This document shows, piece by piece, positions 1-64,000 of a stretch of 64,000 nt of DNA. The stretch lies in the IMG/VR virus record IMGVR_UViG_3300025646_005482, positions 1 to 64,000 of that record. One strand, given 5' to 3'. How positions within the stretch are numbered: position 1 is the first letter of the stretch; every line of letters begins with the position of its first letter. Below the pieces are notes generated by a model. The model did no database searches and was not told where the DNA came from. It worked only from the letters and a program-made list of their open reading frames with translations. Position numbers and translations under genes: made by a program. Source of the DNA: a virus.

Positions 1-10
1 AGAACAACAA

Positions 11-256
11 ATGCTTGAGTTTGCTAATGTCACCTCTGACATTGAGATGGTGAACAGGCATTTTACTGAAGATGAAAAATGGGAAAACATAAATGGTGAA
101 TTATGTGATGCCATTCTCAATAAGTACGGTGCAATACAGCAACTGTACGAAATAAAGTTTCAGAACATGTGGGACACATTTGAGATAGTGTGTAAAGAAT
201 ATCATGAAGCAAAGAAACAGCGGGAACGAGATACCTCTCTGGACGATATTGGATAA
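11..256 (+). CDS. hypothetical protein (may be 5'-truncated by the window edge)
   Basis: 81-aa ORF ending 2 nt before the next gene; no recognisable motif. Confidence 0.5.
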   Translation: MLEFANVTSDIEMVNRHFTEDEKWENINGELCDAILNKYGAIQQLYEIKFQNMWDTFEIVCKEYHEAKKQRERDTSLDDIG

Positions 257-258
257 AA

Positions 259-1425
259 ATGATTGAACCAACCCGATATTATGATGAGTTCCTCAAGTAC
301 TTTGATCTAGCACTCAGTCAGCAGAAAAAATGTAACGTATCAGAAGGTGCACCTTATGGTATGATCAAGCATGCTGAGAGTGACATGGGCGACGACCTCA
401 TGGAACACGTTGAACTATACGATGTAGTTGAACGTAAGTATGCAGGCTTCTCTCAGATCGTCAATGATGTGTTCTATGGTTGGACTGATAAGCATCCATA
501 TTGGAAGAAGATGGAAGCTGGTATGGTGACACGTCAGCGTGAGCAGGTCGCGAAAGACTGGACAGGCAAACATGCTGACTTCGGTTTACCTGAATGGCTC
601 TATGTGTTCATCCTGCATCGTGTGACAGGCTCTGCGATCAACTACGCAACCAAACCTTCAGGTTATCACAACACTATTCTCTTTAATCTTCATCAGTCGA
701 AAAACATCGAAGAGATGGTCGGACTGATGCGTCATTATCCTGCACCATTCTATACATCGGTTGGTTATCAGTTCCCTGCATTTCCTAAACCTCAAAAAGG
801 TTACAAGAAAGGTGGTGACTATTTTCTCGGTGAGTATGCACCTCGTTTAGCAAGAGAAATGGCAGAATGGTTGGAATCTGGTGGTAAGCGAGATCTACGA
901 GAGATTGGTGAGTTTATGCTCGAGTGGAACGTGAAGAACGGATTGCGTAAGTACCAATTTCAATATGCGGCTGTCGTGGCTGACATTGCAGATTGGTACC
1001 CACAGTATGTCAATTTAGAAAGCATGTTCTATTACGGTACAAATGCTGTAGAATGTATCTCATATCTTGCAAAGCCGACACAGAAGATGAGCAAAGAAAC
1101 ATTCCTTGATGCGGTGATGACAAAGATTTACGATGATACAGGAAGTGTACCATATAATGCTGAAGATGTATGTTGTGACTTCATTCGTTATGTTGAGAAC
1201 TATGTACGCCCAGGTCCGGACTACGATCATCTCGACTATGACAACTTATGGTCATCATGTGGTATCAAAGATCATCCGTACGGTAGACAAAAGTATATGC
1301 TTGAACTCGGTCTTGTCGACACATTCAATGGTATGAAGAATCATCCATCTGACGATGCTGTCCTCAAGGCAAATAATATGAACGTAACTGAATATCAAAA
1401 ACTATGTCGCTCACTCACTTCTTAG
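259..1425 (+). CDS. aGPT-Pplase / amino acid:DNA transferase-like protein (HhH-glycosylase fold), putative DNA base hypermodification enzyme
   Basis: Motifs FQYAAVVADIADW, YYGTNAVECI and NAEDVCCDFIRY resemble the aGPT-Pplase1 pattern F..(E/Q)...D, GPGA..G, E..LC...KY; adjacent to a paralog and a PLP enzyme. Confidence 0.6.
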   Translation: MIEPTRYYDEFLKYFDLALSQQKKCNVSEGAPYGMIKHAESDMGDDLMEHVELYDVVERKYAGFSQIVNDVFYGWTDKHPYWKKMEAGMVTRQREQVAKDWTGKHADFGLPEWLYVFILHRVTGSAINYATKPSGYHNTILFNLHQSKNIEEMVGLMRHYPAPFYTSVGYQFPAFPKPQKGYKKGGDYFLGEYAPRLAREMAEWLESGGKRDLREIGEFMLEWNVKNGLRKYQFQYAAVVADIADWYPQYVNLESMFYYGTNAVECISYLAKPTQKMSKETFLDAVMTKIYDDTGSVPYNAEDVCCDFIRYVENYVRPGPDYDHLDYDNLWSSCGIKDHPYGRQKYMLELGLVDTFNGMKNHPSDDAVLKANNMNVTEYQKLCRSLTS

Positions 1426-2402
1426 GCGAACACGAACACGACATCCAGTATCAGAATATTGCCGACGTAGAACTGAAGAACGGTAAACCAACCGAAAGTT
1501 GGATGAAAGATTGGTGTCAAGAGGCTCGAACGAATAAGTTCTTCGAGTTTTGTCGTGCCTATGACGAACGTCAAGATTTCCTACTCAAGAACAACTATCA
1601 GCAGTTCTCACATCGTTTGCACTGGCATGAGTGTCCTTTTGTCGATGAGATGAAGAAAGAAACTGACAGACGCAAGTTGATCGAAGCTTGTGTCCTGTTC
1701 TCGTTCAGTAACGAGCATTGGCAGACGTTCAGGGCATGGCGAGATCATGGTTATGATGGCATGAAGGTACGGTTCTCGAACTATCGCCATGCACGTTCTG
1801 ATCTGTTTCAGATATACTATCCGAAGGACACGAAGGTCAAAGATTGGTTGATCGAAGCACCACGCCGTATTGCTCTTGATATTGATTCGATGTTTGTTGA
1901 ACGACAAACTATGCGACCGTTCACAATGATGGAGTTTGCCAAGAAGATGAACATCATCATGGTCCGTGACTACGGTTTTCGTAATGCCATGTATCCATCG
2001 AAAAATGTTGCTCGTCATATTGCAATGTCACATCCTGAACTAGTAGATCCCGACTCGTTCCTACATGGTGGTACAGGTTATTTCGACGGGCTTTCACAAG
2101 TGTTTGACTGTCCTCACCTCATGAGTAAGTCGAAGTATGAGATCGACGAGTATGGTGATTATGTGCCTATGAATAAGTGGGCAGAGATGCAAGTAGAACA
2201 CATGAACTACTTAAAGAATCATCCGAATAATCCAATCCATACTCATCAGTATCTCAACTTAGAAGACAAACTGTGCATGCATTATAAGTTCATGTCGATG
2301 AAACTTGGAGAGAAGAAACAAACAAAGATGATCCCATATGATTGGGTTTATCCACAAAATTGGTCACTGAAGACAAACAAATATGACAGAACGTTATCGT
2401 AG
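1404..2402 (+). CDS. second aGPT-Pplase / amino acid:DNA transferase-like paralog
   Basis: DFLLKNNYQQF, VLFSFSNEHWQTF, GGTGYFDGLSQVF and NLEDKLCMHYKF occur in the order expected for aGPT-Pplase1-type proteins. Confidence 0.6.
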   Translation: MSLTHFLGEHEHDIQYQNIADVELKNGKPTESWMKDWCQEARTNKFFEFCRAYDERQDFLLKNNYQQFSHRLHWHECPFVDEMKKETDRRKLIEACVLFSFSNEHWQTFRAWRDHGYDGMKVRFSNYRHARSDLFQIYYPKDTKVKDWLIEAPRRIALDIDSMFVERQTMRPFTMMEFAKKMNIIMVRDYGFRNAMYPSKNVARHIAMSHPELVDPDSFLHGGTGYFDGLSQVFDCPHLMSKSKYEIDEYGDYVPMNKWAEMQVEHMNYLKNHPNNPIHTHQYLNLEDKLCMHYKFMSMKLGEKKQTKMIPYDWVYPQNWSLKTNKYDRTLS

Positions 2403-2607
2403 AGCAGTAGTCGAAGCAGTGACTGATACCTTACTTGCTACACCACTCAATATGTTGATTAGTTGGGTGTTGTTATGGTTTGCATTTCAATATATGTGGG
2501 GACCTACGGTTACAATGTTTGTACAAACTGGTATAATGTTTATCTTTGCAGTGAGTCGTAAGGTGTATCTGCGTTTATATTTTCAGAGGCGCTATGAGTC
2601 ACGATAA
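2383..2607 (+). CDS. small membrane protein
   Basis: 74 aa, two hydrophobic segments, overlaps both neighbours as in an operon. Confidence 0.6.
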   Translation: MTERYRRAVVEAVTDTLLATPLNMLISWVLLWFAFQYMWGPTVTMFVQTGIMFIFAVSRKVYLRLYFQRRYESR

Positions 2608-3478
2608 TCATATCATTGATGGGGTAAATAAGGACGTAGGTATATTTGGCTACGAAGCCGCTCGTGAATACTATTTGGAGATGTGTGAAGGATGGAAACC
2701 CTACAATCCAGATCCAATAGTAAAAGTACACGACGGTGTCAGAGTTGTCAGAGACGACCTCACAGTGGGAACGAAAACTCGAGCGGGAGATCTTTTGGCT
2801 GCTCGTTGCCCGACTGATACTATGGTTTATTGTCAGCCTCGGACTGGGCTTGCTGGTGTATCTCTTCTTGACGTAGCAAAACATCATGGTAAGAAGGTCA
2901 CACTGTTTATGCCTTCTTCGAAAAGAGTATCACTTCATCAGGCTTGTTGTATCGAGCGTGGTGCAGATGTACAGTTTCATCGCATCGCTGCGATGCCTAA
3001 CCTTAATAAAAAGGCGAAAGAATATGCGGAACAAAATGGACACTACTTCATACCACTTGGCCTTCGACACGAGCTCGCTACCGCCGGAATTGTTTACGCA
3101 GCTAGTAGAATACCTGAGCCCGAAGTCGTATACGTCGCTATCTCTACTGGTGTTCTTACAAGAGCTCTTCAGATTGCATGGCCCAATGCTACCTTCCGTT
3201 GCGTTGCTGTTGCTAGGAACCTTAAAGCAGGCGAGTTAGGTAGAGGCGAAGTCATATCAGAACCACTCGCTTTTACTCAAGCAGAGAAGAAAGAAAACCT
3301 ACCTCCGTTCCCCACCATCGACACATATGACGGCAAAGTGTGGAAATATATTCCTAAAAATACCAGTCAGGACATACTTTTCTGGAACGTAGGCACAGAT
3401 CCAGTTTTACAAGATGAGACGATTTATGATAGAATAGATTCATATCGTCAGTGGGAGAAAGATCAATGCGCGGCTTAG
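2594..3478 (+). CDS. PLP-dependent enzyme, fold type II (tryptophan synthase beta / threonine dehydratase-like); candidate decarboxylase of a hypermodified base
   Basis: VVRDDL..GTKTR (PLP lysine), GLAGVSL, YFIPLG, VAISTGVLTRAL (phosphate loop), LFWNVG. Confidence 0.8.
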   Translation: MSHDNHIIDGVNKDVGIFGYEAAREYYLEMCEGWKPYNPDPIVKVHDGVRVVRDDLTVGTKTRAGDLLAARCPTDTMVYCQPRTGLAGVSLLDVAKHHGKKVTLFMPSSKRVSLHQACCIERGADVQFHRIAAMPNLNKKAKEYAEQNGHYFIPLGLRHELATAGIVYAASRIPEPEVVYVAISTGVLTRALQIAWPNATFRCVAVARNLKAGELGRGEVISEPLAFTQAEKKENLPPFPTIDTYDGKVWKYIPKNTSQDILFWNVGTDPVLQDETIYDRIDSYRQWEKDQCAA

Positions 3479-4569
3479 TTGCGTCACCGTTCAATGTAAT
3501 GTCAAAATCAATGGACAGCCATCGTGCTGCACAAGGTGTCATTTATGCAGATCAGCTTAAGCATGCTGGTAAAGACATCGATGTCTGTATGTCTGGGTTC
3601 CTCTACAAGGAAGATTGGAACCAGTACGATGAACTATACGTATATCATGGGAATGATTGGGGTGGCTCTCTGAATCTGTTTGGTGGACTGCAGAATTATA
3701 GTGGTATCTACAACTTCGTTAACTTCTCAAAATTCAAAGGCAAAGTGTACTCTCTCGTCATTGACATGGTCGACTACTATGCCATTATGAAAGAGAAACT
3801 CGATAAGGCCAAAGAGAAAGGTCAAGAGTATAATGCCGAGTGGAACGAAGTAGATTGGGATAATCTCAAGCGCATGTGTACAGAAGCCGAAACTCTCGAC
3901 CCGAATAATATTGCCGATCGTGAATATCGTAGGATCGCAATCGGTGATAGTCATGCCATCTGCATGTATCGTCCTTATTGGCGAAATATCTCGGTACCAT
4001 TCAAGACACTACATGGTGCATTGAAAGAAGGACTCGATAGTTTTATACCGACTGGTTCATACAGCGAAATTGAATTTTACTTTGGTAACATTGATATTCG
4101 TCATCATCTTTGTAGACAAGATAATCCAGAACAGGCAACTATAGAATTAGTGCGCAAATATATCGAGCAAGCAAGAGGCATCGCAGATTATTATAATGCA
4201 CATGTTCGCTTGTACGAACCTCTGCCTATTGAAAATCCTAGTCGTAAGATCCCAAAAACCGGTTGGCATAAAGGCGCACCTTTCTGTGGTGATTGGGCAT
4301 CGCGTAACTTTATTCGTAAACTTTTTCGAGAAGAGATTCGTAAACATCAAAGTGCCGAAGTTTCTTTGTACGAGTGGGTTGGAGAGATGATAAATAACAA
4401 AGGTGAGTTAGACTTTGAATACATGGAAAAACCTCAATCGGTACACCTCTCACGTCGCTGGTATCCTCATTGGCAAGGATACGAGTACAGCCACGCACCA
4501 TTCATCGATTACACTCCTATCCCAGAAGGATCCAAGAAGACGAATTCTTTGGAAGATTTCTTTGGGTAA
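3466..4569 (+). CDS. SGNH/GDSL hydrolase-fold protein with C-terminal sliding-clamp-binding-like tail
   Basis: IAIGDSHA (block I), FGNIDIRHH (block III-like), SVHLS (block V-like); C-terminus SLEDFFG; GGAGA SD before ATG 3466. Confidence 0.6.
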   Translation: MRGLVASPFNVMSKSMDSHRAAQGVIYADQLKHAGKDIDVCMSGFLYKEDWNQYDELYVYHGNDWGGSLNLFGGLQNYSGIYNFVNFSKFKGKVYSLVIDMVDYYAIMKEKLDKAKEKGQEYNAEWNEVDWDNLKRMCTEAETLDPNNIADREYRRIAIGDSHAICMYRPYWRNISVPFKTLHGALKEGLDSFIPTGSYSEIEFYFGNIDIRHHLCRQDNPEQATIELVRKYIEQARGIADYYNAHVRLYEPLPIENPSRKIPKTGWHKGAPFCGDWASRNFIRKLFREEIRKHQSAEVSLYEWVGEMINNKGELDFEYMEKPQSVHLSRRWYPHWQGYEYSHAPFIDYTPIPEGSKKTNSLEDFFG

Positions 4570-4682
4570 AGTAACAGTCAATTGTGATGTGCATGTACCA
4601 GATAAAATAGTACATAAACACCTGCGGTACATGAAGAAAAATAACCTGAAGAGCACATCATTCTATTACCAAAAATTACCTG

Positions 4683-4711
4683 TTTACATTTATGTAGAAT
4701 CATGGTAGAAT
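4683..4711 (+). promoter_or_regulatory. T4-type early (sigma70) promoter
   Basis: GTTTACA-17 nt-TAGAAT with extended TG. Confidence 0.7.
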
Positions 4712-4735
4712 AATATTTCAAAGTGAGGATATATT

Positions 4736-5698
4736 ATGGAACTTAAGATCGAAGTTAGCGAACTTCAAAAATATAAATTATTCATTGCAACTCCGATGTA
4801 TGGCGCACAATGTTCTGGTATGTACACTCGTGGCATGTCTGATCTATCAGCTAAGATGGCTAAGTACGGCATACCAATGCAATTCTATTATCTGTTCAAC
4901 GAATCACTGATTACACGAGCTCGCAACTATTGTGTTGACGAGTTTATGAGATCTGATGCTACACATTTGATGTTCATCGACTCTGATATCGGATTTAAAT
5001 CAGACGATGTCATCGCGATGTTAGGTTTGATGGTACAAAATGCAGAAGATTATGATGTACTGTGTGGCCCATATCCTAAGAAAACTATTTCATGGGAAAA
5101 GATCGTACAAGCTGTAAACAAAGGTGTGGCTGACAGCGATCCAAATGTTTTGGAAAATTATGTTGGCGATTACGTATTCAATCCAGTGAAGCAATCAGCG
5201 ATCAAGATTAGTGAGCCAGCAGAAGTAGCAGAAGGTGGTACAGGATTTATGATGATTTCTAAGCGTACATTCGAAGAGTACGCTATGAACTATCCTCAGT
5301 TTTATTACAAGCCAGATCATGTACGTACTGCCAACTTTGATGGTAGTCGAGAGATCATGGCATATTTTGATGCACTCATCGATGATAAGTCACAGAACTT
5401 GCTCAACGAGATTCAAGCATTTTATGACAAAAACCCTGATGCTGTCAAAGAAGATGTGATTAAATTTTTGGCAGACAAGAAGACAGGCATTCATACAGAA
5501 ACATATTCGAATCGATACTTGTCCGAAGACTACATGTTTTGTTATAATGTAAGACGTATGGGAAGAAAAGTGTGGATGTGTCCATGGATTCAACTCAAAC
5601 ACATCGGTTCCTATACATTTGGTGGATCATTGTCACACATTGCACAAATTGGGGCTAGCGCTACTGCAGACCCATCAAAATTAGGTAAGAAAAAGTAG
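4736..5698 (+). CDS. GT-A fold glycosyltransferase
   Basis: LFIATPMYG, NESLITRARN, HLMFIDSDI (DxD), GTGFMMI, YLSEDYMFC. Confidence 0.8.
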   Translation: MELKIEVSELQKYKLFIATPMYGAQCSGMYTRGMSDLSAKMAKYGIPMQFYYLFNESLITRARNYCVDEFMRSDATHLMFIDSDIGFKSDDVIAMLGLMVQNAEDYDVLCGPYPKKTISWEKIVQAVNKGVADSDPNVLENYVGDYVFNPVKQSAIKISEPAEVAEGGTGFMMISKRTFEEYAMNYPQFYYKPDHVRTANFDGSREIMAYFDALIDDKSQNLLNEIQAFYDKNPDAVKEDVIKFLADKKTGIHTETYSNRYLSEDYMFCYNVRRMGRKVWMCPWIQLKHIGSYTFGGSLSHIAQIGASATADPSKLGKKK

Positions 5699-5709
5699 GA
5701 AACTATATT

Positions 5710-6021
5710 ATGAGAAAAGACAATCAATTCTTTGGAGTAACAAAGAATGGTGAAAATCAACAGTTCAATTGCTATCATAGGAATAGCACCGGTAAATTTG
5801 TCGTACGTTTTAATGCCAATAATTATGTACCTGAAAAAAGCGGTAATAAGAAAAGCCAATGGACAGGTAAAAAATTATCTTCATTTAGTACGAAACAAGA
5901 AGCTATTAGAGCTGGTTATTTAATTTGTTCAGCTCTTAATCATCCAAGAGATGTACGTGAGATGAAACGTGTGGTACAATTAAGATCTGATTTCATTGAT
6001 TCATTTGGAGCTATAGTATGA
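5710..6021 (+). CDS. hypothetical protein
   Basis: 103-aa ORF with AGGA SD; overlaps the gp45 start. Confidence 0.55.
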   Translation: MRKDNQFFGVTKNGENQQFNCYHRNSTGKFVVRFNANNYVPEKSGNKKSQWTGKKLSSFSTKQEAIRAGYLICSALNHPRDVREMKRVVQLRSDFIDSFGAIV

Positions 6022-6671
6022 AACTCAATACACGTACTATTCAAGTACTCAAAAACTTTGCGTCTATCAACCCGTCCATTCAGTTCTCTGAAGGCACGAA
6101 TTTGAAGACCATCTCACCAAACAAGACGATGATGGCCAAAGCCAAACTCGAAGATGTAATTCCTTCGTCTTTTGCCATCTATGATCTGTCTCGTTTTCTC
6201 GGTGTTGTATCATTGTTCGAAGATCCGACATATAAGATCGAAGATCGTATGGTCAACATCTCCTCACCTGGTCGAAAGGTTAGCTATACGTTTGCTGATC
6301 CTTCCACCATCATCACACCTCCAGATCGTGAGATCGTATTGGAAGATCCTGATGTCGTGTTCGAACTCAAGCAAGAAAACTTTGCTGAGATCATGAAAGC
6401 ACTTGGCGTCATGTCATTCCCTGATCTGTGTGTAGTTGGCGAAGACGGTAAAGTTATTCTTCGTGCAACAGACACCAAAAATCCATCTTCTGATAAATAT
6501 GATATCGAAGTCGGATCTACCGATCGTACCTTTACCGCAGTTTTCAAAACTGAAAACGTTAAGATCCTGCCGTCCTCCTACACGGTAAGTCTTTCCTCGA
6601 AGGGCATTTCTCACTTTGTGTCCGACGATGTAGAGTATTGGATCAGCCTTGAAGCTAACTCGACCTTCTAA
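6018..6671 (+). CDS. gp45: DNA polymerase sliding clamp
   Basis: MKL...LKNFASINPSI, FAIYDLSRFL, YWISLE; T4 gp45 signature and synteny with gp44/gp62. Confidence 0.95.
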   Translation: MKLNTRTIQVLKNFASINPSIQFSEGTNLKTISPNKTMMAKAKLEDVIPSSFAIYDLSRFLGVVSLFEDPTYKIEDRMVNISSPGRKVSYTFADPSTIITPPDREIVLEDPDVVFELKQENFAEIMKALGVMSFPDLCVVGEDGKVILRATDTKNPSSDKYDIEVGSTDRTFTAVFKTENVKILPSSYTVSLSSKGISHFVSDDVEYWISLEANSTF

Positions 6672-6765
6672 GGCGGCGATCAAAAGGGGGCACGGAACAG
6701 CTTGACGTGTCGGCTATGAGCGAAGGGATTGGGGCGACTAGCATTTTTTAAAGAGTAAGGATGAA

Positions 6766-7365
6766 TTGAGCAAGCACGTTGTTTATCACCACATACCGAA
6801 AACTGGTGGAACTTCCATCGTCGAACTATTTGAAAAAAGATTTGAACAAATGGAGAATCCCTTATCTCTCCTCAAATTCTTCGACAAGGATACCGATACT
6901 TATTATATCGTTAATCATCTTTTGTCTATATCTGAAGCCTGTGGAAATGCAGGAATTCCAAAAGAGGTTAAACATATCGTATCTGTAAGAGATCCGATTT
7001 ATAGATTTCTATCGTGTCTTAATCATAGATCAGTTCAAGCATTTGATCTAAAAAAGGAAGCTTACAGATTTGACAGCTCACAACAAGATTGGTTTGAGAA
7101 AAATAGAAAACATTTAGAAACACTAGATGTTACATTCATTAAATGTGAAAATTTGAATAGAGAATTTAAAGAGGCTTTCAATATACACAAGCAATTGGGT
7201 TTTTCAAAACGATCTATTGATAGATTTAAATCTCGAAATTTTAATATGGATGATTTCAATGAATGGTCGAAATTAGATGAGCAGACCAAACAAAAATTGA
7301 GAACATTATTTCAAGATGAATATTATGTGTTAAAATGTTTCGGTATAGAGTATAATATACCATGA
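6766..7365 (+). CDS. sulfotransferase family protein (Sulfotransfer_2-like)
   Basis: HHIPKTGGTSI (5'-PSB loop) and VRDPIYRFLS (3'-PB motif). Confidence 0.75.
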   Translation: MSKHVVYHHIPKTGGTSIVELFEKRFEQMENPLSLLKFFDKDTDTYYIVNHLLSISEACGNAGIPKEVKHIVSVRDPIYRFLSCLNHRSVQAFDLKKEAYRFDSSQQDWFEKNRKHLETLDVTFIKCENLNREFKEAFNIHKQLGFSKRSIDRFKSRNFNMDDFNEWSKLDEQTKQKLRTLFQDEYYVLKCFGIEYNIP

Positions 7366-7384
7366 TGAACAAGGTGAAGTTTAT

Positions 7385-8323
7385 ATGCGTAATGATTTTT
7401 TATGGGTCGAGAAGTATCGTCCCAAGACTGTAAGTGATACTATTCTTCCAGTTGATCTGAAGAAAACGTTTCAACAATTTGTAGATCAACAAAATATCCC
7501 AAACCTCATCCTCACTGGCGGTCCCGGTGTAGGTAAGACGACCGTCGCTCGAGCAATGTTAGAACAACTCGAATGCGACTACATCGTCATCAATGGCTCG
7601 ATGAACGGCAACATCGATACACTTCGTGTAGAGATACAACAGTTTGCTTCATCGGTCTCACTCAGTGGTGGTCGTAAGTACGTCATTCTCGACGAAGCAG
7701 ACTACCTCAACCCTAACTCCACACAACCAGCACTTCGCAATTTTATGGAAGAATATTCCTCTAATTGTGGATTCATTCTGACTTGTAACTTCAAGAACAA
7801 GATCATCGATCCTCTGCACTCTCGATGCAGTGTGATCGAGTTTAAGATCGCCAAAGAAGACAAGCCAGACATGGCAGCTCAACTCTTCAAGCGAGTCATC
7901 AACATCCTCAAGTCAGAGAATGTAGACTTCGATCAGAAAGCTGTCGCCGAAGTGATCAATAAATATTTTCCAGATAATCGAAGGATTCTGAATGAACTAC
8001 AACGATACTCTGCTACTGGCAGGATTGACACTGGTGTACTTGCTAATCTCCACGAGACTACACTACAAAATCTTGTTGGAGCTTTACGAGACAAAGATTT
8101 TACCACCGTCCGAAAGTGGGTCGCAGACAACTCAGACGTAGAAGCAGCTACCATCTTCCGTCAGATCTACAACAAGTGTTCTGACTTCATGAAACCTGGC
8201 AGTGTGCCTCAGCTCGTTCTCATCCTCGCCGATTATCAATACAAGGATGCATTCGTTGCTGATCACGAGATCAACATGACTGCATGCCTCACCGAGATTA
8301 TGGTCAACTGTGAGTTCTCGTAA
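7385..8323 (+). CDS. gp44: clamp loader large subunit (AAA+)
   Basis: LWVEKYRP, GGPGVGKTT (Walker A), ILDEAD (Walker B), LHSRC. Confidence 0.97.
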   Translation: MRNDFLWVEKYRPKTVSDTILPVDLKKTFQQFVDQQNIPNLILTGGPGVGKTTVARAMLEQLECDYIVINGSMNGNIDTLRVEIQQFASSVSLSGGRKYVILDEADYLNPNSTQPALRNFMEEYSSNCGFILTCNFKNKIIDPLHSRCSVIEFKIAKEDKPDMAAQLFKRVINILKSENVDFDQKAVAEVINKYFPDNRRILNELQRYSATGRIDTGVLANLHETTLQNLVGALRDKDFTTVRKWVADNSDVEAATIFRQIYNKCSDFMKPGSVPQLVLILADYQYKDAFVADHEINMTACLTEIMVNCEFS

Positions 8324-8481
8324 TGTGGAGAATTTGGGCCAAATCACTCGGAGAAAAAGTAGGCGAAACAGATTCACAGGCAGATGCAGTAGCTATCATC
8401 AGGACGTTCTGGTGGCTCCTCCATGTGATTACTTGTTTCATGATAATCATACATAACGGTCATAATTTAGGATGGTGGTGA
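8323..8481 (+). CDS. small conserved membrane protein of marine T4-like phages
   Basis: Read manually: MWRIWAKSLGEKVGETDSQADAVAIIRTFWW... (52 aa, below the ORF-track cutoff). Confidence 0.6.
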   Translation: MWRIWAKSLGEKVGETDSQADAVAIIRTFWWLLHVITCFMIIIHNGHNLGWW

Positions 8482-8684
8482 TGTTTCCAGGAATTGGTAA
8501 AGATCTATTTAAGAAAAAGCAAGCAAAACACTGTCAAACACCGAACTGTAGTAATGTACTGCCAGAACAACCAGCTGTAATATATGTAGGCGAGTATGCG
8601 TTCGATGTCTGTGAAGAATGCGAGAAGTTGATGGATATTATACAACAGAAAACGGAGGAGCACTATGGCGACGAGTCCCTTTGA
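8472..8684 (+). CDS. hypothetical Zn-finger-like protein
   Basis: CxxxxC...CxxC. Confidence 0.5.
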   Translation: MVVMFPGIGKDLFKKKQAKHCQTPNCSNVLPEQPAVIYVGEYAFDVCEECEKLMDIIQQKTEEHYGDESL

Positions 8685-9054
8685 TTATCTGAACTCCATC
8701 AATGTCACAAAGCAGAACATGATGCGTGATACAGACAACGACAAGCTAGCCGAGAAAGACTACAATGCCTTTATCGTCAATCGAGGTTTGTCATACTTTC
8801 AAGACACCGTTACTATCGCAAATGAAATGAATATCCACCACGAGCTCGATCACAAACTTCAATACGAGTTTCTTATAAATATCGTAAGGCCACGAAAAAG
8901 ATTCTCGAAGTGGTATAAGAAAGAGCAGGACAGTGATGTTGATGCGGTGTCAGAATACTATGGTTATAGTAATGAACGAGCCGCACAAGCTCTCACTATT
9001 TTGTCTAATGAAGAAATAAAAAAAATAAAAGAAAAATTAGAAAAAGGTGGATAA
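8665..9054 (+). CDS. gp62: clamp loader small subunit
   Basis: SPFDYLNSIN, YNAFIVNRGLSYF, ANEMN, RPRKRFSKW, EYYGYS. Confidence 0.95.
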   Translation: MATSPFDYLNSINVTKQNMMRDTDNDKLAEKDYNAFIVNRGLSYFQDTVTIANEMNIHHELDHKLQYEFLINIVRPRKRFSKWYKKEQDSDVDAVSEYYGYSNERAAQALTILSNEEIKKIKEKLEKGG

Positions 9055-9454
9055 TATGAGTGCGGTAGAATCTCTAGTAGAGGTTACTCTCAAGAACCAA
9101 GACGATTTCCTCAAGGTACGTGAAACTCTTACACGTATCGGTATTGCATCTCCAAAAGAAAAGAAACTTTATCAATCATGTCACATTCTCCATAAGCGTG
9201 GCAAATACTACATCGTTCACTTCAAAGAATTGTTTGCTCTTGATGGCAAGCCTACAAATTTCTCTGAAGATGACCAAGGCAGACGCAATACAATTGCTAA
9301 ACTCCTTTCAGACTGGAATCTCATCTCAGTCGTAAACGAAGGGAAAATCATAGACCCATCAGCCCCCATGAACCAGATCAAGATCATTGCCCATAAGGAC
9401 AAGGACGACTGGGAGCTAGTGGCCAAGTACAATATAGGTAATAAAAAGAAGTAG
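9047..9454 (+). CDS. regA: translational repressor RegA
   Basis: DDFLKVRETLTRIGIAS, LYQSCHILHKRGKYYIVHFKELFALDG. Confidence 0.97.
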   Translation: MDNMSAVESLVEVTLKNQDDFLKVRETLTRIGIASPKEKKLYQSCHILHKRGKYYIVHFKELFALDGKPTNFSEDDQGRRNTIAKLLSDWNLISVVNEGKIIDPSAPMNQIKIIAHKDKDDWELVAKYNIGNKKK

Positions 9455-9460
9455 TGAGCG

Positions 9461-9533
9461 TAAGTTATTGATTTTCTTATGAAAAAAAATGTTACTAGTC
9501 GGCATGTACAAACGAAGCCCCGTATAGTAGAAT
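9461..9533 (+). promoter_or_regulatory. early promoter with upstream IHF-like box
   Basis: TGTACA (9505-9510)-17 nt-TAGAAT (9528-9533); TAAGTTATTGATT at 9461-9473 is the reverse complement of WATCAANNNNTTR. Confidence 0.65.
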
Positions 9534-9555
9534 GGGCATGTAATTTGGAGATTGT

Positions 9556-10089
9556 ATGACTACAGTATATACTAAGAAGCTTGTCCCCGTTCAGCGTAAG
9601 TTGGTACGGGATCTGATTCCCTATTGTGTACAAAAACTCATGCCTCGTATCAAAGATATTACGATCACCGTTGAAGGTGTCCAAGATCTTGTTGATAACG
9701 AAGGCATACACGGCGACGTGTTGTATGATTATGTAGATCCGACAGCACGTCCCAAAGAATTTACTATTCGAGTGGATTTAACCGACGATCTGCAAGAATT
9801 CGTACGCGTCATCTGCCACGAAATGGTCCATGTAAAACAGTGGGCCAGAGGCGAGATGTACAGCTACGACCGATACCCCAACTTGACTCGTTGGCACAAG
9901 CAGAAGATTGACCACGACAAGATGGATTACTATGAACAGCCATGGGAAATCGAAGCTCACGGCCGAGAAGAAGGTTTGACTGTCGGTTTCCTTCACGAAC
10001 ATCAAAAGTGGGCAGGATTTGTCTATGGAATTATTGAAGATTATAAAATGCAGCGACCCCAGCAAATGGTACTCAACCCACGTTGGTGA
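9556..10089 (+). CDS. zincin-like metallopeptidase
   Basis: ICHEMVHVKQ (HExxH) and QPWEIEA. Confidence 0.75.
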   Translation: MTTVYTKKLVPVQRKLVRDLIPYCVQKLMPRIKDITITVEGVQDLVDNEGIHGDVLYDYVDPTARPKEFTIRVDLTDDLQEFVRVICHEMVHVKQWARGEMYSYDRYPNLTRWHKQKIDHDKMDYYEQPWEIEAHGREEGLTVGFLHEHQKWAGFVYGIIEDYKMQRPQQMVLNPRW

Positions 10090-10219
10090 GACATTTCCTC
10101 TCTTAGAAGCATTTCCAACAGAATATCTTACACGTCAATCGCCTGATAACCTATATGGTATCAGGTTCTTGAACTATGTGTCAAAAGACGATGCGGTGGT
10201 AGTGAATGAAAAGGACTGA
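10019..10219 (+). CDS. hypothetical protein
   Basis: 66-aa ORF bridging its neighbours with overlaps. Confidence 0.45.
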   Translation: MSMELLKIIKCSDPSKWYSTHVGETFPLLEAFPTEYLTRQSPDNLYGIRFLNYVSKDDAVVVNEKD

Positions 10220-10475
10220 AGACGCAGAGTTGTATTTTGGCAGTGGAGTAATGTCAAAAACCACCGAAGAATGTGGTGAATTGATTCAAGCTATCTCTAA
10301 GTATGCCAATAAAGGTGGCAAACGCAATGAGAATTGTATTTTTGAAGAAGCAGCGGACGTTATTGTTATGATCACTGCTTTAGTTCAATATCTTGAGGTC
10401 GATGAAGATAAATTTATGAAGAGAATTGAAAAAAGCAAAAAGAAATTTAGCAGATACTATGAAGGAGAAACATAG
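10206..10475 (+). CDS. MazG-like nucleotide pyrophosphohydrolase
   Basis: EECGELIQAISK ... EEAADV (ExxE...ExxD). Confidence 0.75.
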   Translation: MKRTEDAELYFGSGVMSKTTEECGELIQAISKYANKGGKRNENCIFEEAADVIVMITALVQYLEVDEDKFMKRIEKSKKKFSRYYEGET

Positions 10476-10792
10476 TGAGTGATGAAGAAGCAGTAGTTGA
10501 AATTGAAGAAGATGATATGGATCCGACCGGTGTATTGTTTACACTCGTTACGGCCGGTGGAGAAATGGTGGGCAGGTTTATACATGAGGATGATGAGATC
10601 ATAGTATTAGAAAATCCTCGTGCATTTGTACAAACAGAAAAAGGTGTAGGTTTTGCGCCGAGTGTATGTTTGACTGGTCGACCAAAACCAGAATCTGTAG
10701 GCTTTTATAAAGCGGGTGTTATTCTTGCAACACCGACTAGTGCTGAAGTAGAAAAGCTATGGATCCAAGCAACAACAGGTTTAGTAGTATGA
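10475..10792 (+). CDS. hypothetical protein (small beta-barrel, conserved in T4-like phages)
   Basis: GGEMVGR...LENPR...ATTGLVV; GGAG SD. Confidence 0.55.
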   Translation: MSDEEAVVEIEEDDMDPTGVLFTLVTAGGEMVGRFIHEDDEIIVLENPRAFVQTEKGVGFAPSVCLTGRPKPESVGFYKAGVILATPTSAEVEKLWIQATTGLVV

Positions 10793-11106
10793 AGGATATT
10801 CCAGTTTTAGTTTGGGCACTTGCCATCGTATTGTTCTGTACTATCTTAGGCAGTACACAAGTAGTAGCGCTAGAAGCAGAAGGAAGTTCGAGTATTAAGG
10901 ATCAATCTCTGTTGAATGCGTATGTCTCTGCTCATTTCAAATGTAATCGTAAAGGGATATGGGCAGATCTTAATACGCTCAAAGTCAAGAACGAATACAC
11001 TAAGCAGTACACAATTCCTGGTGGTACCAAGAAGATTACCGAGTACAGAACGAAAGTAGATTTTAAATGTACAGAAAAATATAAGAGAGTGCCTGATGAA
11101 GGATAA
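10789..11106 (+). CDS. hypothetical exported protein
   Basis: N-terminal hydrophobic signal-like segment. Confidence 0.5.
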   Translation: MKDIPVLVWALAIVLFCTILGSTQVVALEAEGSSSIKDQSLLNAYVSAHFKCNRKGIWADLNTLKVKNEYTKQYTIPGGTKKITEYRTKVDFKCTEKYKRVPDEG

Positions 11107-11668
11107 ACTAATCCTCACAGATTGTGATGGAGTCATGCTCGATTGGATGTATTCATTCGATCAGTGGATGAAGAGGCACGGTTATCGTATTCAACATCCG
11201 GGTGAGTATGACATTGGTAAGAAGTATGAAGTAGGTATGTGCGAGAAGAAGAGACTAACACGCATGTTCAACGAGTCTGCTTCTATCCGTAAGATTCCTC
11301 CTCTTCGAGACGCTATCAAATACATTCGTAAACTACACGAAGAACATGGCTATGTATTCCATGTGATCACATCGTTGAGTGATGACGAGTATGCCCAACA
11401 TCTCAGGACGAAAAATCTTTGTGAGACGTTTGGTCATACAGTCTTTGAGAAGTATGTGTACCTCGACTGCGGTGCAGATAAGGACGAGGCGCTTGCTAAA
11501 TATCAAAACAGTGGTTGTTACTGGATTGAAGACAAGCCAGAGAATGCACACGCAGGATTTGTTGCTGGTTTGAATAGTATACTGATGGCACACGGTCACA
11601 ATGCCAACGAAGAAACATTTACTCGTGTGCAAAATTGGAAAGAGATCTACGAGATTATTGTTGGATGA
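11096..11668 (+). CDS. HAD-superfamily 5'(3')-nucleotidase-like protein
   Basis: LTDCDGVMLDW (DxDG), VITS, WIEDKPEN. Confidence 0.8.
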   Translation: MKDKLILTDCDGVMLDWMYSFDQWMKRHGYRIQHPGEYDIGKKYEVGMCEKKRLTRMFNESASIRKIPPLRDAIKYIRKLHEEHGYVFHVITSLSDDEYAQHLRTKNLCETFGHTVFEKYVYLDCGADKDEALAKYQNSGCYWIEDKPENAHAGFVAGLNSILMAHGHNANEETFTRVQNWKEIYEIIVG

Positions 11669-13188
11669 TAATTGATAATCCTATAATTGATGATTTTTAT
11701 CATGTTCTTTTTAGTGGTAAAAAGGAAGAGATCCGCGGTACACAAATTGAACGTTATTTCAATGATTTTAGGCATGTACGTATAGTTCCATATTATACTA
11801 TCAGAGAAAGGACAAACAATGAGCAAAAACCAATAAATCATTTTGCAACCGCGGTGCAATCATATCAATCGGCATTGCAAGATGGGATTGAGTTAAACAC
11901 TAAAACTTTTACTGATAGTCCCCAACGAGGCACGATAGAATTTTTCTATCGTTGGACCATCAAGATGAATTGGTTGATCAATGACATTCGAAAGAGAGGA
12001 TGTTGTGAACCAATATGGGGTGTAATTCGACCGAATCAAACAAAATTTAATGAAGTAGAATACAGCTATCACGTCCATCCTGGCACTTTTAGAATCAACG
12101 CCTTTGAATTGATGGATCTTAATCAAGATTGTGTAGTCTTCGACGCATTCGAAGTTTTTCATGATTTTCCAAAAGTTTCACTAGCAGATATTTTAAATCT
12201 ATATGATGATCCTGCTGGTACCACTGTCGAAGTCAGTATACTACAACAAGATACTAGCTACATGACTCCTCAAGTATTGAACATGAAATCTAAAGGAATC
12301 AATTGTAGTATGACACCTTCTCTCAAAAAGCATGAGAGGAAAGTACGACACATGTTCAAGCATCCTATTCAAATCTTTATTGGTTATGATAGTCGACATG
12401 GTGATGCTACCAATGTTTGTCACAACTCTATCATCGACAGATTGAATAGACAAACTAGTCTCGATCATGTCAAAATACATCATCTCGATACAAGTAAAAT
12501 TCCTGGTTGGACTAGAGAATATAAGAATCAATCTACTGAATTTTCATACTCTCGTTTTCTAGTACCATATTTGTCTGATTACAAAGGAATCAGTATATTC
12601 GTTGATGACGACTTTATCTTTAGACAAAATCCTCTTGCTCTTGCCTTATATTTGTCTGACGAGCATTCTGTTGCCTGCGTAAAACACAACTTTGAGCACA
12701 AATTTGATACCAAATTCAATAATGAAAAAGATGTATGGTATCCGAAGAAGTTATGGTCGAGTTTGATGGTGTTTAATAATGCCCATGAAGATTGTAAAAA
12801 ATTGACACTCGAAACTGTACAAGAACAAACAGGAAAATACTTGCATCAATTCGAATGGACTGATGAAGGCAAAATAGCAGATCTACCGAAGAAATGGAAT
12901 TGGTGTGAAGGCTATGATTATGTGATGGACGCGCATCAAAGCCACGCTTTGCATTGGACAAGAGGAGGACCGTGGGTAAAAGGTATGGATACCAGGCATA
13001 TTGCCTGTCTTGAACTCTATGACTATCATCGATATAGATCAGTACGTGGTACAGAAAAAGAGTTTACATATGAAGCAAAACAGGTTAGTATGTTAGATAT
13101 AAGAGAATATTATGACATCGAGAATCCAATCGATATTGCTGAAGACGGAACTCGAATATGTCAAGAAATAAATAGAGATGTTCGTTGA
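11665..13188 (+). CDS. two-domain protein: N-terminal unknown (ParB/Srx-like?) domain plus C-terminal GT-A glycosyltransferase
   Basis: C-terminal IFIGYDSR, STEFSYSRFLVPYL, FVDDDF, YPKKLWSSLMVFN, HWTRGGPW. Confidence 0.7.
   Translation: MIIDNPIIDDFYHVLFSGKKEEIRGTQIERYFNDFRHVRIVPYYTIRERTNNEQKPINHFATAVQSYQSALQDGIELNTKTFTDSPQRGTIEFFYRWTIKMNWLINDIRKRGCCEPIWGVIRPNQTKFNEVEYSYHVHPGTFRINAFELMDLNQDCVVFDAFEVFHDFPKVSLADILNLYDDPAGTTVEVSILQQDTSYMTPQVLNMKSKGINCSMTPSLKKHERKVRHMFKHPIQIFIGYDSRHGDATNVCHNSIIDRLNRQTSLDHVKIHHLDTSKIPGWTREYKNQSTEFSYSRFLVPYLSDYKGISIFVDDDFIFRQNPLALALYLSDEHSVACVKHNFEHKFDTKFNNEKDVWYPKKLWSSLMVFNNAHEDCKKLTLETVQEQTGKYLHQFEWTDEGKIADLPKKWNWCEGYDYVMDAHQSHALHWTRGGPWVKGMDTRHIACLELYDYHRYRSVRGTEKEFTYEAKQVSMLDIREYYDIENPIDIAEDGTRICQEINRDVR
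13167..13174 (+). promoter_or_regulatory. T4-type late promoter for the tmRNA
   Basis: AATAAATA (variant of TATAAATA) immediately upstream of the acceptor piece. Confidence 0.5.
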
Positions 13189-13441
13189 AGTTTGTATTAA
13201 GAAGTTTGGACGCGGGTTCGACTCCCGCCGCCTCCACCAATTTTGCGGTACCCAGTTTCGGGGGCGTTATGGATTCGACAGGCAACTGAAAGCAAATGGA
13301 GAACCGTCCATGAACGCTGACGTAAAACGGTGGTTCAAAACTATAACTGCCAATGATGACAGTTACTACGGTGATTACGCACTAGCTGCATGATCCCGCG
13401 GGGCGGCCACTGCCTTGTTATCCAAGTGTGGCATTTTTTTT
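13180..13441 (+). ncRNA. ssrA: circularly permuted (two-piece) tmRNA; tag (A)ANDDSYYGDYALAA
   Basis: Acceptor piece ends GGACGCGGGTTCGACTCCCGCCGCCTCCACCA (13208-13239), followed by a 20-nt spacer. The coding piece starts GGGGGCGTTATGGATTCGAC at 13260. The acceptor stem GGGGGCG/CGCCTCC has the G3.U70 pair. The tag ORF runs 13349-13393 after an ATAACT resume motif. Confidence 0.92.
13406..13441 (+). terminator. rho-independent terminator closing the tmRNA coding piece
   Basis: GCCAC..CTTG-TTATC-CAAG.GTGGC stem followed by a T8 run. Confidence 0.65.
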
Positions 13442-13466
13442 GCTATGAAAAAGCAAGGAGGAGTTT

Positions 13467-13955
13467 ATGTATAAGCTATTACTTGTTGTAATGTGTATGA
13501 TATGGTCAGAAGCTGCTGCTTCCGACGAGTGGATGCAAGATGAAATCCAATGTCTTGCGAAGAACATCTACTTTGAGGCGAGAGGAGAATCTCTGACCGG
13601 TAAAATTGCGGTCGCCAATGTCACGATGAATCGTGTGAAACACCATAAGTATCCTAGTACGGTTTGTGGTGTAGTGACTCAAGCTAAATGGTATGTCAAT
13701 TGGAAAGGCAATCGTTTACCTAAACGAAATCAGTGTCAGTTCAGCTGGTTTTGTGATGGTAATCCTGACGAGCCGGTTGACATGCGAGCATATCGAGACA
13801 GTTTACGTGTAGCAGAAATTGTGTATAATGGGTATAAAGATCTGACAAATGGATCTTTGTTTTACCATAATACGAAAGTAGAACCATATTGGGTCGCTTC
13901 GATGGTTAGAACTAAGAGCATTGGTGCTCACGTATTTTATAGGTATGATAGATGA
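13467..13955 (+). CDS. cell wall hydrolase, SleB / Hydrolase_2 family
   Basis: CLAKNIYFEARGE, AVANVTMNRV, CQFSWFCDG, IGAHVFY; signal peptide. Confidence 0.9.
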   Translation: MYKLLLVVMCMIWSEAAASDEWMQDEIQCLAKNIYFEARGESLTGKIAVANVTMNRVKHHKYPSTVCGVVTQAKWYVNWKGNRLPKRNQCQFSWFCDGNPDEPVDMRAYRDSLRVAEIVYNGYKDLTNGSLFYHNTKVEPYWVASMVRTKSIGAHVFYRYDR

Positions 13956-15619
13956 AATTTTATAGCTGCTTTCCAACAAGAACTCTCATGTTGGCGATAG
14001 TAGTCGGTGCAATCTTATTACTCGCTGCCTGTGGTGGTGGCGGTGGTTCAGGTTCACCAGACATTCCCGCAAATCCAGCACAAGGCACAGTCCTTTCATC
14101 TACATGTAGCGGCTACACGCTGGTCGAACAAGTTGCAGACGGCAACGGTGGTCAGAACGAAAGACGTACAGAAAACTCATCTCAGTGTGGATATACCGGT
14201 CCACCTCCCGCAGGCACATTTCTCGATGAATATTGTGATGGTTATACTCTCGTCACTGTTACCGCAGATGGTAATGGAGGTGAAGAGTATGATTACGATG
14301 AAAACAACGAAGAGGTTTGTGGTTATATTCCTCCACAATTTACACCAGCTGGCACACCACTAGGCGATCCCTATTGCGCTAGATCTCTGGCCGAAGATAG
14401 GTTCAGACAACTATGGGATTCTATCAGACATTTTCTTGGTGATGATCTTCTGCAAGATTATGCAGACGGTGAAGGTGGACAATATACAGAACGTGTACAA
14501 CATATCGCCGAAGAATGTTGGGTTCAAATGGAACCACCTGAAGATTGTCCTACGGTCGCGTCATCTACAGGTGATTCTCGATACGAGTTTTACACATGTG
14601 ATGGTATCAAACAGCTGACCGATATCAGTTTTCCGTATGATCCCGATAATTGGGATCTTGCCATCGTAGACATGTTCATCATCTTCGATACTGCACTCGA
14701 TAACGAAGAAGATCTTGATGGTATGACCGTACAAGATTTTATTCTAAAACAATTATGGGAAGCAAATCATTACTTCGCAGCATCAGGTGTATCAGTCAGA
14801 GTTAGATTAGCAGGATATAAAGAAGTCGCCGTAGCATCAGGAGACTTGTATAGACAGTACAATGCATTCTTCAGAGACCGATATGAATTTCAAGGAGTCA
14901 CATCGGCGCAACGACAAGCTAATGCTGACCTGATGTTCTTGTTCAAGAAAAGACCAGATAATCCCATTGCGTGTGGTGTTGCACAGTTAGACGGTACTCG
15001 TGGCGTCACTTACACGAGAGGAATCATACAATGTTTCCATAACAGTGTGTTCCAAGAAAATGCACAAACACGTTACTATGAACGAGCACAAGAAACATTC
15101 GTTCATGAGATTGGCCACCTGTTTGGTTTACAACATGAATGGAAAGATGCATCAAGCACTGGATTATTCGAACACTCGTATGGTTATAACTTGCCCGGAT
15201 ATAACCCACGAAAAGACGATCCAGCATATGAGGGTGTATGGAGCGGATACGGTACCATCATGAGTTATGCTGATCTAGCGACTGGTCGTTTCTCTGATCC
15301 TGACGTCACGTGTTATTTTCCGGAAGAAGCAGGAGAATATGCAGGTCAAGCAGTTGTCATGGGAACAAATGGTGGATGTTTCTGCTTGGATCCAGTAGAA
15401 GAACAACCACCGCCCACAGATTCTCATCAGCACCTACAGAGAGTGAGATATATAATTAGTCAGCTGAGTGAATTAGAGCATGATGTTGGATCAGTTTACG
15501 GTACTGCACCAGCATTTTGGAATACACAGCCTATTTTTGAAGAGGATCTTGGTGATCTATCGAACATCGAGATGATTAAACGAGAAATGGACAGAAACCA
15601 AAACATCTGCTTATTTTGA
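13952..15619 (+). CDS. lipoprotein with Cys-rich repeats and a reprolysin/M12B-like zinc metallopeptidase domain
   Basis: Lipobox LLLAAC-GGGGGSG; repeated GTxL..C.GYTLV...ADGNGG...CGY units; HEIGHLFGLQH (HExxHxxGxxH) and Met-turn TIMSY. Confidence 0.8.
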   Translation: MKFYSCFPTRTLMLAIVVGAILLLAACGGGGGSGSPDIPANPAQGTVLSSTCSGYTLVEQVADGNGGQNERRTENSSQCGYTGPPPAGTFLDEYCDGYTLVTVTADGNGGEEYDYDENNEEVCGYIPPQFTPAGTPLGDPYCARSLAEDRFRQLWDSIRHFLGDDLLQDYADGEGGQYTERVQHIAEECWVQMEPPEDCPTVASSTGDSRYEFYTCDGIKQLTDISFPYDPDNWDLAIVDMFIIFDTALDNEEDLDGMTVQDFILKQLWEANHYFAASGVSVRVRLAGYKEVAVASGDLYRQYNAFFRDRYEFQGVTSAQRQANADLMFLFKKRPDNPIACGVAQLDGTRGVTYTRGIIQCFHNSVFQENAQTRYYERAQETFVHEIGHLFGLQHEWKDASSTGLFEHSYGYNLPGYNPRKDDPAYEGVWSGYGTIMSYADLATGRFSDPDVTCYFPEEAGEYAGQAVVMGTNGGCFCLDPVEEQPPPTDSHQHLQRVRYIISQLSELEHDVGSVYGTAPAFWNTQPIFEEDLGDLSNIEMIKREMDRNQNICLF

Positions 15620-15783
15620 AACACTTAGAAGAAAACGGGATGACGTACTTTGGCCACCTCAGACGAGCGTGGTCGTTGTCGTTCGTCTTATTCATACATG
15701 GATTGTTTCCTGAAATATGGAAAACAAAAGCGACGGATATATTATTAGATGAAAAAGAGAAACTACACAGCAGAGACAGTTAG
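15616..15783 (+). CDS. small DUF6356-like protein
   Basis: Read manually: [42 protein letters not shown]... (TTG start). Confidence 0.5.
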
Positions 15784-16990
15784 ATCTCTACAAGGTTCTG
15801 TACAAATTGAACACACGCTTGCAAAAATGGGGGCAAGCAAGCTGCGTAAACTCTTTGAAGAACACGATTACATTAACACGTTTGGAGCATACAACGGTCA
15901 ACAAGCTATTCAACATGTTAAAGCAGGGTTGCATGCGATTTATTTGTCTGGATGGCAAGTTGCAGCATCTCAGAACTCAGCTGGTGAGGTATACCCTGAT
16001 CAGAGCCTTTATCCTGTTAACAGTGTGCCTGATGTTGTTCGTAACATTAACAATGCCTTCAGACGACAAGATCAAATCGAATACGCCGAATCGGGAACCG
16101 GGTTTCCCTTCGCACCGATTATAGCAGACGCAGAAGCAGGATTTGGAGGAGTCTTAAATGCTTACGAATTGGCACGAAATCTTATTGAGGCAGGCGCAGC
16201 GGCCGTCCACTTCGAAGACCAACTCTCCTCAGCCAAAAAGTGTGGACACCTCGGAGGAAAAGTCCTCATCCCCACCGACCAAGCTATTCGTAACCTCAAC
16301 GCTGCTCGGCTTGCTGCTGATGTGGCTGATACTGATACTGTTATCATTGCGCGAACCGACGCAGAATCGGCTAAACTCATGGTCTCTGACCAACATGTCA
16401 TCGACAAAAAATACGTTAAGTATTACGGAGGTCAGGGAGGAGCCAAGATCAGAGGAAAAACATCAGACGGATTCTACGAAATCGAGGAAGGTCGAGGACT
16501 AGAATTTGGTTGTGAACGTGGCGCAGCGTATGCTGAATACGCCGACCTCGTATGGTGTGAAACTTCCAAACCATGTCTCAAAGAAGCAAAGCGATTCTCT
16601 GACGCTGTGAGAGGGTCAGTTCCTGATGCGATGCTTGCATACAACTGTTCACCATCTTTCAACTGGCGCAAGTCCATTCCTGGTGATGCAGAACTACGAG
16701 ACTTCCAATATGAACTCGGTAAGATGGGATTCAAATTCCAATTCATTACTCTTGCTGGTTTCCATGCAACGAATCATGCTATCTTCCAATTCGCAAGGTC
16801 TTATAAGAAAATGGGCATGTTGGCATATAGCTACTTGCAAGAAGAAGAGTTTGCAGCTGAAGAGTTTGGATACACAAGCACTAAACATCAACGCGAAGTT
16901 GGCGTAGGTTACTTCGATCGAATTGCAACAGCATTGGGTTCGTCATCTACAGCCGCTATGAAAGGATCAACCGAGGAGGAACAATTTTGA
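15749..16990 (+). CDS. aceA: isocitrate lyase
   Basis: [83 protein letters not shown]. Confidence 0.97.
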
Positions 16991-17111
16991 TTCGTATTGT
17001 ACTTTTATCTCTACTTTTGGTAGGATGTGAAACGATAGAAATTACTGACGTCGATTGCGATGTAAATCAGAATTGGCCTCGTTGCAGAGTGCAGGCTGAA
17101 AAGGTAGAATA

Positions 17112-17897
17112 ATGGCAGATATAAGTGAAAATTTTAGAGTATTGACTCCATTCCCTAAACTAGTGGGCGAATATAGATTAAAATTTTCTGATGAGGAAGA
17201 AAAGACTATTGCAAAATGGACAGATGATGACTTCATTAGAACTAATAGTCTGAAGGCAGATGGCGGCCAAAACCTGGCAATGGTAGCTGATCCATATTCG
17301 AATCCAGAAATCAGAAAAAATCATGAAGTTTTCGATGATGATTTCTTAATTTGTTATGTAGGCATGAATCTCTTACAACAAGAAGAATGGGCTAGTATTG
17401 GAAGGGCTGTTGAAGAAGTAGCTCGTCATCATGTAATAGACACTTTAGGGTATAGCATTCCACCAGATTGTCACATGGGTGTATGTGATTCGTGGATGAT
17501 TAGAACAATAAACACCAATTCATATCCACAGCCGCTTCATCGAAAACACAATCACTCCTTTGCTTGGTTAACTGGAGTTTTGTATCTAGACGACAGTGAA
17601 AATGGCACGGCATTGGTGCGGTCCGACGCATTTGGCACCGAATATTTGCCATTCACTTGGGTAACTACTGAAAATGAATACAACACAGATCAGTATCTCA
17701 TTAAAGCAGAGAAGGGTAAAATAGTAATTTTTCCAGCTGGTATGCATCATATGATAATGAATAATGCAGATGGTACTAAACGACACACCGTGCCATTTAA
17801 CATCTTTCCATTTGGCAATGTTAACAATACTAACGCAGCTAGACTACAATATGATGGTCCACTCAACTTAACAGTAGATAGTGTAACAAGACAATGA
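17112..17897 (+). CDS. 2OG-Fe(II) oxygenase (TIGR02466-like)
   Basis: HNHS..LTGVLY, IVIFPAGMHH, R.TVPFN. Confidence 0.75.
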   Translation: MADISENFRVLTPFPKLVGEYRLKFSDEEEKTIAKWTDDDFIRTNSLKADGGQNLAMVADPYSNPEIRKNHEVFDDDFLICYVGMNLLQQEEWASIGRAVEEVARHHVIDTLGYSIPPDCHMGVCDSWMIRTINTNSYPQPLHRKHNHSFAWLTGVLYLDDSENGTALVRSDAFGTEYLPFTWVTTENEYNTDQYLIKAEKGKIVIFPAGMHHMIMNNADGTKRHTVPFNIFPFGNVNNTNAARLQYDGPLNLTVDSVTRQ

Positions 17898-18106
17898 ATT
17901 GGTTTAATAGTATCATCAAACAACTCGAAAAACCAGTTGAACAAAATCCTGTTGATAAGGCTATCGTAGAAAAATTACCTCATGATGGTGAGGTAACAAA
18001 AGTATATGAAGCGAGATGGGTTTGGTATCACACTATTCTAGCTGCAGAAATATTTTTGACAAATATTTTACTGTTAGCTATTCTTGTTACGATAGCATTG
18101 AAGTAG
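17894..18106 (+). CDS. small membrane protein
   Basis: C-terminal hydrophobic helix; operonic overlap. Confidence 0.55.
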   Translation: MNWFNSIIKQLEKPVEQNPVDKAIVEKLPHDGEVTKVYEARWVWYHTILAAEIFLTNILLLAILVTIALK

Positions 18107-18113
18107 GAATATT

Positions 18114-18296
18114 ATGAGTTCACAGTGGCATGGGGGCAAAGGGTCGGCTCGACGACCTGCATCAATTGATCGAGCAAAGTGGGAAGAAAACTATCATCGC
18201 ATCTTTGGTTATAAAGGCAAAAAGAAGTGCGAAGAATGTGGAGAAGTGCTTCCTCTACATACCAATCGTTGTCTAATCAAACCAAAGGAGATATGA
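18114..18296 (+). CDS. small conserved phage protein
   Basis: WHGGKGSARRP...ENYHRIFG; AGGA SD. Confidence 0.55.
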   Translation: MSSQWHGGKGSARRPASIDRAKWEENYHRIFGYKGKKKCEECGEVLPLHTNRCLIKPKEI

Positions 18297-18389
18297 TATG
18301 GAAGCTTTAGCTTTTTGGTTCCTGTTCCTGACCCTCGCAGGCATGGGCGTCGTACTATATGATAATTTTGTGAAATAATTACATAAGCA

Positions 18390-18417
18390 TGTACATATCC
18401 GGCCCATTTGGTAGAAT
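18390..18417 (+). promoter_or_regulatory. early promoter
   Basis: TGTACA-16 nt-TAGAAT; spacer nearly identical to that at 38806-38833. Confidence 0.6.
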
Positions 18418-18442
18418 GGGCCTTTGTTATGGAGATATGCAC

Positions 18443-18763
18443 ATGGGTATGATGTTCACTAATAGTCTCAGATATGACATGCAAGGCCGTAAGCGCAAGG
18501 CTCGTAAGGCCCGAGGCGAAGTATTCAAGAAGTATACCCCACCAGCATTCCAACCTCTCCAATCATCCAGTGGTCCTGTCAGACGCGATGAAGGTATAGT
18601 TTACAAGTCTTTAGACGATCACGGTCCTATAGCCCACGCACGTCCTGAAGCTCCCAGATACACAGGCACACTGGTCAAAGGTATCGCTACGATGCACAAG
18701 TCCAATGCTGTCCCTGTCATCGACCAGGAGCAAGCTACCGACATCTCTAGTATGAGACGGTAA
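18443..18763 (+). CDS. conserved T4-like hypothetical protein
   Basis: YTGTLVKGIATMHKSNAVPV...ISSMRR. Confidence 0.7.
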   Translation: MGMMFTNSLRYDMQGRKRKARKARGEVFKKYTPPAFQPLQSSSGPVRRDEGIVYKSLDDHGPIAHARPEAPRYTGTLVKGIATMHKSNAVPVIDQEQATDISSMRR

Positions 18764-18770
18764 TAAGAAT

Positions 18771-18917
18771 TGTAAATATTAACACAAAAAAGTCTAAGAA
18801 AATCTCTTTCAAAATCAATAACTTGCAAGTGTCCAGAAACTCTAATAAAATCAATAACTTAGAGGTGTACAGGGGCCCCTCCATGGGGTATAATCTATCT
18901 TGTAAATTAATGAAGGA
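18771..18917 (+). repeat. ~145-bp dispersed repeat, copy 1: tandem IHF-like boxes plus early promoter
   Basis: Similar to 38711-38856; AATCAATAACTT(G/A) at 18813-18825 and 18849-18861; TGTACA (18866)-17 nt-TATAAT (18889). Confidence 0.8.
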
Positions 18918-18923
18918 AGCGAC

Positions 18924-20787
18924 ATGCGAGACGAAATTTTAGCCATCTACGAAAAGCACTCTTTCACTATCGGAGGCCAGTGGTTTTGTTCTTTCGATTC
19001 TGTGTACGATGATCTTCGTGATCTCTTTCCTCGTAAAAATCACGAGCAAGTCTGCGAACTGATGGAGCAATATCAACGATGAGTTATTGGAATTCTAACG
19101 GTACCTATCAATCACAGTACGAAGAGCTGTTCAAGCTTGTTCCTCGCGAAGGCGAAGTCAAGAAAGGTATGTGCAAGCATGTCTTCTCGCTCGAGCGTTT
19201 TCGTAAAGCATGCAACAGCTACTACGATGTGCACAATAACGGTGGTGGTAACCGCGATGCTGCAACCGCTCGCTTCTTTCCTGGTGCTCTCAGCGAGATT
19301 CGTAACTCGTGGAAGTATGGTGTGAGTATTAGATGGGACTACATTGATCGTATCTGTGAAGAGAAGATGGATGAGATCATTCGTGAAGCTTATATCAAAA
19401 ACATCGGAGACATTTCATAATGTGGGGTTTTGTGGTATTATTAGCAGTATGGATGACATACGTTGAGACTGAGATGCCCAATCGAGTCTCCGAATGTCAA
19501 TTTGATAACTCTTGTGAAATTTTAGAGGAAGAAGATAATGCATGATGCGATCATTTGGATGGTGACTTACGAAGGCCAATGGGATGGCAAGAAAGGTGAG
19601 TCGCCATATAAGTGGACAGCTCCGTCTGCGGGTGCAGCGATGGAGTTAGTCGAAGAATTGGAACAGCAATATCCAGATCGCAAGTGGAGAATCGAGGAGA
19701 AAGACGTATCATGAATACGAGTGATCTTATTCGACATATCTTGAGCAGTGTCGAACACATGTCTAAAGAAGCTGACGACCGTGCTGTCGATAACCCGTCT
19801 GCACACAACATTGGTGTGGCCGATGGTATCGATCAGGTACGCAATCTTCTTTTTGGTATTGATTATGAGTGGACAGAGATGATGTCCGCAAGGAGTGAAT
19901 ATGACTTATAGAGTAACAGTACATCACGAAGGAGTCGACAAAACTGGTCGACCTCTATCATCTGGTGACATCAACTGTATTGGTGGTGATGATACTCGTG
20001 TTTTCTTTGATAGAGCAGAGGCAGAATCTGCATTCGAATCTTTTTGGGCTACTTTTCGTGGTGGCAATCCACGAGCTGACAGCTCACAGATGAATTTTAC
20101 TAAAGTCAGCTTGTACCGATATGATGGTTTGAATGCTGATCAAACTGCTGAGTATACACTCATCCGTTTTGCTCAATCACAGGAGAGAATCAGTGTTGAA
20201 GTATGATGTAATGCCAGATCTTGCTTGTATTCCTATTGGTGGTACGAGCCTTCAAGGTCGTATTGAAATCTCTTATTATGAGTTGGTTCAAATATTAGGT
20301 GAACCTACAAGCTGTGAACCATCTGCGGATGATAAGATTCGTGTAGAGTGGGTCATCGAGTTCTATGATGAGATCGCAGACGATTATGCTATCGCTACCA
20401 TCTACGATTGGAAAGAAGACAAGCCTATCGAGTGGGTAACTGATTGGCACATCGGTGGTTTCAAGCCGAATGCAAACAGTTTCGTATATGAAATGGTGAG
20501 GGAGTTTAATGCCAAAAGGACGTAAAGCCGATCGAAAAATGGTCGAACCTACAAAGCCAAAGATGTTCGAACCTTCGGAACCCTATACTGTGCCTAAAAC
20601 CAAATTTAAAAAGGGAGGTGTGATTTACAAGGAGGGAGATAGGGTACATATATCAGATACTGATGGTGAATATGAAGGTAGGATAATGAATATTCTCTCA
20701 TCACAAATGGTAGTGAGACTCGATGAAGAAAATCCAAATAAAGATAGATTTTTCTTCACCACTGGAATGAAGATTAAAAAATGTTAG
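18924..20787 (+). other. run of small early hypothetical genes (about 18924-19082, 19079-19420, 19420-19544, 19538-19714, 19711-19911, 19895-20206, 20193-20525, 20509-20787)
   Basis: Tightly overlapping short ORFs, most with GGAG/AGGA SDs, downstream of an early promoter; no recognisable domains. Confidence 0.6.
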
Positions 20788-21332
20788 AGAAGCCACTCTT
20801 TCCCACAATGTTTTACGAAACACGGATCAATAAAGATCTGTGTTTCGCTATGCTTGATGAGATCAAATCAAAGCAACATATGATCGAGACTGTCAGTGAA
20901 GCAACACAAATTCAACCAATATCAGATTATTCCACTGACTTTAGTCATACTATTCGCATAGATCATTTTTGGGATCACGTAGTGCCACAACTACAAGATG
21001 AGTGGAAACAGTTGGGCAGAGAGATGATTAACATCCATCCATGGGTATCATGTTATACAGGTCCATCAGGTCATCATCCTTTACATAACCATTCTCAAGG
21101 CTATGACGCTAGATTGCATTATTCTGCAATCATCTATCTGACTGAAGTAGGCATGACTGACTTCTTTAGTACAGACGCCACGGCTCACACATCACAGCAC
21201 TGCGAGAAATCAGAAGTTGGTAAAGTAGTATACTTCCCTTCGATAGTGCCTCACCAGTATAGATCTGAACACTTTGATGGTAATGCACGATATACATTAC
21301 CTTTTAATTGTGAGCTTGTAAGTTTAACATAA
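20781..21332 (+). CDS. 2OG-Fe(II) oxygenase (TIGR02466-like)
   Basis: HPLHNH, YSAIIYL, VVYFPSIVPH, RYTLPFN. Confidence 0.75.
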   Translation: MLEKPLFPTMFYETRINKDLCFAMLDEIKSKQHMIETVSEATQIQPISDYSTDFSHTIRIDHFWDHVVPQLQDEWKQLGREMINIHPWVSCYTGPSGHHPLHNHSQGYDARLHYSAIIYLTEVGMTDFFSTDATAHTSQHCEKSEVGKVVYFPSIVPHQYRSEHFDGNARYTLPFNCELVSLT

Positions 21333-21358
21333 CTTTAATATTGGGCTTATTTTTCCCG

Positions 21359-21400
21359 CGTAAATAATCCTGAGCAATACGCTCACAATCTCAGGAGATA
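21359..21400 (+). promoter_or_regulatory. late promoter-like TAAATA followed by an SD-sequestering hairpin
   Basis: CGTAAATA, then TCCTGAG (21368-74) pairing with CTCAGGA (21390-96) over the AGGAG SD. Confidence 0.5.
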
Positions 21401-21404
21401 ACTA

Positions 21405-24200
21405 ATGAAACATTTAGCATTAGTTCTTGCGTTTGTATTTTCGATGGGTGCCTTTGCGGATCATGTCGAATATGTCAGACAAGAACTACCACAATTAAAC
21501 GAAGAAATTTTAGCAGGTAGCGATTACCCCTACGAACTCAAAACAGTTCCCCTCTCTAACCTAATTCCCGTTCAGGTTGACCGAGTTCCTAATCTCAAGA
21601 AGCATGAGAAGAAACTCATCGAAGCACAACAAGATACCTATCGTCCATTAGTAGTGGATCACAGTTTTCACATTATCGATGGTCACCATCGGTATGATGC
21701 CCTCACTGAACTTGGTATCGAAAATGTAAGGGTATTCCACGTGCATGCAGATATTTCTGATGTTGTGGTTGCATTCGCCGATTATCAAGACGACACACCA
21801 ACCGTACCTGTTGGTTATCAAGAAGAAGTTGTCGTAGTTGGTACTTGGGCACAATTGAAAAATGCAGCAGATAGACAAGAGCAGTCAGATAATCTGATCA
21901 GCGTAGTTGATTCTGATGCGCTCGGTTCTTTTGCAGATACTACAGCAGCAGATGCAATCAGTCGTCTGAGTGGTATCAGCGTTGAGAATGATCAAGGTGA
22001 AGGTAGATATGTCACTATTCGCGGTCTCAGTTCTGATTTGAATAGTGTAGCAGTAAACGGTGCCTCTGTAGTTGCTCCTGAAAATGGACGCAGTGTCATC
22101 ATGGACGGACTCCCCACCGAGTTGCTTGATAGCATCGAAGTAGCAAAGACACTTACACCTGAGATGGATGCTGATAGCATCGGTGGGCGAGTCTCTTTTG
22201 AAACAAAGAAGCCCACCGACCTAGATGGTACATTCCTTAAAGTAAAAGTTTCAAGCAAGTTTGCTGACTATTCAGACTACAAGCAAGCACCAAACTTTTC
22301 AGTTACATACGGTGACAGGATAACAGATAACACTGCACATATTCTTGGTATCACATACTCAAATCGTTATATCAATTCATACAACAACGAGACTGGATTT
22401 GGTTGGGAAGATGGGTTGATGAATGATGATTGGGAAATGCGTTACTATGAAGTACAGCGTGAACGATATGGATTTAGTTACGATATCAACTCAGACATCA
22501 ATGATGACTTAATGGTCTATGCTGGTTTGTTCTATAACATGTACGATGAATCAGAAGTGCGATTGAAGAATGAATACGGCAAGATAAAAGAAGCAGGTGT
22601 GTTAGAGAATGGTATGATAACTTCTCGTATCAGACACGACGCTGAATCTCGAGTCAGATATGAAACGCGACATATCGGAGCATTCAACACTGGATTTGAA
22701 ACAATGGTTGGTGAATGGTTCATTGATGGTCAAATATCTTATTCATGGGCAGAGGAAGATGACAGTGACAATGCTGACATTACTTTCCGAAACTATGACA
22801 AAGATTTTGGTGGTGAGTTTAACTGGTCAAATCCACAGACTCCATACTTCACAGCATACGATGCTGGATTACGAGATCCTGCGAATCTAGAGTTTGATGC
22901 ATTTGAAATGTGGGAAAACGTCAGTAAAGATAACGAGATCAGCGTAGCATTTAATGCCGAAGCTCTCGTATTTGATAATGCATTGATGAAGACTGGTGTT
23001 AAATATCGTTCGCGAGAAAAACAAGTCGATGATTATATTATTGCATATCAGTGGGACAAAACTCTAGCAGACTTCAATTATTGGACTGCGCCTGGATGGA
23101 AGTTCGGTGATCAGACATTTGGTAATCATTTGACACCATCTGACACCTACGGTTTGCGCGATCTGGTTGATCAAATGGAAGTAGATTTTTCAGACGATCT
23201 TTCAAGAGACTTCACTACCAATGAAGATATCGCGGCTGCTTATGTCCAGTTTACCAACGAGTATGATTGGGGCGTGGTGATTATCGGCGCACGTTACGAA
23301 CACACTCAGTGGGACAGTCAAGCATATGACCAAGACGGCAATCGTGTCTACAGAGAAAAGTCATATGGATTCTTTGCTCCAAGTGCAACGATGAAATACT
23401 ACGTGACGAATGATATTCAGTTACGTGGTGCTATATGGACATCGCTGTCACGTCCTGGTTTCTCAGAGTCTGCTCCTAAAATGAATGTTGATTATGACTA
23501 CAGCGGTGACGTAAGTGGATCTGTCGGCAATCCTGAGTTAGACCCATACGAGGCAATCAACTTTGATCTCTCTCTTGAGTATTATTCTGATAACGCATAT
23601 GCCACTGTCGGAGTGTTTCGTAAAGAGATTTCTAATGCTATCTACCCTACGCTTCAAAAGACAGGCACTTTTAATGGTGTGACTTTTAACGATGGAGTGG
23701 AAACATATATCAATGCAGATGACTCTTGGATCAATGGACTTGAAGTTGCAGGTCAGTATGGTTGGGATAATGGTCTCTACGTTGCTGCTAATATTACCTT
23801 GACAGAAAGCGAGTCAAAGTTCAATTTCGACGGTGATGATGTGTTTACCACCGACTTTCGTAAACTTGCAGGAGAAGCAGCAAACCTGAGTGTTGGATAT
23901 AATAAGGCACCTTGGGATGTTCGCTTAGCAGTCAATCATCGTGGAGACTTTGTAGATTGGTTTGCTGATGAAGACGGAGATATTGGTTCATTGAATGAAA
24001 ACAATATTCGATATGTTGATGCACATACGCAGGTAGATCTAACAGTAAAGTATGATGTTACTGATAATCTTACATTGAGATTTAATGCAGTAAATCTAAA
24101 TGATGAGCCCGAATACTACTACTGGGGCAATTCTAACCAGTTATCACAGTATGATAAATTCGGTGTCTCTTACAATGTTGGATTTACTTATAGTTTGTAA
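21405..24200 (+). CDS. TonB-dependent outer-membrane receptor with an N-terminal ParB/Srx-like domain
   Basis: Signal peptide (..AFA-D); IIDGHHRYDAL at aa 90-100; TonB box EEVVVVG at aa 140-146; plug motifs GEGRYVTIRGL and IEVAKTLTPEMDADSIGG; barrel motifs GNPELDPY, NAVNLNDEP and terminal VGFTYSL. Confidence 0.92.
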   Translation: MKHLALVLAFVFSMGAFADHVEYVRQELPQLNEEILAGSDYPYELKTVPLSNLIPVQVDRVPNLKKHEKKLIEAQQDTYRPLVVDHSFHIIDGHHRYDALTELGIENVRVFHVHADISDVVVAFADYQDDTPTVPVGYQEEVVVVGTWAQLKNAADRQEQSDNLISVVDSDALGSFADTTAADAISRLSGISVENDQGEGRYVTIRGLSSDLNSVAVNGASVVAPENGRSVIMDGLPTELLDSIEVAKTLTPEMDADSIGGRVSFETKKPTDLDGTFLKVKVSSKFADYSDYKQAPNFSVTYGDRITDNTAHILGITYSNRYINSYNNETGFGWEDGLMNDDWEMRYYEVQRERYGFSYDINSDINDDLMVYAGLFYNMYDESEVRLKNEYGKIKEAGVLENGMITSRIRHDAESRVRYETRHIGAFNTGFETMVGEWFIDGQISYSWAEEDDSDNADITFRNYDKDFGGEFNWSNPQTPYFTAYDAGLRDPANLEFDAFEMWENVSKDNEISVAFNAEALVFDNALMKTGVKYRSREKQVDDYIIAYQWDKTLADFNYWTAPGWKFGDQTFGNHLTPSDTYGLRDLVDQMEVDFSDDLSRDFTTNEDIAAAYVQFTNEYDWGVVIIGARYEHTQWDSQAYDQDGNRVYREKSYGFFAPSATMKYYVTNDIQLRGAIWTSLSRPGFSESAPKMNVDYDYSGDVSGSVGNPELDPYEAINFDLSLEYYSDNAYATVGVFRKEISNAIYPTLQKTGTFNGVTFNDGVETYINADDSWINGLEVAGQYGWDNGLYVAANITLTESESKFNFDGDDVFTTDFRKLAGEAANLSVGYNKAPWDVRLAVNHRGDFVDWFADEDGDIGSLNENNIRYVDAHTQVDLTVKYDVTDNLTLRFNAVNLNDEPEYYYWGNSNQLSQYDKFGVSYNVGFTYSL

Positions 24201-24479
24201 CTATACTAACGCAACGCTTTGTACTTCACATACTAAATCTTTTGAGAGTCGTACGTGAGTACCTTTTTGTAATTTCCTACTGCGTACAGTAAATTCTGTC
24301 ACTTCGGCTGGCTGTATATTACAACTAGTAAGTACAGCCCAGTCGTTGCCTTTTTTGTCGGTCAGATGAATAGTATTGTCTGAAATACGAACAACTGGTT
24401 CGAGTGTTCTGGTAGGAATAATATCAGCATGTACAAATGCTGGTGAGAGTAGTAGAATGGCTACTAATAGATTTTTCAT
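24201..24479 (-). CDS. small exported protein
   Basis: Signal peptide MKNLLVAILLLSPAFVHA; GAAGGAG SD; two Cys. Confidence 0.7.
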   Translation of the reverse strand: MKNLLVAILLLSPAFVHADIIPTRTLEPVVRISDNTIHLTDKKGNDWAVLTSCNIQPAEVTEFTVRSRKLQKGTHVRLSKDLVCEVQSVALV

Positions 24480-24511
24480 GGATTGCTCCTTCCGTCGTCA
24501 CGACGAGTATT

Positions 24512-24529
24512 GTTACAGTTTTGTTACAG
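24512..24529 (-). promoter_or_regulatory. Pho-box-like 11-bp direct repeat
   Basis: Minus strand CTGTAAC-AAAA-CTGTAAC, compared with the PhoB consensus CTGTCAT-A(A/T)A(A/T)-CTGT(C/A)A(C/T). Confidence 0.4.
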
Positions 24530-24578
24530 CTCTATTAGTATATATACAAAATTTACATTAGGGTCCGTGTAAAAATTT

Positions 24579-24682
24579 AATAAATATTTGTTGTGATACC
24601 GGGGACACGGGTCACACGACCTCTACGCCGAAAATCGGGTAGAGTTTAACAACAACCTTGCTTTAAATAGGAGGCCGTTATG
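24579..24682 (+). promoter_or_regulatory. late promoter plus structured hsp20 5'UTR with a ROSE-like RNA thermometer
   Basis: AATAAATA at 24579; two hairpins; then CCTTGCT-TTAAAT-AGGAGG, with UUGCU opposite the SD. Confidence 0.55.
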
Positions 24683-25129
24683 GTTAGTAAAGCATTTTCT
24701 TTTCCACGTTCACACTTCATTGGTTTTGACCACATTTGGAATGATATCGCTCGTTTGTCAGAGATGTCCGACAACAAGCTGTATCCTCCTCACAACGTAG
24801 TCAAAAAGGATGATGTGCATTTTTCAGTAGAGCTGGCACTCGCTGGATATTCCAAAGAAGAACTCACTGTTGAGGTCAAAGACGGAATTCTAGTAGTGAC
24901 AGGTGCTAAAAATGAGGAGACTGAACGTGAGTATCTCCACCGTGGTATTTCTGCAAAGAAATTCACGCGTACTTTCAGACTGTCCGAACACGTTGTTGTA
25001 GACGGAGCAGACTTCAGAGATGGATTACTCGTTATCGATTTGAGAGTTGAAATCCCAGAAGAAAAGCGTCCTCGCATTGTCCAAATTGGTAAAACCAAAG
25101 GCAAAAAACAACTTTTAACTGAGGACTAA
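24680..25129 (+). CDS. hsp20: small heat shock protein (IbpA/Hsp20 family)
   Basis: FIGFD, YPPHNVVK, ELALAGY, YLHRGISAKKFTRTFRL, GLLVIDL, PEEKRPR. Confidence 0.95.
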   Translation: MVSKAFSFPRSHFIGFDHIWNDIARLSEMSDNKLYPPHNVVKKDDVHFSVELALAGYSKEELTVEVKDGILVVTGAKNEETEREYLHRGISAKKFTRTFRLSEHVVVDGADFRDGLLVIDLRVEIPEEKRPRIVQIGKTKGKKQLLTED

Positions 25130-25378
25130 AAATGAAACACACTGAGGTATTTCGAAAGAGAAACACTTTCGGATATTACGTCATAGGCGCGTTAGTTTTG
25201 TCTTCTGTTGTTCATAGCGTAGCATTGCTCGTTTGAACGATAGAGAACTTGAGGAATGGGTTGATGCCAATCCAGGCCTTGCAAACGCGGTGATACCAAC
25301 GTGTATAGTCTTAGGTGCTGTAACTTTGCAGGCCTGTATGATTGGACTTATATCATGGTTTTTGTATATACACTCGTT

Positions 25379-25825
25379 TTAGACATTTTCCATACGAGTC
25401 ATCAATCTCTCTGCACGGTTAGTCACTTGTCTATACCACAACGAATCGCGGCCCTCTGTGGCCGCGGTTTTCCAATCATGATCAAGGATTGCAGCATTGA
25501 AATTCTTAAACTTTGAGAGACGAGTTCGACCCATGTTGAACATCATATTAACCAAGATCTGCTGGACTTCGTCTGGTAGGTCGTTAAAGTTCCCTCTGCC
25601 GTATAGAGCGTCACATTCTCCAATGGCAAGGTCAAGGTCTGCTTCGAAACACTCCTTAACTCTTTGCTCCGTAACTGGAGTTCCGGTTGGTTGACCGGAT
25701 TCCGGGTCACTCTCGAGGACAAGGTGACCAACTCCAAACGTGGGGTAACCGAGGTGATCGTTGTAGATGACATATTCGACTCCTTCGTCGATCTTAAGTT
25801 GTTCGTAGACAGCTTCACGGTTCAT
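25379..25825 (-). CDS. T4-type lysozyme (GH24), probable endolysin
   Basis: LKIDEG...YNDHLGYPTFGVGHL (E-x8-D-x5-T triad), NMMFNMG, SLWYRQVTNRAERL. Confidence 0.9.
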   Translation of the reverse strand: MNREAVYEQLKIDEGVEYVIYNDHLGYPTFGVGHLVLESDPESGQPTGTPVTEQRVKECFEADLDLAIGECDALYGRGNFNDLPDEVQQILVNMMFNMGRTRLSKFKNFNAAILDHDWKTAATEGRDSLWYRQVTNRAERLMTRMENV

Positions 25826-25853
25826 TTACTTTTCCTATATTTTGTGGTAGAAT
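25825..25853 (+). promoter_or_regulatory. early promoter of the DNA polymerase gene
   Basis: TTTACT-17 nt-TAGAAT with extended TG, about 7 nt upstream of ATG 25861. Confidence 0.6.
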
Positions 25854-25860
25854 GGTTTAC

Positions 25861-28404
25861 ATGATGACAGACTTTTACACCAATGTTTCTCAGTACGGTA
25901 ACTATCTGTATGTTCGTGGTTTCAACGAGGATGGCTCGCGAATGCAGCGTCGGTTCGTATATGAACCCTACCTCTTTGTTCCATCTAACGTAGAGACTGG
26001 TTACACAGACATTCACGGTAACCATGTGCAGAAGAAGATGTTCGATAACATCAGACATGCACGTGATTACATCAAGAGATACGAGGAGGTCGAAGGATTC
26101 AATGTCTACGGCCTCGATCGTTATCCTTATGTATTTATATACGACACCTTTCGAAACCAAGAAGTTGACACGAGCAAGATCAATGTAGTCAACATCGACA
26201 TCGAGGTGGCATCAGACGATGGTTTCCCCGAACCTGAAGACGCTGACAAAGAAATCACAGCTATCGCTCTTCGTCGTCGTAATATGACAGTCGTACTCGG
26301 TTGTGGTGACTTCAAGTCAAACGACAAGAATGTGTACTACATCAAGTGCAAGCACGAATATCATTTGCTACATAAGTTTCTCGATGTGTGGCAAAACATG
26401 GATCCAGATGTTATCACTGGTTGGAACACAGAGTTCTTCGATATTCCGTACCTCGTCAATCGTATCACTAAAATCCACAGCGAAGAGATGGCACAACGTC
26501 TCTCACCGTGGGGTATCATCAAAGAAAAGCGTGTGTTCCGTCAAGGCAGTGACAAGCAATCACAGACATTCCAAATCTTCGGTGTGTCAAGCCTCGACTA
26601 TCTCGCCATCTACAAGAAGTTTCGACTACAACCTCGCGAATCGTACAAACTCGACTTCATTGCCGAGACAGAACTCGGTACCAAGAAGTTGGACTACAGC
26701 GAGTACGGTAACTTGCACGAGTTGTACAAGAACAACTTCCAAAAGTTTATCGAATACAACATTCGTGACACAGACCTCATCTTCGACTTAGAAGAAAAAC
26801 TCGGCTTCATCGAACAGATCTATGCGATTGCTTATGATGCAAAGGTCAATTACAACGACACTCTCGCCACTGTTGGTATCTGGGATGTGATCATCCACAA
26901 CTATCTGATGGATCAGAACAAGGTCGTATCGATGAAACGTCCACCTAAGTCCGATCGTATGATCGAAGGTGGTTACGTCAAAGAACCTATCGTTGGCATG
27001 CACAAGTGGGTAATGTCATTCGACCTCAACTCTCTGTATCCACACCTCATTCAGCAATACAACATCTCGCCTGACACTGTGATCAGCAAGACAGATGACC
27101 TGTTCACTATCACGAAGGATGCGAGTGTTGATACGGTACTCAACGAAGAACTCGACCTGACTGCGCTGAAACATTACAATGTGACCATGACACCGAACGG
27201 TAAGATATACCGTAAGGATTATCAAGGCTTCTTGCCTACTCTCATGGCCAAGATGTACGATGATCGTGTGTTGTACAAGAAGAAGATGTTCGAAGCGAAG
27301 TTGGCCAATCAGAAGAATCCATCACGTGAACTACAGATTGACATCAGTCGATACCATAACCTACAACACGCCAAAAAGATTCAGCTGAACGCAGCTTATG
27401 GTGCACTCGCCAACAAATACTTCCGATGGTTCGACAACGAGAATGCCGAGGCCATCACCATGGCTGGTCAGTTGTCTATTCGATGGATCGAGAAGAAACT
27501 CAATGTATGGATGAACAAGATACTCGAGACAAAAGGTCGTGACTACGTAGTCGCAATCGATACCGATTCGGTGTATGTCTCATTCGACAAGATGGTCGAG
27601 ATGACTAAACCAAAAGATCCTGTAGAATTCCTTGACAAGGTTGCAAAGCAACAAGTCGAAACATTCATCGATCGATCGTATCAAGAACTTGCCGACTACA
27701 CGAATGCATATGCACAGAAGATGATCATGAAACGTGAGAACATCGCTGACAAGGCCATCTGGACGGCCAAGAAGCGATACATCATGAATGTGTATGACTC
27801 CGAAGGTGTACGTTACGACGAGCCTGATCTCAAGATGATGGGCATCGAAGCCATTCGATCGTCAACTCCTGCGGTATGTCGCGAGTACATTAAGAAAACA
27901 CTCGAACTCATCATGTCTACAGACGAAGCCACTGTGCAGAAATACATCGCAGACATTCGTAAAGAATTTAGAACACTCAGCTTCGAAGAGGTTGCATTCC
28001 CTCGTAGTGTTAACTTTGTCAAGTGGGAAACTAACCACAAAACTGGTCAACGATTTCCTGGTACGTACGCCGATAAGGATACTATTTACAAAAAGGCTTC
28101 ACCGATTCAGGTCAAAGGTGGTCTGATATACAACCACTATTTGCATAAATATAACCTAACTAAAAAATACGAGGAAGTCAAAAGCGGTGAGAAGATCAAG
28201 TTCAGTTACTTGGTCAAACCGAATCCATTCAGAGATACTGTGATCTCATGTCCTGATGTATTACCACCCGAATTTGGCCTAGAAAATTATATTGACTATG
28301 ATACACAATTTGTCAAAGGCTATCTCGATCCAATCGAAATCATCTTACATGCTATCGGTTGGAAGTCTGAGAAAGTTGCAACACTTGAGGATTTCTTTGC
28401 ATGA
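25861..28404 (+). CDS. gp43: family B DNA polymerase
   Basis: ExoI DIEV, GWNTEFFDIPY, SFDLNSLYPH, KKIQLNAAYG, AIDTDS, KKRY; C-terminal clamp motif LEDFF. Confidence 0.98.
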   Translation: MMTDFYTNVSQYGNYLYVRGFNEDGSRMQRRFVYEPYLFVPSNVETGYTDIHGNHVQKKMFDNIRHARDYIKRYEEVEGFNVYGLDRYPYVFIYDTFRNQEVDTSKINVVNIDIEVASDDGFPEPEDADKEITAIALRRRNMTVVLGCGDFKSNDKNVYYIKCKHEYHLLHKFLDVWQNMDPDVITGWNTEFFDIPYLVNRITKIHSEEMAQRLSPWGIIKEKRVFRQGSDKQSQTFQIFGVSSLDYLAIYKKFRLQPRESYKLDFIAETELGTKKLDYSEYGNLHELYKNNFQKFIEYNIRDTDLIFDLEEKLGFIEQIYAIAYDAKVNYNDTLATVGIWDVIIHNYLMDQNKVVSMKRPPKSDRMIEGGYVKEPIVGMHKWVMSFDLNSLYPHLIQQYNISPDTVISKTDDLFTITKDASVDTVLNEELDLTALKHYNVTMTPNGKIYRKDYQGFLPTLMAKMYDDRVLYKKKMFEAKLANQKNPSRELQIDISRYHNLQHAKKIQLNAAYGALANKYFRWFDNENAEAITMAGQLSIRWIEKKLNVWMNKILETKGRDYVVAIDTDSVYVSFDKMVEMTKPKDPVEFLDKVAKQQVETFIDRSYQELADYTNAYAQKMIMKRENIADKAIWTAKKRYIMNVYDSEGVRYDEPDLKMMGIEAIRSSTPAVCREYIKKTLELIMSTDEATVQKYIADIRKEFRTLSFEEVAFPRSVNFVKWETNHKTGQRFPGTYADKDTIYKKASPIQVKGGLIYNHYLHKYNLTKKYEEVKSGEKIKFSYLVKPNPFRDTVISCPDVLPPEFGLENYIDYDTQFVKGYLDPIEIILHAIGWKSEKVATLEDFFA
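26132..26139 (-). promoter_or_regulatory. antisense late promoter inside gp43, probably driving the lysozyme
   Basis: Perfect TATAAATA on the minus strand about 300 nt upstream of the lysozyme ATG. Confidence 0.5.
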
Positions 28405-29006
28405 ATTTTCCACTTGAAATTGAAAATTTTATTACCGAAGAAGAATGTAAAATTTTATTAGAATTTTCTCAAAAGACCGATCGTTGGTGGGAAAATAATG
28501 ACGAACGATGGAATCTGAGAAATATTTACTTATTTCAAATGCACGATGAAGATGGTCAATTCTTTGATGAAGAATACCAAAATGCATATTGGACAAAAGT
28601 GAATGTATGGGGTAGAGTCGAAGATTGGATCAGATCTTTTGATGGTCACTGTCAATTAGAAGCACCACAATTTACCAGATGGTTTCCTGGTGATTCTATT
28701 GATCCACCTCATGCAGATAATTGTGAACCAGATGGAACAGCAAATTATTCACCACATAGAGACTATGGATTCGTAATATATCTAAACGATGATTTTGAAG
28801 GCGGTGAATTATTTTATGCTGATCCTAATAATGGAATAGTTAAACCGAAAGCGCGTAGTCTTTGTGCACACACCGCTGGAATGGAAAATCAACACGGAGT
28901 AAAAATTTTAAAAAGTGGTATGAGATATACTACTGTTTCATTTGGAACAAGAAACGAAGGTTGGATAAAAGAAAATTACGGGAGTTTACTTCATGGATAC
29001 AGATAA
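28401..29006 (+). CDS. 2OG-Fe(II) oxygenase (prolyl 4-hydroxylase-like)
   Basis: PHADN (HxD), IYLNDDFEGGEL, HGV...G.RYT. Confidence 0.85.
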   Translation: MNFPLEIENFITEEECKILLEFSQKTDRWWENNDERWNLRNIYLFQMHDEDGQFFDEEYQNAYWTKVNVWGRVEDWIRSFDGHCQLEAPQFTRWFPGDSIDPPHADNCEPDGTANYSPHRDYGFVIYLNDDFEGGELFYADPNNGIVKPKARSLCAHTAGMENQHGVKILKSGMRYTTVSFGTRNEGWIKENYGSLLHGYR

Positions 29007-29304
29007 ACCTGCAATCAATTTAGAAGATTTTGATTTTGGTTTTAGTTTGGTCGATGCAGATCAACTCGATGCTGTACAGCAAGTAAGAACAGAATTGACT
29101 AGCACTGCCAGCGAAGTAGAAGCATGGCAAGCACAAGCGGAACAATGGAGACAAAAAGCACAGACCATATATGCTGCTGTGCAACCACTATTGACTAATC
29201 TCAGTAAAGAACCTGAGAAAGAATATATATTATGGCCAGGTACTGATCGTGTCACTAAGATCAATGCCTTTAAACTTAAATTAATGCAAATACTAGAGGA
29301 CTAG
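28993..29304 (+). CDS. conserved T4-like hypothetical protein
   Basis: FDFGFSLVD...PLLTNL..PEKEYILWP. Confidence 0.65.
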   Translation: MDTDKPAINLEDFDFGFSLVDADQLDAVQQVRTELTSTASEVEAWQAQAEQWRQKAQTIYAAVQPLLTNLSKEPEKEYILWPGTDRVTKINAFKLKLMQILED

Positions 29305-29306
29305 TT

Positions 29307-29705
29307 ATGAAATACTTAATGTTGCTACTTGTGGCCTTTACATCATTGGCTACCGCCCACACCATTACGTATGATAACGGAGATGTGTACACTGTCGCGG
29401 ACAATGAATATGTTTTTGTTTCTACTCAACCTAATCTGTGGTCTTATCATCCTTATTCTAAGTCGGTTCAATTCAAGAAAATTTGGCCTACTGAGAAAGT
29501 AGATCGACCAGAACCAACTCCTAACCCCAACCCTGTTGGTTCGCACGAGTGGTGTAAAGCACACGTGCCTTACGAGTTTGGTTACTCGTTTGCTGATCAG
29601 GCATGGGAACGTGCTTGTGACACGAACAACGACCGTACTTATGGTTGTGGTGACGAGAAGTTTGATGCATCTGACGACGCATCAGTATGTCCAGCTGGAT
29701 TCTAA
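29307..29705 (+). CDS. exported hypothetical protein
   Basis: Signal peptide ending ATA-H; GAGGA SD. Confidence 0.6.
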   Translation: MKYLMLLLVAFTSLATAHTITYDNGDVYTVADNEYVFVSTQPNLWSYHPYSKSVQFKKIWPTEKVDRPEPTPNPNPVGSHEWCKAHVPYEFGYSFADQAWERACDTNNDRTYGCGDEKFDASDDASVCPAGF

Positions 29706-30095
29706 ATGGCATACTCTAAGGAAGTATTAGACCATTATGATAACCCAAGAAACGTTGGAAAGCTTGATGCAACGGATGAAACCGTGGGAACAGGTTTGGT
29801 TGGCGCTCCGGCTTGCGGAGATGTCATGCAATTGCAAATACAAGTATCGGCCGACGGAATTATTGAAGACGCTCGATTCAAAACTTTTGGATGCGGATCC
29901 GCAATTGCATCAAGCTCTCTTCTCACAGAATGGGTCAAAGGTAAAAGTCTTGAGGAAGCTAATCAGATCAAGAATACTGAAATCGCTCAAGAACTCTCCC
30001 TTCCACCAGTAAAAATCCACTGCTCTGTGTTAGCAGAAGATGCTATCAAAGCTGCAATCCTAGATTATAAGAGCAAACACAATTTAGGAGAATAA
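29706..30095 (+). CDS. iscU: Fe-S cluster scaffold IscU
   Basis: MAYSKEVLDHYDNPRNVG, GAPACGDVM, FKTFGCGSAIASSS, LPPVKIHCS. Confidence 0.97.
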   Translation: MAYSKEVLDHYDNPRNVGKLDATDETVGTGLVGAPACGDVMQLQIQVSADGIIEDARFKTFGCGSAIASSSLLTEWVKGKSLEEANQIKNTEIAQELSLPPVKIHCSVLAEDAIKAAILDYKSKHNLGE

Positions 30096-30096
30096 C

Positions 30097-30948
30097 ATGC
30101 AGAGCTTTCCGATCAGTGTCATGGCACTGGCTATGGGTCTTATACTTTCTGCTGTTGCTGGCTACTTTTCGGTAGTCGGCATTGCTACTATCTTTGCGGG
30201 AGCTTTTTGGTCAGTCGTTATAATGGCCGGTGCCCTCGAAACCTCTAAACTTGTCGCAGCTTCATGGCTCTATCGAAATTGGTCGATAGCACCATGGTTG
30301 ATGCGCATATATATGTTTATAGCCGTTGTTGTTTTGATCGTCATTACTTCAATGGGTATTTTTGGTTATTTGTCCAAAGCTCATGTTGATCAGACGGTTT
30401 TGGAAGGAGGAAACAATGACATCAGAATTGAATCGTTACAACGCAGAATCGACCGCCAAAATAGTATCATCAGTGATTCGACAATTGTCTTGGGGCAACT
30501 TGACGAGGCGGTATCCATTCTACAGAAATACGATAGAATACGGGGACCTGAAGGTGCGATTGCAGTTAGGGCCTCTCAGTCCGAGGAAAGGGCGACGCTC
30601 AACGAAACAATCTCTGATGCGTACGATACTATCGACGAACTCACCGAAGAAATCCTCCCGCTCCGCAGACAATCTATTGAACTTGAGGCGGAAATTGGCC
30701 CACTCAAGTATATCGCTGAGCTAATTTATGGGGACACAGCTGCAGATCATTTCGACACAGCTGTTCGCTGGATTATTATCCTTCTTGTGGTGGTATTCGA
30801 TCCTCTCGCTATTTGTCTGTTACTTGCAGGCAACGCAGGGTTGATGCATCGCAAACAGATTAGTTATTTGACTGAGGAAGAAGTAATGAAAGATGTAGAG
30901 ATTATGGCAAATATCAATATCGATGGCCATGGCAGAGACGGCAACTGA
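30097..30948 (+). CDS. membrane protein with central coiled coil
   Basis: Three N-terminal TM segments, ITSMGIFGYLSKAH, EAEIGPLKYIAE, VFDPLA. Confidence 0.7.
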   Translation: MQSFPISVMALAMGLILSAVAGYFSVVGIATIFAGAFWSVVIMAGALETSKLVAASWLYRNWSIAPWLMRIYMFIAVVVLIVITSMGIFGYLSKAHVDQTVLEGGNNDIRIESLQRRIDRQNSIISDSTIVLGQLDEAVSILQKYDRIRGPEGAIAVRASQSEERATLNETISDAYDTIDELTEEILPLRRQSIELEAEIGPLKYIAELIYGDTAADHFDTAVRWIIILLVVVFDPLAICLLLAGNAGLMHRKQISYLTEEEVMKDVEIMANINIDGHGRDGN

Positions 30949-31433
30949 TGCTTCTCATATCTCATCGCGGTAATATTTCAGGTTCTGATCCAGGATTAGA
31001 GAATAATCCTGACCATATCGATCGTATCATTGTCGGTATGGAAATGAATGTCGAAGTTGATCTATTTGTTTTTGATCAACAAGAGATGTATCTTGGTCAT
31101 GATAGTCCTCAATATGGCATCGATCTCAAGTGGTTGCATACAAGACGAAACAAGTTGTGGATACATTGTAAAAATATAGAAGCTCTCGTTTATATGCATA
31201 ATCTTCCTGTGATGCACGAATTCAATTATTTTTGGCATCAGACGGATAGCTATACACTCACGTCGAAAGGATATATTTGGGCATATCCAGGTTGTGAGGT
31301 ACACTTGCCAAGTAGAGCAATTGCTGTAATGCCAGAAGAAAGTAAAACAAACCTCAGACCATTTTATGGAATTTGTACTGATTACCCAGAAAGGTATCTC
31401 GTGAATGATAAAGCTCGTACTGTTCGATCTTGA
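30948..31433 (+). CDS. glycerophosphodiester phosphodiesterase (GDPD)-like protein
   Basis: LISHRGN, VEVDL, YLGHD, WIHCKN, GICTDY. Confidence 0.75.
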   Translation: MLLISHRGNISGSDPGLENNPDHIDRIIVGMEMNVEVDLFVFDQQEMYLGHDSPQYGIDLKWLHTRRNKLWIHCKNIEALVYMHNLPVMHEFNYFWHQTDSYTLTSKGYIWAYPGCEVHLPSRAIAVMPEESKTNLRPFYGICTDYPERYLVNDKARTVRS

Positions 31434-32754
31434 TGGCGTACTGATCAACGCTAAACAAATTCACTTCGAATGTCTTAACATGGCCCTCGCAGAATATGAC
31501 GAGGCCTTTGTCATATCTGAAGAAGATCATCTTAAAATATACGATGGTCATAAGACTCAACAAAAGCTTGAGATGTTGACAAATAACAAGGGCCTGCCTG
31601 CTTCAGCACATCAAAAAATATTCAAAGCTAAACAGGAATACACGTCAAAAAGGATAGGTCAATTAGGTGCATTGCAACACGTGTATGATCTCGTATCGCA
31701 TCTCAGATCATTAGGATATAAAACTGGTGTATGTACTAATTCTGTACGTACATCTATGCATGCAGCTTTAAGTGCTGCTGGATTATTTGGTAAGATGGAC
31801 GTGATGCTAGCAAATGAACACGTTGAGAATGCCAAACCTCACCCCGAATTGTACTGGCAAGCTATGTCTAGAATAGGTGTTTTGCCAGAAGAAACGATAA
31901 TTATCGAAGATTCTCCTCCTGGTTTATTAGCCGCTAAAAGATCGGGTGCAAATGTCATTCGCGTCAAAGATCCGAGTGAAGTCACTATCGATAACATCAT
32001 GCCTCAAATTAATTCTGAACCAATCAGATTGAAATGGAAAGATCCTAAATTGAATGTGTTAATTCCGATGGCAGGAGCTGGCACAAGATTTAAAGAAGCA
32101 GGTTATTCATTTCCTAAACCTTTGATAGATGTTGAAGGCAAACCAATGATTCAATTGGTTGTAGAAAATATTGGTATGGATGCAAACTACATCTATGTTT
32201 GTCAAGAAGAGCATCGAGAAAGATTCAATTTAGATACTATGATGAATATGATGACATCTAATAATGCCATCGTTAGTATCGATAGAATCACAGAGGGCGC
32301 TGCCTGCACAGCATTGCTAGCAGCTGACTATATAGATAATGATAATCCGTTATTTTTTGCCAACAGCGACCAATATGTAGAATGGGATCCAGTCGAATTC
32401 ATGTATATGATGCAAGAAAAGGACTGTGATGGTGGCATAGTTACGTTCAAGGCTACACATCCAAAATGGTCATTCGCAGACATAGATGAGAATGGATATG
32501 TACAACGCGTAGCAGAAAAAGATCCTATCAGTGATGACGCTACCGTCGGTTTTTATTATTGGAAAAAAGGCAGAGACTTTGTCAAGTACGCTAGACAAAT
32601 GATCGAAGCTAATTTCAGGACAAACGGTGAATTTTATGTGTGTCCTGTTTTTAATATGGCGATCAACGACGGTAAACGAATTAAGGCATATCACGTCGAT
32701 GAGATGTGGGGATTAGGTACACCAGAAGATTTAGAAAGATATTTAAACCGATGA
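31405..32754 (+). CDS. HAD phosphatase fused to a sugar nucleotidyltransferase
   Basis: N-terminal FDLDGVL...KPHPE...IEDS; C-terminal IPMAGAGTRF...PKPLIDV, TEGAACT, NSDQ, GLGTPEDL. Confidence 0.88.
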   Translation: MIKLVLFDLDGVLINAKQIHFECLNMALAEYDEAFVISEEDHLKIYDGHKTQQKLEMLTNNKGLPASAHQKIFKAKQEYTSKRIGQLGALQHVYDLVSHLRSLGYKTGVCTNSVRTSMHAALSAAGLFGKMDVMLANEHVENAKPHPELYWQAMSRIGVLPEETIIIEDSPPGLLAAKRSGANVIRVKDPSEVTIDNIMPQINSEPIRLKWKDPKLNVLIPMAGAGTRFKEAGYSFPKPLIDVEGKPMIQLVVENIGMDANYIYVCQEEHRERFNLDTMMNMMTSNNAIVSIDRITEGAACTALLAADYIDNDNPLFFANSDQYVEWDPVEFMYMMQEKDCDGGIVTFKATHPKWSFADIDENGYVQRVAEKDPISDDATVGFYYWKKGRDFVKYARQMIEANFRTNGEFYVCPVFNMAINDGKRIKAYHVDEMWGLGTPEDLERYLNR

Positions 32755-33452
32755 AAGTAGCTGTGATATTTTCGGGTCTGATCAGATCTCATAAAAATTT
32801 ACATGAACATTCAATAGCAAAAATGAACGCGTTGTTTCCAAACGCAGACTTCTTCTATACAACATGGAAAGGTTACGAAGAATATGATTGGATGACTTCA
32901 TATTATGAAGAGCCGAAATTAATTTATAATGCTGACATCAAATTTATTAAACACAGTATAAAAGAATTTCGTAAAATTAGAGATCAGTTAGATCACCCTG
33001 ATTATGCAAAATATAAAAATCGTGTCAAATTCTGGAGAAAAGGTAGAAATCTCATCAAACAACATTTGGGGTATACACTAGCATTTGAAGAGCACGTGAC
33101 TAATCATGATATTGCTATCCGAGTTCGTTATGACTTGAAATGGTCAGATGATATTACTTTCGAAGATATGGATCAAGCATGTGAATTTGTTTATTTGTCA
33201 GAAAGACCATTGGGCATAGGAAACATTGAAACACCTCAGACAAAACCAGGACAAATTTGTTTGTGTGATACATCTAGTATACTCGGCGATTTTATGATTA
33301 TACACAGAGCCGATAAATTTAATCCGCAATATGTATGGGATTTATATAAAAACAAAAAATTAGGAACTGCTGAGCATGGATGGTGGCAGATTTTAGCAGA
33401 ACCATATTATAAAGAAGTGTATAATGGTGATCACATGTGGTGTACTATATGA
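32751..33452 (+). CDS. putative glycan-biosynthesis protein, paralog 1
   Basis: KVAVIFSGLIR...FYTTW...IRVRYDL...DFMIIHRADKF. Confidence 0.55.
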   Translation: MKVAVIFSGLIRSHKNLHEHSIAKMNALFPNADFFYTTWKGYEEYDWMTSYYEEPKLIYNADIKFIKHSIKEFRKIRDQLDHPDYAKYKNRVKFWRKGRNLIKQHLGYTLAFEEHVTNHDIAIRVRYDLKWSDDITFEDMDQACEFVYLSERPLGIGNIETPQTKPGQICLCDTSSILGDFMIIHRADKFNPQYVWDLYKNKKLGTAEHGWWQILAEPYYKEVYNGDHMWCTI

Positions 33453-34375
33453 AGATAGCAGTATGTTTTTCTGGACTGTTCAGAGACAATTATCAAGAGT
33501 GTATAGAAAAAATTAATTGGGTTTTTAGTGATCTCGATGCAGATTTTTTCTATGCTACATGGAAACAACAATACGGGCCAGATAGTACTGAATTATCTCC
33601 TGTAAGAAAAAGCTTTATCACTAAGTATTACGACTATCCTAAAAGACGATATCACTCTGCTATGGGTGATGTGAACCACCATATTAAAGCATGGAGATAC
33701 TACGAAAAAAATAACTGGGATCATTCATTATTGCCAACTCGTATGAAAAATAGATCTATCGAATCTATCAAAAAAGAGATGCTTATAAACATCACAACGA
33801 CAAGACGCAGAAGTTTACAAAACTTTCAACATTATGCTCATGCTTTAGTAGTCGATGATTTTGTCGATCCAAATAAATATGACCTCATCGTAAGAGTTCG
33901 TTATGATTTATTCGTTTATTCAGATCTTAAATACCACATCAAAGATTTTTGCGAACAGGTTTTAGAATACGGCGCGCCATACGGGTTTTATACATTCAAT
34001 GATTATAATACGATGGATGAGTTTTTAAATCCTACTAGAACAGTAACACAATGTATCTCACTTGATTGTCATGACTTCATGATTATTCATAGAGCCGATA
34101 TGTTTGATCCTAAACTCGTTTATAATTTTTATGATAGGAAAATATTACGGCCCGCCGAATCAGGTTGGTATCAGGTTCTCTGTGAACCATATAAAATATT
34201 CGCTGGTAAAGTAAACGGATTTGTTAGAATGTGTAGACAACACAGTGATCAAAACCAAGTCTTCAAAAAGTACGAAGAAGTGGCGAAGAAAGGTCTAGCA
34301 GCCGAAACTCGCTTCTTTAAGCATAATAACCCCGAAACAATGGGTGTAGTCGTTGACGATTTACGTACAGAATAG
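33449..34375 (+). CDS. putative glycan-biosynthesis protein, paralog 2
   Basis: KIAVCFSGLFR...FYATW...VRVRYDL...DFMIIHRADMF. Confidence 0.55.
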   Translation: MKIAVCFSGLFRDNYQECIEKINWVFSDLDADFFYATWKQQYGPDSTELSPVRKSFITKYYDYPKRRYHSAMGDVNHHIKAWRYYEKNNWDHSLLPTRMKNRSIESIKKEMLINITTTRRRSLQNFQHYAHALVVDDFVDPNKYDLIVRVRYDLFVYSDLKYHIKDFCEQVLEYGAPYGFYTFNDYNTMDEFLNPTRTVTQCISLDCHDFMIIHRADMFDPKLVYNFYDRKILRPAESGWYQVLCEPYKIFAGKVNGFVRMCRQHSDQNQVFKKYEEVAKKGLAAETRFFKHNNPETMGVVVDDLRTE

Positions 34376-34377
34376 CA

Positions 34378-34406
34378 TTTACAAAATATCTTTTTTGCGG
34401 TAGAAT
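34378..34406 (+). promoter_or_regulatory. early promoter of uvsX
   Basis: TTTACA-17 nt-TAGAAT. Confidence 0.65.
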
Positions 34407-34433
34407 AGGACAGTGAAAAGTATAGGAGTTCAC

Positions 34434-35501
34434 ATGTCAATTTTATCTAAGTTACAAAAGAATTCAACCATCAAGGATACGGCTATCCTTTCTGAATCAA
34501 AGTTCTTCACGAAGAAGGACATGATTCCTACATCAATTCCTATCATCAACCTCGCCCTCAGTGGTCGGCTAGATGGTGGTCTCACACCTGGTCTCACGAT
34601 GTGGGCAGGTCCCAGCAAACACTTTAAAACTGCTTTCAGCCTTCTCATGGCAAAAGCATACTTGGAGAAATACGAAGAAGCCGCGCTTCTTTTTTATGAC
34701 TCAGAGTTTGGTACGCCGCAAAGTTATTTTACTGCTTTCGGTATTCCTATGGATCGTGTTCTGCATACTCCTGTTACAGATGTCGAGCAACTCAAGTTCG
34801 ATATCATGAAGCAACTCGATAACATTGATCGCGGCGATAAGGTCATCATCATTGTCGATTCTATCGGTAACCTCGCTTCGAAGAAAGAAGTTGAGGATGC
34901 ACTCAACGAGAAAGCTGTTGCAGACATGTCACGTGCTAAACAGATCAAGTCATTGTTCCGTATGGTCACACCACATCTCACCCTCAAAGATATTCCGATG
35001 GTCGTCGTGAACCATACTTACAAAGAAATGGCTCTGTTCCCGAAAGATATCGTTGGTGGTGGTACAGGTTCATACTACTCCGCTGACAACATCTACATCA
35101 TCGGTCGCCAACAAGAGAAAGAAGGCAAAGATGTGGTTGGTTATAACTTCATCATCAATGTGGAGAAATCACGCTATGTTAAAGAAAAGTCTAAGATACC
35201 TGTCACGGTTACTCATAGTGGGGGTATTAGTCGTTGGAGTGGTCTCTTGGACATTGCACTCACGGGAGGATTCGTTGTCAAACCAAGTAATGGCTGGTAC
35301 GCGAGGGTAGATCTTGAAACTGGTGCTGCCGAAGACAAGAAGTTCAGACTCAAAGAAACAGATAGCAAAGATTTTTGGTTGCCAATCGTGACGTCTGAGA
35401 AGTTCAATGAATATATAAAGCAGACATATCAGGTGGGTCACTCCGCTATTATCACAGAAGAAGAGATAGATGACTTCCTCGAAGATACAGTCACTGCATA
35501 A
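34434..35501 (+). CDS. uvsX: RecA-like recombinase UvsX
   Basis: AGPSKHFKT, FYDSEFG, DSIGNLASKKE, DMSRAK, GGGTGSYYSAD. Confidence 0.96.
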   Translation: MSILSKLQKNSTIKDTAILSESKFFTKKDMIPTSIPIINLALSGRLDGGLTPGLTMWAGPSKHFKTAFSLLMAKAYLEKYEEAALLFYDSEFGTPQSYFTAFGIPMDRVLHTPVTDVEQLKFDIMKQLDNIDRGDKVIIIVDSIGNLASKKEVEDALNEKAVADMSRAKQIKSLFRMVTPHLTLKDIPMVVVNHTYKEMALFPKDIVGGGTGSYYSADNIYIIGRQQEKEGKDVVGYNFIINVEKSRYVKEKSKIPVTVTHSGGISRWSGLLDIALTGGFVVKPSNGWYARVDLETGAAEDKKFRLKETDSKDFWLPIVTSEKFNEYIKQTYQVGHSAIITEEEIDDFLEDTVTA

Positions 35502-36126
35502 TGAAATAGACAATCTGTTACCTGCATGTAGGTCAGATTTTAAAGAATACAGACCGCATGAATTTATCGAGAATGATGGCGAAAATTGTATTTTACCAAA
35601 TGAATACATTCGTCTATGTCCATGGGAAGCTCGTTATTTGTCGACTGTTGCAAACAGTGCAAAACATGGTATAGTAGAGATAGGCAGATATTACGGTGGA
35701 AGCACGTTAGTTCTTGCTCAGTCAGCAAAAGAACATGTCATTATACATAGCTTTGATAATGAACCTCAAAATGATGATGAGCTAGCTAGTTTTATTGATA
35801 GACTAGGCTACAAAAATATCAATCTCTATGTACACGATTCAACTGATCCAGGTCCCAGTCGCTTTATAGATTATGATTTATTGTTTATTGACGGTGATCA
35901 TACATACGATGGTGTGTACAAAGATCTGGAAGCGTGGTATGATAACCTAATGATTGGTGGTCATGTACTATTTCATGATTGCTATGTTGGTTACTATATA
36001 CAAGAAGCGATAATGGACTTTACGCTCGGACGTAATGTACAATTCTATACATCACCATTCAAAAGTATACAATATTGGTCAAATGATAGTGGTAGTATTT
36101 GCCACTTCAGAAAGCTAGGAGACTAA
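35470..36126 (+). CDS. class I SAM-dependent methyltransferase (Methyltransf_24-like)
   Basis: IVEIGRYYGGST, DLLFIDGDHTYDGV, GGHVLFHD. Confidence 0.85.
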   Translation: MTSSKIQSLHNEIDNLLPACRSDFKEYRPHEFIENDGENCILPNEYIRLCPWEARYLSTVANSAKHGIVEIGRYYGGSTLVLAQSAKEHVIIHSFDNEPQNDDELASFIDRLGYKNINLYVHDSTDPGPSRFIDYDLLFIDGDHTYDGVYKDLEAWYDNLMIGGHVLFHDCYVGYYIQEAIMDFTLGRNVQFYTSPFKSIQYWSNDSGSICHFRKLGD

Positions 36127-37527
36127 ATGTCCGATATCTCTATTGAAAATTTGATTCTTAGTAATCTATTATATGATGAAAACTACATTCGTAGTGTTTT
36201 ACCATTTCTCAAAGAAGAATACTTTGTCAACCACGAACAACGTATCACATTCAATCTCGTAAACAAATACTTTACAAAGTACAATGCATGTCCATCTCGT
36301 GAAGCGCTGAAGATCGAGGTGGATGAGTTGTCTCTCAATACAGATACTCATGCAGCCTGTGTAAAATTTATCGCATCACTCAGTAAAGTGGAGGCTGATA
36401 ATGAGTGGCTGTTGAAGCAGACAGAGAAGTATTGTCAAGACAAAGCAATCTACAACGCCATTATGGAATCGATTCAGGTGATCGATGGGAAGACAGACAA
36501 AGACAAAGGTGCATTACCTCAGATCTTGTCTGATGCACTCGCTGTCTCTTTCGATACTCATATCGGCCACGATTTCCTCGAAGACTTCGAATCACGATAC
36601 GACTTCTATCACAAGAAAGTAGAACGTCAACCATTCGACCTCGATTACTTCAATCGTATTACTCGTGGTGGTATTCCTCGCAAAACACTCAACGTTATCC
36701 TCGCTGGTACTGGTGTAGGTAAGACACTGATGATGTGTCACTTCGCTGCATCGAATCTCATGCAAGGTAAGAACGTATTGTATGTCACCTTAGAAATGGC
36801 CGAAGAGAGGATCGCAGAACGTATCGATGCAAATCTGATGGGCGTACCACTCAATGATCTTGCTACGTATCCAAAAGAAACGTACGAGACCAAACTCAAT
36901 CGTGTCAAAGGCAAGACAGCAGGTAAACTGATCATCAAAGAATATCCTACTGCCTCTGTTGGTAGTGGTCACCTTCGACATCTACTCAATGAATTAAAGT
37001 TGAAGAAGAACTTTATACCTGACATCATATACATCGATTATCTCAATCTATGTGTGTCATCACGCATCCGAATGGGTGCCAATGTCAACACATACTCATA
37101 TGTCAAGGCAATTGCCGAAGAACTAAGAGGACTAGCAGTTGAATTCAACCTACCGATCTTCACAGCAACGCAGACTAATCGAACAGGGTTCACGTCGTCG
37201 GATGTGGGCCTCGAAGACACTAGCGAGTCCTTTGGATTGCCCGCTACTGCAGATTTTATGTTTGCCGCCATCTCTAACGAAGAGCTTGAGAGCCTCGGTC
37301 AACTCCTCATTAAACAGCTCAAGAATCGTTACAACGACCCCGGTCTCCATCGTCGATTTGTCGTCGGTGTCGATAGATCAAGAATGAAGTTGTACGATGT
37401 AGAACAGAAAGCACAAGCTAATGTTGGACCTGACATCGCTGACAAGCCAGTCATGGACAACACAGAGTTTGGTGAAGGTCTGCGCAGAGAACGCGTTGAC
37501 AAAACTATATTTGAAAGTTGGAAATAA
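36127..37527 (+). CDS. gp41: replicative DNA helicase
   Basis: AGTGVGKT, YVTLEMAEE, IDYLN, TATQTNR, SESFGLPATAD, KQLKNRY. Confidence 0.97.
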   Translation: MSDISIENLILSNLLYDENYIRSVLPFLKEEYFVNHEQRITFNLVNKYFTKYNACPSREALKIEVDELSLNTDTHAACVKFIASLSKVEADNEWLLKQTEKYCQDKAIYNAIMESIQVIDGKTDKDKGALPQILSDALAVSFDTHIGHDFLEDFESRYDFYHKKVERQPFDLDYFNRITRGGIPRKTLNVILAGTGVGKTLMMCHFAASNLMQGKNVLYVTLEMAEERIAERIDANLMGVPLNDLATYPKETYETKLNRVKGKTAGKLIIKEYPTASVGSGHLRHLLNELKLKKNFIPDIIYIDYLNLCVSSRIRMGANVNTYSYVKAIAEELRGLAVEFNLPIFTATQTNRTGFTSSDVGLEDTSESFGLPATADFMFAAISNEELESLGQLLIKQLKNRYNDPGLHRRFVVGVDRSRMKLYDVEQKAQANVGPDIADKPVMDNTEFGEGLRRERVDKTIFESWK

Positions 37528-37528
37528 T

Positions 37529-38239
37529 ATGTACAATATGTTCATTCATCCATATAAGACAGGTGGCATCACTGTTTGGAGAAATATTATCGGTGAGAAG
37601 TTAACAGTAGAAAATGCATATCGTTCTGCTGGTCTCTGTGGAGAATGGCATCATTTTTATCTTACTCATCCTCAACAACAAAACTATAATAAATTCTATG
37701 AGTCAGACGGTAAATGTGTAGTTACAATTCGTGATCCAATCGAACAACTAATTTCTGCATACAATTATCAAAGATATAATATGGTTGTATTAGAAAAAAT
37801 AGGGTTTTCTGGACTTACAACTTATGGTATGCTCACTGAACGAATTGCTACTGATTCGATAAACAGTTTAAGACAAAATTTGACTGATCTTTATCCTGAT
37901 TTTAATCCAAAGGAAAATCAAATAGATGAACTTGCTAAGCGAGGTATTTTGGATTTTTATCCTAAACGGTATCAGTATCCAGAGTTATTAGCTAATTTAT
38001 TTGAGAATGTCGACATCAATGACATCGTTGTCTTAGAACAAGAAAAGCTGTTTGAAGACATGGAATTCAAATTAGGTATAGAATTACAGGAGAATGAAAA
38101 TATCATCAATTACTCTACTGCTGTTGAGATTGTGACTGAACTGTCAGATGAGTGTGAAGAGATGTTGCGTGATTATTTGAATATACACTATGAATGGTAC
38201 AATCAATTTAAATACGGCGACCTATATGAAGCGAGTTAA
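37529..38239 (+). CDS. sulfotransferase-like protein
   Basis: FIHPYKTGGITV and IRDPIEQLISAYNY. Confidence 0.6.
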   Translation: MYNMFIHPYKTGGITVWRNIIGEKLTVENAYRSAGLCGEWHHFYLTHPQQQNYNKFYESDGKCVVTIRDPIEQLISAYNYQRYNMVVLEKIGFSGLTTYGMLTERIATDSINSLRQNLTDLYPDFNPKENQIDELAKRGILDFYPKRYQYPELLANLFENVDINDIVVLEQEKLFEDMEFKLGIELQENENIINYSTAVEIVTELSDECEEMLRDYLNIHYEWYNQFKYGDLYEAS

Positions 38240-38399
38240 ATTTAAACATTGGAAAGATGACAGAGAACTAGTCGAAGTAGGCGAATTACCACCTGCTTTA
38301 AACAATCCGCAGTCTGAAAAGTACGTACTACAGACACCACGCGGTGAATTTGTTGATATTCGTAAAGAGACAGTTGTGGAGATAACAGATGTCGATTGA
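38226..38399 (+). CDS. hypothetical protein
   Basis: 57-aa ORF overlapping both neighbours. Confidence 0.5.
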   Translation: MKRVKFKHWKDDRELVEVGELPPALNNPQSEKYVLQTPRGEFVDIRKETVVEITDVD

Positions 38400-38715
38400 T
38401 TACAAATTTAATGAAGAAGTATTGGTGAATGAGTTAGCTGATTACATCGACTCTACGTATGATCAGCACTATTCTAAGGGCAAGTTTCAAGCCACAGAGT
38501 TCATCATTGACGGTGGACACGGTGAAGGATTCTGCCTCGGAAACATCCTCAAGTACACACAGCGATACGGCCAGAAAGATGGCAAGAATCGTAAGGATCT
38601 ACTGAAGGTCCTACACTACGCTATCATAGCTCTCCATGTGCACGACCAGGAGCAGCAGGAATCTGCTGACTGGCGTACAAAGATGGTCATAGAATCAAAT
38701 GATCTAAAAATGTAA
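38389..38715 (+). CDS. DUF3310-like protein (putative nucleotide kinase, T7 gp1.7-like)
   Basis: QHYS...GFCLGNILKYTQRYGQKDG...DLLKVLHY. Confidence 0.7.
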   Translation: MSIDYKFNEEVLVNELADYIDSTYDQHYSKGKFQATEFIIDGGHGEGFCLGNILKYTQRYGQKDGKNRKDLLKVLHYAIIALHVHDQEQQESADWRTKMVIESNDLKM

Positions 38716-38856
38716 ATATTTTACAAAAATAGTCTAAGAAAATCTCTAATCAAATCAATAACTTAGAGATGCCCAGAAACTCCAATGAAATCAATAACCT
38801 AGAGATGTACATATCCGGTCCATGCGGTATAATGGCTCCTGTAAATTGATAAAGGA
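38711..38856 (+). repeat. ~145-bp dispersed repeat, copy 2: tandem IHF-like boxes plus early promoter
   Basis: AATCAATAACTTA at 38753-38765 and AATCAATAACCTA at 38789-38801; TGTACA (38806)-16 nt-TATAAT (38828). Confidence 0.8.
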
Positions 38857-38863
38857 CGTAGAT

Positions 38864-39157
38864 ATGGCTAAGCAACTTTACATTCCAGAGTTTTTCGCAG
38901 ACGCTTACAGTGGTCGTAACACCATCCCATGGGACGTTGCAGCTAACCACTTTCGTAACGCTAACTTCGGTACGATGTATGCTGATGGTAGTGGTCTGCT
39001 GGAAAACCTGATTGGTTTCGAAAAGTTCTACGACGAGCGCCTCAACGAGGTTGAGTTTGAAGACGACTTCTTCGACGAGTGGAAGTGGGAAATCTGTGCC
39101 TTCAACTCTCTTTGTGAAGGTTTCAGCAAGCTGTTCGCTCCTGCGGAAGCTGCATAA
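38864..39157 (+). CDS. early hypothetical protein
   Basis: AAGGA SD; directly downstream of an early promoter. Confidence 0.6.
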   Translation: MAKQLYIPEFFADAYSGRNTIPWDVAANHFRNANFGTMYADGSGLLENLIGFEKFYDERLNEVEFEDDFFDEWKWEICAFNSLCEGFSKLFAPAEAA

Positions 39158-39176
39158 ATAATAAGGGAGGAAACGT

Positions 39177-39608
39177 ATGAAAAAGTTTCTATTAGTGATT
39201 GCTTTGTTACCGATGTTTGGTTGTACGACCTATGCCAACTCTACTTACAAAGATAATTCAACTGCAGACAGACGAGACATCGAAGCAACTGGTGCGGCCG
39301 CTGTTGAAGCTGCTAAGTCTAATACCGATAAAAATATCGATATTAAAGGTTTGCAAGTAAGTCATAACACTCATCATCAAGCTGATGTGACTATGACTAC
39401 TGGTAATCATCGCTATGTTGTTTTTGGTCCAGACGGTAAGCGTGATCATCGTGCTGAGCTTCGTCTGATGCAACAATCAATGCACAATCGTAATGGTCGT
39501 CAAGGTGTTGGTGAATACACACGGAATCGATTTGATCGAGAGTGGGATCACCGCGTAAAGCGTAAGATTGATGCTGAGATCGATCGATTTATGGACAAGG
39601 TGTTCTAA
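39177..39608 (+). CDS. putative lipoprotein
   Basis: MKKFLLVIALLPMFG-C lipobox-like; GGGAGG SD; CATAAATA upstream. Confidence 0.6.
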   Translation: MKKFLLVIALLPMFGCTTYANSTYKDNSTADRRDIEATGAAAVEAAKSNTDKNIDIKGLQVSHNTHHQADVTMTTGNHRYVVFGPDGKRDHRAELRLMQQSMHNRNGRQGVGEYTRNRFDREWDHRVKRKIDAEIDRFMDKVF

Positions 39609-39773
39609 TGAATGAAACAGTGTTACGCTGGACAAAAGTAGTTTTACTTACTCCAGTTGTTGTTGTATGGGATGTGCTTTATTTTGTTATAAGTAAAGTG
39701 TACGAAGGTGCCACTTGGATTGACCAGAAGGGTGGCAATATTATTGACGATTTTATTGAAGGAAGGAGTTAAC

Positions 39774-39947
39774 ATGGCAGAAGTAGCCAAATTGCCGCTT
39801 GAAACGATGAACGAAGTGTTGAACGTTCTTGGTGGTTTACCCTATGCTCAAGTGGCAGACATCATTGCAAAGGTACGACGAGATACTACGGTTGAAACTG
39901 TACCTGAAGAAATTCCAGCAAACAAGTCGAAGGTAAAATCTGAGTGA
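39774..39947 (+). CDS. hypothetical protein
   Basis: AAGGAG SD; NVLGGLPYAQVADII. Confidence 0.55.
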   Translation: MAEVAKLPLETMNEVLNVLGGLPYAQVADIIAKVRRDTTVETVPEEIPANKSKVKSE

Positions 39948-40147
39948 CAGGAATTGAAGTAATATTAGCTACGGCTGGTTTTGCTATGCTAGCATTTAAA
40001 CTGTTGGTCTTTTTGTTAATCGCAGGCTTTGTTGTATGGGCTTTATTTCAAACAGCAGCTATTATCTTTAAGATTTTATTTTATGGTATCGTGACACTAG
40101 TGACTATAGCAGCACTATTCACGGTACCTATATGGTTGCTCGCTTAG
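39944..40147 (+). CDS. small membrane protein
   Basis: Almost entirely hydrophobic, 67 aa. Confidence 0.55.
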   Translation: MTGIEVILATAGFAMLAFKLLVFLLIAGFVVWALFQTAAIIFKILFYGIVTLVTIAALFTVPIWLLA

Positions 40148-40323
40148 CTATATTACTTCTATTAAGTGGTTGTGCGCTCCGGCCGCCTGACGACTGGGGC
40201 ATTTCTATTGAGGATATGGAAGGAATGGGAAATCCTACTATCGATGAGTGTCAAATCACTTTCGGTGGTGAGGTTCCTATGGTTCCTTGTGTGATTGAGT
40301 TAGAATTGGAATGGGAAATTTAA
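40132..40323 (+). CDS. small putative lipoprotein
   Basis: LLLLSG-C lipobox. Confidence 0.5.
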   Translation: MVARLAILLLLSGCALRPPDDWGISIEDMEGMGNPTIDECQITFGGEVPMVPCVIELELEWEI

Positions 40324-40718
40324 AGAATTTTATTGGCGACACAATAACACACGCCGAAAAAGGAATATTATTGTTTGTCGTATTCGGCACTATATGGGCT
40401 GCTGGTTTCGACATATTAGGTATGTTCCAACAACAAGGCAAGATGGCACTCGGTGATCTCTTCTTGCTATTCATCTACGCAGAGATTCTTGGCATGGTTG
40501 CGGCATTCTATAAGAGTGAGCGCATACCAGTATCACTGCCTCTCATCATTGCCATGACTGCGCTGACGCGTATGATCATACTACAGACGAAAGGCAATGA
40601 ACCACTCAACATCATCTATGAGTCTGCTGGCATTCTTATTCTTGCAGCTGCAGCGTATATCATGACGAAGAAAGATTACATCTCTTTGAAGAAAGGCGAT
40701 CTACGTGAGAGTCATTGA
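40311..40718 (+). CDS. psiE: phosphate-starvation-inducible PsiE family membrane protein
   Basis: LGDLFLLFIYAEILGMV..FYKS.RIPV..PLIIAMTALTRMII; four TM segments. Confidence 0.85.
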   Translation: MGNLKNFIGDTITHAEKGILLFVVFGTIWAAGFDILGMFQQQGKMALGDLFLLFIYAEILGMVAAFYKSERIPVSLPLIIAMTALTRMIILQTKGNEPLNIIYESAGILILAAAAYIMTKKDYISLKKGDLRESH

Positions 40719-41190
40719 TAATATATTCAATGACCAAGAGCTTACGTTTTGTAAGCAACAATTTCAAGATGCCCTCAAAGGTGAGTGGCAAATTAACAAG
40801 TTTTTGTGGCAACCATACTTGACCGAAGGCTATGACGGGTATGTGTTGATGCAAAATGTTAGCGATAGAGTCCGTGACATTGTCTTAGAGAATGTGCAAA
40901 AACATGTACAATACAAGCAAGAACCGGGTATAATGTTCTATATGTGGAGCGAAGGTTCAGCAATCAATTGGCATCATGATGATCATGTTGATAAGGCTTG
41001 CACAATATATCTCAACAATTGGCCGATTGATCGAGGTGGTCAATTCGTTTATCGTGATGAACACAAACAAACTTTCGTTCCTATCATTGAGAATCGAATG
41101 GTTATCAATGACAATCATACCGAACACAAAGTGACACCGGTGAAAAAGAGTAAAGAGATAAGATATACACTTCAGGTATTTGGAACATGA
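40705..41190 (+). CDS. 2OG-Fe(II) oxygenase
   Basis: INWHHD, TIYLN, GGQF, EHKVTPV, RYTLQ. Confidence 0.8.
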   Translation: MRVIDNIFNDQELTFCKQQFQDALKGEWQINKFLWQPYLTEGYDGYVLMQNVSDRVRDIVLENVQKHVQYKQEPGIMFYMWSEGSAINWHHDDHVDKACTIYLNNWPIDRGGQFVYRDEHKQTFVPIIENRMVINDNHTEHKVTPVKKSKEIRYTLQVFGT

Positions 41191-41744
41191 ACAGATTTAA
41201 GATTGAAAAAACACCACAGCAATGCGCTCAGTCACATTGCGACAAACACGTACCAAAGATGTACGTCGAGGAAGGACAGATGCTATCGACTGTGCATCGT
41301 CTTCTCGATGGTACTGAGGAGCGTCGACCTTCAAAGTCAGGTAAGACTATGCAACGATATTGGAAATTGCCTGACGAGCGCGAGGACGTTCTCTATGCGG
41401 CCGTACATGTAAAACATCCGTGTACACTATGGGCAATGGAAACGGCAGGTAACTATCAGTGGGCATATCAGATGTTCCTCTACCTCGGCATCGAGTACAA
41501 CTACCGCTACAACAAGTACCACAAGACAGACGAGCTTGATGGTTGGTTGTGTTATCCTCCCAGCAATATCAATCCTTCTCAAGAAGTGACTCCGATGCCA
41601 CTTGCAATGGGTGCCAATCCAGAGTGCATCAATCCTGACGACGTGATTGGTTCTTATCGTGCATTCTATCAGAAGAAGCAACATCGCTTCAATATGGTAT
41701 GGACAAAGCGGCCTGTACCTCACTGGTTCGAATACGCTGCATGA
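41187..41744 (+). CDS. pyrimidine-dimer DNA glycosylase (DenV-related family)
   Basis: AQSHCDKHVPKM..E..QMLSTVH, HPCTLWA, EYNYRYNKYH, YRAFY. Confidence 0.75.
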   Translation: MNRFKIEKTPQQCAQSHCDKHVPKMYVEEGQMLSTVHRLLDGTEERRPSKSGKTMQRYWKLPDEREDVLYAAVHVKHPCTLWAMETAGNYQWAYQMFLYLGIEYNYRYNKYHKTDELDGWLCYPPSNINPSQEVTPMPLAMGANPECINPDDVIGSYRAFYQKKQHRFNMVWTKRPVPHWFEYAA

Positions 41745-41766
41745 TAAATAGTCCTATCGATAGGAG
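41743..41766 (+). promoter_or_regulatory. late promoter followed by an SD-sequestering palindrome
   Basis: GATAAATA, then TCCTATCGATAGGA overlapping AGGAG. Confidence 0.55.
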
Positions 41767-41775
41767 ATAGGATTC

Positions 41776-43119
41776 ATGGCTCTAGGCAAGCTTACACCAG
41801 CAGAACTCATCAAGAAAAATAGTAATACGGGCGAGCAGCGTATAGACATTCTCGAGAATGCTATCAAGAAAGGTGTCGCCCTTCCTCTCGTTGACGGTAG
41901 TGAAGTAGTACTCGAAAACTCTAAAGAAAACTTAGATGCGGTCGAAGGTTTCAAAACCGCTGGCAAAGCTTTCGATTTAAAAGTAAAAACTGGTCAAAGA
42001 GTTATCAAATCATCTGATATCGGCAAGTCACCTCTTTTTGGAGGAGGTATAGGCGGTGCAGGTGGTGGTACACAACAAACTGCGATCGTAGAATCAATGC
42101 AGTGTGTTTATCTGCAGGCGATGTTAGATAATCCAAATCAGAATATCGAGTTTTTCACACCGTCAGTGATGAAAAAAGCATATGCTAGGTGCGAAGTAGG
42201 TGGTACTACATTCGACGAGATTCGAGACTTTGATCCGAGTTGGCACGTATCAGCATTCTTATCTGCTGAGATCATTATCAAAAATGGTTATGTCAATAAG
42301 AATCAAGTCTTTCATCGCGATTCAAATACGATGAAGAAGATCTACGCTATGAAGAAAGAGGCATTCAAAAATTCTGGCCTTGACATTCTGACTGATGACA
42401 AGTGGAATCCCGGTGATATATGGGCAGTCGATAAAAACTTTGACGTCAGTAAGATGCGAACCCGCACTATACAAGAATACAACGAAGATATTCTAATGGC
42501 TTTTAAGAGCAGAAAATGTGTTGGTATATCATTGAAGCTAGTAAAAAGAAATGCACGTTTATCTGTATTGAACGACTCAAACGCGCGCCCATCTACACTC
42601 AAATACATAGAATCAAAGACACAAGGTCAACAACGCAATAATACTTTCTACTCTTCTAAAGGCGGTCAGATCATATATTCAGACGGCAAGATGGAGTGTA
42701 GACCAAATTCTCAGTTAGCTGTTATCAAAGCAGAGATTTTAGGCAAGACAGCGAGAGGTGGAGGTGCGAGTTGGGGCGTCATATCAGATATCGTCAAAGA
42801 TGTTGCTAATATAACATTGCCCAATAACTCTGCTATCGTTAACGCAGCAAAAGCAATGAAGCGCGGTGATAAGACAGCGATCAATAAGTTCTGGTTAGAT
42901 GCTAAATTAATTAACAGCAATATCAAAGAAGCAGAATTTAAAGATCAAGTCCCAAAATGTGAGTTAGATTGGATACACGGTAAATATGGTGTATGTACTT
43001 TGTTGAGTACTTTGCAAAGAACAAAAGGTGCTAAAGCAAACGAGATAGTTAACTCTATTCACAACTATGCTGGTAGTCAATCAAAATTATCCAGTGTATA
43101 TGTTAAGGTTTACGAATGA
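41776..43119 (+). CDS. PD-(D/E)xK nuclease-like protein
   Basis: AIVES...DKWNPGDIW...VGISLK, a restriction-endonuclease-like arrangement. Confidence 0.55.
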   Translation: MALGKLTPAELIKKNSNTGEQRIDILENAIKKGVALPLVDGSEVVLENSKENLDAVEGFKTAGKAFDLKVKTGQRVIKSSDIGKSPLFGGGIGGAGGGTQQTAIVESMQCVYLQAMLDNPNQNIEFFTPSVMKKAYARCEVGGTTFDEIRDFDPSWHVSAFLSAEIIIKNGYVNKNQVFHRDSNTMKKIYAMKKEAFKNSGLDILTDDKWNPGDIWAVDKNFDVSKMRTRTIQEYNEDILMAFKSRKCVGISLKLVKRNARLSVLNDSNARPSTLKYIESKTQGQQRNNTFYSSKGGQIIYSDGKMECRPNSQLAVIKAEILGKTARGGGASWGVISDIVKDVANITLPNNSAIVNAAKAMKRGDKTAINKFWLDAKLINSNIKEAEFKDQVPKCELDWIHGKYGVCTLLSTLQRTKGAKANEIVNSIHNYAGSQSKLSSVYVKVYE

Positions 43120-44345
43120 AAAAGTTTGATAAGTATATAGTAGAAGCTAAAAATACACACATGGAACATGTGGAGGATCTGATATTCAATGAAGGCGTGG
43201 TTGGTACTAGAAAGGCTATTAATTTCTTACGTGATCTCAGAGATATGCTTGCTGGTAGCAGCAAAAGTAGAATCTCTCGCACCGTTAAATGGGACGGCGC
43301 TCCGGCTGTATTCGCGGGCATTGATCCATCAGACGGAAAGTTTTTCGTCGCTAAAAAGGGAGTATTCAATAAGAATCCTAAAGTCTATAAGACTCCCGCT
43401 GACGTTAAGGCTGATACTAGCGGGGATCTCCAGGCTAAACTACTTGTATCACTCGCCGAATTTAGTAAACTCGGAATCAAAAAAGGTGTATATCAAGGAG
43501 ACTTGATGTTCACAGGCAACGATGTGAAGAAAGAGGATATCGATGGTCAGTCTTATTATACTTTCCAACCTAATACTATTGTTTACGCTGTTCCTGTGGA
43601 CAGTAATCTTGGACGACAGATCGCTCGCGCGAAGATCGGCATCGTATGGCATACCACTTACACTGGTAATTCTTTTGAGTCTATGTCTGCTAGTTTTGGA
43701 AAAGACATCGCTTCTACCTTTAATAATGTAGCAAGCATTTGGCAGACAGACGCCACATATAGAGATGAATCAGGTCGTGCTACATTCACCGAGAAAGAAA
43801 CAGAACAAGTCACAAATTTACTTGCTTCTGTTGGTCGTGTATTCAATAGTACGCCAGCCGATCTCATTAACTATTGGCATGAAAATCCTAAGTTACTCGA
43901 GCTCGTGAAGATATTCAATAATAGTTACGTACGTCAAGGAAAGAGAATTAATCCTCGGACACATACACAAGCATTCATGAACTGGATGACAGATAGATAT
44001 AAGAAAGAAATGGATAAAGTGAAGACTCCTGCCGCGAAAGCAAAGAAGAAGGCAGAGATGAAAGAGACAATGAGAATATTCAGTAAGTTCAACAAAGGTC
44101 AGATTCAGAATGTGTGGACGCTGATGGTACTTCTGTCGGACGCCAAACAGATGATTATAAATAAAATGAATCAAGCTGGTTCACTACGTACATTCTTGCG
44201 AACACGCAACGGATTTAAAGTGACAGCACCAGAGGGTTTCTGCGCTATCGACCACCTCAGCAATGATGCAGTGAAGATAGTAGACAGAATGGAATTTAGT
44301 AAAGCAAACTTTAGTCCCGATATTATTAAGGGTTGGCAAAGATAA
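43116..44345 (+). CDS. DUF6267-like ATP-dependent (RNA) ligase-fold protein with capsid-targeting N-terminus
   Basis: Ligase motifs I TVKWDG, III YQGDLMF, IV PEGF, V VKIVDR; N-terminus MKKFDKYIVE. Confidence 0.65.
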   Translation: MKKFDKYIVEAKNTHMEHVEDLIFNEGVVGTRKAINFLRDLRDMLAGSSKSRISRTVKWDGAPAVFAGIDPSDGKFFVAKKGVFNKNPKVYKTPADVKADTSGDLQAKLLVSLAEFSKLGIKKGVYQGDLMFTGNDVKKEDIDGQSYYTFQPNTIVYAVPVDSNLGRQIARAKIGIVWHTTYTGNSFESMSASFGKDIASTFNNVASIWQTDATYRDESGRATFTEKETEQVTNLLASVGRVFNSTPADLINYWHENPKLLELVKIFNNSYVRQGKRINPRTHTQAFMNWMTDRYKKEMDKVKTPAAKAKKKAEMKETMRIFSKFNKGQIQNVWTLMVLLSDAKQMIINKMNQAGSLRTFLRTRNGFKVTAPEGFCAIDHLSNDAVKIVDRMEFSKANFSPDIIKGWQR

Positions 44346-44349
44346 CAAA

Positions 44350-45051
44350 ATGATTGATATAGTATGTTTTAAGTGGGGTGACAAGTTCGGTCCAGCATAT
44401 GTAAATAGACTAGCTGCAGCGATTGAAAGACATGTGACTGTTCCGCATCGTTTTATTTGCTATACTGATAATCCTTATGGTGTGAAATGCGAAACACGCC
44501 CATTCATCACCAATCTCCCGTATTGGTGGTACATCATCGGTCTAACTAATCCAGACCACGATCATTCAGAAAAAACAATCTATATGGATCTCGATACTAT
44601 CATCACCAAAAACATTGATGATATCGTATCTCTTGACGTGCCATTTGCAACTATCAGTGATTTCTATGCCACTAGCGGATTACAAACTGCTTATATTATG
44701 TGGAATAAGGAAGTAGGTAAAAAGATCTGGGACTTTTTCACAAGCAAATATCAGCCAGAAGATTATGAAAAGCTATGTAGATCTGCAACAGGTGGCACTA
44801 ATAAATTCTTAGAGGAATGTATGGGTGTCAGACGACTAAATAAAAATCCAAATGCTGGTGTCCCAGGTGTGGTAGTCAACAGATTACAAGATCATTTTCC
44901 TGGTAGTTGCATCAGTTATAAAGTTCATGTAGTAAAACAAAACATGCAAACATTACCTGACAACACACGAATGGTATTTTTCCATGGTAAACCAATGCCT
45001 CATGAAGTAAAAGCAGATTGGATGAACGAACATTGGAGAGATTTACCTTGA
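44350..45051 (+). CDS. glycosyltransferase (GT-A)
   Basis: CFKWGDKFGPAYVNRL, YMDLD, FFHGKPMPH. Confidence 0.8.
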   Translation: MIDIVCFKWGDKFGPAYVNRLAAAIERHVTVPHRFICYTDNPYGVKCETRPFITNLPYWWYIIGLTNPDHDHSEKTIYMDLDTIITKNIDDIVSLDVPFATISDFYATSGLQTAYIMWNKEVGKKIWDFFTSKYQPEDYEKLCRSATGGTNKFLEECMGVRRLNKNPNAGVPGVVVNRLQDHFPGSCISYKVHVVKQNMQTLPDNTRMVFFHGKPMPHEVKADWMNEHWRDLP

Positions 45052-45971
45052 AAGTTATAACAAGCGCAACTCCTGAATTTTTGCCTGGTGTACAAGCACT
45101 CAGAAATAGTTTGAAGATTCATCATCCCGATGCAGAGTTATGGTGTTTTTACTATTCAAAAGGTCAAGATGTCGAATTACCGACTGATGTAAATTACATA
45201 CACGAAGCAAAGCACTTAGGTCCACTCATCGATGATGGTAAAACATTTAGACACGGTTTACCACTCGGACCTGACATGTACGCACGTATTTTAATACCCA
45301 ACTATTTTGATTCTGGTCGTGTATTCTATGTTGATGCTGATTGTCTGATACTCAACGATATATCAGAATTGTGGACGATGGATTTACAGGGTTATCCAAC
45401 TGCTTGCGTATATAGACCAGATATTGGATGGCATGCTGGTGGTAGAGAATGGACGATGGCGTCCGGTACTTTCCTTTGTGATGTAGAAGCCTGGAAACTT
45501 TTTAGGTTGATTACTGATAGAAAACACCATGAAGGTCTGACTGAATACATGTATGACGTGATGGAATATGATGCACAAGAACTAAAAAGATTCAATCTAA
45601 ATGTAGAGAGCGTAATGAGTTATGCTCATGATGGAAAATTTTTGCACCTCGATGCAGCATATCAAAATCTGACATATTATGGTTGTTTGGTCAAAGATGA
45701 TAAAGTAGCACATTATGCAGGTCCCAAACCATGGTTAATCGAAGATCATACTGATAAGAATCGTGATGTCAATTATAGAGAATTGTGGTTAGCATATTAT
45801 GATAAAGATTTAGAGATGATCAAGAAATTGACAGACGAGCTACCACAAGCTCGAGCTCAAAATGCTATGACAAAAGCAAATCGAAATCATAGACCATTTT
45901 TGTCGAACGAACAATTAGAAAAAGTCAACAACAGATTTTTAGAAATCTATAATAGAGTACAAGGAAAATAA
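45018..45971 (+). CDS. glycosyltransferase family 8
   Basis: MYARILIP, VFYVDADCLILNDISELW, HYAGPKPW. Confidence 0.85.
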   Translation: MDERTLERFTLKVITSATPEFLPGVQALRNSLKIHHPDAELWCFYYSKGQDVELPTDVNYIHEAKHLGPLIDDGKTFRHGLPLGPDMYARILIPNYFDSGRVFYVDADCLILNDISELWTMDLQGYPTACVYRPDIGWHAGGREWTMASGTFLCDVEAWKLFRLITDRKHHEGLTEYMYDVMEYDAQELKRFNLNVESVMSYAHDGKFLHLDAAYQNLTYYGCLVKDDKVAHYAGPKPWLIEDHTDKNRDVNYRELWLAYYDKDLEMIKKLTDELPQARAQNAMTKANRNHRPFLSNEQLEKVNNRFLEIYNRVQGK

Positions 45972-45972
45972 T

Positions 45973-46887
45973 ATGAAAATTTTAGTTACAGGCGGTGCAG
46001 GCTTTATCGGTCAATACACCGTAGAAAAATGTATCGAAAGAGGTCATGAGCCATTTATCTTTGATCACTATGATCGCAAAGAAGAATATCCTTGTCCTGT
46101 TATTCTGGGAGATGTACGCGATGACGTAGCAGTCACAGAGGCGATGGCACATGCTGATGCTTGGATTCACCTCGCTGCCGTTCTCGGTACACAAGAAACA
46201 GTATTCAATCCACGACCTGCCGCACAGTCAAATCTGATGGGCGGTTTGAATATGCTCGAAGCTGCAGTTCAGTATGATTTGCCTGGTACCTACATCGGTG
46301 TAGGTAATCATTGGATGAACAACACATATTCTATCACGAAGACAATGATTGAACGATTCATTGATATGTACAATAAGAATCGTGGCACTCGTGTCAACAT
46401 CGTACGTGCAATGAATGCATACGGACCTCGCCAGCGACCCGTTGCTCCGTGGGGTTGTAGTAAAGTACGTAAGATTACACCATCATTTGCATGCCGCGCG
46501 CTGTCAGGTATGGACGTAGAGGTCTATGGTGACGGTCAGCAAGTATCTGATATGTGTTGGGTTGGTGATGTTGCACATGCTTTGGTTGTTGCGACCGAAA
46601 AAGCTGCAGCCGGTACTATTTTTCCTGAAGCTGTTGAAGTTGGACCTGAGATCAATAGCACTGTTCAAGAAGTTGCCGAATTGATCATTAGTCTAGCTGG
46701 CACTGACGCCAAATTGGTAAATCTACCAATGAGACCAGGCGAAATCGCTGGTTCCACTGTTGCTGCTGATGTTAACACTCTGCGATACGTGGATATGTCT
46801 GTCGATGATTTGATGCCTCTTGAAGAAGGTATGAAACAAACAGTTGAGTTTTTCAGAGAGTTAGTTGCGCAGACGAATGATTCCTAA
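45973..46887 (+). CDS. NAD-dependent nucleotide-sugar epimerase/dehydratase
   Basis: ILVTGGAGFIG, HLAA, YSITK (YxxxK), NAYGPRQ, VYGDGQQ. Confidence 0.92.
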   Translation: MKILVTGGAGFIGQYTVEKCIERGHEPFIFDHYDRKEEYPCPVILGDVRDDVAVTEAMAHADAWIHLAAVLGTQETVFNPRPAAQSNLMGGLNMLEAAVQYDLPGTYIGVGNHWMNNTYSITKTMIERFIDMYNKNRGTRVNIVRAMNAYGPRQRPVAPWGCSKVRKITPSFACRALSGMDVEVYGDGQQVSDMCWVGDVAHALVVATEKAAAGTIFPEAVEVGPEINSTVQEVAELIISLAGTDAKLVNLPMRPGEIAGSTVAADVNTLRYVDMSVDDLMPLEEGMKQTVEFFRELVAQTNDS

Positions 46888-47425
46888 TGGTTCTATCAGT
46901 GTAGTAGGTAATTCGCAAAGTCTTTTTGGCAAGGGTTATGGACCTCAAATCGATCAACATACTACTATTCGTTTTAATCATATACCGTCTCTCGACCCTG
47001 TACATCAGGGAGTCAGATGGGATTACATGGCGACAAGTAATCCGAGAGAAATAAAGAAATGGAATAACCACGACGGTGAATTACCATTTAAAAATTTCTT
47101 TTTTACACCATGGGCAGCATCTGAAGAGAGACATCACAATGCTCGTAAATGGCAGACACCGATGTATGCTACACCGAGAGAGGTATGGGAAGAAGTTCAA
47201 CAAATAACTAAAGCTCGACCATCAACCGGCATTTTAGTACTTTATACGTTGTATAAATTGGGTTTAGAAGACGTTCATATATTTGGTTTTGATTGGAAAG
47301 CAACACCAACATATTATAATGATCCGATAAAAGAAAAAGGTGAAAGCAAAATGCATGATTATGTTGACGAACGTAAGATATGTATGGAGCTGATCAGTAA
47401 AAACAATTGGAAGTATCATGTGTGA
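46877..47425 (+). CDS. GT29 (sialyltransferase-like) glycosyltransferase
   Basis: Sialylmotif L-like VVGNSQSL...G.QID....IRFN; motif S-like PSTGILVL...IFGFD; VS-like HDYVDE. Confidence 0.7.
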   Translation: MIPNGSISVVGNSQSLFGKGYGPQIDQHTTIRFNHIPSLDPVHQGVRWDYMATSNPREIKKWNNHDGELPFKNFFFTPWAASEERHHNARKWQTPMYATPREVWEEVQQITKARPSTGILVLYTLYKLGLEDVHIFGFDWKATPTYYNDPIKEKGESKMHDYVDERKICMELISKNNWKYHV

Positions 47426-48105
47426 AAACCTATATACTCTATCACAATCATCCTAAATCTATCCAGTATTCGAAAGAAGCAGCCAAAAGTTGTGATGATT
47501 TAGGAATACCGTACGAATTGTTTGAGGGTTATGGTAATATCATGTCTGCAGACGCTGCAAGAGATTTAGGTGTAATATCTGATCCAAATATCAAAGACAA
47601 ATATGACATTAATCATACTAGAAATAAAGCATCGTTATGCAGTCTGAGTCATGCCGCAATATGGAAAAAAATGGCTGAAGAAGAGCATGATGCAATCATA
47701 CTTGAACACGATGCTATCATGCTGTATAAATTTGAATTGAATATACCAGAAGGAGAAATTGTACAGCTGGGATATAAGGTAAATAATATAAAATCGTATG
47801 ATCATTTAGCTGCAGGTAAACCAAAAAATTTAACAGCAATTACGACTCACTGTGGTTCACATGCATATGCGTTAACTCATGGTTCAGCTAAAATATTGTG
47901 GGAAGGTGTAAAACACAGAAAAGGAACAGGCTGCATAGATCAACATGTTATGCAAACTAAAAAGTATAGACAGAATTTAAGCATGAGTATTGCTGATCCT
48001 ATCTGTGCTTTAGGTTGGTTGAGAGAATCAACGATCTGGAATAAAGCTTCAAGGACAAATAAAACATTTATATCCAGTTTTGGAAATTATTATGAAAGCA
48101 AATAG
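47422..48105 (+). CDS. GT25-like glycosyltransferase, paralog 1
   Basis: CSLSHAAIW...IILEHDA...GSHAYAL. Confidence 0.7.
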   Translation: MKTYILYHNHPKSIQYSKEAAKSCDDLGIPYELFEGYGNIMSADAARDLGVISDPNIKDKYDINHTRNKASLCSLSHAAIWKKMAEEEHDAIILEHDAIMLYKFELNIPEGEIVQLGYKVNNIKSYDHLAAGKPKNLTAITTHCGSHAYALTHGSAKILWEGVKHRKGTGCIDQHVMQTKKYRQNLSMSIADPICALGWLRESTIWNKASRTNKTFISSFGNYYESK

Positions 48106-48847
48106 AGCATATATTTTAAAAACAAATCATGTCAAATCAACAGAGTATGCCGCTGATGTAGCGAGATCATGTGATGATATCGGATTGAAATATGAATATG
48201 TCAATTGGTATCAAGGTCTGCCTGACGAGGCGTGGGCAAATACAGGAGTGGCTAAACCTCCAAAAATAAGTGGTAGTCCTGCAGCTCAATGTTGTTTTAG
48301 TGGTCATTTGGCTATTTGGAAAAAGATTTTAGATAGTGGAGAAGCTGGCATCGTACTAGAACATGATGGTATGATGCTTCATTATCCTGATATCGACATA
48401 TTAGATGATTTCATCGTTCTGATGGGATATAAACTAAGAGATCCAAATCAATATGATCATAAGTTAGCAGGACCTCCTGTCGAGATTGTTGATGTGAAAG
48501 GTGCGGGTCATGAGGGTTCACACGCGTATGCGCTAACACCACACACAGCAGATCGACTTATCAATGAAGTATTAGAACAAGGCGCATCAGGCGCCATCGA
48601 TAATAGATACTTTTTAAAATCTAGAAAATCAAAGATAGGTTTGAAGATTATGTCGCCTACACCTGCTATCGGCTGGATTCGTGATTCTACTATTCAATCA
48701 AGAGGTCATTCAGCTGATCGTAATTACGAATTCATAGAAAGTTTTCAAAAATATTTTAATAAAGGTCAGAATCCACAACAGCCCAATCGTAAAAAAGTTC
48801 CTGATGGACATATGAATGCTATGGCTGGGAGTTCTTCACTTTCATAA
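48092..48847 (+). CDS. GT25-like glycosyltransferase, paralog 2
   Basis: CFSGHLAIW...IVLEHDG...GSHAYALTP. Confidence 0.7.
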   Translation: MKANRAYILKTNHVKSTEYAADVARSCDDIGLKYEYVNWYQGLPDEAWANTGVAKPPKISGSPAAQCCFSGHLAIWKKILDSGEAGIVLEHDGMMLHYPDIDILDDFIVLMGYKLRDPNQYDHKLAGPPVEIVDVKGAGHEGSHAYALTPHTADRLINEVLEQGASGAIDNRYFLKSRKSKIGLKIMSPTPAIGWIRDSTIQSRGHSADRNYEFIESFQKYFNKGQNPQQPNRKKVPDGHMNAMAGSSSLS

Positions 48848-48850
48848 TTG

Positions 48851-48858
48851 TATAAATA
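48851..48858 (+). promoter_or_regulatory. T4 late promoter
   Basis: Perfect TATAAATA, 60 nt upstream of ATG 48918. Confidence 0.75.
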
Positions 48859-48917
48859 CCAGTAGAAGTTAGGCTGCGGCAGACCTTCGTATAACGGATA
48901 AGGCTAAGGCAATCTCC

Positions 48918-50279
48918 ATGAAAACTGTAGTCATAGCGTTCGGTCGTATGAATCCTCCTACGATCGGCCACGAAAAATTAGTATCAAAAATACGGACTAC
49001 TGCACGTAAGTATCGTGCGAAGCCTATGCTCTTCTTGTCACATTCACAAGACAAGAAAAAAAATCCTCTCTCATACGAAGACAAAATCCGCTACAGTAAA
49101 AAAGCATTTGGTGCAATGGTAACTAAATCCAATGCACGTACTATTATAGATGTAGCAAAAGACCTTGAGAAACAGTTCGACGAATTAGTTGTTATTGGTG
49201 GTTCGGACCGAGTGTCAGAGTTTCAATCATTATTAGATAGGTATAATGGTAAAGACTATGCTTTCGAAAAGATCACTGTCGTCTCAGCTGGAGAACGTGA
49301 TCCAGACTCAGATGATGTGTCTGGTATGTCAGCATCGAAACTACGATCTCTAGCTCAAACTGGTAAGTTTACAGAGTTTAAGAATGGTCTACCTAAGAAT
49401 CTGCAAAGGGGCAGAGAGGCAAAAGAGATGTACGATACGATAAGAAATGCAGCAGGCATCACTGAAGATATGTCGCTGCAAGAAGTACTCAATATGCAAC
49501 AGCGACTGAAGAAAAAAGCTTTGATGCGTCGACTCAAAGGCAAAATCAAGTTAGGTCGTAGGCGTGCTAAGTTTAGGATTGCGAATCCCGAAAAATTAAG
49601 AAAGAGATCTGCTAAAAAGGCTCGCGAAATCATTCGAGCTCGTATTGCCGGATCTCAAGGCAAAAGTTACAAAGATTTGCCATATGCAGGTCGACAACAA
49701 GTCGATAAACGCGTAGAGAAGAAAAAAGATTTGATCGCACGTCTCGCTAAGCGCATGATGCCTAAAGTCAAGAAGGCAGAGATGGAGCGAGTAAAAAGAA
49801 ATCGTAGCTCGAAGAAAGAAGAGACAGAATTGAATTTGTATCAGATCATCGAACATCTGATCGAAAAGGTAAACATCGAACAAGTTACAGAGAAGGTTGA
49901 GCGTAACCTCCTGAAGAAGAGTGAGAAGCATGGTATCTCATTCGAAGAATTACGCCAGCGTTATATCGATGCCAAAGCAGAATGGGTAATCGAAGACACT
50001 GAGTTGACCGCTGATCAATATGCATTCGATAAGTTGAATCATGATCTCATCAATGAGAAAGGTGAGGATGCAAAAGGTCATAAGCGACCAACAGAAGACG
50101 GTGCAGGATTGACACGAAAAGGTGCAAAAGCACATGGTGTCAAAACTGCAGTCACAACGCCACCATCTAAACTCGACCCCGACGGTGAAGCAGCAGGCAG
50201 ACGAAAGTCTTTCTGTGCTCGCTCACGTAGTTGGACAGGCGAGAGAGGGAAAGCTGCACGACGAAGGTGGAATTGCTAA
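48918..50279 (+). CDS. HIGH-family (cytidylyltransferase-like) nucleotidyltransferase with basic C-terminal extensions
   Basis: FGRMNPPTIGH, KNPL, GGSDR, SAGERDPD..GMSASKLR; C-terminal RRKSFCAR...ARRRWNC module. Confidence 0.8.
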   Translation: MKTVVIAFGRMNPPTIGHEKLVSKIRTTARKYRAKPMLFLSHSQDKKKNPLSYEDKIRYSKKAFGAMVTKSNARTIIDVAKDLEKQFDELVVIGGSDRVSEFQSLLDRYNGKDYAFEKITVVSAGERDPDSDDVSGMSASKLRSLAQTGKFTEFKNGLPKNLQRGREAKEMYDTIRNAAGITEDMSLQEVLNMQQRLKKKALMRRLKGKIKLGRRRAKFRIANPEKLRKRSAKKAREIIRARIAGSQGKSYKDLPYAGRQQVDKRVEKKKDLIARLAKRMMPKVKKAEMERVKRNRSSKKEETELNLYQIIEHLIEKVNIEQVTEKVERNLLKKSEKHGISFEELRQRYIDAKAEWVIEDTELTADQYAFDKLNHDLINEKGEDAKGHKRPTEDGAGLTRKGAKAHGVKTAVTTPPSKLDPDGEAAGRRKSFCARSRSWTGERGKAARRRWNC

Positions 50280-51082
50280 TGGCAATTTGGAATAAAGACT
50301 CACAAGCGTTTCTGAATAATAATAAGACATTATTCGAAGCTTTTTCAATTGCCGATAAAGACGGTAATATCATGAACACATTTGGTACATCAGCCAATAT
50401 TCCTATTGCTGATGGATCAGTTGCCGGTTATTCAGTAAGAAATATTTTTGGTACTACTGCTGGTGATGCTGACATTGTAACGTCTGAGTTTAGAACACCG
50501 TGGGAACGAGCAAGCAACTATGAGTTTCCATCAGCAGCAAATACGATGTCCTTAGTCAGTACAAGTGGATCTGATACAGCTGTAACAGTTTTGATTTCTG
50601 GACTTGATGAAAACTATCTACCAATTAGCGAAACGAAAACATTGACAGGTACAGCACCGATTACTACAGACAATAGTTATTTTAGAATTAATGACATGAT
50701 TTGTACTGTTGGAAATGCTGTTGGAACTATTACATTATCTATTGGCGCAGATGTTTATTCACAGATTGATCCAGGAAATGGAAGAGATCAAAAAGCAGTA
50801 TATACTGTACCTGCTGGATATTGTTTCTTCTTAACACGAATCGACGCATTTTGTACTGATGCAAATGGTGGTAAGGCAGCACGATTTAGAAACTATTTGC
50901 GCTCTTCAAATGGTAGAGTGTTGAGAGTTGCTGATACAACGTTTTTTGAAAATATGAATATTATGAGACAGGCGCCATTTAAGTACGACCAAAAAACGGA
51001 TATTGAAATGCAATTAAGGTCTTTGTCAGGTTCTACTTTCGGCTCAGTGTTTGCTGAAGGTATACTAGTACAACAAGTATAA
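50279..51082 (+). CDS. putative virion structural protein (beta-rich)
   Basis: Thr/Ser/Gly-rich, ISGLDENY, VYTVPAG; lies in a late operon. Confidence 0.55.
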   Translation: MAIWNKDSQAFLNNNKTLFEAFSIADKDGNIMNTFGTSANIPIADGSVAGYSVRNIFGTTAGDADIVTSEFRTPWERASNYEFPSAANTMSLVSTSGSDTAVTVLISGLDENYLPISETKTLTGTAPITTDNSYFRINDMICTVGNAVGTITLSIGADVYSQIDPGNGRDQKAVYTVPAGYCFFLTRIDAFCTDANGGKAARFRNYLRSSNGRVLRVADTTFFENMNIMRQAPFKYDQKTDIEMQLRSLSGSTFGSVFAEGILVQQV

Positions 51083-51097
51083 CAAACGGACAGATAA

Positions 51098-52720
51098 ATG
51101 AATATCTTCAAAGAATACACAGAAAATCAGAAGCGCGCTAAAGATAAGATCAAGCGTGAGAAAGAAGCTGATAAGGCAAAACATGATCGTATGATGGATC
51201 AAGCTCGTAACCGTGATACTTCTCGAAAGAATACTATGTCTGAGTCAGAGATTCATGTACGTCTCGATCATCTCGATGGTGACTCTCGTCAGAAGAAAGC
51301 TGGTGCTGTCATGCGCAAGCATGAACGAGCAGGTCATATCGAGTATGTTGGCAATACTGATAAAGGTGTTGTATTCAAAGCGAAGAGCAAAGCACACGCT
51401 GACCGACTACACAGAGATCTGAAGCCTCATGCAACTGGTGTTGAGCACATGAGCGAAGCTACTAAGTCAGCACAAGATCCCGATATTAAAGATAGAGAGG
51501 GTACACAACCCGCTGCCTATCATAAAGGTTTAAAGAAAACAACAAAAGCAAAGCGAGATGCACACTTTAAGAAGCACGGTAAGAAAGCAGATGATGATGC
51601 TTCAGCATATAAAGATGCACCTGGCGATAAGAAAGCAAGGAAGGGAGACATGCCTAAGTCAAAGTATACTAAGTTCGTAGATAATATGATGAAGGAAGGT
51701 ACTGACTTCGCTGCTCATCGTGCCGCTAAAGCAACTGCACCTTCAGATTCTGATCGTAAAAAGATGGCGAAGGTAGCAGATCTGATGCGTAAAGAGCGTG
51801 AGAAGAAAGCTGCGATGAAAGAGGGTAAGGTTGATAATCACCCAGAAGTTAGAAAGCTATTTAAGGGTATAGGCAAAACCAAACCGGATAGTTTCGAAAG
51901 AAGGCGTGCGGTTCGTGCTTGGTCAAATAAGCGAAAGGAACTGCATAACGAAGAAGCACAAGTCGATGAAAGTGTATACAAAGGTAAAGATGCATTTGGT
52001 CGTGGTGTGATTGGTAGACTGCGTGGTGGTAAAGCTGGTGCTTATATGGCAAAGAAAGCCAAAGAACGTTCTGATATGAATAAGAAGAACGATCCAGGTT
52101 CAGCGAAGAAAGGTTATGCTCTCAGTGTAACAGACAAAGATAAAGCAATGGCGAAAGCACGAAAGAAAGGTTTGAGCCCTAAGCATCCTACTACTAACTA
52201 TAATAGGAAGCTGCCTGAAGAAGCACAGAAGAAAGATCATCAGACTATTAGCTACGTTACACATGGTGGTCAGAAGGGTAAAGTACAGGTACATAAAGAC
52301 AATGCCTTCAAAGCACTGAATCATTATCGTAAAAATAACAAGAGTGCACAGTTTGAAGCGATGTCACCTGAATCTCGGAAAGCACATGGTCGAATGTTTA
52401 AGGCCGCACAAAAGAAGAAGGATGATTCAGCTGCACAAGCCGACCGCGAAAAGCGATTGAAGGCAAAAGGATGGGTCAAGAACGATCGTGGCGGTATGTC
52501 GAAAGTAACCGAAGAGGGTGATAGTTCATTCGCTGCGAAGGCTGCTAAGTCAGGCATTTCGGTCGGTACCCTGAAGAAGGTATATAATAGAGGAGTTGCT
52601 GCGTGGAAGACAGGTCATCGACCAGGAACTACGCCATCTCAATGGGGTCATGCACGTGTAAATGCGTTCATTGCCAAGAAAAAGAAAGGTGGACTTAACC
52701 ACGACAAAGATCTAGCGTGA
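51098..52720 (+). CDS. very basic modular internal head protein-like polypeptide
   Basis: Lys/Arg-rich modules separated by hydrophobic-x-E sites; C-terminal VYNRGVAAWKTGHRPGTTPSQWGHARVNAF. Confidence 0.65.
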   Translation: MNIFKEYTENQKRAKDKIKREKEADKAKHDRMMDQARNRDTSRKNTMSESEIHVRLDHLDGDSRQKKAGAVMRKHERAGHIEYVGNTDKGVVFKAKSKAHADRLHRDLKPHATGVEHMSEATKSAQDPDIKDREGTQPAAYHKGLKKTTKAKRDAHFKKHGKKADDDASAYKDAPGDKKARKGDMPKSKYTKFVDNMMKEGTDFAAHRAAKATAPSDSDRKKMAKVADLMRKEREKKAAMKEGKVDNHPEVRKLFKGIGKTKPDSFERRRAVRAWSNKRKELHNEEAQVDESVYKGKDAFGRGVIGRLRGGKAGAYMAKKAKERSDMNKKNDPGSAKKGYALSVTDKDKAMAKARKKGLSPKHPTTNYNRKLPEEAQKKDHQTISYVTHGGQKGKVQVHKDNAFKALNHYRKNNKSAQFEAMSPESRKAHGRMFKAAQKKKDDSAAQADREKRLKAKGWVKNDRGGMSKVTEEGDSSFAAKAAKSGISVGTLKKVYNRGVAAWKTGHRPGTTPSQWGHARVNAFIAKKKKGGLNHDKDLA

Positions 52721-52727
52721 GGAAATT

Positions 52728-53033
52728 ATGGCAGATTTGAAAGACACAGCTCAAATTCAAGGATTGATGAGCGCGGTGAAAGATATTATGGCAGGTAATC
52801 AAAACCTGTATCAACAAGATTTAGAACGACAATTTAATTTTCCTGGTGGTATGGCGCCAGTAGAGGAACCAGTAGATGTTAGCGGAAGCGATACAGAGAC
52901 AGAAGTTGCAGTCAGCGGCGAAGAGCCTATCGAAGCTAGCGCGGAGCTCGACGTCAGTGCGGAGAGTGATGCAGAAGATGCAGTCGGGGAAGTTGCCGAC
53001 GAAGCAGGATCTGAAATCGATCAAGGGCGCTGA
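52728..53033 (+). CDS. acidic hypothetical protein (prohead core-like)
   Basis: GAGGA SD; highly Asp/Glu-rich; its 3' half overlaps the next gene. Confidence 0.55.
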   Translation: MADLKDTAQIQGLMSAVKDIMAGNQNLYQQDLERQFNFPGGMAPVEEPVDVSGSDTETEVAVSGEEPIEASAELDVSAESDAEDAVGEVADEAGSEIDQGR

Positions 53034-54387
53034 GCAAGACGATGTAGTCATGGCTCTGACCAAGGCGATTGGTCCTGACGAAGCAATCAAATTGCTTGAG
53101 ATGTGTGATATGTCTAAACACGCTGAGAAACTTGTGTCTGCGAAAGGCAATCCTGATGGTCCGCTTCCAAAGTGGGGCGAGCCAGGTGGTGTAGAAGATG
53201 CATTGAAGAAAACACCTGGTCAAAAGAAAAAGAAAGTTGTGGAAGAAGTGAAGACAATCAAAGTTGGCGAGGATGCCGTAGGTGCAGATAACTGTCACTA
53301 TGCACTCGTCATGGATAGAAAAGTCACTGCAACCGGTACGAAAGACGAGATGCTGGCGAAGTGCAAAAAGGAGGGAGGCCGAGTTTGGGTGTCTACTAAA
53401 AACGTTGGAGATGTAGTAGAAGAAGCTGAATTGCGACACATACTACGATATATTCCTGATCCTGAAGCAATTCAAGAAGCAGAGTATCATGTCACACGTC
53501 CAGGCGGATCATTAAGTAAACCTGATAGTGTACATAAGAATAAGTCAGAAGCAATGAAAGCTGCGTACAGACTGTCTAAGAATAAGCACATGGGTGCTAA
53601 AGGTGGTCAAGTGTATCGAGTACATAATGGCGAAGTTACTCATGGTTTTGACACTGAAGGTCGTTCGCGGCACCTCGGTCTCGATCATGCTAAAGTAACC
53701 GGCAAGAAGCCTATCAAAGAGATGGGCCAAATGAGTCATGGTAATCCGCTTCATACTTCTAATGCTGGAAAAAACCGTACCGCTACATCTAAATCGATGG
53801 CAGCTGCTGGTAAAAAGAGAAAAACTTTAGACAAATTAGAAAAAAAGATGGTCGCACTCAAGAGAAAAAAGAGGGCATTCAGAAGAGATATGTATGAAGC
53901 AAAGTTTGCTGTTGACATTGAAGGCATGCCTCGTTTCTATATGGATTCGGATTCACCAGCAAAAGTCAAGATAGCGTTACGAAATATGCTGAAGAAAGCA
54001 TCGGCTGTCAAGAGTGTTACTCGTACATATGATACGAACATCAAGGCTGATCTGAGACAGCGTCTGAAAGATGCGAGTACAGATATGCATACTAATTACG
54101 TATCAGAGAAGTTAAAGCCGTCCGATGACATGGGTGATTGGGTCGACGACTTCAAAAAATCAGATGCACCACAATTTAAGGGTAAGTCAATGGAAAAGAG
54201 ACGACAAATGGCCATCGCTGCTAAACTGTCTGCGATGCGAGAAGGTTGGAAATCAGATTCAGGTTGGAAGAAAGTTTCTGGTCCTCGCAAAGACGAGTAC
54301 GGCAATACGGTTAAGAAACAAAACATTGCTAAGCACCTTGCTAAAAAAGCAATGAACAAGACGAAAGCAATGGGAGAAAAGAAATGA
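52876..54387 (+). CDS. basic modular internal head protein-like polypeptide
   Basis: GAGGA SD at about 52863; hydrophobic-x-E-separated modules; WVDDFKKSDAPQFKGKS.EKRRQMAIAA module. Confidence 0.7.
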   Translation: MLAEAIQRQKLQSAAKSLSKLARSSTSVRRVMQKMQSGKLPTKQDLKSIKGAEQDDVVMALTKAIGPDEAIKLLEMCDMSKHAEKLVSAKGNPDGPLPKWGEPGGVEDALKKTPGQKKKKVVEEVKTIKVGEDAVGADNCHYALVMDRKVTATGTKDEMLAKCKKEGGRVWVSTKNVGDVVEEAELRHILRYIPDPEAIQEAEYHVTRPGGSLSKPDSVHKNKSEAMKAAYRLSKNKHMGAKGGQVYRVHNGEVTHGFDTEGRSRHLGLDHAKVTGKKPIKEMGQMSHGNPLHTSNAGKNRTATSKSMAAAGKKRKTLDKLEKKMVALKRKKRAFRRDMYEAKFAVDIEGMPRFYMDSDSPAKVKIALRNMLKKASAVKSVTRTYDTNIKADLRQRLKDASTDMHTNYVSEKLKPSDDMGDWVDDFKKSDAPQFKGKSMEKRRQMAIAAKLSAMREGWKSDSGWKKVSGPRKDEYGNTVKKQNIAKHLAKKAMNKTKAMGEKK

Positions 54388-54536
54388 AGAAGTTCAAGGA
54401 TTTTGTAACGGAGAAGAAAGAATTGTCTCCTGCACAGAAGAAGCATCTTGATGTAGATGATGATAACGACATTGACGCAGCAGATTTTAAGAAGCTGCGA
54501 GCGAAGAAAGAGAAAGCTGTCAAGGATGACGACTAA
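54384..54536 (+). CDS. small capsid-targeted protein with an EF-hand-like loop
   Basis: Read manually: MKKFKDFVTEKKELSPAQKKHLDVDDDNDIDAADFKKLR... Confidence 0.6.
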   Translation: MKKFKDFVTEKKELSPAQKKHLDVDDDNDIDAADFKKLRAKKEKAVKDDD

Positions 54537-54572
54537 TAAATAACTGTTTAAACATAAGACGGAGAATAAGAA

Positions 54573-54917
54573 ATGTCTTTATTCGGAAAAAGAGACCAGT
54601 ACTCTGACGCACCTAAGTTTGTTGCGAAGGCAGAAACAGGTGAGACTGGACAAGCTTTGTTCGGCAATACTACTGATGGTGTTTTTGGTGTAGATCAAGC
54701 TGAATCAAAAGCTGCGCGCGGCGCTGGAAAGGGTAGTGTACCTCCAGGTTGGGTTCGTAAGTATACTCGAACTCGTGGCGGTGTAAGCCAGGATGTACAT
54801 GAGACACTAGCAACTCTTAAGATTAGTCTTGATGCTACTGATTTCGCTAATACTTCAACGCTTGATGTAGCTAACACTACTGGTACTGCTGACGATTCAG
54901 AATTCCCTGATTCCTAA
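54573..54917 (+). CDS. putative virion protein
   Basis: AATAAATA late promoter at 54535; MSLFGK.D, FGVD..E, PGWV, ends EFPDS. Confidence 0.6.
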   Translation: MSLFGKRDQYSDAPKFVAKAETGETGQALFGNTTDGVFGVDQAESKAARGAGKGSVPPGWVRKYTRTRGGVSQDVHETLATLKISLDATDFANTSTLDVANTTGTADDSEFPDS

Positions 54918-54930
54918 TATTTAGATCATT

Positions 54931-55320
54931 ATGACACCATTGACTGAGTCAAACTTTTTGTTATATGCTGCGGCAAATTACACCAATACGGTGTACGATA
55001 CTGAAGAGTTTTATGATGACTTGAAAAGGTTCAAATATCTAAAGCGTCTCTTCTCAAGATATATTGAGAAGGGTGAGTTAAAGGAAAGATTGATACTGAA
55101 TCATGTCATTACATTATATAACGTATTTCGTCATGATGCAGCGACACGTATGTTATTTTTTAAGATCGATGAAGAACACTGGCATATTTTAAAAACATTT
55201 TTATTATTTTTACAATATATGCCAGATAGAATCACAGATCTAAATTTTGAAGGGTGTCATATTAGAACAGAAATGTTATCAGTAGATCTTAAAATTGCAG
55301 AGGTATTAAGGAACATATAG
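54931..55320 (+). CDS. conserved T4-like hypothetical protein
   Basis: NFLLYAA..Y, EEFYDDLKRFKYLKRL, ERLILNH..LYNVF. Confidence 0.7.
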   Translation: MTPLTESNFLLYAAANYTNTVYDTEEFYDDLKRFKYLKRLFSRYIEKGELKERLILNHVITLYNVFRHDAATRMLFFKIDEEHWHILKTFLLFLQYMPDRITDLNFEGCHIRTEMLSVDLKIAEVLRNI

Positions 55321-55466
55321 TGGCTAAAGCAAAAGGAATGATGGGCATCAAGCTTACTATCGAACCTTCTAATAAGGGGACCAGTATTGGTCGCAACAAT
55401 ATTAAGATGGCTTCGATGAACAAAGCTAGAAAGAGATCATTTAAAAAGTATAGAGGTCAGGGCTAA
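55320..55466 (+). CDS. small basic conserved protein
   Basis: Read manually: ...GTSIG...SMNKARKRSFKKYRGQG. Confidence 0.6.
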   Translation: MAKAKGMMGIKLTIEPSNKGTSIGRNNIKMASMNKARKRSFKKYRGQG

Positions 55467-55969
55467 TGGCTAAAGGTGTAGTAGATCTAGCTGCGATTTA
55501 CATGTTTTTAAAGCGATTAGTAACACCTTTTGACCAATGGGATGCATATAAAACCGGTCTTATTGATAAGGACGGGAAAGTTATTGTGTCTAAAGCCGAT
55601 AGAACTCCTGAACAGAACAAATCGTTTGGGTATTTCGATCGCCTTGTAGCTAATCTGAAAAAACTGATGGGCAAAATACCCGGAGGTAAAACCCGTATCG
55701 CATCATTTGCTGCTGCGCTCTTGCTTTTGCGTGAAAAGAATCTAGATCCCGATGACATTGAATATCTAGAAGAGTGTTTGCATCACTACATGAAAGAAGC
55801 GGAAATGCTAGTTGAAGAAGGAGAAGGTGGTCCTACTAATTCTACATCGATGGGCCCTGGTATGGGCGATGATCCTCAAGTATTTCCTAAGAAGAAAAGA
55901 AAAACATCCTTCATCACGCGCAATTACATTGAGGTCAATGGCAAGCGCAAACGTATTTTTAAGGGCTGA
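55466..55969 (+). CDS. conserved T4-like hypothetical protein
   Basis: FLKRLVTPFDQWDAYKTGLIDKDG, RLVANLKKL, SFAAALLLLRE. Confidence 0.7.
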   Translation: MAKGVVDLAAIYMFLKRLVTPFDQWDAYKTGLIDKDGKVIVSKADRTPEQNKSFGYFDRLVANLKKLMGKIPGGKTRIASFAAALLLLREKNLDPDDIEYLEECLHHYMKEAEMLVEEGEGGPTNSTSMGPGMGDDPQVFPKKKRKTSFITRNYIEVNGKRKRIFKG

Positions 55970-55971
55970 CC

Positions 55972-56256
55972 ATGGCTGAATCACAAGTAAAACGTTTAGA
56001 TCGTATTGAAGAGAAGATCGATAAGTTAGGCGATGCAATGATCTCTCTCGCGCGCGCTGAAGAAAAACTTATTGCTATTGAAAACAATAATCATGCTAAC
56101 TTTGACCGGCTCAATCGCTTCTCTTCTAAGCTGGATGATATAGAGAAGAAGGTTGATGACAATGCTCATACCGTTCAAATCATCAATCGTCTGTTCTGGA
56201 TTGTAGCCGTAGCAATCGCGTCTGTAGTGGTATCACAGCACTTCCCGTTTGTTTAA
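55972..56256 (+). CDS. coiled-coil protein with C-terminal TM helix (XhlA/holin-like)
   Basis: RLDRIEEKIDKL...LARAEEK; C-terminal hydrophobic helix. Confidence 0.55.
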   Translation: MAESQVKRLDRIEEKIDKLGDAMISLARAEEKLIAIENNNHANFDRLNRFSSKLDDIEKKVDDNAHTVQIINRLFWIVAVAIASVVVSQHFPFV

Positions 56257-56259
56257 ACA

Positions 56260-56287
56260 TGTACATTCCCTGACATAGCGGTATAAT
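56260..56287 (+). promoter_or_regulatory. early promoter of primase
   Basis: TGTACA-16 nt-TATAAT. Confidence 0.6.
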
Positions 56288-56315
56288 AGCTCTATCGCTA
56301 TTCAGGTATTTTATT

Positions 56316-57329
56316 ATGTGGTTAGAACAAAAGTATATTGGTCTCATCTCCAACCGATTGGACCGATTTAAGCGAGTTAAGGCTCAACACTATAACTTCA
56401 GGTGCCCCGTTTGTGGAGACTCCAGAAAAAATAAGTACAAAGCACGTGGTTGGATATTTCCGAAAGACGATGGCGGATTTTTGTACCATTGTCATAATTG
56501 TAGTATCACTTTGGGTATCGATAAGTTACTTGAGTTCGTCGATCCAATAATATATCAGGAATTTATCCGCGAGAAAATATCGGATAATCTGACCCCGCAA
56601 GAGCGGAAGGTGACAGAGGCCGAAGTACTGGCTATCAAAATGAAACCCCCCAAGTTCGTTAAGTCTAGCGGACTAAAAAACCTCAAAAAAATCTCACAAT
56701 TATCTCACAGTCATCCCGCCAAGGTATATATAAACAAGAGACAGATTCCTACTCTGTATCATGCTAAGCTGTTCTATGCGCCACGCTTCAAGCAATTTGT
56801 CAATAGTGTGTTGCCTGGAAAGTTTGATACATTGGATCATGATGAACCACGTCTCATTATACCGTTTCTCGATGAGGATAAGAACCTCTTCGGATTTCAA
56901 GGACGATCGTTTCGTAAGGATGGCATACGGTATATAACAATAATGATCGACACGAAGAAGTCGAAAGTCTTCGGCTTAGATACCTGTGATCGTTCTAAAA
57001 CACACTACATTCTAGAAGGTCCTATCGACTCGATGTTTGTAGATAACTCTATCGCGATGGCAGGTGGTTCCATTGATTGGGATTTAGTGAATGAAAACAG
57101 CGTTTTTGTTTACGATAACGAACCACGATCTGCAGAAACATGTGCTAAGATTGAGAAGACGATAGATAAAGGATATAAGGTGGTCATATTCCCGGAGTCA
57201 ATCAAATCAAAGGACATCAATGATATGATTTTAAACTCAGAAACTATGTACATCGATGAAGTTTTAAGAGATAATATATCCTCCGGCCTTGAAGCAAAAA
57301 TACATTACACCGCATGGAAAAGAATATGA
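56316..57329 (+). CDS. gp61: DNA primase
   Basis: NFRCPVCGDS..KARG..CHNC zinc finger, GFQGR, EGPIDSMF, YDNEPR, KDINDM. Confidence 0.96.
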   Translation: MWLEQKYIGLISNRLDRFKRVKAQHYNFRCPVCGDSRKNKYKARGWIFPKDDGGFLYHCHNCSITLGIDKLLEFVDPIIYQEFIREKISDNLTPQERKVTEAEVLAIKMKPPKFVKSSGLKNLKKISQLSHSHPAKVYINKRQIPTLYHAKLFYAPRFKQFVNSVLPGKFDTLDHDEPRLIIPFLDEDKNLFGFQGRSFRKDGIRYITIMIDTKKSKVFGLDTCDRSKTHYILEGPIDSMFVDNSIAMAGGSIDWDLVNENSVFVYDNEPRSAETCAKIEKTIDKGYKVVIFPESIKSKDINDMILNSETMYIDEVLRDNISSGLEAKIHYTAWKRI

Positions 57330-57541
57330 GTAGCAAAGAAATTCACCTCAGTACATTTATGAACCCTGAATTCAATCGCAAGGCAGAATTGTCTAAGGAT
57401 ACATATCATTATATCGTTCGTATGTTCGAAAACGGACAACTAATGAAAACAGAACTCCTTGAAAATCATTCTGTCTATTATGCTGAAGATTTGGCAGAAA
57501 ACTTCGTCCAAAAATGGGGTGCATTCAAAGATGGAAATTGA
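57326..57541 (+). CDS. hypothetical protein
   Basis: HSVYYAEDLAENFV; operonic overlaps. Confidence 0.55.
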   Translation: MSSKEIHLSTFMNPEFNRKAELSKDTYHYIVRMFENGQLMKTELLENHSVYYAEDLAENFVQKWGAFKDGN

Positions 57542-57755
57542 TCCTGTAGTTTTTATCACTGTTGCACTGATGTTTATCTGCTATCAAGTAGGTCGTGTAA
57601 TTGGTGGTGCCGAAGCTCATCATGCAGGATTTGTAGAAGGTGCAAGTGCAGGCATAGATAAGATTTTAAAGGTGCTAAGACAAGAGTATGGTATCATTGT
57701 AGGCTATGATGATATCGTTGTAAAACCAGAAGAAATAGAAGAAAAGGCAGACTAA
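57531..57755 (+). CDS. small membrane protein
   Basis: N-terminal hydrophobic helix. Confidence 0.5.
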   Translation: MEIDPVVFITVALMFICYQVGRVIGGAEAHHAGFVEGASAGIDKILKVLRQEYGIIVGYDDIVVKPEEIEEKAD

Positions 57756-58192
57756 TGTTCAGATACAATTGTATAATTCGCAGGGTCGTCGACGGTGATA
57801 CTATCGATGTAGACATTGATCTCGGATTTGGGATCTGGCAGCATAACGAACGCGTCCGTATTCATGGTATCGACACGCCAGAATCACGCACTCGAGACAA
57901 AGTAGAAAAGCAGTTCGGTCTGCTAGCGAAAAAGTTTGTACAAAAACATTTGCCTGTTGGTTCAAAACAAACGCTAGTCACAGAAAAGGCTGGCGATGAG
58001 TCGAAAGGTAAATTCGGTCGTATTTTGGGCAAGTTTGAAGTATATGATGGAGTAACTGACAGCACCATGTTTTTAGGAGATATCATGATCCGCGAAGGAC
58101 ATGCAGTTCCTTATTTTGGTTTAAGTAAGGAAGACATTCAAGAGCAACATCTTGCTAATCGTCTAAAACTGCATGAGCGCGGAGTGATCTAA
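57755..58192 (+). CDS. thermonuclease (SNase-like)
   Basis: RVVDGDTIDV, RVRIHGIDTPESR, GKFGRILG. Confidence 0.88.
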   Translation: MFRYNCIIRRVVDGDTIDVDIDLGFGIWQHNERVRIHGIDTPESRTRDKVEKQFGLLAKKFVQKHLPVGSKQTLVTEKAGDESKGKFGRILGKFEVYDGVTDSTMFLGDIMIREGHAVPYFGLSKEDIQEQHLANRLKLHERGVI

Positions 58193-60504
58193 TGATTGGC
58201 AATATCATCAGTGTAACTAAAAGAAACGGAGACAAAGAAGCTCTTGATTTGGAAAAATTTCATCGTGTTGCTAGTTTTGCTTGCGATGGCCTGAACGGTG
58301 TATCCGCTTCTGAATTAGAGATCAAAACACACATTCAGTTCTACAACAACATCAAGACTGTCGATGTACAGGAGATGTTGATCAAAGCAGCAGCTGATCT
58401 TATCACTGAAGAAACACCGAACTATCAGTATGTAGCAGGCCGTCTAATCAATTATGGGCTGCGCAAAGAGGTATATGGTCAGTTCAAACCTCCGTCTCTC
58501 ACAGAACATATTATTACACAAATAGCCGAATTTCGATACGATGAAGTGTTGATGAAAAAATACACTCGCGAAGAGATAGATTTTCTTAACAGTAAAATAG
58601 ATCATACTCGCGACTTCGCCTTGACTTATGCTGCGATGGAACAAATGCGCGGCAAGTATCTTTTAAAAGATCGTGTTACAGGCAAAATCTATGAAACACC
58701 TCAGATGGCGATGATGTGTATCGCTATGGTTCTGTTTCATGATTACGACAAAGACAGACTCGAATGGGTTGTAAAGTTATACAATGCTCTGAGCAACTTC
58801 GATATCAGTCTGCCTACACCAATTATGGCGGGAGTACGAACGCCTCAACGACAGTTCTCGTCTTGCGTACTTATCGAGACTGATGACTCACTGGATTCTA
58901 TCAATGCAACGGCTTCGTCAATTGTCAAATACGTTTCTCAAAAAGCTGGAATCGGCGTCGGTGCCGGTCGCATCCGTGCTTTGGGTTCTGCTGTGCGCAA
59001 CGGTGATACTAGTCATACTGGTATTATCCCCTTTCTTAAGTATTTTCAGAGTGCTGTTAAAAGTTGTTCGCAAGGCGGTGTTAGAGGCGGAGCGGCGACT
59101 ATCTACTATCCGATTTGGCACTACGAAGTAGAAGATCTACTTGTACTGAAGAACAATAAGGGTACGGAAGAAAATCGAGTCCGTAACATGGATTACGGCG
59201 TACAATTTAATCAAGTCATGTATGAACGTCTTGTGAAAGGACAAGATATTACTTTGTTCTCACCTCATGAATGTCCTGATATGTACGAAGCATTCTTTGT
59301 AGATACCGATAAGTTCCGCGAATTGTATGAGAAGTATGAGCGCAAGACTTCTATCATGAAGCGTTCAATTCCTGCTCGCGATCTCTTTGCTCATTTTATG
59401 CAGGAACGAAAGGATACTGGTCGTATCTATTTGATGAATGTTGATAACGCGAATGACCATGGTGCATTTAAGAAAGAGCTTGCGCCTATTCGCCAGTCTA
59501 ACCTCTGCTGTGAAATCAATCTGCCTACTACACCACTCAATGATCTACACGATGAGAAAGGAGAGATCAGTCTGTGCACTCTGGCAGCTATCAATTGGGG
59601 TAACATCAGAAAACCAGAAGATTTTGCTTTACCGTGTGAACTCTCGGTCAGAGCATTAGATGCATTGCTTGATTATCAAGACTATCCTGTGAATGCAGCG
59701 TTTCAAGGAACGATGGCACGTCGCCCGCTGGGAATAGGTATCATTAACTTTGCATATTGGCTTGCAAAGAATGACACAAATTATCAAGCACCTAATCTTA
59801 AATTAATTCATGAATACGCAGAAGCATGGTCATACTATCTGATTCAGGCATCCGCTGTTCTCGCTGCAGAAAAAGGGTCTTGTGGTAAATCGTATCAAAC
59901 AAAATATCATGATGGTGTATTGCCTATCGACACGTATAAGAAAACTGTCGATGAACTGACACCACCAGAATATAATATGCCATGGAATGAATTACGTGCT
60001 TTGCTCAAAGAAGTCGGCATTCGTAACTCAACACTGATGGCGCTGATGCCTGCTGAGACGTCTGCACAGATCAGCAATAGCACGAATGGTATTGAACCTC
60101 CTCGCTCGCTCATCTCTGTGAAGCAATCAAAAGACGGTGTGCTGAAGCAGGTTGTACCACAAATACATAAACTAAAGAACAAGTATGATTTGCTTTGGGA
60201 ACAAAAATCTCCCGAAGGCTATCTACAAATTATGGCGGTGTTGCAGAAATTTATCGATCAAGGTATTTCTGTCAATACGAGCTATAATCCATTGCATTAT
60301 GATGAAGAGAAGATTCCTCTCTCGACAATGATGCAACATATGTTGATGTTCTACAAGTATGGTGGCAAGCAACTCTATTACAATAACACTTATGACGGAG
60401 CTGGTGAAATCACCGACGAACGTGATCCACCAGTGGAAGAAGTCGAAGAAGGCGCGGCATGTGATTGGAGAAATCCAGAAGACTGCGACGCCTGTAAGAT
60501 CTAA
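58192..60504 (+). CDS. nrdA: class Ia ribonucleotide reductase alpha subunit
   Basis: ATP cone VTKRNG, RQFSSCV, SQGGVRGG, SNLCCEI, MPAETS, C-terminal CDACKI. Confidence 0.98.
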   Translation: MIGNIISVTKRNGDKEALDLEKFHRVASFACDGLNGVSASELEIKTHIQFYNNIKTVDVQEMLIKAAADLITEETPNYQYVAGRLINYGLRKEVYGQFKPPSLTEHIITQIAEFRYDEVLMKKYTREEIDFLNSKIDHTRDFALTYAAMEQMRGKYLLKDRVTGKIYETPQMAMMCIAMVLFHDYDKDRLEWVVKLYNALSNFDISLPTPIMAGVRTPQRQFSSCVLIETDDSLDSINATASSIVKYVSQKAGIGVGAGRIRALGSAVRNGDTSHTGIIPFLKYFQSAVKSCSQGGVRGGAATIYYPIWHYEVEDLLVLKNNKGTEENRVRNMDYGVQFNQVMYERLVKGQDITLFSPHECPDMYEAFFVDTDKFRELYEKYERKTSIMKRSIPARDLFAHFMQERKDTGRIYLMNVDNANDHGAFKKELAPIRQSNLCCEINLPTTPLNDLHDEKGEISLCTLAAINWGNIRKPEDFALPCELSVRALDALLDYQDYPVNAAFQGTMARRPLGIGIINFAYWLAKNDTNYQAPNLKLIHEYAEAWSYYLIQASAVLAAEKGSCGKSYQTKYHDGVLPIDTYKKTVDELTPPEYNMPWNELRALLKEVGIRNSTLMALMPAETSAQISNSTNGIEPPRSLISVKQSKDGVLKQVVPQIHKLKNKYDLLWEQKSPEGYLQIMAVLQKFIDQGISVNTSYNPLHYDEEKIPLSTMMQHMLMFYKYGGKQLYYNNTYDGAGEITDERDPPVEEVEEGAACDWRNPEDCDACKI

Positions 60505-61310
60505 TGGCATTTTTAGTACATAATCTACCTCCAATCCCAGTCATGGTTCGTAAAGAGTATCTCTATGATCTCGAATACGGCCATGGCGAGTTCACACCTG
60601 GTATATGGACATCGGTCAAATCGGTGACAGGCAAAGCTTTGTACTTCGAAACATTATTGACTGACTATGGTGCATTGTTCGATAAGCTACCTATCTCTGC
60701 ATTTGTATGGAAGACAGACATTGATTACGATCTACCGCTCGATACTTTGCAATTATGGGACTGCTTCGACTATCATATAACCGTTATCCAGAAACCACTT
60801 CTGTCAAGTTGTAAGTTCTTCGGTAAAGATAAACAGTTTCATGAAGGCGAATATTTGTTTACAATAGATAATTGTCATGCAGATAATAATATCTTAGATG
60901 AGAACTTTAGTGAACATGATCCTGAGCATAAGTCATTCAACATCATTCAATTGCAGAATGGTCAGTTCGCCGCTCAGCCAAACAATCGAATCATTTGGCG
61001 TGACTCGAGTTTGACTGTTGACGAACCACTGAAACCTGACTTTAAAGTCTGTACACAAAACTATCATGTAGAGACAGAACCAAAATGGAGTGTAGGTCAT
61101 ACCGACGAGTGGAGCTATAAGACAAAAGAAGAAGCATTAGAAGAAGTCAATGAAAAATATCCAAAGACTCTCGATATCTTGAAAGAAGATTATATACAGT
61201 TTGAGAAAAGATACAAAGAAGCTTTGCATGACTACACAAGAGTTAGAGAAGATAATGAGAAATTTCGTCATCGCAAGAAGGTGGCCAGGAAAAGGAAGAA
61301 TACAGAATAA
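60504..61310 (+). CDS. conserved phage hypothetical protein
   Basis: VRKEYLYD..GHGEF, LQLWDCF, EHKSFN, GQFAAQPNNR. Confidence 0.7.
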   Translation: MAFLVHNLPPIPVMVRKEYLYDLEYGHGEFTPGIWTSVKSVTGKALYFETLLTDYGALFDKLPISAFVWKTDIDYDLPLDTLQLWDCFDYHITVIQKPLLSSCKFFGKDKQFHEGEYLFTIDNCHADNNILDENFSEHDPEHKSFNIIQLQNGQFAAQPNNRIIWRDSSLTVDEPLKPDFKVCTQNYHVETEPKWSVGHTDEWSYKTKEEALEEVNEKYPKTLDILKEDYIQFEKRYKEALHDYTRVREDNEKFRHRKKVARKRKNTE

Positions 61311-62353
61311 TGTCAGTATTTCATACGAAGAAAATTGATTTTACTACACAGCCAGCATTCTTTGGTCCACGTGTAAATATTGCACGATACGATAAACAAC
61401 GATATCGTGTCTTTGAAACGCTCACTGATAAACAACTCGGTTTCTTTTGGCGTCCTGAAGAAGTGGACATCAGCCGTGATAGTAAAGACTTTAAGAATCT
61501 AACCGAACATGAGCAACATATTTTTACGAGCAATTTGAAGCGACAGATCTTGCTCGACTCAGTACAAGGGCGAGGTCCCGTTGAGACGTTCATGCCTTTG
61601 TGTTCGTTACCTGAACTTGAGAACTGGCTCGTAACATGGGCCTTCAGCGAGACCATTCATTCACGATCATATACACATATTATCCGTAATGTATATTCAG
61701 ATCCATCAAAAGTATTTGACGAGATGCTCGACATCAAAGAGATTGTTGATTGCGCAGAATCTATTTCGAAATACTATGATAATCTGGCAGAAAACCCAAC
61801 GAAAAAGAATCTGTGGTTGGCAGTGAATGCTGTGAATGCACTCGAAGGCATCCGCTTCTATGTGTCGTTCGCTTGCAGTTGGGCATTTGCCGAACTCAAA
61901 AAGATGGAAGGTAACGCAAAGATCATTAAGTTTATCGCACGTGATGAGAACGTGCACATGGCATCAACACAACAACTCATCAAGCTATTACCAAAAGAAG
62001 ACAAAGACTACGCCAAAATTGCTATAGATAGTAAGGAAGAAGTAAAACAAATTTTCCGTGATGTGCTCGACCAAGAAAAAGCATGGGCAAACTATTTGTT
62101 CAAACAAGGATCTATGATAGGTCTGAATGCTGAGCTCTTGAATGAGTATGTGGAGTGGCTAGGTAACAAGCGTATGTATGCCATTGGATTATCAAACGAG
62201 CGAGGCGGATCTGACCCGCTGCCTTGGACACAAAAGTGGATCAGTGGTGCAGAAGTACAGGTCGCCCCGCAAGAAACTGAAATCACATCATATATTGTTG
62301 GTGGTATCAAGAAAGATGTCGACGACGATACATTTAAGGACTTTTCATTCTAA
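61310..62353 (+). CDS. nrdB: class Ia ribonucleotide reductase beta subunit
   Basis: FFWRPEEVD, LLDSVQGR, SETIHSRSY, LEGIRFYVSF, ARDENVH, VQVAPQETE. Confidence 0.98.
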   Translation: MSVFHTKKIDFTTQPAFFGPRVNIARYDKQRYRVFETLTDKQLGFFWRPEEVDISRDSKDFKNLTEHEQHIFTSNLKRQILLDSVQGRGPVETFMPLCSLPELENWLVTWAFSETIHSRSYTHIIRNVYSDPSKVFDEMLDIKEIVDCAESISKYYDNLAENPTKKNLWLAVNAVNALEGIRFYVSFACSWAFAELKKMEGNAKIIKFIARDENVHMASTQQLIKLLPKEDKDYAKIAIDSKEEVKQIFRDVLDQEKAWANYLFKQGSMIGLNAELLNEYVEWLGNKRMYAIGLSNERGGSDPLPWTQKWISGAEVQVAPQETEITSYIVGGIKKDVDDDTFKDFSF

Positions 62354-63072
62354 TGAATAATTTTCAAACAAAAATTCTATCAGAGCTATTTGATATTATA
62401 GCTGGTGACGAACCATTAAAACCAAAAAGATTCGAACACATCGATATCTGTCATGCTGGTGAAAACCATATCAGTGACTATACTGATATGGAACCATTGA
62501 TGGACAGAATGGGCATTGCAGAATGTCCGAGAGATCTATACGAATTCTATGAATTAATAGGTGCTAATAAAACTATTATCATGCACGATGAATTTGGAGA
62601 TCTAGATTGGAACAAGCATTTTGAATGGCCACGAGAAAAGCCCTTCGACATCATCGTAAACTGCGGTAAGTCATCACACATTTTCAATCAATTTGCTTTC
62701 TTTGATAACATCCATCGTATGGCTGGTGAAGGCACGTTTATGGTACACGCTGTTCCGTTTTTCTCTACCGTAGAAGCATCAATTTATACATATTCTCCAA
62801 ACTTCTTTGCTAGATTATGTGCAGCGAATCAGTATGAAATGTGTGGGTCATTCATCGGCACTACTACGGGTGAAAGATTTTCTCGGATGAAAATATCCCT
62901 CGATTATGCGTTGAATAGATACAGCGATGAATTTAAATTTCAAATATGGTCCAACGGCGAAGATAAAGGGTATAAAAGACCCGCTCATGTAGGTGTGATA
63001 TTGCGAAAGAAGAATAACGACCAATTCAAAATACCAGACTACAGAGAACGAGATGATACAGACGCTGATTGA
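62353..63072 (+). CDS. methyltransferase-like hypothetical protein
   Basis: FDIIVNCG.S.HIFNQ..FF.NIH...G.FMVH..P. Confidence 0.45.
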   Translation: MNNFQTKILSELFDIIAGDEPLKPKRFEHIDICHAGENHISDYTDMEPLMDRMGIAECPRDLYEFYELIGANKTIIMHDEFGDLDWNKHFEWPREKPFDIIVNCGKSSHIFNQFAFFDNIHRMAGEGTFMVHAVPFFSTVEASIYTYSPNFFARLCAANQYEMCGSFIGTTTGERFSRMKISLDYALNRYSDEFKFQIWSNGEDKGYKRPAHVGVILRKKNNDQFKIPDYRERDDTDAD

Positions 63073-63247
63073 ACTAATCAAATCAAAATTTAAAATAGAA
63101 ACTCGTATTGTAGATACCGATACGGAATTGAGTTTGGTTGTTGTCAATATGTTTGGCAATGAGGTAATATATGAACACAAACAAGATTTGTTACCTCTGT
63201 TAGAAGCTTTTAAAAGCAGGATAAAAGATGTACAAGAAGACGATTAA
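63053..63247 (+). CDS. hypothetical protein
   Basis: 64-aa ORF overlapping its neighbours. Confidence 0.45.
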   Translation: MIQTLIELIKSKFKIETRIVDTDTELSLVVVNMFGNEVIYEHKQDLLPLLEAFKSRIKDVQEDD

Positions 63248-63398
63248 TTGTAAATCGTGCGAGGTCAAATGTGACGTAATTATTCGTCAGACTAATTTTG
63301 ATGATGAAGAGATGCCTATCGAGTTTTGTCCTATCTGTAGTGCATCTCTCGAAGATCAGCAGTTTGAATATGATGATGATATGGAGTTAGAGTGGTAA
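63228..63398 (+). CDS. small zinc-ribbon protein
   Basis: Read manually: MYKKTINCKSCEVKC...EFCPICSASL. Confidence 0.6.
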   Translation: MYKKTINCKSCEVKCDVIIRQTNFDDEEMPIEFCPICSASLEDQQFEYDDDMELEW

Positions 63399-63856
63399 AC
63401 TATCCTGGAATTAGTTCGGCGTGGGATCGTAAGTTCTTAGCGTTAGCACAACACATCTCATCGTGGTCGAAAGACCCGTCAAAAAAGATCGGCGCGGTAG
63501 CTGTTGGTCCTAATCGTAATATTCTCGCCACAGGATATAATGGATTCCCAAAGGGAATACAAGACACCGAAGAAAGACTGAACGATCGCGAGACAAAGTA
63601 TGAGCTCGTGGTACACGCTGAAATGAATTGTATATATAATGCTGTAGAGAATGGAGTTTCACTGAAGGGTGCACATCTCTACGTTTACGGATTACCTATC
63701 TGCCACGAATGTGCAAAAGGCGTAGTACAAGTTGGTATAGGTAGAGTAGTCATCGAAGATGCATTATGCGCCGAACAAAGGTGGTCAGACAGTTTTGCCA
63801 AATCAAAAAGAATCTTCCACGAAGGTAACGTCGTCGTTAACTACTGCAAGTTATGA
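63392..63856 (+). CDS. cd: dCMP deaminase
   Basis: WSKDPS, GYNGFP, VHAEMN, PICHECAK. Confidence 0.93.
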   Translation: MVNYPGISSAWDRKFLALAQHISSWSKDPSKKIGAVAVGPNRNILATGYNGFPKGIQDTEERLNDRETKYELVVHAEMNCIYNAVENGVSLKGAHLYVYGLPICHECAKGVVQVGIGRVVIEDALCAEQRWSDSFAKSKRIFHEGNVVVNYCKL

Positions 63857-64000
63857 AAACCCATGGATACACTTACTAGAAGGTTGGGCGCTCGAGTCTG
63901 AGCATGTACAAAATTTCTATGGTATGGTATATTTGTTAATTAATAAAGAAACTAAACGTAAGTATATCGGCAAGAAGTTTTTTTGGAGTAAGAAGACACT
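63849..64000 (+). CDS. GIY-YIG nuclease-like protein (3'-truncated; start uncertain)
   Basis: Frame reads YENPW...FYGMVYLLINKETKRKYIGKKFFW. Confidence 0.6.

Follow-up and report, generated by a model that had tools for sequence, protein, structure and literature searches.

Organisation of the locus

The locus occupies positions 259–4569 of the window (the whole 64,000-nucleotide stretch of DNA that was analysed), which derives from an uncultured, aquatic, T4-like phage. The IMG/VR record is estimated to be 89% complete, so that the absent portion could encode a kinase. Five co-directional genes on the plus strand overlap successively by 22, 20, 14 and 28 nt. ORF1 (259–1425, 388 aa) is the core gene of the module and encodes a protein of predicted HhH-glycosylase fold that resembles the amino acid:DNA transferases (AADTs); ORF2 (1404–2402, 332 aa) is accessory and encodes a divergent paralog. 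They are followed by ORF3 (2383–2607, 74 aa), a small membrane protein with two hydrophobic helices, ORF4 (2594–3478, 294 aa), a probable fold-type II PLP enzyme with Lys61, and ORF5 (3451–4569, 372 aa), in which a β-glucosyltransferase-like N-terminal domain precedes an SGNH C-terminal domain. ORF3 was seen in close relatives only (6 of 51 loci by BLAST) and is probably not a core part of the module. The first-pass annotation had described five overlapping genes here, namely two tandem paralogs sharing a C-terminal motif and a G-T-(G/N) loop, a small membrane ORF, a fold-II PLP enzyme and a GDSH-containing SGNH protein, and each of these was borne out. The dCMP deaminase (63419–63754), MazG-like (10206–10475) and DUF3310 (38389–38715) genes that it placed elsewhere were all found.

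ORF1 and ORF2

Judged by their alignment, ORF1 and ORF2 are real, distant paralogs. BLASTP alone gives a weak match (E = 0.017); a comparison of profiles reaches E = 3.4e-5 (probability 72%), bringing into register the G-T-(G/N) loop and the E-D-x-x-C motif, which is E302-D303-x-x-C306 in ORF1 and is kept as E287-D-x-x-C291 in ORF2. In a MAFFT alignment, 41 sequences of the two families stay collinear from end to end; G260, E302 and C306 never vary, and position +4 is a lysine or arginine in 41/41. ORF1 is 64–98% identical across relatives.

The predicted model of ORF1 (pLDDT 80.9) was compared with 48,161 PDB chains. The top-ranked chain is 8z2m, the AADT gp46 of PaMx11 (Z 8.6, rmsd 4.3 Å, 210 residues); a Z of 8.6 is modest for a helical protein. 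Ranks 2–20 all belong to the HhH superfamily; nearly all are DNA glycosylases, DUF2419, a queuine salvage enzyme, is also among them, and none is an AADT. Beyond these ranks Z drops to about 3. In BFVD, AADT-domain and kinase-helical-domain proteins are among the weak matches. The structural match to the HhH/aGPT-Pplase fold, whose absence the first-pass annotation had named among the findings that would refute its reading, is thus present, and the Glu/Cys pair is conserved, with no detection by Pfam. Neither ORF1 nor ORF2 matches any Pfam model even at E = 10, the AADT and kinase-helical models included. The PF18724 search was empty genome-wide, 33 of 33 ORF1 orthologs have no Pfam match, and among 16 relatives of ORF2 PF18724 is matched in none and PF18723 weakly in three. 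As positive controls, ViI gp247 matches PF18724 with E = 3e-58, and all 120 homologs collected with a two-sequence AADT profile carry it.

Alignment by hhalign of the ORF1/ORF2 profile to these 120 AADTs is not significant (E = 0.05–0.2); the best alignments, though non-significant, pair the Glu and Cys of ORF1/ORF2 with the AADT catalytic residues. In PaMx11 gp46, Cys247 has been proposed to attack C6, and a metal on O4 is held by Glu243 and Thr244 (PMC11472151). The Glu, Thr and Cys are found in 120/120, 120/120 and 119/120 true AADTs; in the 41 ORF1/ORF2 sequences, Glu and Cys are each found in 41 and Asp takes the place of Thr in 37. The Glu–Cys spacing is equal, with the basic residue at +4 as compared to +3 in the AADT motif E-T-x-x-C-x-x-K. 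On the strength of the predicted model, the assignment of ORF1 and ORF2 as paralogs of the aGPT-Pplase/AADT fold, transferase-like by fold and motif, stands.

ORF5 and ORF4

The likelier start of ORF5 is the ATG at 3466; most homologs begin at the position of residue 6. In the predicted model (pLDDT 88.7), residues 150–357 adopt the SGNH fold (Z 13–14 (VIA), 162–182 residues aligned at about 3–4 Å), with matches to PAF acetylhydrolase, sialate O-acetylesterase, GDSL lipases and the O-acetyltransferase PatB (Foldseek 2hsj, E = 1e-6). The G-D-S-H block is invariant; across 39 sequences so are S167, G189 and H332. One subclade has Ser in place of the block III Asn, and the position three residues ahead of His332 is not an Asp. 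The SGNH assignment made at first pass was right for this C-terminal domain, but it missed the front domain: residues 1 to about 150 resemble the acceptor domain of T4 β-glucosyltransferase. The similarity is seen with PF09198 (E = 0.002; 18.3 bits, where the cut-off is 27), with hhalign (E = 2e-4, probability 45%; 48 columns at 38% identity, the N-(L/F)-F-G-G loop among them) and with Foldseek against 1qkj (E = 3e-4, TM 0.28–0.30). The residue aligned with the catalytic Asp100 of β-glucosyltransferase varies among homologs (D, K, N, P).

ORF5 ends in the peptide S-L-E-D-F-F-G (4546–4566, plus strand). A tail of this type ends just two of the 203 ORFs of the phage, ORF5 and the gp43 DNA polymerase (25852–28404, plus strand), which ends T-L-E-D-F-F-A; the C-terminus of T4 gp43, S-L-D-F-L-F-G, is of the same type. 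Most of the 39 ORF5 homologs retain the tail. The N-terminus of ORF2 bears an (S/T)L-x-x-F(L/I) peptide. We infer from these peptides that ORF5, and ORF2, may dock on the gp45 sliding clamp, whose gene lies at 6018–6671 on the plus strand (Pfam gp45-slide_C, phrog_223; 31% identical to T4 gp45).

ORF4 matches PF00291 (PALP) with E = 7e-5 (22.7 bits, under the cut-off of 35) and phrog_7093 with E = 3e-36. Across 27 sequences, neither Lys61 (within G-T-K-T-R) nor the S-T-G loop varies. It weakly matches cysteine synthases in the PDB, and its C-terminal part has a local match to the ViI gp226 PLP decarboxylase (E = 7e-4).

The probable modified base

The sole thymidylate synthase (TS)-family gene of the genome lies outside the window (genome 159100–159795) and encodes a gp42-type dCMP hydroxymethylase, 52% identical to T4 gp42 over residues 6–226 (PF00303, E = 4e-13). 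E60, C148 and the cytosine-specifying D179 are found in 61 of 61 sequences (T4 gp42 and 60 homologs from related loci). In the genome as recorded (89% complete), searches found no ThyX, second TS-family gene, dUMP hydroxymethylase, 5-hmdU kinase, PF18747, PF18723 or PF18724. Six ORFs, gp44 and gp46 among them, contain the Walker-type P-loop motif G-x4-G-K-S/T; none was identified as 5-HMUDK-like. As the sole TS-family gene is of gp42 type and neither a dUMP hydroxymethylase nor a 5-hmdU kinase was found, the substrate of modification would be 5-hydroxymethylcytosine (hmC). The genome also has no homologs of T4 α- and β-glucosyltransferase, or of T4 gp1 (hm-dCMP kinase) and gp56 (dCTPase), and because these last two are absent cytosine may not be fully replaced. 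Phosphorylated 5-hmdU, the substrate named by the first-pass annotation, is not supported in view of the Asp179-bearing gp42 gene, which adjoins ORF1 in relatives; the genome search that it recommended recovered a TS-family hydroxymethylase, but of the dCMP type, and no 5-hmdU kinase.

Distribution in relatives

By tblastn (E ≤ 1e-3), ORF1 has confirmed relatives on at least 462 IMG/VR stretches, and about 950 protein clusters match ORF1 at E ≤ 0.001; the gene set is widespread and is not a chance assembly. ORF5 accompanies ORF1 in 51 of 51 loci, those that lack the PLP gene and ORF2 included; ORF2 and the PLP gene (ORF4) are each present in 39 of the 51. The gp42 gene is upstream of ORF1 in 34 of 43 loci and directly adjoins it in relatives, and at least 14 loci carry the block between gp42 and uvsX, the slot of T4 β-glucosyltransferase. 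A UDG-fold gene adjoins ORF1 in 36 relatives.

ORF5-like genes also occur in the cultured Aeromonas phage 44RR2.8t and in phage phiAS4. ORF233c of 44RR2.8t (795 aa) is ORF5-like in one half, its C-terminal half has a weak PF18723 match (E = 0.0036) and an E-x-x-C-C motif, and the protein ends in a clamp-type tail; by these features an ORF5-like protein appears to be fused to a related, ORF1-like helical domain. A gp42 gene bearing the R-N-D motif is also present in 44RR2.8t. In phiAS4, an ORF5-like gene lies beside UDP-galactopyranose mutase without any ORF1-like gene, so the ORF5 family is not tied everywhere to the chemistry of ORF1.

Proposed pathway

Observed, as described above, are the genes present, their folds and conserved residues, and the way in which they keep their order and occur together; we infer that they act on DNA, in what order the steps run, and which acyl donor, nucleophile and final base are involved. 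We propose, with a probability of about 0.6, that the operon supplies the tailoring steps of a conserved pathway which, without a kinase, hypermodifies hmC in phage DNA. The gp42-type enzyme would make hm-dCMP, which would be incorporated in DNA. After replication, ORF5 would ride the gp45 clamp via its polymerase-like tail, its β-glucosyltransferase-like front domain would bind the flipped hmC, and the SGNH Ser and His would esterify the hydroxymethyl group, replacing the job of the 5-hmdU DNA kinase in thymidine pathways. Cys306 of ORF1 would then attack C6, expel the leaving group and join a nucleophile (an amino acid, probably) to the C5 methylene, as in the amino acid:DNA transferase mechanism; ORF2, where present, may act likewise. 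The PLP enzyme ORF4, where present, would trim the appended group. Most likely, the enzyme set puts a chemically undescribed, non-sugar decoration on DNA cytosines; the earlier view of a DNA hypermodification operon whose combination of PLP enzyme, SGNH protein and paralogs lies outside characterised pathways is supported. The acyl-activation role of ORF5 is conjectural. SGNH enzymes are mostly esterases, which counts against it, as does the missing Asp of the usual D-x-x-H block.

It is possible, although clearly less probable, that the same hmC module divides the work differently, with ORF1 (with or without ORF2) substituting the hmC hydroxyl directly, without activation, and ORF5 either tailoring the appended group afterwards as an acyltransferase or esterase or independently O-acylating the remaining hmC. 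C5-cytosine methyltransferases can swap the hmC hydroxyl for thiols through an identical covalent intermediate at C6, which means that the chemistry does not demand activation. Tailoring of attached groups is common among SGNH enzymes, the matches of ORF5 include O-acetylesterases and PatB, and phiAS4 has its ORF5-like gene next to a sugar-nucleotide enzyme without ORF1. The occurrence of ORF5 with ORF1 in all 51 loci and the apparent fusion in 44RR2.8t fit an obligatory partner better, and the front domain of ORF5 resembles the part of β-glucosyltransferase that holds hmC itself.

Less likely still is that there is no modification pathway and that ORF1 and ORF2 are glycosylase-like proteins of repair, host-DNA destruction or counter-defence, merely co-transcribed with unrelated metabolic genes (ORF5 and ORF4). 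Nineteen of the 20 best PDB matches of ORF1 are HhH-superfamily proteins other than AADTs, and the neighbouring UDG-fold gene would suit such a role, but in the best alignments the invariant Glu/Cys falls on the AADT catalytic pair and not on the glycosylase Asp/Lys, the linkage to gp42 is tight and persistent, the genes take up the β-glucosyltransferase slot, and ORF5 bears the clamp tail and the β-glucosyltransferase-like domain. Thymidine hypermodification on phosphorylated 5-hmdU, with hydroxymethylase and kinase encoded outside the window, is very improbable and largely refuted by the sequence evidence: the fold and Glu/Cys motif of ORF1/ORF2 belong to enzymes known only from 5-hmdU pathways and genes could be missing from a record that is 89% complete, but the only TS-family gene is gp42-like with Asp179 (60 of 60 module-adjacent homologs), PF18747, PF18723 and PF18724 are unmatched in the genome, none of the six P-loop ORFs is identified as a 5-HMUDK-like kinase, and where 120 of 120 AADTs have a Thr to hold the metal on thymine O4, ORF1/ORF2 have Asp.

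Comparison with known systems

The thymidine pathways of M6, PaMx11, ViI and PhiW-14 comprise a dUMP hydroxymethylase, a 5-hmdU DNA kinase, an amino acid:DNA transferase (aGPT-Pplase2, PF18724) and a PLP decarboxylase or other tailoring enzymes (PMC8989533, PMC11472151). As in those pathways, a TS-family enzyme would make a hydroxymethylpyrimidine before replication, the central enzyme has a predicted HhH-glycosylase fold with Glu and Cys spaced as E243 and C247 of PaMx11 gp46, a fold-II PLP enzyme often goes with it and paralogs commonly come in pairs. The base here would be cytosine (gp42 type, Asp179) and not uracil, and in place of a kinase, which was not found, an SGNH-fold enzyme is the obligatory partner. 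Unlike in AADTs, the position of the invariant Thr244 is Asp, the conserved Lys is offset by one position, and the Pfam models miss ORF1 and ORF2.

With T4 hmC glucosylation (gp42 plus α- and β-glucosyltransferases; PF09198; PDB 1qkj, 1j39) the phage shares a gp42 ortholog, and the module often fills the gp42–uvsX slot of T4 β-glucosyltransferase. The front domain of ORF5 shares the N-x-F-G-G loop region of the N-terminal domain of that enzyme; unlike it, ORF5 has an SGNH domain instead of the UDP-glucose-binding domain, and the residue aligned with Asp100 is not conserved. Unlike T4, this phage has no homologs of α- or β-glucosyltransferase, gp1 or gp56.

The 5-carbamoyloxymethylcytosine pathway consists of a dCMP hydroxymethylase and a carbamoyltransferase (MetaGPA study, PMC8670742). 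It too places a non-sugar group on the hmC hydroxyl, with the enzyme gene beside a gp42 homolog, in uncultured phages; its enzymes are unrelated, with no AADT-like, SGNH or PLP component. With the SGNH acyl-transfer enzymes (PAF acetylhydrolase, sialate O-acetylesterase and the peptidoglycan O-acetyltransferase PatB), ORF5 shares the fold (Z 13–14), the G-D-S block and the block V His. Unlike them, it has no Asp three residues before the His and its block III Asn is not invariant; its SGNH domain is joined to a β-glucosyltransferase-like domain and a putative clamp-docking tail, and its substrate is presumably DNA.

Operon architecture and phage background

The window covers the first 64 kb of the source IMG/VR record (160,330 bp, an estimated 89% complete), which belongs to a T4-like myovirus in which homologs of T4 gp43, gp44, gp45, gp62, regA, gp46, gp47, gp55, uvsX, gp41 and gp61 are found. 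By clamp loader, the nearest phages are Stenotrophomonas phage DLP_6, Methylophilales phage Melnitz, pelagimyophages and cyanomyophages (55–62% identity). The operon at 259-4569 consists of five ORFs on the + strand with head-to-tail overlaps, as the first-pass annotation had observed: ORF1 (259-1425), ORF2 (1404-2402), ORF3 (2383-2607), ORF4 (2594-3478) and ORF5 (3451-4569). Promoter and terminator scans gave hits at chance level only. The system, which is widespread and accessible to experiment, is probably a previously undescribed form of DNA hypermodification in phages. The kind of system had been read correctly from the sequence; the base then proposed and the activation step, both built on phosphorylated 5-hmdU, do not hold. 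Some close relatives (L014:8594-9208 and L018, both IMG/VR contigs) carry a 205-aa ORF inserted between ORF2 and ORF3, with a weak match to 2OG-Fe(II) oxygenases (E 0.004).

The hydroxymethylase and the modified base

A genome-wide search for the thymidylate synthase (TS) family finds one gene, at 159100-159795 of the record. Its product is 52–53% identical, over the full length, to the gp42 dCMP hydroxymethylases of T-even phages and retains Glu60, Cys148 and Asp179 (R-N-D motif). Asp179 is kept in 60/60 gp42 homologs that adjoin the module. No ThyX and no homolog of the 5-hmdU kinases is found in the record, and no 5-HMUDK-like kinase was identified among its six P-loop ORFs. Judged by this gene content, the modified base is cytosine, not uracil, and the earlier assignment to 5-hmdU was wrong. 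The source phage gp42 homolog is without the last ~20 residues of T4 gp42.

The gp42 gene is at the opposite end of the record from the operon, and related contigs show that both ends adjoin. The record ends (1-256 of the window and 159792-160330 of the genome) fall within the gp42–ORF1 spacer, which in relatives holds one ORF of 101–121 aa and one of 86–87 aa. In relatives, the order runs from a DUF1599-like gene through gp42 and one or two small genes to ORF1, ORF2, the PLP gene and ORF5. The small genes (for example L075:7586-8005 and L047:7140-7601) are often a dCMP deaminase (28 loci) and a UDG-superfamily protein of ~140 aa (36 loci; PF03167 E 0.002); close relatives of the source phage have neither at this position. 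The DUF1599 (Nmad1)-like gene, located outside the window (158742-159116 of the genome; L104:12743-13114), overlaps the start of gp42 and accompanies it in most relatives. It may act together with gp42 on the nucleotide pool; a gp56 homolog is missing from this phage.

Fold and family of ORF1 and ORF2

ORF1 (388 aa) and ORF2 (332 aa) match nothing in Pfam, PHROG or, by sequence, the PDB, where searches with either protein or with a joint profile gave only noise; megablast and tblastn against 50,697 deposited phage records found zero relatives. In metagenomes, ORF1 matches about 950 protein clusters, with relatives confirmed on at least 462 IMG/VR stretches, and the ORF2 family, clustered at 50%, has 52 representatives. 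The paralogy that had been noticed between the two proteins is real (hhalign between the families, E 3.4e-5), with the G-T-(G/N) loop and the E-D-x-x-C motif aligned. The joint alignment (n = 41) is collinear throughout, with G260, E302 and C306 present in every sequence and 12 more positions nearly invariant. A search for longer, fused forms of ORF1 and ORF2 found none, which is weak evidence.

The AlphaFold2 model of ORF1, calculated from the joint alignment (pLDDT 80.9, pTM 0.83), was compared with 48,161 PDB representatives without a prefilter. The best match is 8z2m (Z 8.6, 210 residues), PaMx11 gp46, a 5-phosphomethyl-dU glycinyltransferase and thus a characterised amino acid:DNA transferase (AADT) (PMC11472151). 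Ranks 2–20 belong throughout to the HhH superfamily (the queuine salvage enzyme DUF2419, AGOG, AlkA, Mag1, endonuclease III, OGG1 and MutY), and beyond rank 20, Z is about 3. In BFVD, a 66%-identical ORF1 ortholog bears the name 'Amino acid:DNA transferase domain-containing protein', and the weak matches repeatedly include AADT-domain, Pplase1 and kinase-helical-domain proteins. In a protein language-model atlas, the neighbours of both ORFs are clusters with a minority of members bearing PF18723 (5-hmdU DNA kinase helical domain) or PF18724 (AADT). PF18724 itself matches none of 33 ORF1 and none of 16 ORF2 sequences; PF18723 gives a weak match in 3 of 16 ORF2 relatives. The ORF2-family HMM detects nothing in the ViI genome, and hhalign comparisons with individual AADTs, or with an alignment of 120 of them, are not significant. 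On the strength of the predicted fold and the motif, we place ORF1 and ORF2 as a probable new family of the aGPT-Pplase/AADT superfamily, outside the Pfam families.

In PaMx11 gp46, Cys247 is the proposed nucleophile on C6, and Glu243 and Thr244 hold a metal that touches O4 of thymine (PMC11472151); M6 gp51 and ViI gp247 lose their activity when either the Cys or the Glu is mutated (PMC8989533). PF18724 proteins (n = 120) have Glu in 120, Thr in 120, Cys in 119 and Lys at +3 in 120, whereas ORF1 and ORF2 sequences (n = 41) have Glu in 41, Asp in 37, Cys in 41 and Lys or Arg at +4 in 41. The best hhalign alignments, although statistically insignificant, pair exactly the Glu, Thr/Asp and Cys positions of the two groups. 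By analogy, a pocket in which Asp replaces Thr beside the catalytic Glu could be fitted to the N4 amino group of cytosine instead of O4 of thymine; Asn177 in thymidylate synthase and Asp179 in gp42 form an equivalent base-specifying switch. Aeromonas phage 44RR2.8t has Ile at this position, which argues against a simple Thr/Asp rule.

ORF5, ORF4 and clamp-type peptides

The model of ORF5 is confident (pLDDT 88.7, pTM 0.85). Residues 150–357 adopt an SGNH-hydrolase fold (Foldseek E 1e-6, VIA Z 13–14), matching PAF acetylhydrolases, sialate O-acetylesterases, GDSL lipases and the peptidoglycan O-acetyltransferase PatB (Z 10.8). Ser167, in G-D-S-H, and His332 are invariant, in agreement with the SGNH call of the first-pass annotation. 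Residues 1–150 resemble the N-terminal domain of T4 β-glucosyltransferase (β-gt; PF09198 E 0.002; Foldseek 1qkj E 3e-4), and hhalign gives E 2e-4 with 38% identity over 48 columns that include the N-(L/F)-F-G-G loop. We regard this likeness, seen in sequence and model, as suggestive. The residue aligned with the catalytic Asp100 of β-gt is not conserved.

ORF5 ends in S-L-E-D-F-F-G. Among 203 ORFs, the DNA polymerase gp43 alone has a similar end (T-L-E-D-F-F-A); the corresponding tail of T4 gp43 (S-L-D-F-L-F-G) docks onto the sliding clamp gp45. A clamp-type tail is retained in most ORF5 homologs, some at only 28% identity. Most of the close orthologs of ORF2 carry the clamp-tail consensus at the N-terminus instead, starting with (S/T/D)-L-x-x-F-(I/L); ORF2 itself starts M-S-L-T-H-F-L-G-E (1404-1440). 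In several related contigs (L029:7574-8779, L031, L071, L082 and L087), ORF5 is directly followed by a gene resembling C5-cytosine DNA methyltransferases (PF00145 E 1e-15), which is odd in a phage expected to carry 5-hydroxymethylcytosine (hmC). The tail of its product is of the S-T-L-E-S-F-F type, as in ORF5 and gp43. Peptides of this kind on ORF5, the C5-methyltransferase-like proteins and ORF2 point to enzymes that act on DNA at the clamp, and to modification in step with the replication fork.

ORF4, in which Lys61 is invariant, is a PLP enzyme of fold type II. ViI gp226, which serves the 5-hmdU pathway as its PLP decarboxylase, falls into the same Pfam family with a similarly weak score. 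The two proteins have a short C-terminal motif in common (E 7e-4) and sit in different PHROGs.

Co-occurrence and genome position

Gene content was counted in 80 IMG/VR loci, 51 of which have enough flank for ORF1 partners. ORF5 occurs with ORF1 in all 51, the PLP gene and ORF2 in 39 each, and gp42 is upstream of ORF1 in 34/43. The minimal module contains gp42, ORF5 and ORF1 only (contigs L019 and L091). In at least 14 loci, the block is located between gp42 and uvsX, followed by gp41, which is the β-gt slot of T4. Across relatives, ORF1 is far more conserved (64–98% identity) than gp42 (44–88%), ORF5 (27–88%) or the PLP enzyme (34–93%).

Two neighbouring genes were considered and dropped. A sulfotransferase-like ORF between gp45 and gp44 (6766-7365; PF03567 E 2e-5) was rejected as an alternative activator, since just one of 51 loci has it together with the module. 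ORF6 (4736-5698; phrog_1574) has a D-S-D motif, and one relative is annotated as a putative glycosyltransferase; it is present in 23/51 loci. Homologs of ORF6 in cultured phages occur without ORF1; in DLP_6 and phiM12, which likewise have no ORF1, the gene is kept beside gp45, and it is therefore placed outside the module.

Relatives in cultured Aeromonas phages

Relatives of ORF5 (27–30% identity) are found in Aeromonas phages 44RR2.8t, 31, phiAS4 and others, in Stenotrophomonas phage IME13 and in Tenacibaculum phages. In ORF233c of 44RR2.8t (795 aa; NC_005135 160422-162809; L002:6001-8388), the N-terminal 338 residues are an ORF5 relative with N-L-F-G-G, G-D-S-H and S-V-H, followed by a Lys-rich linker. 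The C-terminal half shows a weak PF18723 match (E 0.0036) and a G-P-G turn, then E-I-A-C-C, which aligns with the Glu/Cys motif of ORF2 and of AADTs; the tail is of the clamp type (S-L-D-G-L-F-A-I). In ORF233c, the two core functions appear to have been joined naturally in one protein; for its second half, the scores that indicate homology are weak. Besides a canonical thymidylate synthase, the phage encodes a gp42 that has the R-N-D motif. Phage 31, also cultured, likewise carries gp42 and the apparent fusion. Phages 44RR, 31 and 25 have genes 42 and 56 and no glucosyltransferase, and their DNA modification was described as unknown (Petrov et al. 2010; PMC2993671); the ORF5/ORF1-type module is a concrete candidate for the fate of hmC in these phages, the question raised in 2010.

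In phiAS4 (ORF0025-0027; L107:1275-4547), two genes precede the ORF5 relative, whose product is 348 aa long with the tail T-L-E-L-F-D-I: one encodes a UDP-galactopyranose mutase (E 4e-76 against UGMs in the PDB), the other a 358-aa protein ending in L-D-L-I-M-A. The genes beside it were negative when tested for likeness to ORF1, so the ORF5 family also works in other contexts. This locus may encode a different, sugar-based modification of hmC.

Discussion

Hydroxymethylases of the TS family supply modified dNMPs that end up in DNA, and in AADTs a Cys at C6 displaces a leaving group at the C5 methylene. What the data show are the genes, folds, conserved residues and linkage; from these we infer the following route. 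ORF5 would dock on gp45, hold the flipped hmC and esterify its hydroxyl; an amino acid or other nucleophile would next take the place of the ester through ORF1 (and ORF2), and ORF4 would trim the attached group. The boldest form of this reading, to which we give a probability of roughly 0.3, makes ORF5 a DNA hmC O-acyltransferase, in which the base-holding half of a glucosyltransferase is joined to an SGNH domain, and which replaces the nucleobase kinase in activating the leaving group. In that form, ORF1 and ORF2 would be cytosine-specific relatives of AADTs, their Thr-to-Asp switch paralleling that between thymidylate synthase and gp42. All would work at the fork while bound to the sliding clamp, and the product would be an amino-acid-derived 5-substituted cytosine common in aquatic T4-like phages. 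The reverse order, in which ORF1 acts first and ORF5 then tailors the product, we consider less likely.

A cytosine pathway of this kind that needs no kinase would bring phage DNA biology both a new base and a new way of activating it. A module of such abundance could affect restriction, CRISPR targeting and the sequencing or amplification bias of aquatic viromes, and DNA-acting enzymes of this type would be useful as hmC-labelling tools. To our knowledge, the non-sugar hypermodifications made by AADTs are confined to thymine. Full-text literature searches found no paper that ties AADT-like enzymes to gp42 or hmC. The nearest described non-sugar derivative of hmC is 5-carbamoyloxymethylcytosine, which is made by an unrelated enzyme (PMC8670742).

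What the first reader, a model, noticed from the sequence alone, without database searches (positions are those of the whole stretch)
13167..13441. Phage-encoded circularly permuted two-piece tmRNA with a gammaproteobacterial-type tag
Seen in sequence: the tmRNA 3' end (T-arm GCGGG-TTCGACT-CCCGC plus CGCCTCC-A-CCA, ending at 13239) comes BEFORE the 5' end (GGGGGCG-TTATGGATTCGAC, starting at 13260), separated by 20 nt. The two ends form a 7-bp acceptor stem with the G3.U70 alanine determinant. Inter-piece helix 2 can pair (CAGGC/GTTTG, GCAAAT/GTTTGT, GAAC/GTTC). A pk1-like element follows, then ATAACT, the tag ANDDSYYGDYALAA-stop, and a terminator; there is no room for pk2-pk4. Established: permuted tmRNAs are typical of Alphaproteobacteria, marine picocyanobacteria and some Betaproteobacteria, whereas ANDxxY..YALAA tags are typical of one-piece gammaproteobacterial tmRNAs. 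Inference: this may be an independent permutation and miniaturisation event in a phage. It would be expressed from a late promoter (AATAAATA, 13167) to rescue ribosomes stalled by host RNase or anticodon-nuclease defences. No smpB lies in the window, so it would use host SmpB.
Basis: partly seen in the sequence, partly recalled or inferred. Interest (0 to 1): 0.9.

Follow-up and report, generated by a model that had tools for sequence, protein, structure and literature searches.

The report
Two-piece tmRNA gene in phage
An uncultured T4-like water phage carries a real, well-conserved gene for the ribosome-rescue RNA (tmRNA) written in swapped order, but this belongs to a large, already reported family of phage two-piece tmRNAs rather than being a new, independent invention.

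Summary
ARAGORN and Rfam tmRNA_permuted (111 bits, cut-off 47) call a circularly permuted tmRNA at 13180-13436 (+) with tag ANDDSYYGDYALAA. Compensatory changes support helix 2 and pseudoknot 1.

Phage two-piece tmRNAs are published (OM43 phage Melnitz, pelagimyophages, cyanophages; PMC9004378), and this scan has met them often on other DNA. The window's gene belongs to a 12-member clade of viral contigs, syntenic in T4-like phages.

That clade shares two features with the Melnitz-like clade:
- a NATAAATA late promoter at a fixed distance;
- in its long-spacer members, the spacer-flanking stems, also found in bacterial alpha and beta two-piece genes.

AND-type tags occur in bacterial beta two-piece tmRNAs, and 12-15-residue ...YALAA tags are usual in phage tmRNAs, so the tag is not an anomaly. 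Loss of pk2-pk4 is also normal for the beta-type layout. An independent permutation is therefore unlikely, although trees cannot fix the deep placement (AU tests reject nothing).

The gene scores below the cut-offs of the alpha, beta and cyano models. It combines a canonical T arm with Melnitz-like helix 2 and tag.

No SmpB and no tRNA lie in the 160-kb record. Verdict: new member of a known kind, modest interest.

The parts
13167..13174 (+). AATAAATA, a T4-type late-promoter-like motif. The predicted start lies about 6 nt downstream, at the first base of the acceptor piece.
   Evidence: ATAAATA is invariant in 7 of 8 aligned relatives while its flanks vary. It sits at the same distance from ACC (64-72 nt) in 29 of 36 other viral permuted tmRNAs. 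Strand bias in the genome is 46:8. No -35 element is present. Function is inferred.
13180..13239 (+). Acceptor piece. Helix-2 3' strand: 13180-13183, 13190-13195, 13197-13201, 13204-13208. T arm: 13212-13228. Acceptor 3' strand: 13229-13235. Discriminator A: 13236. Encoded CCA: 13237-13239.
   Evidence: Its first 9 nt overlap the stop region of the upstream ORF, which ends at 13188.
13240..13259 (+). Intervening spacer of 20 nt, expected to be removed during maturation.
   Evidence: It is not conserved: 13 nt in L024, and 56-151 nt with flanking stems in L106, L110, L089 and L096. Removal is inferred from the Caulobacter two-piece tmRNA, as cited in PMC9004378.
13260..13304 (+). 5' end of the coding piece. 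Acceptor 5' strand GGGGGCG: 13260-13266. D-loop analogue UUAUGGAUUCGA: 13267-13278. Helix-2 5' strand: 13279-13283, 13286-13290, 13292-13297, 13301-13304.
   Evidence: Pairs G13180-C13304, U13191-A13296 and A13200-U13287 change on both sides in L024.
13305..13337 (+). Pseudoknot 1. P3 is CGUC (13305-13308) with GACG (13319-13322). P4 is UGAAC (13311-13315) with GUUCA (13333-13337).
   Evidence: P3 has one compensatory pair and a paired insertion in L024. P4 is invariant. The Rfam models align P3.
13349..13393 (+). Tag reading frame: GCC resume codon, ANDDSYYGDYALAA, TGA stop. It is preceded by UAUAACU, with A-U-A at positions -6 to -4.
   Evidence: ARAGORN. The same or a near-identical tag occurs in L010, L021-L023, L002, L024 and L034. 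That A-U-A at -6 to -4 matches the E. coli frame-setting bases is from my own knowledge, not tested here.
13397..13441 (+). Post-tag element: CGCGGGGCG, then hairpin GCCAC (13406-13410) / GUGGC (13428-13432) with loop UGCCUUGUUAUCCAAGU, then A and a T8 run (13434-13441).
   Evidence: 13397-13432 is almost invariant in the 8 aligned members (one loop position varies), although the flanks vary. The loop motif CCUUGUUAYC(C)AAR (up to 2 changes) is also in 10 of 14 bacterial beta two-piece tmRNAs, and similar loops occur in viral one-piece tmRNAs. The T run is absent in L021, L024 and L034. The terminator scan does not call it.

Best explanation
This is a functional two-piece (circularly permuted) tmRNA gene of an uncultured T4-like phage. 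It belongs to a large family of such genes that circulates among aquatic T4-like phages.

Shown here:
- the permuted gene order;
- an alanine-type acceptor stem that forms only between the two pieces;
- a T arm, a three-part inter-piece helix 2, pseudoknot 1, a 14-codon tag frame ending in ALAA-stop, and a conserved post-tag hairpin;
- purifying selection, with compensatory changes;
- conserved placement between a 517-residue ORF and a SleB-like hydrolase gene in related phage contigs.

Inferred mechanism:
1. Transcription starts about 6 nt after the late promoter AATAAATA, at the first base of the acceptor piece.
2. Host RNase P cuts at G13260, and host 3' trimming exposes CCA at 13239. The 20-nt spacer is lost, and the two pieces stay joined by the acceptor stem and helix 2.
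3. Host AlaRS charges the RNA through G3.U70. Host SmpB and EF-Tu deliver it to ribosomes stalled on broken messages late in infection.
4. Translation resumes at GCC 13349 and adds ANDDSYYGDYALAA. The ribosome is freed and the product is marked for ClpXP-type proteolysis.

The likely benefit is to keep ribosome rescue and amino-acid recycling running once host ssrA expression has been shut off.

The gene was not invented in this phage. It descends from a permuted ancestor shared with the Melnitz-like phage tmRNAs, and probably with the bacterial alpha and beta two-piece genes.
For: Detection: ARAGORN and RF04321.

Structure: 99.7% of cells paired, 4 compensatory pairs, 1 of 500 shuffles as high. 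Helix 2 has the same three-part form with different sequences across viral and bacterial two-piece tmRNAs.

Selection and synteny:
- The tmRNA is 89-97% identical among contigs over the whole ARAGORN gene, while the upstream protein is only 50-71% identical.
- The tmRNA lies between the 517-residue ORF and the SleB-like gene in L002, L010, L022 and L023 (L019 shows the upstream ORF only).
- Indels that are not multiples of three rule out the 71-codon ORF 13178-13393.

Phage context: DNA polymerase, UvsX, gp41-type helicase, primase and NrdAB.

Family:
- 23 viral contigs carry the junction pattern.
- 80 viral contigs (the cap) carry the tag-end pattern; of the 74 new ones ARAGORN permuted.
- The window clade has 12 rows at 98/100*. 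It is sister, at 84/84, to a group of bacterial alpha plus Melnitz-like viral tmRNAs.
- The sister clade matches the Melnitz SsrA at 79% identity.

Shared gene-organisation characters: the late promoter lies at a fixed distance, and spacer-flanking stems are shared with the Melnitz-like, alpha and beta genes.

Literature: 53 two-piece tmRNAs in isolate phages, mostly aquatic (PMC9004378).
Against: - There is no expression or processing evidence.
- No SmpB lies in the record, which is 89% complete, so function depends on an unknown host's SmpB.
- The gene is below the gathering scores of all three lineage models: beta 78.6 of 84, cyano 57.6 of 70, alpha 40.6 of 50.
- The deep placement is unresolved. 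AU tests do not reject grouping the clade with beta two-piece, alpha two-piece or one-piece tmRNAs (p 0.15-0.41).
- The window's own spacer lacks the shared flanking stems. Only its relatives keep them.
- Minimum-energy folding of the precursor is no better than shuffles (z -0.82).
- A tRNA-like molecule could also act as a competitor of host tmRNA rather than as a tagger.
Confidence: 0.8

Rival explanations
1. One reading: an independent permutation and miniaturisation of a one-piece gammaproteobacterial-type tmRNA that happened in this phage lineage.
For: - The T arm, acceptor stem and D-loop analogue are of the canonical beta/gamma type, 88-97% identical to one-piece and beta forms against 74% for alpha and Melnitz-like forms.
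- The resume and tag segment is closest to viral one-piece tmRNAs (68%). It closely resembles a one-piece tmRNA with tag ANDDNYDYALAA on a phage-like contig of a MAG.
- AU tests do not reject a clade of the window group with one-piece forms (p 0.24-0.41).
Against: - Spacer-flanking stems exist only in permuted genes. Window-clade members L106, L089 and L135 share them with the Melnitz-like clade and with bacterial alpha and beta two-piece genes.
- The late promoter sits at the same distance as in the Melnitz-like clade.
- The layout is identical to the beta model, end to end.
- The best tree places the clade among permuted forms.
- AND-type tags are native to beta two-piece tmRNAs.
Confidence: 0.07
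2. A recent capture of the host's own two-piece ssrA, for example from a betaproteobacterium with a permuted gene, carried as a passenger.
For: - beta_tmRNA is the best lineage model.
- Beta two-piece bacteria encode ANDE..ALAA or ANDESYALAA tags.
- Some viral contigs (L011, L003, L017) and isolates (Alcaligenes phage QDWS595, Acinetobacter phage BUCT628) score above the beta cut-off.
Against: - True bacterial beta members score 160-331 bits, against 78.6 here.
- No bacterial chromosome among 185,579 species' genomes matched the junction pattern. The only two hits are phage-like MAG fragments. The pattern was tuned to the phage sequence, so this is weak evidence.
- The clade is monophyletic, viral and syntenic in phage contigs.
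- The tag is 14 residues, not 10.
Confidence: 0.05
3. A decoy rather than a rescuer: the RNA titrates host SmpB or competes with host tmRNA, or it re-tags proteins with a phage-specific degron to change their fate.
For: - The tRNA-like-domain-only RNA of mycobacteriophage DS6A inhibits tmRNA when expressed in E. coli (PMC4131195 and PMC11915505).
- The phage has no SmpB.
- The tag is 4 residues longer than the host-type tags seen here. An engineered four-residue insertion, AANDENY-SENY-ALAA, is degraded by ClpXP at least as well as the wild type (PMC8512704).
Against: - The complete tag frame, the resume context, pk1 and the ALAA-stop are all conserved. A pure decoy would not need them.
- This reading overlaps with the best explanation on tagging.
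Confidence: 0.07
4. A 71-codon protein gene (ORF 13178-13393) whose resemblance to tmRNA is only by chance.
For: The tag frame is open back to an ATG at 13178.
Against: - Relatives differ by an 8-nt deletion and by +1 insertions inside the ORF.
- There is no ribosome-binding site.
- RNA covariation is present.
- The covariance-model E-value is 8.5e-21.
Confidence: 0.01

Closest known systems
SsrA of Methylophilales (OM43) phage Melnitz and related pelagimyophage-type contigs (Buchholz et al. 2022, PMC9004378; MZ577097)
   Same: - A two-piece tmRNA in a marine T4-like myophage without SmpB.
- TATAAATA just upstream, at the same distance.
- A 14-residue tag ending in DYALAA (ANDNYVPVDYALAA).
- pk1 of the same P3/P4 design, followed by the same CAAAAACUAUAAYUGC resume context.
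- Sister position in the tree, with bacterial alpha forms.
   Different: - Melnitz has an alpha-type T arm (GGGGGCAGUACCC) and scores 106.7 bits on alpha_tmRNA. The window has a canonical T arm and scores 40.6 on alpha and 78.6 on beta.
- Melnitz has a 143-nt spacer with flanking stems and a glutamine riboswitch after the gene. The window has a 20-nt spacer and no riboswitch.
- The neighbouring genes differ.
Betaproteobacterial two-piece tmRNA (Rfam RF01850)
   Same: - The same order of elements from end to end.
- The same canonical T arm.
- AND-type tags.
- A post-tag hairpin with the loop CCUUGUUAYCAAAG.
   Different: - Bacterial members score 160-331 bits; the window scores 78.6, under the cut-off.
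- Bacterial tags have 10 residues.
- The helix 2 and pk1 sequences differ: the pk1 loop is AGGCGAU in bacteria and CAUGAACGCU here.
- CCA is often not encoded in the bacterial genes.
Alphaproteobacterial two-piece tmRNA (Caulobacter type, Rfam RF01849)
   Same: - Permuted order and tags longer than 10 residues, such as ANDNFAPVAVAA.
- Spacer-flanking stems like those of window-clade relatives.
- The tree puts the window clade next to alpha plus Melnitz-like forms.
   Different: - The alpha T loop GGCAGUA and the AGGAUCGAC D-loop analogue are absent here.
- The alpha model score of 40.6 is below its cut-off of 50.
One-piece phage tmRNAs (mycobacteriophage Bxz1 group, Bacillus phage G; PMC4131195) and the viral one-piece forms found here (L102, L104, L108)
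   Same: - Phage-borne tmRNA without SmpB.
- The viral one-piece forms share extended ...YALAA tags and a similar post-tag hairpin.
   Different: - They keep the standard gene order and keep sequence between the tag hairpin and the 3' tRNA-like half.
- They form a separate clade, 99/96*.

Membership tests
Two-piece (permuted) tmRNA, Rfam RF04321 | Covariance-model score at or above the gathering score | tested here: met
   111 bits against 47, full length 1-213.
Two-piece (permuted) tmRNA, Rfam RF04321 | The 3' half of the tRNA-like domain (T arm, acceptor 3' strand, CCA) lies upstream of the 5' half | tested here: met
   CCA ends at 13239 and G1 is at 13260.
Two-piece (permuted) tmRNA, Rfam RF04321 | Alanine identity: 7-bp acceptor stem with G3.U70 and discriminator A | tested here: met
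   GGGGGCG pairs with CGCCUCC, with G13262.U13233 and A13236. Invariant in 8 relatives.
Two-piece (permuted) tmRNA, Rfam RF04321 | An inter-piece helix 2 that holds the pieces together, kept by compensatory change | tested here: met
   19 pairs in helices 1 and 2, of which 3 change on both sides. The same three-part helix, with other sequences, occurs across the family.
Two-piece (permuted) tmRNA, Rfam RF04321 | A tag frame that starts at an Ala resume codon and ends in a hydrophobic A-L-A-A plus stop | tested here: met
   GCC 13349 through TGA 13393, ANDDSYYGDYALAA.
Two-piece (permuted) tmRNA, Rfam RF04321 | The precursor is cut into two RNAs in vivo, and trans-translation activity depends on SmpB | not testable with these tools
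No SmpB lies in the phage record.
beta_tmRNA, Rfam RF01850 | Score at or above the gathering score (84 bits) | tested here: not met
   78.6 bits. Clade members score 69-84, and bacterial members 160-331.
beta_tmRNA, Rfam RF01850 | Element order: leader, helix 2 strand, T arm, acceptor, spacer, acceptor, helix 2 strand, pk1 stem, tag, hairpin, terminal hairpin | tested here: met
   Aligned 1-331 of 331. The terminal GC-rich hairpin is replaced by a U run.
alpha_tmRNA, Rfam RF01849 | Score at or above 50 bits, and the alpha-type T loop GGCAGUA | tested here: not met
   40.6 bits on a partial match. The T loop here is UUCGACU; compare the bacterial alpha sequences.
cyano_tmRNA, Rfam RF01851 | Score at or above 70 bits | tested here: not met
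   57.6 bits.
Melnitz-type tmRNA of marine T4-like myophages | A T4-type late promoter directly upstream, an extended ...YALAA tag, and a T4-like phage context | tested here: met
Melnitz-type tmRNA of marine T4-like myophages | A glutamine riboswitch at the 3' end of the gene | tested here: not met
   The only Rfam hit in the window is tmRNA_permuted. Melnitz shows RF01739 at 52.8 bits. Buchholz et al. say the riboswitch is common but not defining.

The most novel reading that the evidence does not exclude
The window clade may be a modular hybrid. It would be a Melnitz/alpha-like phage tmRNA scaffold (promoter position, spacer stems, helix 2, long tag) whose tRNA-like head was exchanged for a canonical beta/gamma-type T arm and acceptor stem, perhaps to fit the SmpB, AlaRS or EF-Tu of a new host.

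More broadly, T4-like phages may be a reservoir in which permuted tmRNA modules recombine, and from which bacterial two-piece lineages could have been seeded. The segment-wise identities are mosaic in this sense, and no tree topology is rejected.
Probability: 0.2. Interest if true: 0.5.

Novelty: new member of a known kind. Interest (0 to 1): 0.28.

Why it matters
Phage tmRNAs are widespread, but nobody has shown what they do. This case adds three things:
- a clean example in a phage whose only stable-RNA gene is the tmRNA (no tRNA, no SmpB);
- a late promoter placed so that transcription starts at the first base of the acceptor piece;
- a tRNA-like head of a different type from that of its nearest published relative.

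This makes it a reasonable construct for testing whether phage tmRNAs rescue ribosomes late in infection, and which parts must match the host. It does not change the picture of how permuted tmRNAs arose.

Tried and rejected
- GenBank phages, near and distant searches with the window's gene. These gave only 36-47-nt hits to the tRNA-like part in Alcaligenes phage QDWS595 and Acinetobacter phage BUCT628, and no close isolate.
- Minimum-energy fold of the precursor. It recovers the T arm and the post-tag hairpin but not the acceptor stem or helix 2; z is -0.82, so it is uninformative.
- Terminator scan: none called.
- I first took the post-tag loop motif as a character shared only with beta two-piece tmRNAs. 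I dropped this when viral one-piece tmRNAs showed similar loops.
- I first read the close match of the tag region to a one-piece tmRNA in a MAG as a host clue. That contig is phage-like, with portal, baseplate and a tRNA cluster, and the MAG has another tmRNA.
- Only that contig matched among 401 sampled genomes of the class.
- Trees of 46, 74 and 100 sequences have an unresolved backbone, and the AU tests reject nothing.
- The Sharkady and Williams 2004 paper is not held. The supplements of the tmRNA database paper held as text have no phage detail.
- Genomes flagged unpublished (G041, G143, G651) or limited (G459) appeared in searches.
Full report
**1. What is there**

ARAGORN reports a single permuted tmRNA in the window, 13147-13484 on the + strand, with the tag ANDDSYYGDYALAA. 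Rfam's merged model for permuted tmRNAs (RF04321) matches 13180-13393 over its full length at 111 bits, against a gathering score of 47.

Reading the sequence gives these parts:
- T arm GCGGG/UUCGACU/CCCGC at 13212-13228.
- Acceptor 3' strand CGCCUCC, discriminator A and CCA, ending at 13239.
- A 20-nt spacer.
- Acceptor 5' strand GGGGGCG from 13260. This gives seven pairs with G3.U70.
- The D-loop analogue UUAUGGAUUCGA.
- Helix 2 between the two pieces, in four short segments.
- Pseudoknot 1. P3 is CGUC 13305-13308 with GACG 13319-13322. P4 is UGAAC 13311-13315 with GUUCA 13333-13337.
- The context UAUAACU, then resume codon GCC at 13349, and stop TGA at 13391-13393.
- A hairpin GCCAC/GUGGC (13406-13432) with a 17-nt loop, followed by T8.

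**2. Is it more than chance, and is it under selection?**

A junction pattern scan of IMG/VR gave 23 viral contigs. Seven of them, plus one 538-bp MAG fragment, carry near-identical genes.

On their alignment, 99.7% of cells of my structure form standard pairs, against 40-48% when partners are slid. Four pairs change on both sides: three in helix 2 and one in pk1 stem P3, all in L024. Only 1 of 500 shuffles reaches this.

Over the whole ARAGORN gene the RNA is 89-97% identical between the closest contigs (77% for L024). The protein encoded just upstream is only 50-71% identical.

The gene sits between that 517-residue ORF and a SleB-like cell-wall hydrolase gene in L002, L010, L022 and L023; the short contig L019 shows only the upstream ORF.

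The tag frame is open back to an ATG at 13178, giving a 71-codon ORF. Relatives differ by an 8-nt deletion and by +1 insertions within it. It is therefore not a protein gene.

**3. Context**

The window comes from a 160,330-bp IMG/VR virus record, estimated 89% complete. It encodes T4-type DNA polymerase, UvsX, a gp41-type helicase, primase and NrdAB. The whole record has no SmpB. It has no tRNA gene either, so the tmRNA is its only stable-RNA gene.

**4. Promoter and end**

ATAAATA at 13168-13174 is invariant in 7 of 8 relatives, while the flanking bases and the amino acids they encode vary. The motif is not enriched overall in the window (14 found, 17 expected), but 13 of the 14 copies are on the + strand. 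In the whole genome the ratio is 46 to 8.

A wider set of viral permuted tmRNAs gives stronger support. In 29 of 36, NATAAATA (mostly TATAAATA) ends 64-72 nt before the ACC of the acceptor piece. The window's distance is 64. A T4-type late promoter that starts transcription at the first base of the acceptor piece is thus well supported as a family trait, though not shown experimentally.

The 'terminator' is weaker. The scan does not call it, and the T run is missing in L021, L024 and L034. In those contigs the RNA is probably co-transcribed with the downstream gene.

**5. Is it a new, independent permutation?**

First, phage two-piece tmRNAs are published. Buchholz et al. 2022 described one in OM43 phage Melnitz. 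They counted 53 ARAGORN-permuted tmRNAs among isolate phages, 50 of them from aquatic sources. Some of these phages infect Stenotrophomonas, Citrobacter, Bordetella and Pseudomonas (PMC9004378).

Second, AND-type tags are not confined to one-piece forms. I fetched 14 bacterial beta two-piece tmRNAs. They encode ANDE[RHQN]FA[LI]AA or ANDESYALAA.

Third, the lack of pk2-pk4 is the normal beta-type layout. The window aligns to RF01850 from position 1 to 331.

Fourth, the long tag is ordinary for phages. Among the 74 new ones ARAGORN permuted and 15 one-piece tmRNAs. Their tags are 12-15 residues long and end in YALAA.

**6. Where does it belong?**

No lineage model reaches its cut-off: beta 78.6 of 84, cyano 57.6 of 70, alpha 40.6 of 50, standard 30.8 of 47. 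True bacterial beta members score 160-331 bits. Viral L011, L003 and L017 score 130-147. The isolates Alcaligenes phage QDWS595 and Acinetobacter phage BUCT628 score about 94.

I built a 100-row tree. One-piece genes were rearranged in silico into the permuted order for alignment. In that tree:
- The window's clade has 12 rows (98/100*).
- It is sister, at 84/84, to a group supported at 99/95*. That group holds 25 bacterial alpha two-piece tmRNAs and 13 viral ones, among them Melnitz.

The backbone is weak. AU tests do not reject joining the clade to beta two-piece, alpha two-piece or one-piece forms (p 0.15-0.41).

Segment by segment, the gene is a mosaic:
- T arm and acceptor stem are 88-97% identical to beta and one-piece forms, but 74% to alpha and Melnitz-like forms.
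- Helix 2 and the tag segment are closest to Melnitz-like and viral one-piece forms.
- The post-tag hairpin is closest to beta forms.

**7. Characters that bear on the permutation itself**

Window-clade members with longer spacers (L106/L113, L089/L093, L135, L110) start the spacer with AUAA(A/G)C(A/G)CA... and end it with ...UGUG(U/C)UU(A/U)UGAU. This forms a stem that extends the acceptor helix. The same flanks occur in:
- the Melnitz-like clade (Melnitz, L083, L101, L149);
- bacterial alpha genes (L155: AUAAACACAC...UGUUUUUGAU);
- bacterial beta genes (L063: AUAAGUGCA...UACUUAUGAU).

This sequence exists only in permuted genes and is discarded from the mature RNA. Its similarity is therefore better explained by common descent than by convergence. 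Together with the shared promoter position, this makes a separate permutation event in this phage unlikely. I estimate about 7%. The window's own 20-nt spacer looks like a deletion derivative.

A recent capture from a host is also unlikely. The junction pattern found no bacterial chromosome among 185,579 species' genomes, only two phage-like MAG fragments. The pattern was tuned to the phage sequence, so this evidence is weak.

**8. Mechanism**

Shown: all sequence determinants known for tmRNA are present and conserved.

Inferred: late transcription; RNase P cleavage at G13260; 3' trimming to CCA 13239; charging by host AlaRS; delivery by host SmpB and EF-Tu; tagging with ANDDSYYGDYALAA; and degradation through the ALAA end.

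The tag is four residues longer than the 10-residue gamma and beta tags seen here. An engineered AANDENY-SENY-ALAA tag is degraded by ClpXP at least as well as the wild type (PMC8512704). The extension is therefore compatible with proteolysis. Whether it changes adaptor use is speculation.

A decoy role, like that of the tRNA-like-domain-only RNA of phage DS6A, cannot be excluded. It would not explain the conserved tag frame.

**9. Verdict**

This is a real, selected phage two-piece tmRNA. It is a new member, in a divergent clade, of a known and common kind. This scan has met phage two-piece tmRNAs many times on other DNA. Interest is modest.

Noticed in passing
L082, L084, L091, L099, L125, L127 (spacer of 160 nt); L078, L130, L139, L147 (248 nt); L101; L096, L133: In related viral tmRNA genes the spacer between the acceptor and coding pieces holds small ORFs preceded by GGAG. 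One is a 38-residue hydrophobic peptide, MKTPLVREVSKWMFKAYIVWSICADITLLAGLIYLVFF, which shows conservative changes between contigs. Another has 73 residues. In the window-clade members L096 and L133, a basic ORF runs on into the 5' end of the coding piece. Other agents of this scan have reported protein genes in such spacers.
   Followed up: partly
window 13397-13432, and the same place in L002-L024, L089, L106, L110, L135: The post-tag segment CGCGGGGCGGCCACUGCCUUGUUAUCCAAGUGUGGC is almost invariant across the 8 aligned clade members and changes only slightly in the further members L089, L106, L110 and L135. It is more conserved than the tag itself. Similar loops (CCUUGUUAYCAAAG) occur in bacterial beta two-piece and viral one-piece tmRNAs. 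I could not find out what binds it.
   Followed up: partly
L076 (G063:C169:4000-20785), tmRNA at 9716-10089: A 20.8-kb contig binned into a bacterial MAG is phage-like: portal, baseplate hub, methyltransferases and four tRNAs. It carries a one-piece tmRNA with tag ANDDNYDYALAA, whose tag region is nearly identical to the window's. The MAG's other tmRNA, on contig C213, has tag GNSHQLQMAA.
   Followed up: partly
L151 (Melnitz, MZ577097) 1489-1517: Upstream of the Melnitz ssrA, a sigma-70-like TTGACA-17 nt-TATAAA overlaps the T4 late motif TATAAATA. The same site could therefore serve both early and late transcription. The paper calls it an early promoter.
   Followed up: no
window 13467-13955, 13952-15619, 15749-16990: Directly downstream of the tmRNA lie a SleB-type cell-wall hydrolase (PF07486), an M12B/reprolysin-like metallopeptidase and a full-length isocitrate lyase. 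These are unusual cargo for a T4-like phage.
   Followed up: no
whole record G000 (160,330 bp): The phage has no tRNA gene at all, so the tmRNA is its only detectable stable-RNA gene.
   Followed up: yes
L025 (Alcaligenes phage vB_Af_QDWS595, 1444-1820) and L026 (Acinetobacter phage BUCT628, 1455-1788): Both isolate genomes carry permuted tmRNA genes, with tags ANDNVYAAAA and ANDNVFGAKTLAA. Both score above the beta_tmRNA cut-off. Neither gene is annotated in the GenBank records.
   Followed up: partly

What the first reader, a model, noticed from the sequence alone, without database searches (positions are those of the whole stretch)
21405..24200. Phage TonB-dependent receptor carrying a periplasmic ParB/Sulfiredoxin-like domain
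Seen in sequence: a signal peptide, then about 110 aa containing RQELPQL...LIPVQ...RPLVVD..HIIDGHHRYDAL (the ParB/Srx signature), then a TonB box (EEVVVVG, aa 140-146) and a complete plug and barrel. Established: N-terminal TBDR extensions are normally STN signalling or carboxypeptidase-like domains, while ParB/Srx domains are cytoplasmic NTPases or nucleases. Inference: this is an unusual fusion. It may couple outer-membrane import to periplasmic hydrolysis or sensing of a nucleotide or organophosphate, or it may remodel the host surface (superinfection exclusion). Pho-box-like repeats nearby and psiE elsewhere hint at phosphorus scavenging.
Basis: partly seen in the sequence, partly recalled or inferred. 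Interest (0 to 1): 0.75.

Follow-up and report, generated by a model that had tools for sequence, protein, structure and literature searches.

The report
Phage nutrient receptor with periplasmic ParB-like domain
An uncultured T4-like marine phage carries a complete outer-membrane TonB-dependent importer, copied from the phytate-uptake type of its likely gammaproteobacterial hosts, onto which a ParB/sulfiredoxin-fold domain has been grafted on the periplasmic side, an arrangement not described for this transporter class.

Summary
ORF 21405-24200 (+) encodes a 931-aa protein: signal peptide, ~105-aa domain, short linker, TonB box (EEVVVVG, aa 140-146), plug and barrel (TIGR01782, 435 bits).

The N-terminal domain has a true ParB/Srx fold. 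Pfam alone is below threshold, but a family profile hits the pNOB8 ParB-N domain at E 3.5e-7, and the pLDDT-94 model matches ParB-N, sulfiredoxin, Noc and ParB.

It is not a chimera. Over 20 independently assembled metagenomic contigs share the junction, and the domain is as conserved as the barrel.

New findings:
- The barrel belongs to an orthogroup of SAR92/Porticoccaceae and SAR86 receptors. These run from the signal peptide straight into the TonB box and almost always sit beside a beta-propeller phytase. The phage copies have no phytase nearby.
- Split forms exist: a secreted stand-alone domain gene directly upstream of a receptor with its own signal peptide.
- One bacterial MAG carries both a fused and a split form, so the module is rare but not phage-exclusive.

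Best reading (about 0.45): a phosphorus-scavenging auxiliary importer with a tethered periplasmic module that binds or hydrolyses phosphate esters. The biochemistry is untested. I class it as a new variant of a known kind. The Pho-box hint was not supported; psiE is present.

The parts
21405..24200 (+). Whole gene: 931-aa TonB-dependent receptor with an N-terminal ParB/Srx-fold extension
   Evidence: ORF list and translation. TIGR01782 scores 435.5 bits. Full-length AlphaFold model has pLDDT 79.9.
21405..21458 (+). Sec-type signal peptide (aa 1-18, ending AFA before D19)
   Evidence: Read from the sequence. The equivalent hydrophobic leader is present in all 14 fused relatives but is poorly conserved (39% mean identity), as expected for a signal peptide.
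21462..21779 (+). ParB/Srx-fold domain (aa ~20-125) with invariant R25, LPQL 28-31, PVQ 55-57, R60, YRPLV 79-83, D85, IDGHHR 91-96 and D98
   Evidence: Family profile against solved structures: pNOB8 ParB-N E 3.5e-7, with GHHR aligned to GYTR of ParB-N and GVHR of SbnI. Model pLDDT 94.1. Foldseek hits to ParB-N, Srx, Noc and ParB. Invariant residues.
21780..21821 (+). Flexible linker (aa 126-139)
   Evidence: 48% mean identity among relatives. Block-mean pLDDT is 47 for aa 131-140, and aa 136-146 fall below 50 in the full-length model.
21822..21842 (+). TonB box EEVVVVG (aa 140-146)
   Evidence: Start of the TIGR01782 match. Aligns with IEEVVVVG in the bacterial homologues, where it directly follows the signal peptide. 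E141, V144 and G146 are invariant. Predicted disordered.
21885..22187 (+). Plug domain (aa 161-261)
   Evidence: PF07715, E 2e-13. This is the most conserved region of the family, at 82% mean identity.
22215..24197 (+). Beta-barrel (aa ~271-931)
   Evidence: PF00593 E 3.9e-31 and PF14905. The full-length model shows a continuous series of long beta-strands.

Best explanation
The gene is a phage auxiliary outer-membrane importer. Its plug and barrel descend from the receptor that marine gammaproteobacteria (SAR92/Porticoccaceae, SAR86 and relatives) encode immediately upstream of a beta-propeller phytase, so the likely cargo is phytate or a similar phosphate-rich organic compound. In the phage lineage a ParB/Srx-fold domain has been placed in the periplasm between the signal-peptide cleavage site and the TonB box. 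That domain comes from a subfamily otherwise found in signal-less proteins from phage-like contigs, often fused to nucleotide-metabolism enzymes. The proposed mechanism has four steps. First, the infected cell exports the protein and inserts it into the outer membrane. Second, host TonB engages the conserved TonB box and drives import. Third, the tethered domain, which keeps the phosphate-binding motifs of its superfamily (PxQxxR and GHHR), captures or hydrolyses the phosphorylated cargo as it leaves the barrel. Fourth, this stands in for the missing phytase partner and feeds phosphorus to phage DNA synthesis. Shown here: the architecture, the fold, the orthology to phytase-linked receptors, conservation of the TonB box and domain motifs, and the existence of split and fused forms. 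Inferred: the cargo, any binding or catalysis by the domain, and the benefit to the phage.
For: Architecture and fold. Orthology: the phage and closest bacterial clade is sister to the Porticoccaceae/SAR92 receptors with 99-100% ultrafast bootstrap support. Bacterial relatives begin with a signal peptide followed directly by the TonB box. About 57 of the bacterial loci carry a beta-propeller phytase within ~100-200 nt downstream, and many have PPK2 upstream. Adjacency of a receptor gene to a phytase gene has been used before to predict phytate as the substrate (PMC3400609). Functional coupling of domain and receptor (Rosetta-stone evidence): L113 and L114 encode a secreted 134-aa domain protein 10 nt upstream of a receptor that has its own signal peptide. 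L071 shows the same arrangement, and its parts are 76% and 87% identical to the fused L007 gene. Selection: the domain is as conserved as the barrel (64% against 65% mean identity), with all motif residues invariant and the TonB box conserved. Wider subfamily: it is fused to 5'-nucleotidase (NT5C), kinases and cytidylyltransferase-like domains, which points to nucleotide or phosphate ligands. Phage context: psiE and phoH are present. A bacterial chromosomal copy argues for a physiological role rather than a purely phage-conflict role.
Against: No biochemical evidence exists for any member of this domain subfamily. No phytase is adjacent in the phage loci, in the closest bacterial clade or in the split forms, and none is present in this phage, so the cargo may have changed. 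The periplasm lacks NTPs, so the known ParB/Srx chemistries (CTPase, ATP- or ADP-dependent phosphotransfer) cannot simply be transferred. The domain is acidic overall (pI 5.5). No Pho box lies upstream. The unfused L095 is nested within the fused clade (96% support), so the domain is dispensable in some lineages.
Confidence: 0.45

Rival explanations
1. Regulatory or coupling extension. The domain acts like the STN signalling domain of FecA-type transducers or the N-terminal extension of SusC. It would contact an inner-membrane or periplasmic partner, or modulate TonB access to the adjacent TonB box, rather than handling cargo.
For: The position is topologically identical to STN extensions, directly before a flexible TonB box. 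FoxA and FecA-type extensions are the known precedent (PMC11658791). FecR-domain genes occur in related phage loci.
Against: No STN or anti-sigma/ECF sigma gene lies beside the gene. The FecR-domain genes travel with the CsgF/CsgG cluster even where no receptor is present. Invariant polar residues at the superfamily's ligand-binding motifs look like an active or ligand site, not a protein-docking surface. The stand-alone secreted form does not fit a tethered signalling lever.
Confidence: 0.2
2. Conflict function. The receptor remodels the infected cell surface, or the periplasmic ParB-like domain acts as a nuclease that destroys DNA injected by competing phages (superinfection exclusion).
For: Several ParB-like domains are nucleases by annotation, and PHROG families hit include 'ParB-like partition nuclease' and 'nuclease'. 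A nuclease needs no NTP and so could work in the periplasm. Relatives of the domain sit in multi-domain proteins on phage-like contigs.
Against: The same module sits in a bacterial chromosome beside housekeeping genes. The TonB box, plug and barrel are conserved as in working importers. None of the loci examined shows a link to known exclusion genes.
Confidence: 0.15
3. Artefact: an assembly chimera at the domain/receptor junction, or a bacterial fragment wrongly joined to a phage contig.
For: The record is a metagenome assembly, and read coverage could not be inspected here.
Against: The same junction is present in 14 protein clusters from ENA, JGI and Logan assemblies, in 12 IMG/VR contigs including ones of 169,742 and 77,735 bp, and in loci with phage gene content. 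The reading frame is continuous, GC is uniform, and phage genes flank both sides.
Confidence: 0.02

Closest known systems
Phytase-linked TonB-dependent receptors of marine Gammaproteobacteria (TIGR01782 'TonB-Xanth-Caul' class; the receptor/beta-propeller phytase gene pair)
   Same: Plug and barrel are 55-65% identical. The TonB box motif is the same. They form sister clades with 99-100% support.
   Different: The bacterial proteins have no N-terminal domain and are followed by a phytase. The phage protein has the ParB/Srx domain and no phytase neighbour.
TonB-dependent transducers with an N-terminal STN signalling domain (FecA, FoxA, FpvA)
   Same: A globular periplasmic domain lies between the signal peptide and the TonB box, on a flexible linker (PMC11658791).
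   Different: The fold is unrelated: no STN hit and a ParB/Srx fold instead. No sigma/anti-sigma pair is adjacent.
ParB/Srx superfamily: pNOB8 ParB-N domain, SbnI, free serine kinase, sulfiredoxin, ParB/Noc CTPase domains
   Same: Same fold. The GxxR motif is present as GHHR, aligned to GYTR of ParB-N and GVHR of SbnI. A PxQxxR motif resembles ParB box I; that resemblance is from my own knowledge.
   Different: This domain is exported to the periplasm, while all the solved relatives are, to my knowledge, cytoplasmic. It has no HTH or dimerisation domain, no box III, and no cysteine at all, so it cannot be a sulfiredoxin.
Phage-encoded TonB-dependent receptors in megaphages (Mar_Mega_1 SusC-like; Lak phages)
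   Same: A complete receptor gene in a phage genome, interpreted as an auxiliary uptake gene (PMC9723777; bioRxiv 10.64898/2026.10.24.761521).
   Different: Those are Bacteroidota SusC-type receptors in very large phages. No ParB/Srx extension is mentioned in the passages retrieved from those papers, and sequence similarity to LR745206 is only partial (24% coverage).

Membership tests
TonB-dependent receptor (TIGR01782 subfamily) | Whole-protein score above the curated cut-off | tested here: met
   435.5 bits against a cut-off of 310, covering aa 140-930.
TonB-dependent receptor (TIGR01782 subfamily) | Signal peptide, TonB box, plug domain and beta-barrel in that order | tested here: met
   Sequence. 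Plug PF07715 and barrel PF00593. The TonB box aligns with those of the bacterial homologues. Full-length model.
TonB-dependent receptor (TIGR01782 subfamily) | TonB-dependent transport of a substrate | not testable with these tools
   Needs uptake assays in a tonB+ and tonB- host.
Phytase-linked receptor cassette | Orthology to receptors that sit next to a beta-propeller phytase | tested here: met
   Sister-clade relation with 99-100% support. Phytase lies downstream of the receptor in about 57 bacterial loci.
Phytase-linked receptor cassette | Beta-propeller phytase gene adjacent to the receptor | tested here: not met
   No phytase hit in the window or in any phage locus. No PF02333 match in the 160-kb phage record.
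ParB/Srx superfamily | ParB/Srx fold | tested here: met
   Model pLDDT 94.1. Foldseek top hits are 5k5d ParB-N, 1xw4 Srx, 7ng0 Noc and 7bm8 ParB, each at probability 1.00.
ParB/Srx superfamily | Conserved GxxR phosphate-binding motif after the central strand | tested here: met
   DGHHR is invariant in the 14 fused proteins, and H77 and R78 are invariant across 30 subfamily members. It aligns to the equivalent motif of ParB-N and SbnI.
ParB/Srx superfamily | Pfam model above the gathering score | tested here: not met
   ParBc_2 scores 20.5 bits against 23.6. Membership rests on the profile and fold evidence instead.
ParB CTPase clamp (ParB, Noc, KorB) | Box III (ENLQR) plus HTH DNA-binding and dimerisation domains | tested here: not met
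   The domain ends about 30 residues after GHHR and runs straight into the TonB box. No HTH or ParB C-terminal domain was hit.
Sulfiredoxin | Catalytic cysteine in the GCHR motif | tested here: not met
   The whole protein contains no cysteine.
TonB-dependent transducer (FecA type) | STN domain and neighbouring anti-sigma/ECF sigma genes | tested here: not met
   No STN hit at E up to 1. The neighbours are a 2OG oxygenase-like gene, an orphan secreted ORF, HSP20 and a lysozyme.

The most novel reading that the evidence does not exclude
The exported ParB/Srx domain is a new kind of periplasmic phosphohydrolase, acting on phytate, nucleotides or polyphosphate without NTP. It functionally replaces the beta-propeller phytase partner, giving phages of abundant marine heterotrophs a self-contained 'import and release phosphate' device.
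Probability: 0.2. Interest if true: 0.85.

Novelty: new variant of a known kind. Interest (0 to 1): 0.66.

Why it matters
N-terminal extensions of TonB-dependent receptors are known as signalling (STN) or SusC-type domains. A ParB/Srx-fold domain in that position, and in the periplasm at all, is undescribed as far as I could find. The fused, split and bare forms in one well-resolved gene family form a natural experiment on what a periplasmic partner adds to an outer-membrane importer. The link to the phytase cassette makes a concrete idea testable: that phages of SAR92/OM60-type heterotrophs boost organic-phosphorus uptake during infection, extending the pstS/phoA auxiliary-gene theme beyond cyanophages. 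It also opens a large subfamily of ParB-like domains, found mostly in phage-like proteins and with no known function, to biochemical study.

Tried and rejected
- Megablast of the gene against 50,697 phage records found nothing. tblastn found only weak SusC-like hits in unannotated gut 'Bacteriophage sp.' contigs and the megaphage LR745206.
- Pfam alone could not place the N-terminal domain, because ParBc_2 scored below its cut-off. A family profile and a structure model were needed.
- An E. coli-type Pho-box scan of the window gave 7 hits against 9.75 expected, none upstream of the gene. The sigma-70 and terminator scan was no better than shuffled sequence.
- No phytase, PPK2 or PstS was found in the phage record.
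- There is no second copy of the domain in the phage.
- The sulfatase-family gene next to the receptor in L001 has no signal peptide and only weak family scores, so I did not count it as a partner.
- The 92-aa secreted ORF abutting the gene has no homologue in any related locus.
- P0018 is not on record for a context look-up.
- P0023 sits on a 1.2-kb contig beside an unrelated flavoprotein gene, which is uninformative.
- Deep branching inside the fused clade is unresolved (33-61% support). I therefore do not claim a direction of transfer between phage and bacterium, or a number of gains and losses.
Full report
**1. The observation**

The window holds a 931-aa ORF at 21405..24200 (+) with no internal stops. 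These are a Sec-type leader ending AFA|D, then RQELPQL, LIPVQ, RPLVVD and IIDGHHRYDAL, and then EEVVVVG at residues 140-146.

Pfam finds a Plug domain (161-261) and the TonB-dependent receptor barrel (451-898). NCBIfam TIGR01782 ('TonB-Xanth-Caul') matches residues 140-930 at 435.5 bits, against a cut-off of 310.

The window is the first 64 kb of a 160,330-bp IMG/VR virus record estimated to be 89% complete. Around the gene lie a family-B DNA polymerase whose nearest nucleotide matches are T4-like cyanophage polymerases, a phage lysozyme, HSP20, 2OG-Fe(II) oxygenases, a DnaB-like helicase and NrdA. GC content is uniform across the gene. The gene is therefore a long-resident part of a T4-like phage genome.

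**2. Is the N-terminal domain really ParB/Srx?**

On Pfam alone the answer is no: ParBc_2 scores 20.5 bits, below its 23.6 cut-off.

An exhaustive phmmer search of residues 19-140 against 1.84 billion representatives found 166 relatives. They share three motifs: R..(L/M)PQ(L/I), PxQxxR, and P(L/I)(I/V)VD....I(V/I)(D/N)GHHRYDA.

A profile of 30 short members hits the solved pNOB8-like ParB-N domain at E 3.5e-7. It also hits SbnI (9e-5), free serine kinase (2e-4) and sulfiredoxin (0.05). GHHR aligns to GYTR of ParB-N and GVHR of SbnI.

The AlphaFold model built on that alignment is very confident (pLDDT 94.1, pTM 0.86). Foldseek returns ParB-N, human sulfiredoxin, Noc, ParB, PadC and free serine kinase, all at probability about 1. 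The fold assignment is therefore sound.

The domain is not a sulfiredoxin, because the protein has no cysteine. It is not a ParB clamp either, having no box III, HTH or dimerisation domain.

**3. Not a chimera, and under selection**

Searching residues 1-145 among proteins of similar length in 5.8 billion clusters returned 14 full-length receptors with the same N-terminus. They come from ENA, JGI and Logan assemblies. IMG/VR holds 12 more contigs whose match starts at residue 1-18, including contigs of 169,742 and 77,735 bp. The loci inspected have phage-type gene content.

Mean pairwise identity across 14 fused proteins:

| Region | Mean identity |
|---|---|
| N-terminal domain | 64% |
| Barrel | 65% |
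| TonB box and plug | 82% |
| Linker | 48% |
| Signal peptide | 39% |

All motif residues of the domain, and E141, V144 and G146 of the TonB box, are invariant.

The full-length model (pLDDT 79.9) shows a confident N-terminal domain and a confident barrel. Residues 136-146, which include the TonB box, are disordered, as expected for a flexible TonB box.

**4. Where the barrel comes from**

A scan of one genome per prokaryotic species returned 120 bacterial relatives, and 80 loci were kept:

| Group | Identity to the phage barrel |
|---|---|
| Aequoribacter and 'Pseudomonadales' MAGs | 62-65% |
| SAR92/Porticoccaceae | 55-59% |
| SAR86 | 38-48% |

In each bacterial locus I translated, the protein runs from the signal peptide straight into the TonB box; L007 was the only exception.

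In about 57 of these loci a beta-propeller phytase gene lies 100-200 nt downstream. PPK2 often lies upstream. This is the receptor/phytase pairing from which phytate has been predicted as the substrate (PMC3400609).

In an IQ-TREE analysis the fused proteins and their closest bacterial clade are sister to the Porticoccaceae/SAR92 phytase-linked receptors, with 99-100% support.

Several sets of loci lack a phytase: the phage loci, that closest bacterial clade and the split forms. This phage has no phytase at all. It does have psiE (40311-40718) and phoH.

**5. Fused, split and bare forms**

- Two independent contigs (L113, L114) encode a secreted 134-aa stand-alone copy of the domain. Ten nucleotides later comes a receptor with its own signal peptide. 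That receptor branches outside the fused clade.
- One bacterial MAG (JAYQVM01) has a fused gene (L007) beside glyA-nrdR-ribD-ribE-ribBA and an ABC-F gene, which is an ordinary chromosomal setting.
- The same MAG has a second, split pair on a short contig (L071). Its parts are 76% and 87% identical to the fused gene.
- Sixty relatives of that MAG lack the domain.
- An unfused IMG/VR receptor (L095) is nested inside the fused clade (96% support), and another (L096) is sister to it.

The domain and the receptor are therefore a recurring functional pair that has been joined and separated more than once. The pair is rare, but it is not restricted to phages. Deep branches are unresolved (33-61% support), so I make no claim about the direction of transfer.

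**6. Where the domain comes from**

Outside the receptor lineage, the members whose N-termini I read generally lack signal peptides, and those whose contigs I inspected lie in phage-like sequence. Of 100 longer members scanned:
- 16 are fused to Cu/Zn superoxide dismutase;
- 16 are fused to a 5'-deoxynucleotidase (NT5C);
- others are fused to P-loop kinases or cytidylyltransferase-like domains.

A signal-less 117-aa copy sits in T5-like marine phage contigs. PHROG hits are all ParB-like or nuclease families. This phage has only the one copy. Export to the periplasm is thus a derived feature of the receptor-linked lineage.

**7. How it most likely works**

Shown:
- The protein is a complete importer that should be TonB-competent.
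- It belongs to the phytase-linked orthogroup.
- A conserved ParB/Srx domain is held in the periplasm next to the TonB box.
- The domain's superfamily-typical phosphate-binding motifs are invariant.
- Gene-fusion and gene-fission evidence shows that the domain and the receptor work together.

Inferred:
- The cargo is a phosphate-rich organic compound, phytate being the best candidate.
- The domain binds or hydrolyses that cargo in the periplasm, compensating for the absent phytase.
- The phage gains phosphorus for replication.

I put this reading at about 0.45. The alternatives are:
- a regulatory or TonB-coupling extension analogous to STN (0.2);
- a conflict role such as a periplasmic nuclease or surface remodelling (0.15);
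- an artefact (0.02).

The remainder is unassigned. The bacterial chromosomal copy and the conserved TonB box weigh against a purely conflict role. The stand-alone secreted form weighs against a tethered signalling lever.

**8. Comparison with what is known, and verdict**

Phage-borne TonB-dependent receptors have been reported in megaphages: a SusC-like gene in Mar_Mega_1 (PMC9723777) and in Lak phages (bioRxiv 10.64898/2026.10.24.761521). The receptor in a phage is therefore not new in itself.

Three things are new:
- the ParB/Srx extension;
- its fused and split genetics;
- the identification of the barrel as the phytase-cassette receptor.

I class the finding as a new variant of a known kind, with interest 0.66.

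Noticed in passing
window 40311-40718 (+): A psiE (phosphate-starvation-inducible protein) homologue, PF06146 at 72.5 bits. phoH lies outside the window, at 68063-68674 of the same record.
   Followed up: partly
window 24201-24479 (-): An orphan 92-aa ORF with a clear signal peptide. It converges tail-to-tail on the receptor gene with no spacer. It has no Pfam hit and no homologue in any related phage or bacterial locus.
   Followed up: partly
window 21369-21397: A 6-bp inverted repeat (CCTGAG ... CTCAGG) whose 3' arm overlaps the Shine-Dalgarno sequence of the receptor gene. It may be a translational control hairpin. I did not test its conservation.
   Followed up: no
L003 5332-9609; L116 8166-10354: Related marine phage contigs, both T4-like and T5-like, carry a CsgF-CsgG cluster with a FecR-domain gene. 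The T4-like locus L003 also has a curlin-repeat-like gene. Other envelope genes (Phage_OMP, Gcw_chp) are nearby. L003 also has heme oxygenase and a PebS-like bilin reductase.
   Followed up: no
L003 13727-15784; L113 3164-5008: A CHASE2-guanylate/adenylate cyclase gene lies close to the receptor in two different phage-like contigs.
   Followed up: no
proteins P0051, P0052, P0059, P0061, P0065 and others: Sixteen of 100 relatives of the ParB-like domain are fused to a Cu/Zn superoxide dismutase domain without a signal peptide. Another 16 are fused to an NT5C 5'-nucleotidase. These are unexplained multi-domain proteins, apparently from phage-like sequences.
   Followed up: partly
L071 1-438 (-): Upstream of the bacterial split pair is an ORF with PAP2-type phosphatase motifs (KxxxxxxRP, PSGH, SRxxxxxH). 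I read these by eye and did not test them with a profile.
   Followed up: no
L001 12855-14129 (+): A sulfatase/alkaline-phosphatase-superfamily gene lies 56 nt downstream of the fused receptor in one phage. It has no signal peptide and a CSVSR variant of the formylglycine motif.
   Followed up: partly
window 17112-17897, 20781-21332, 28401-29006: Three 2OG-Fe(II) oxygenase-like genes flank the receptor region: PF13759 twice (one weak) and PF13640.
   Followed up: no
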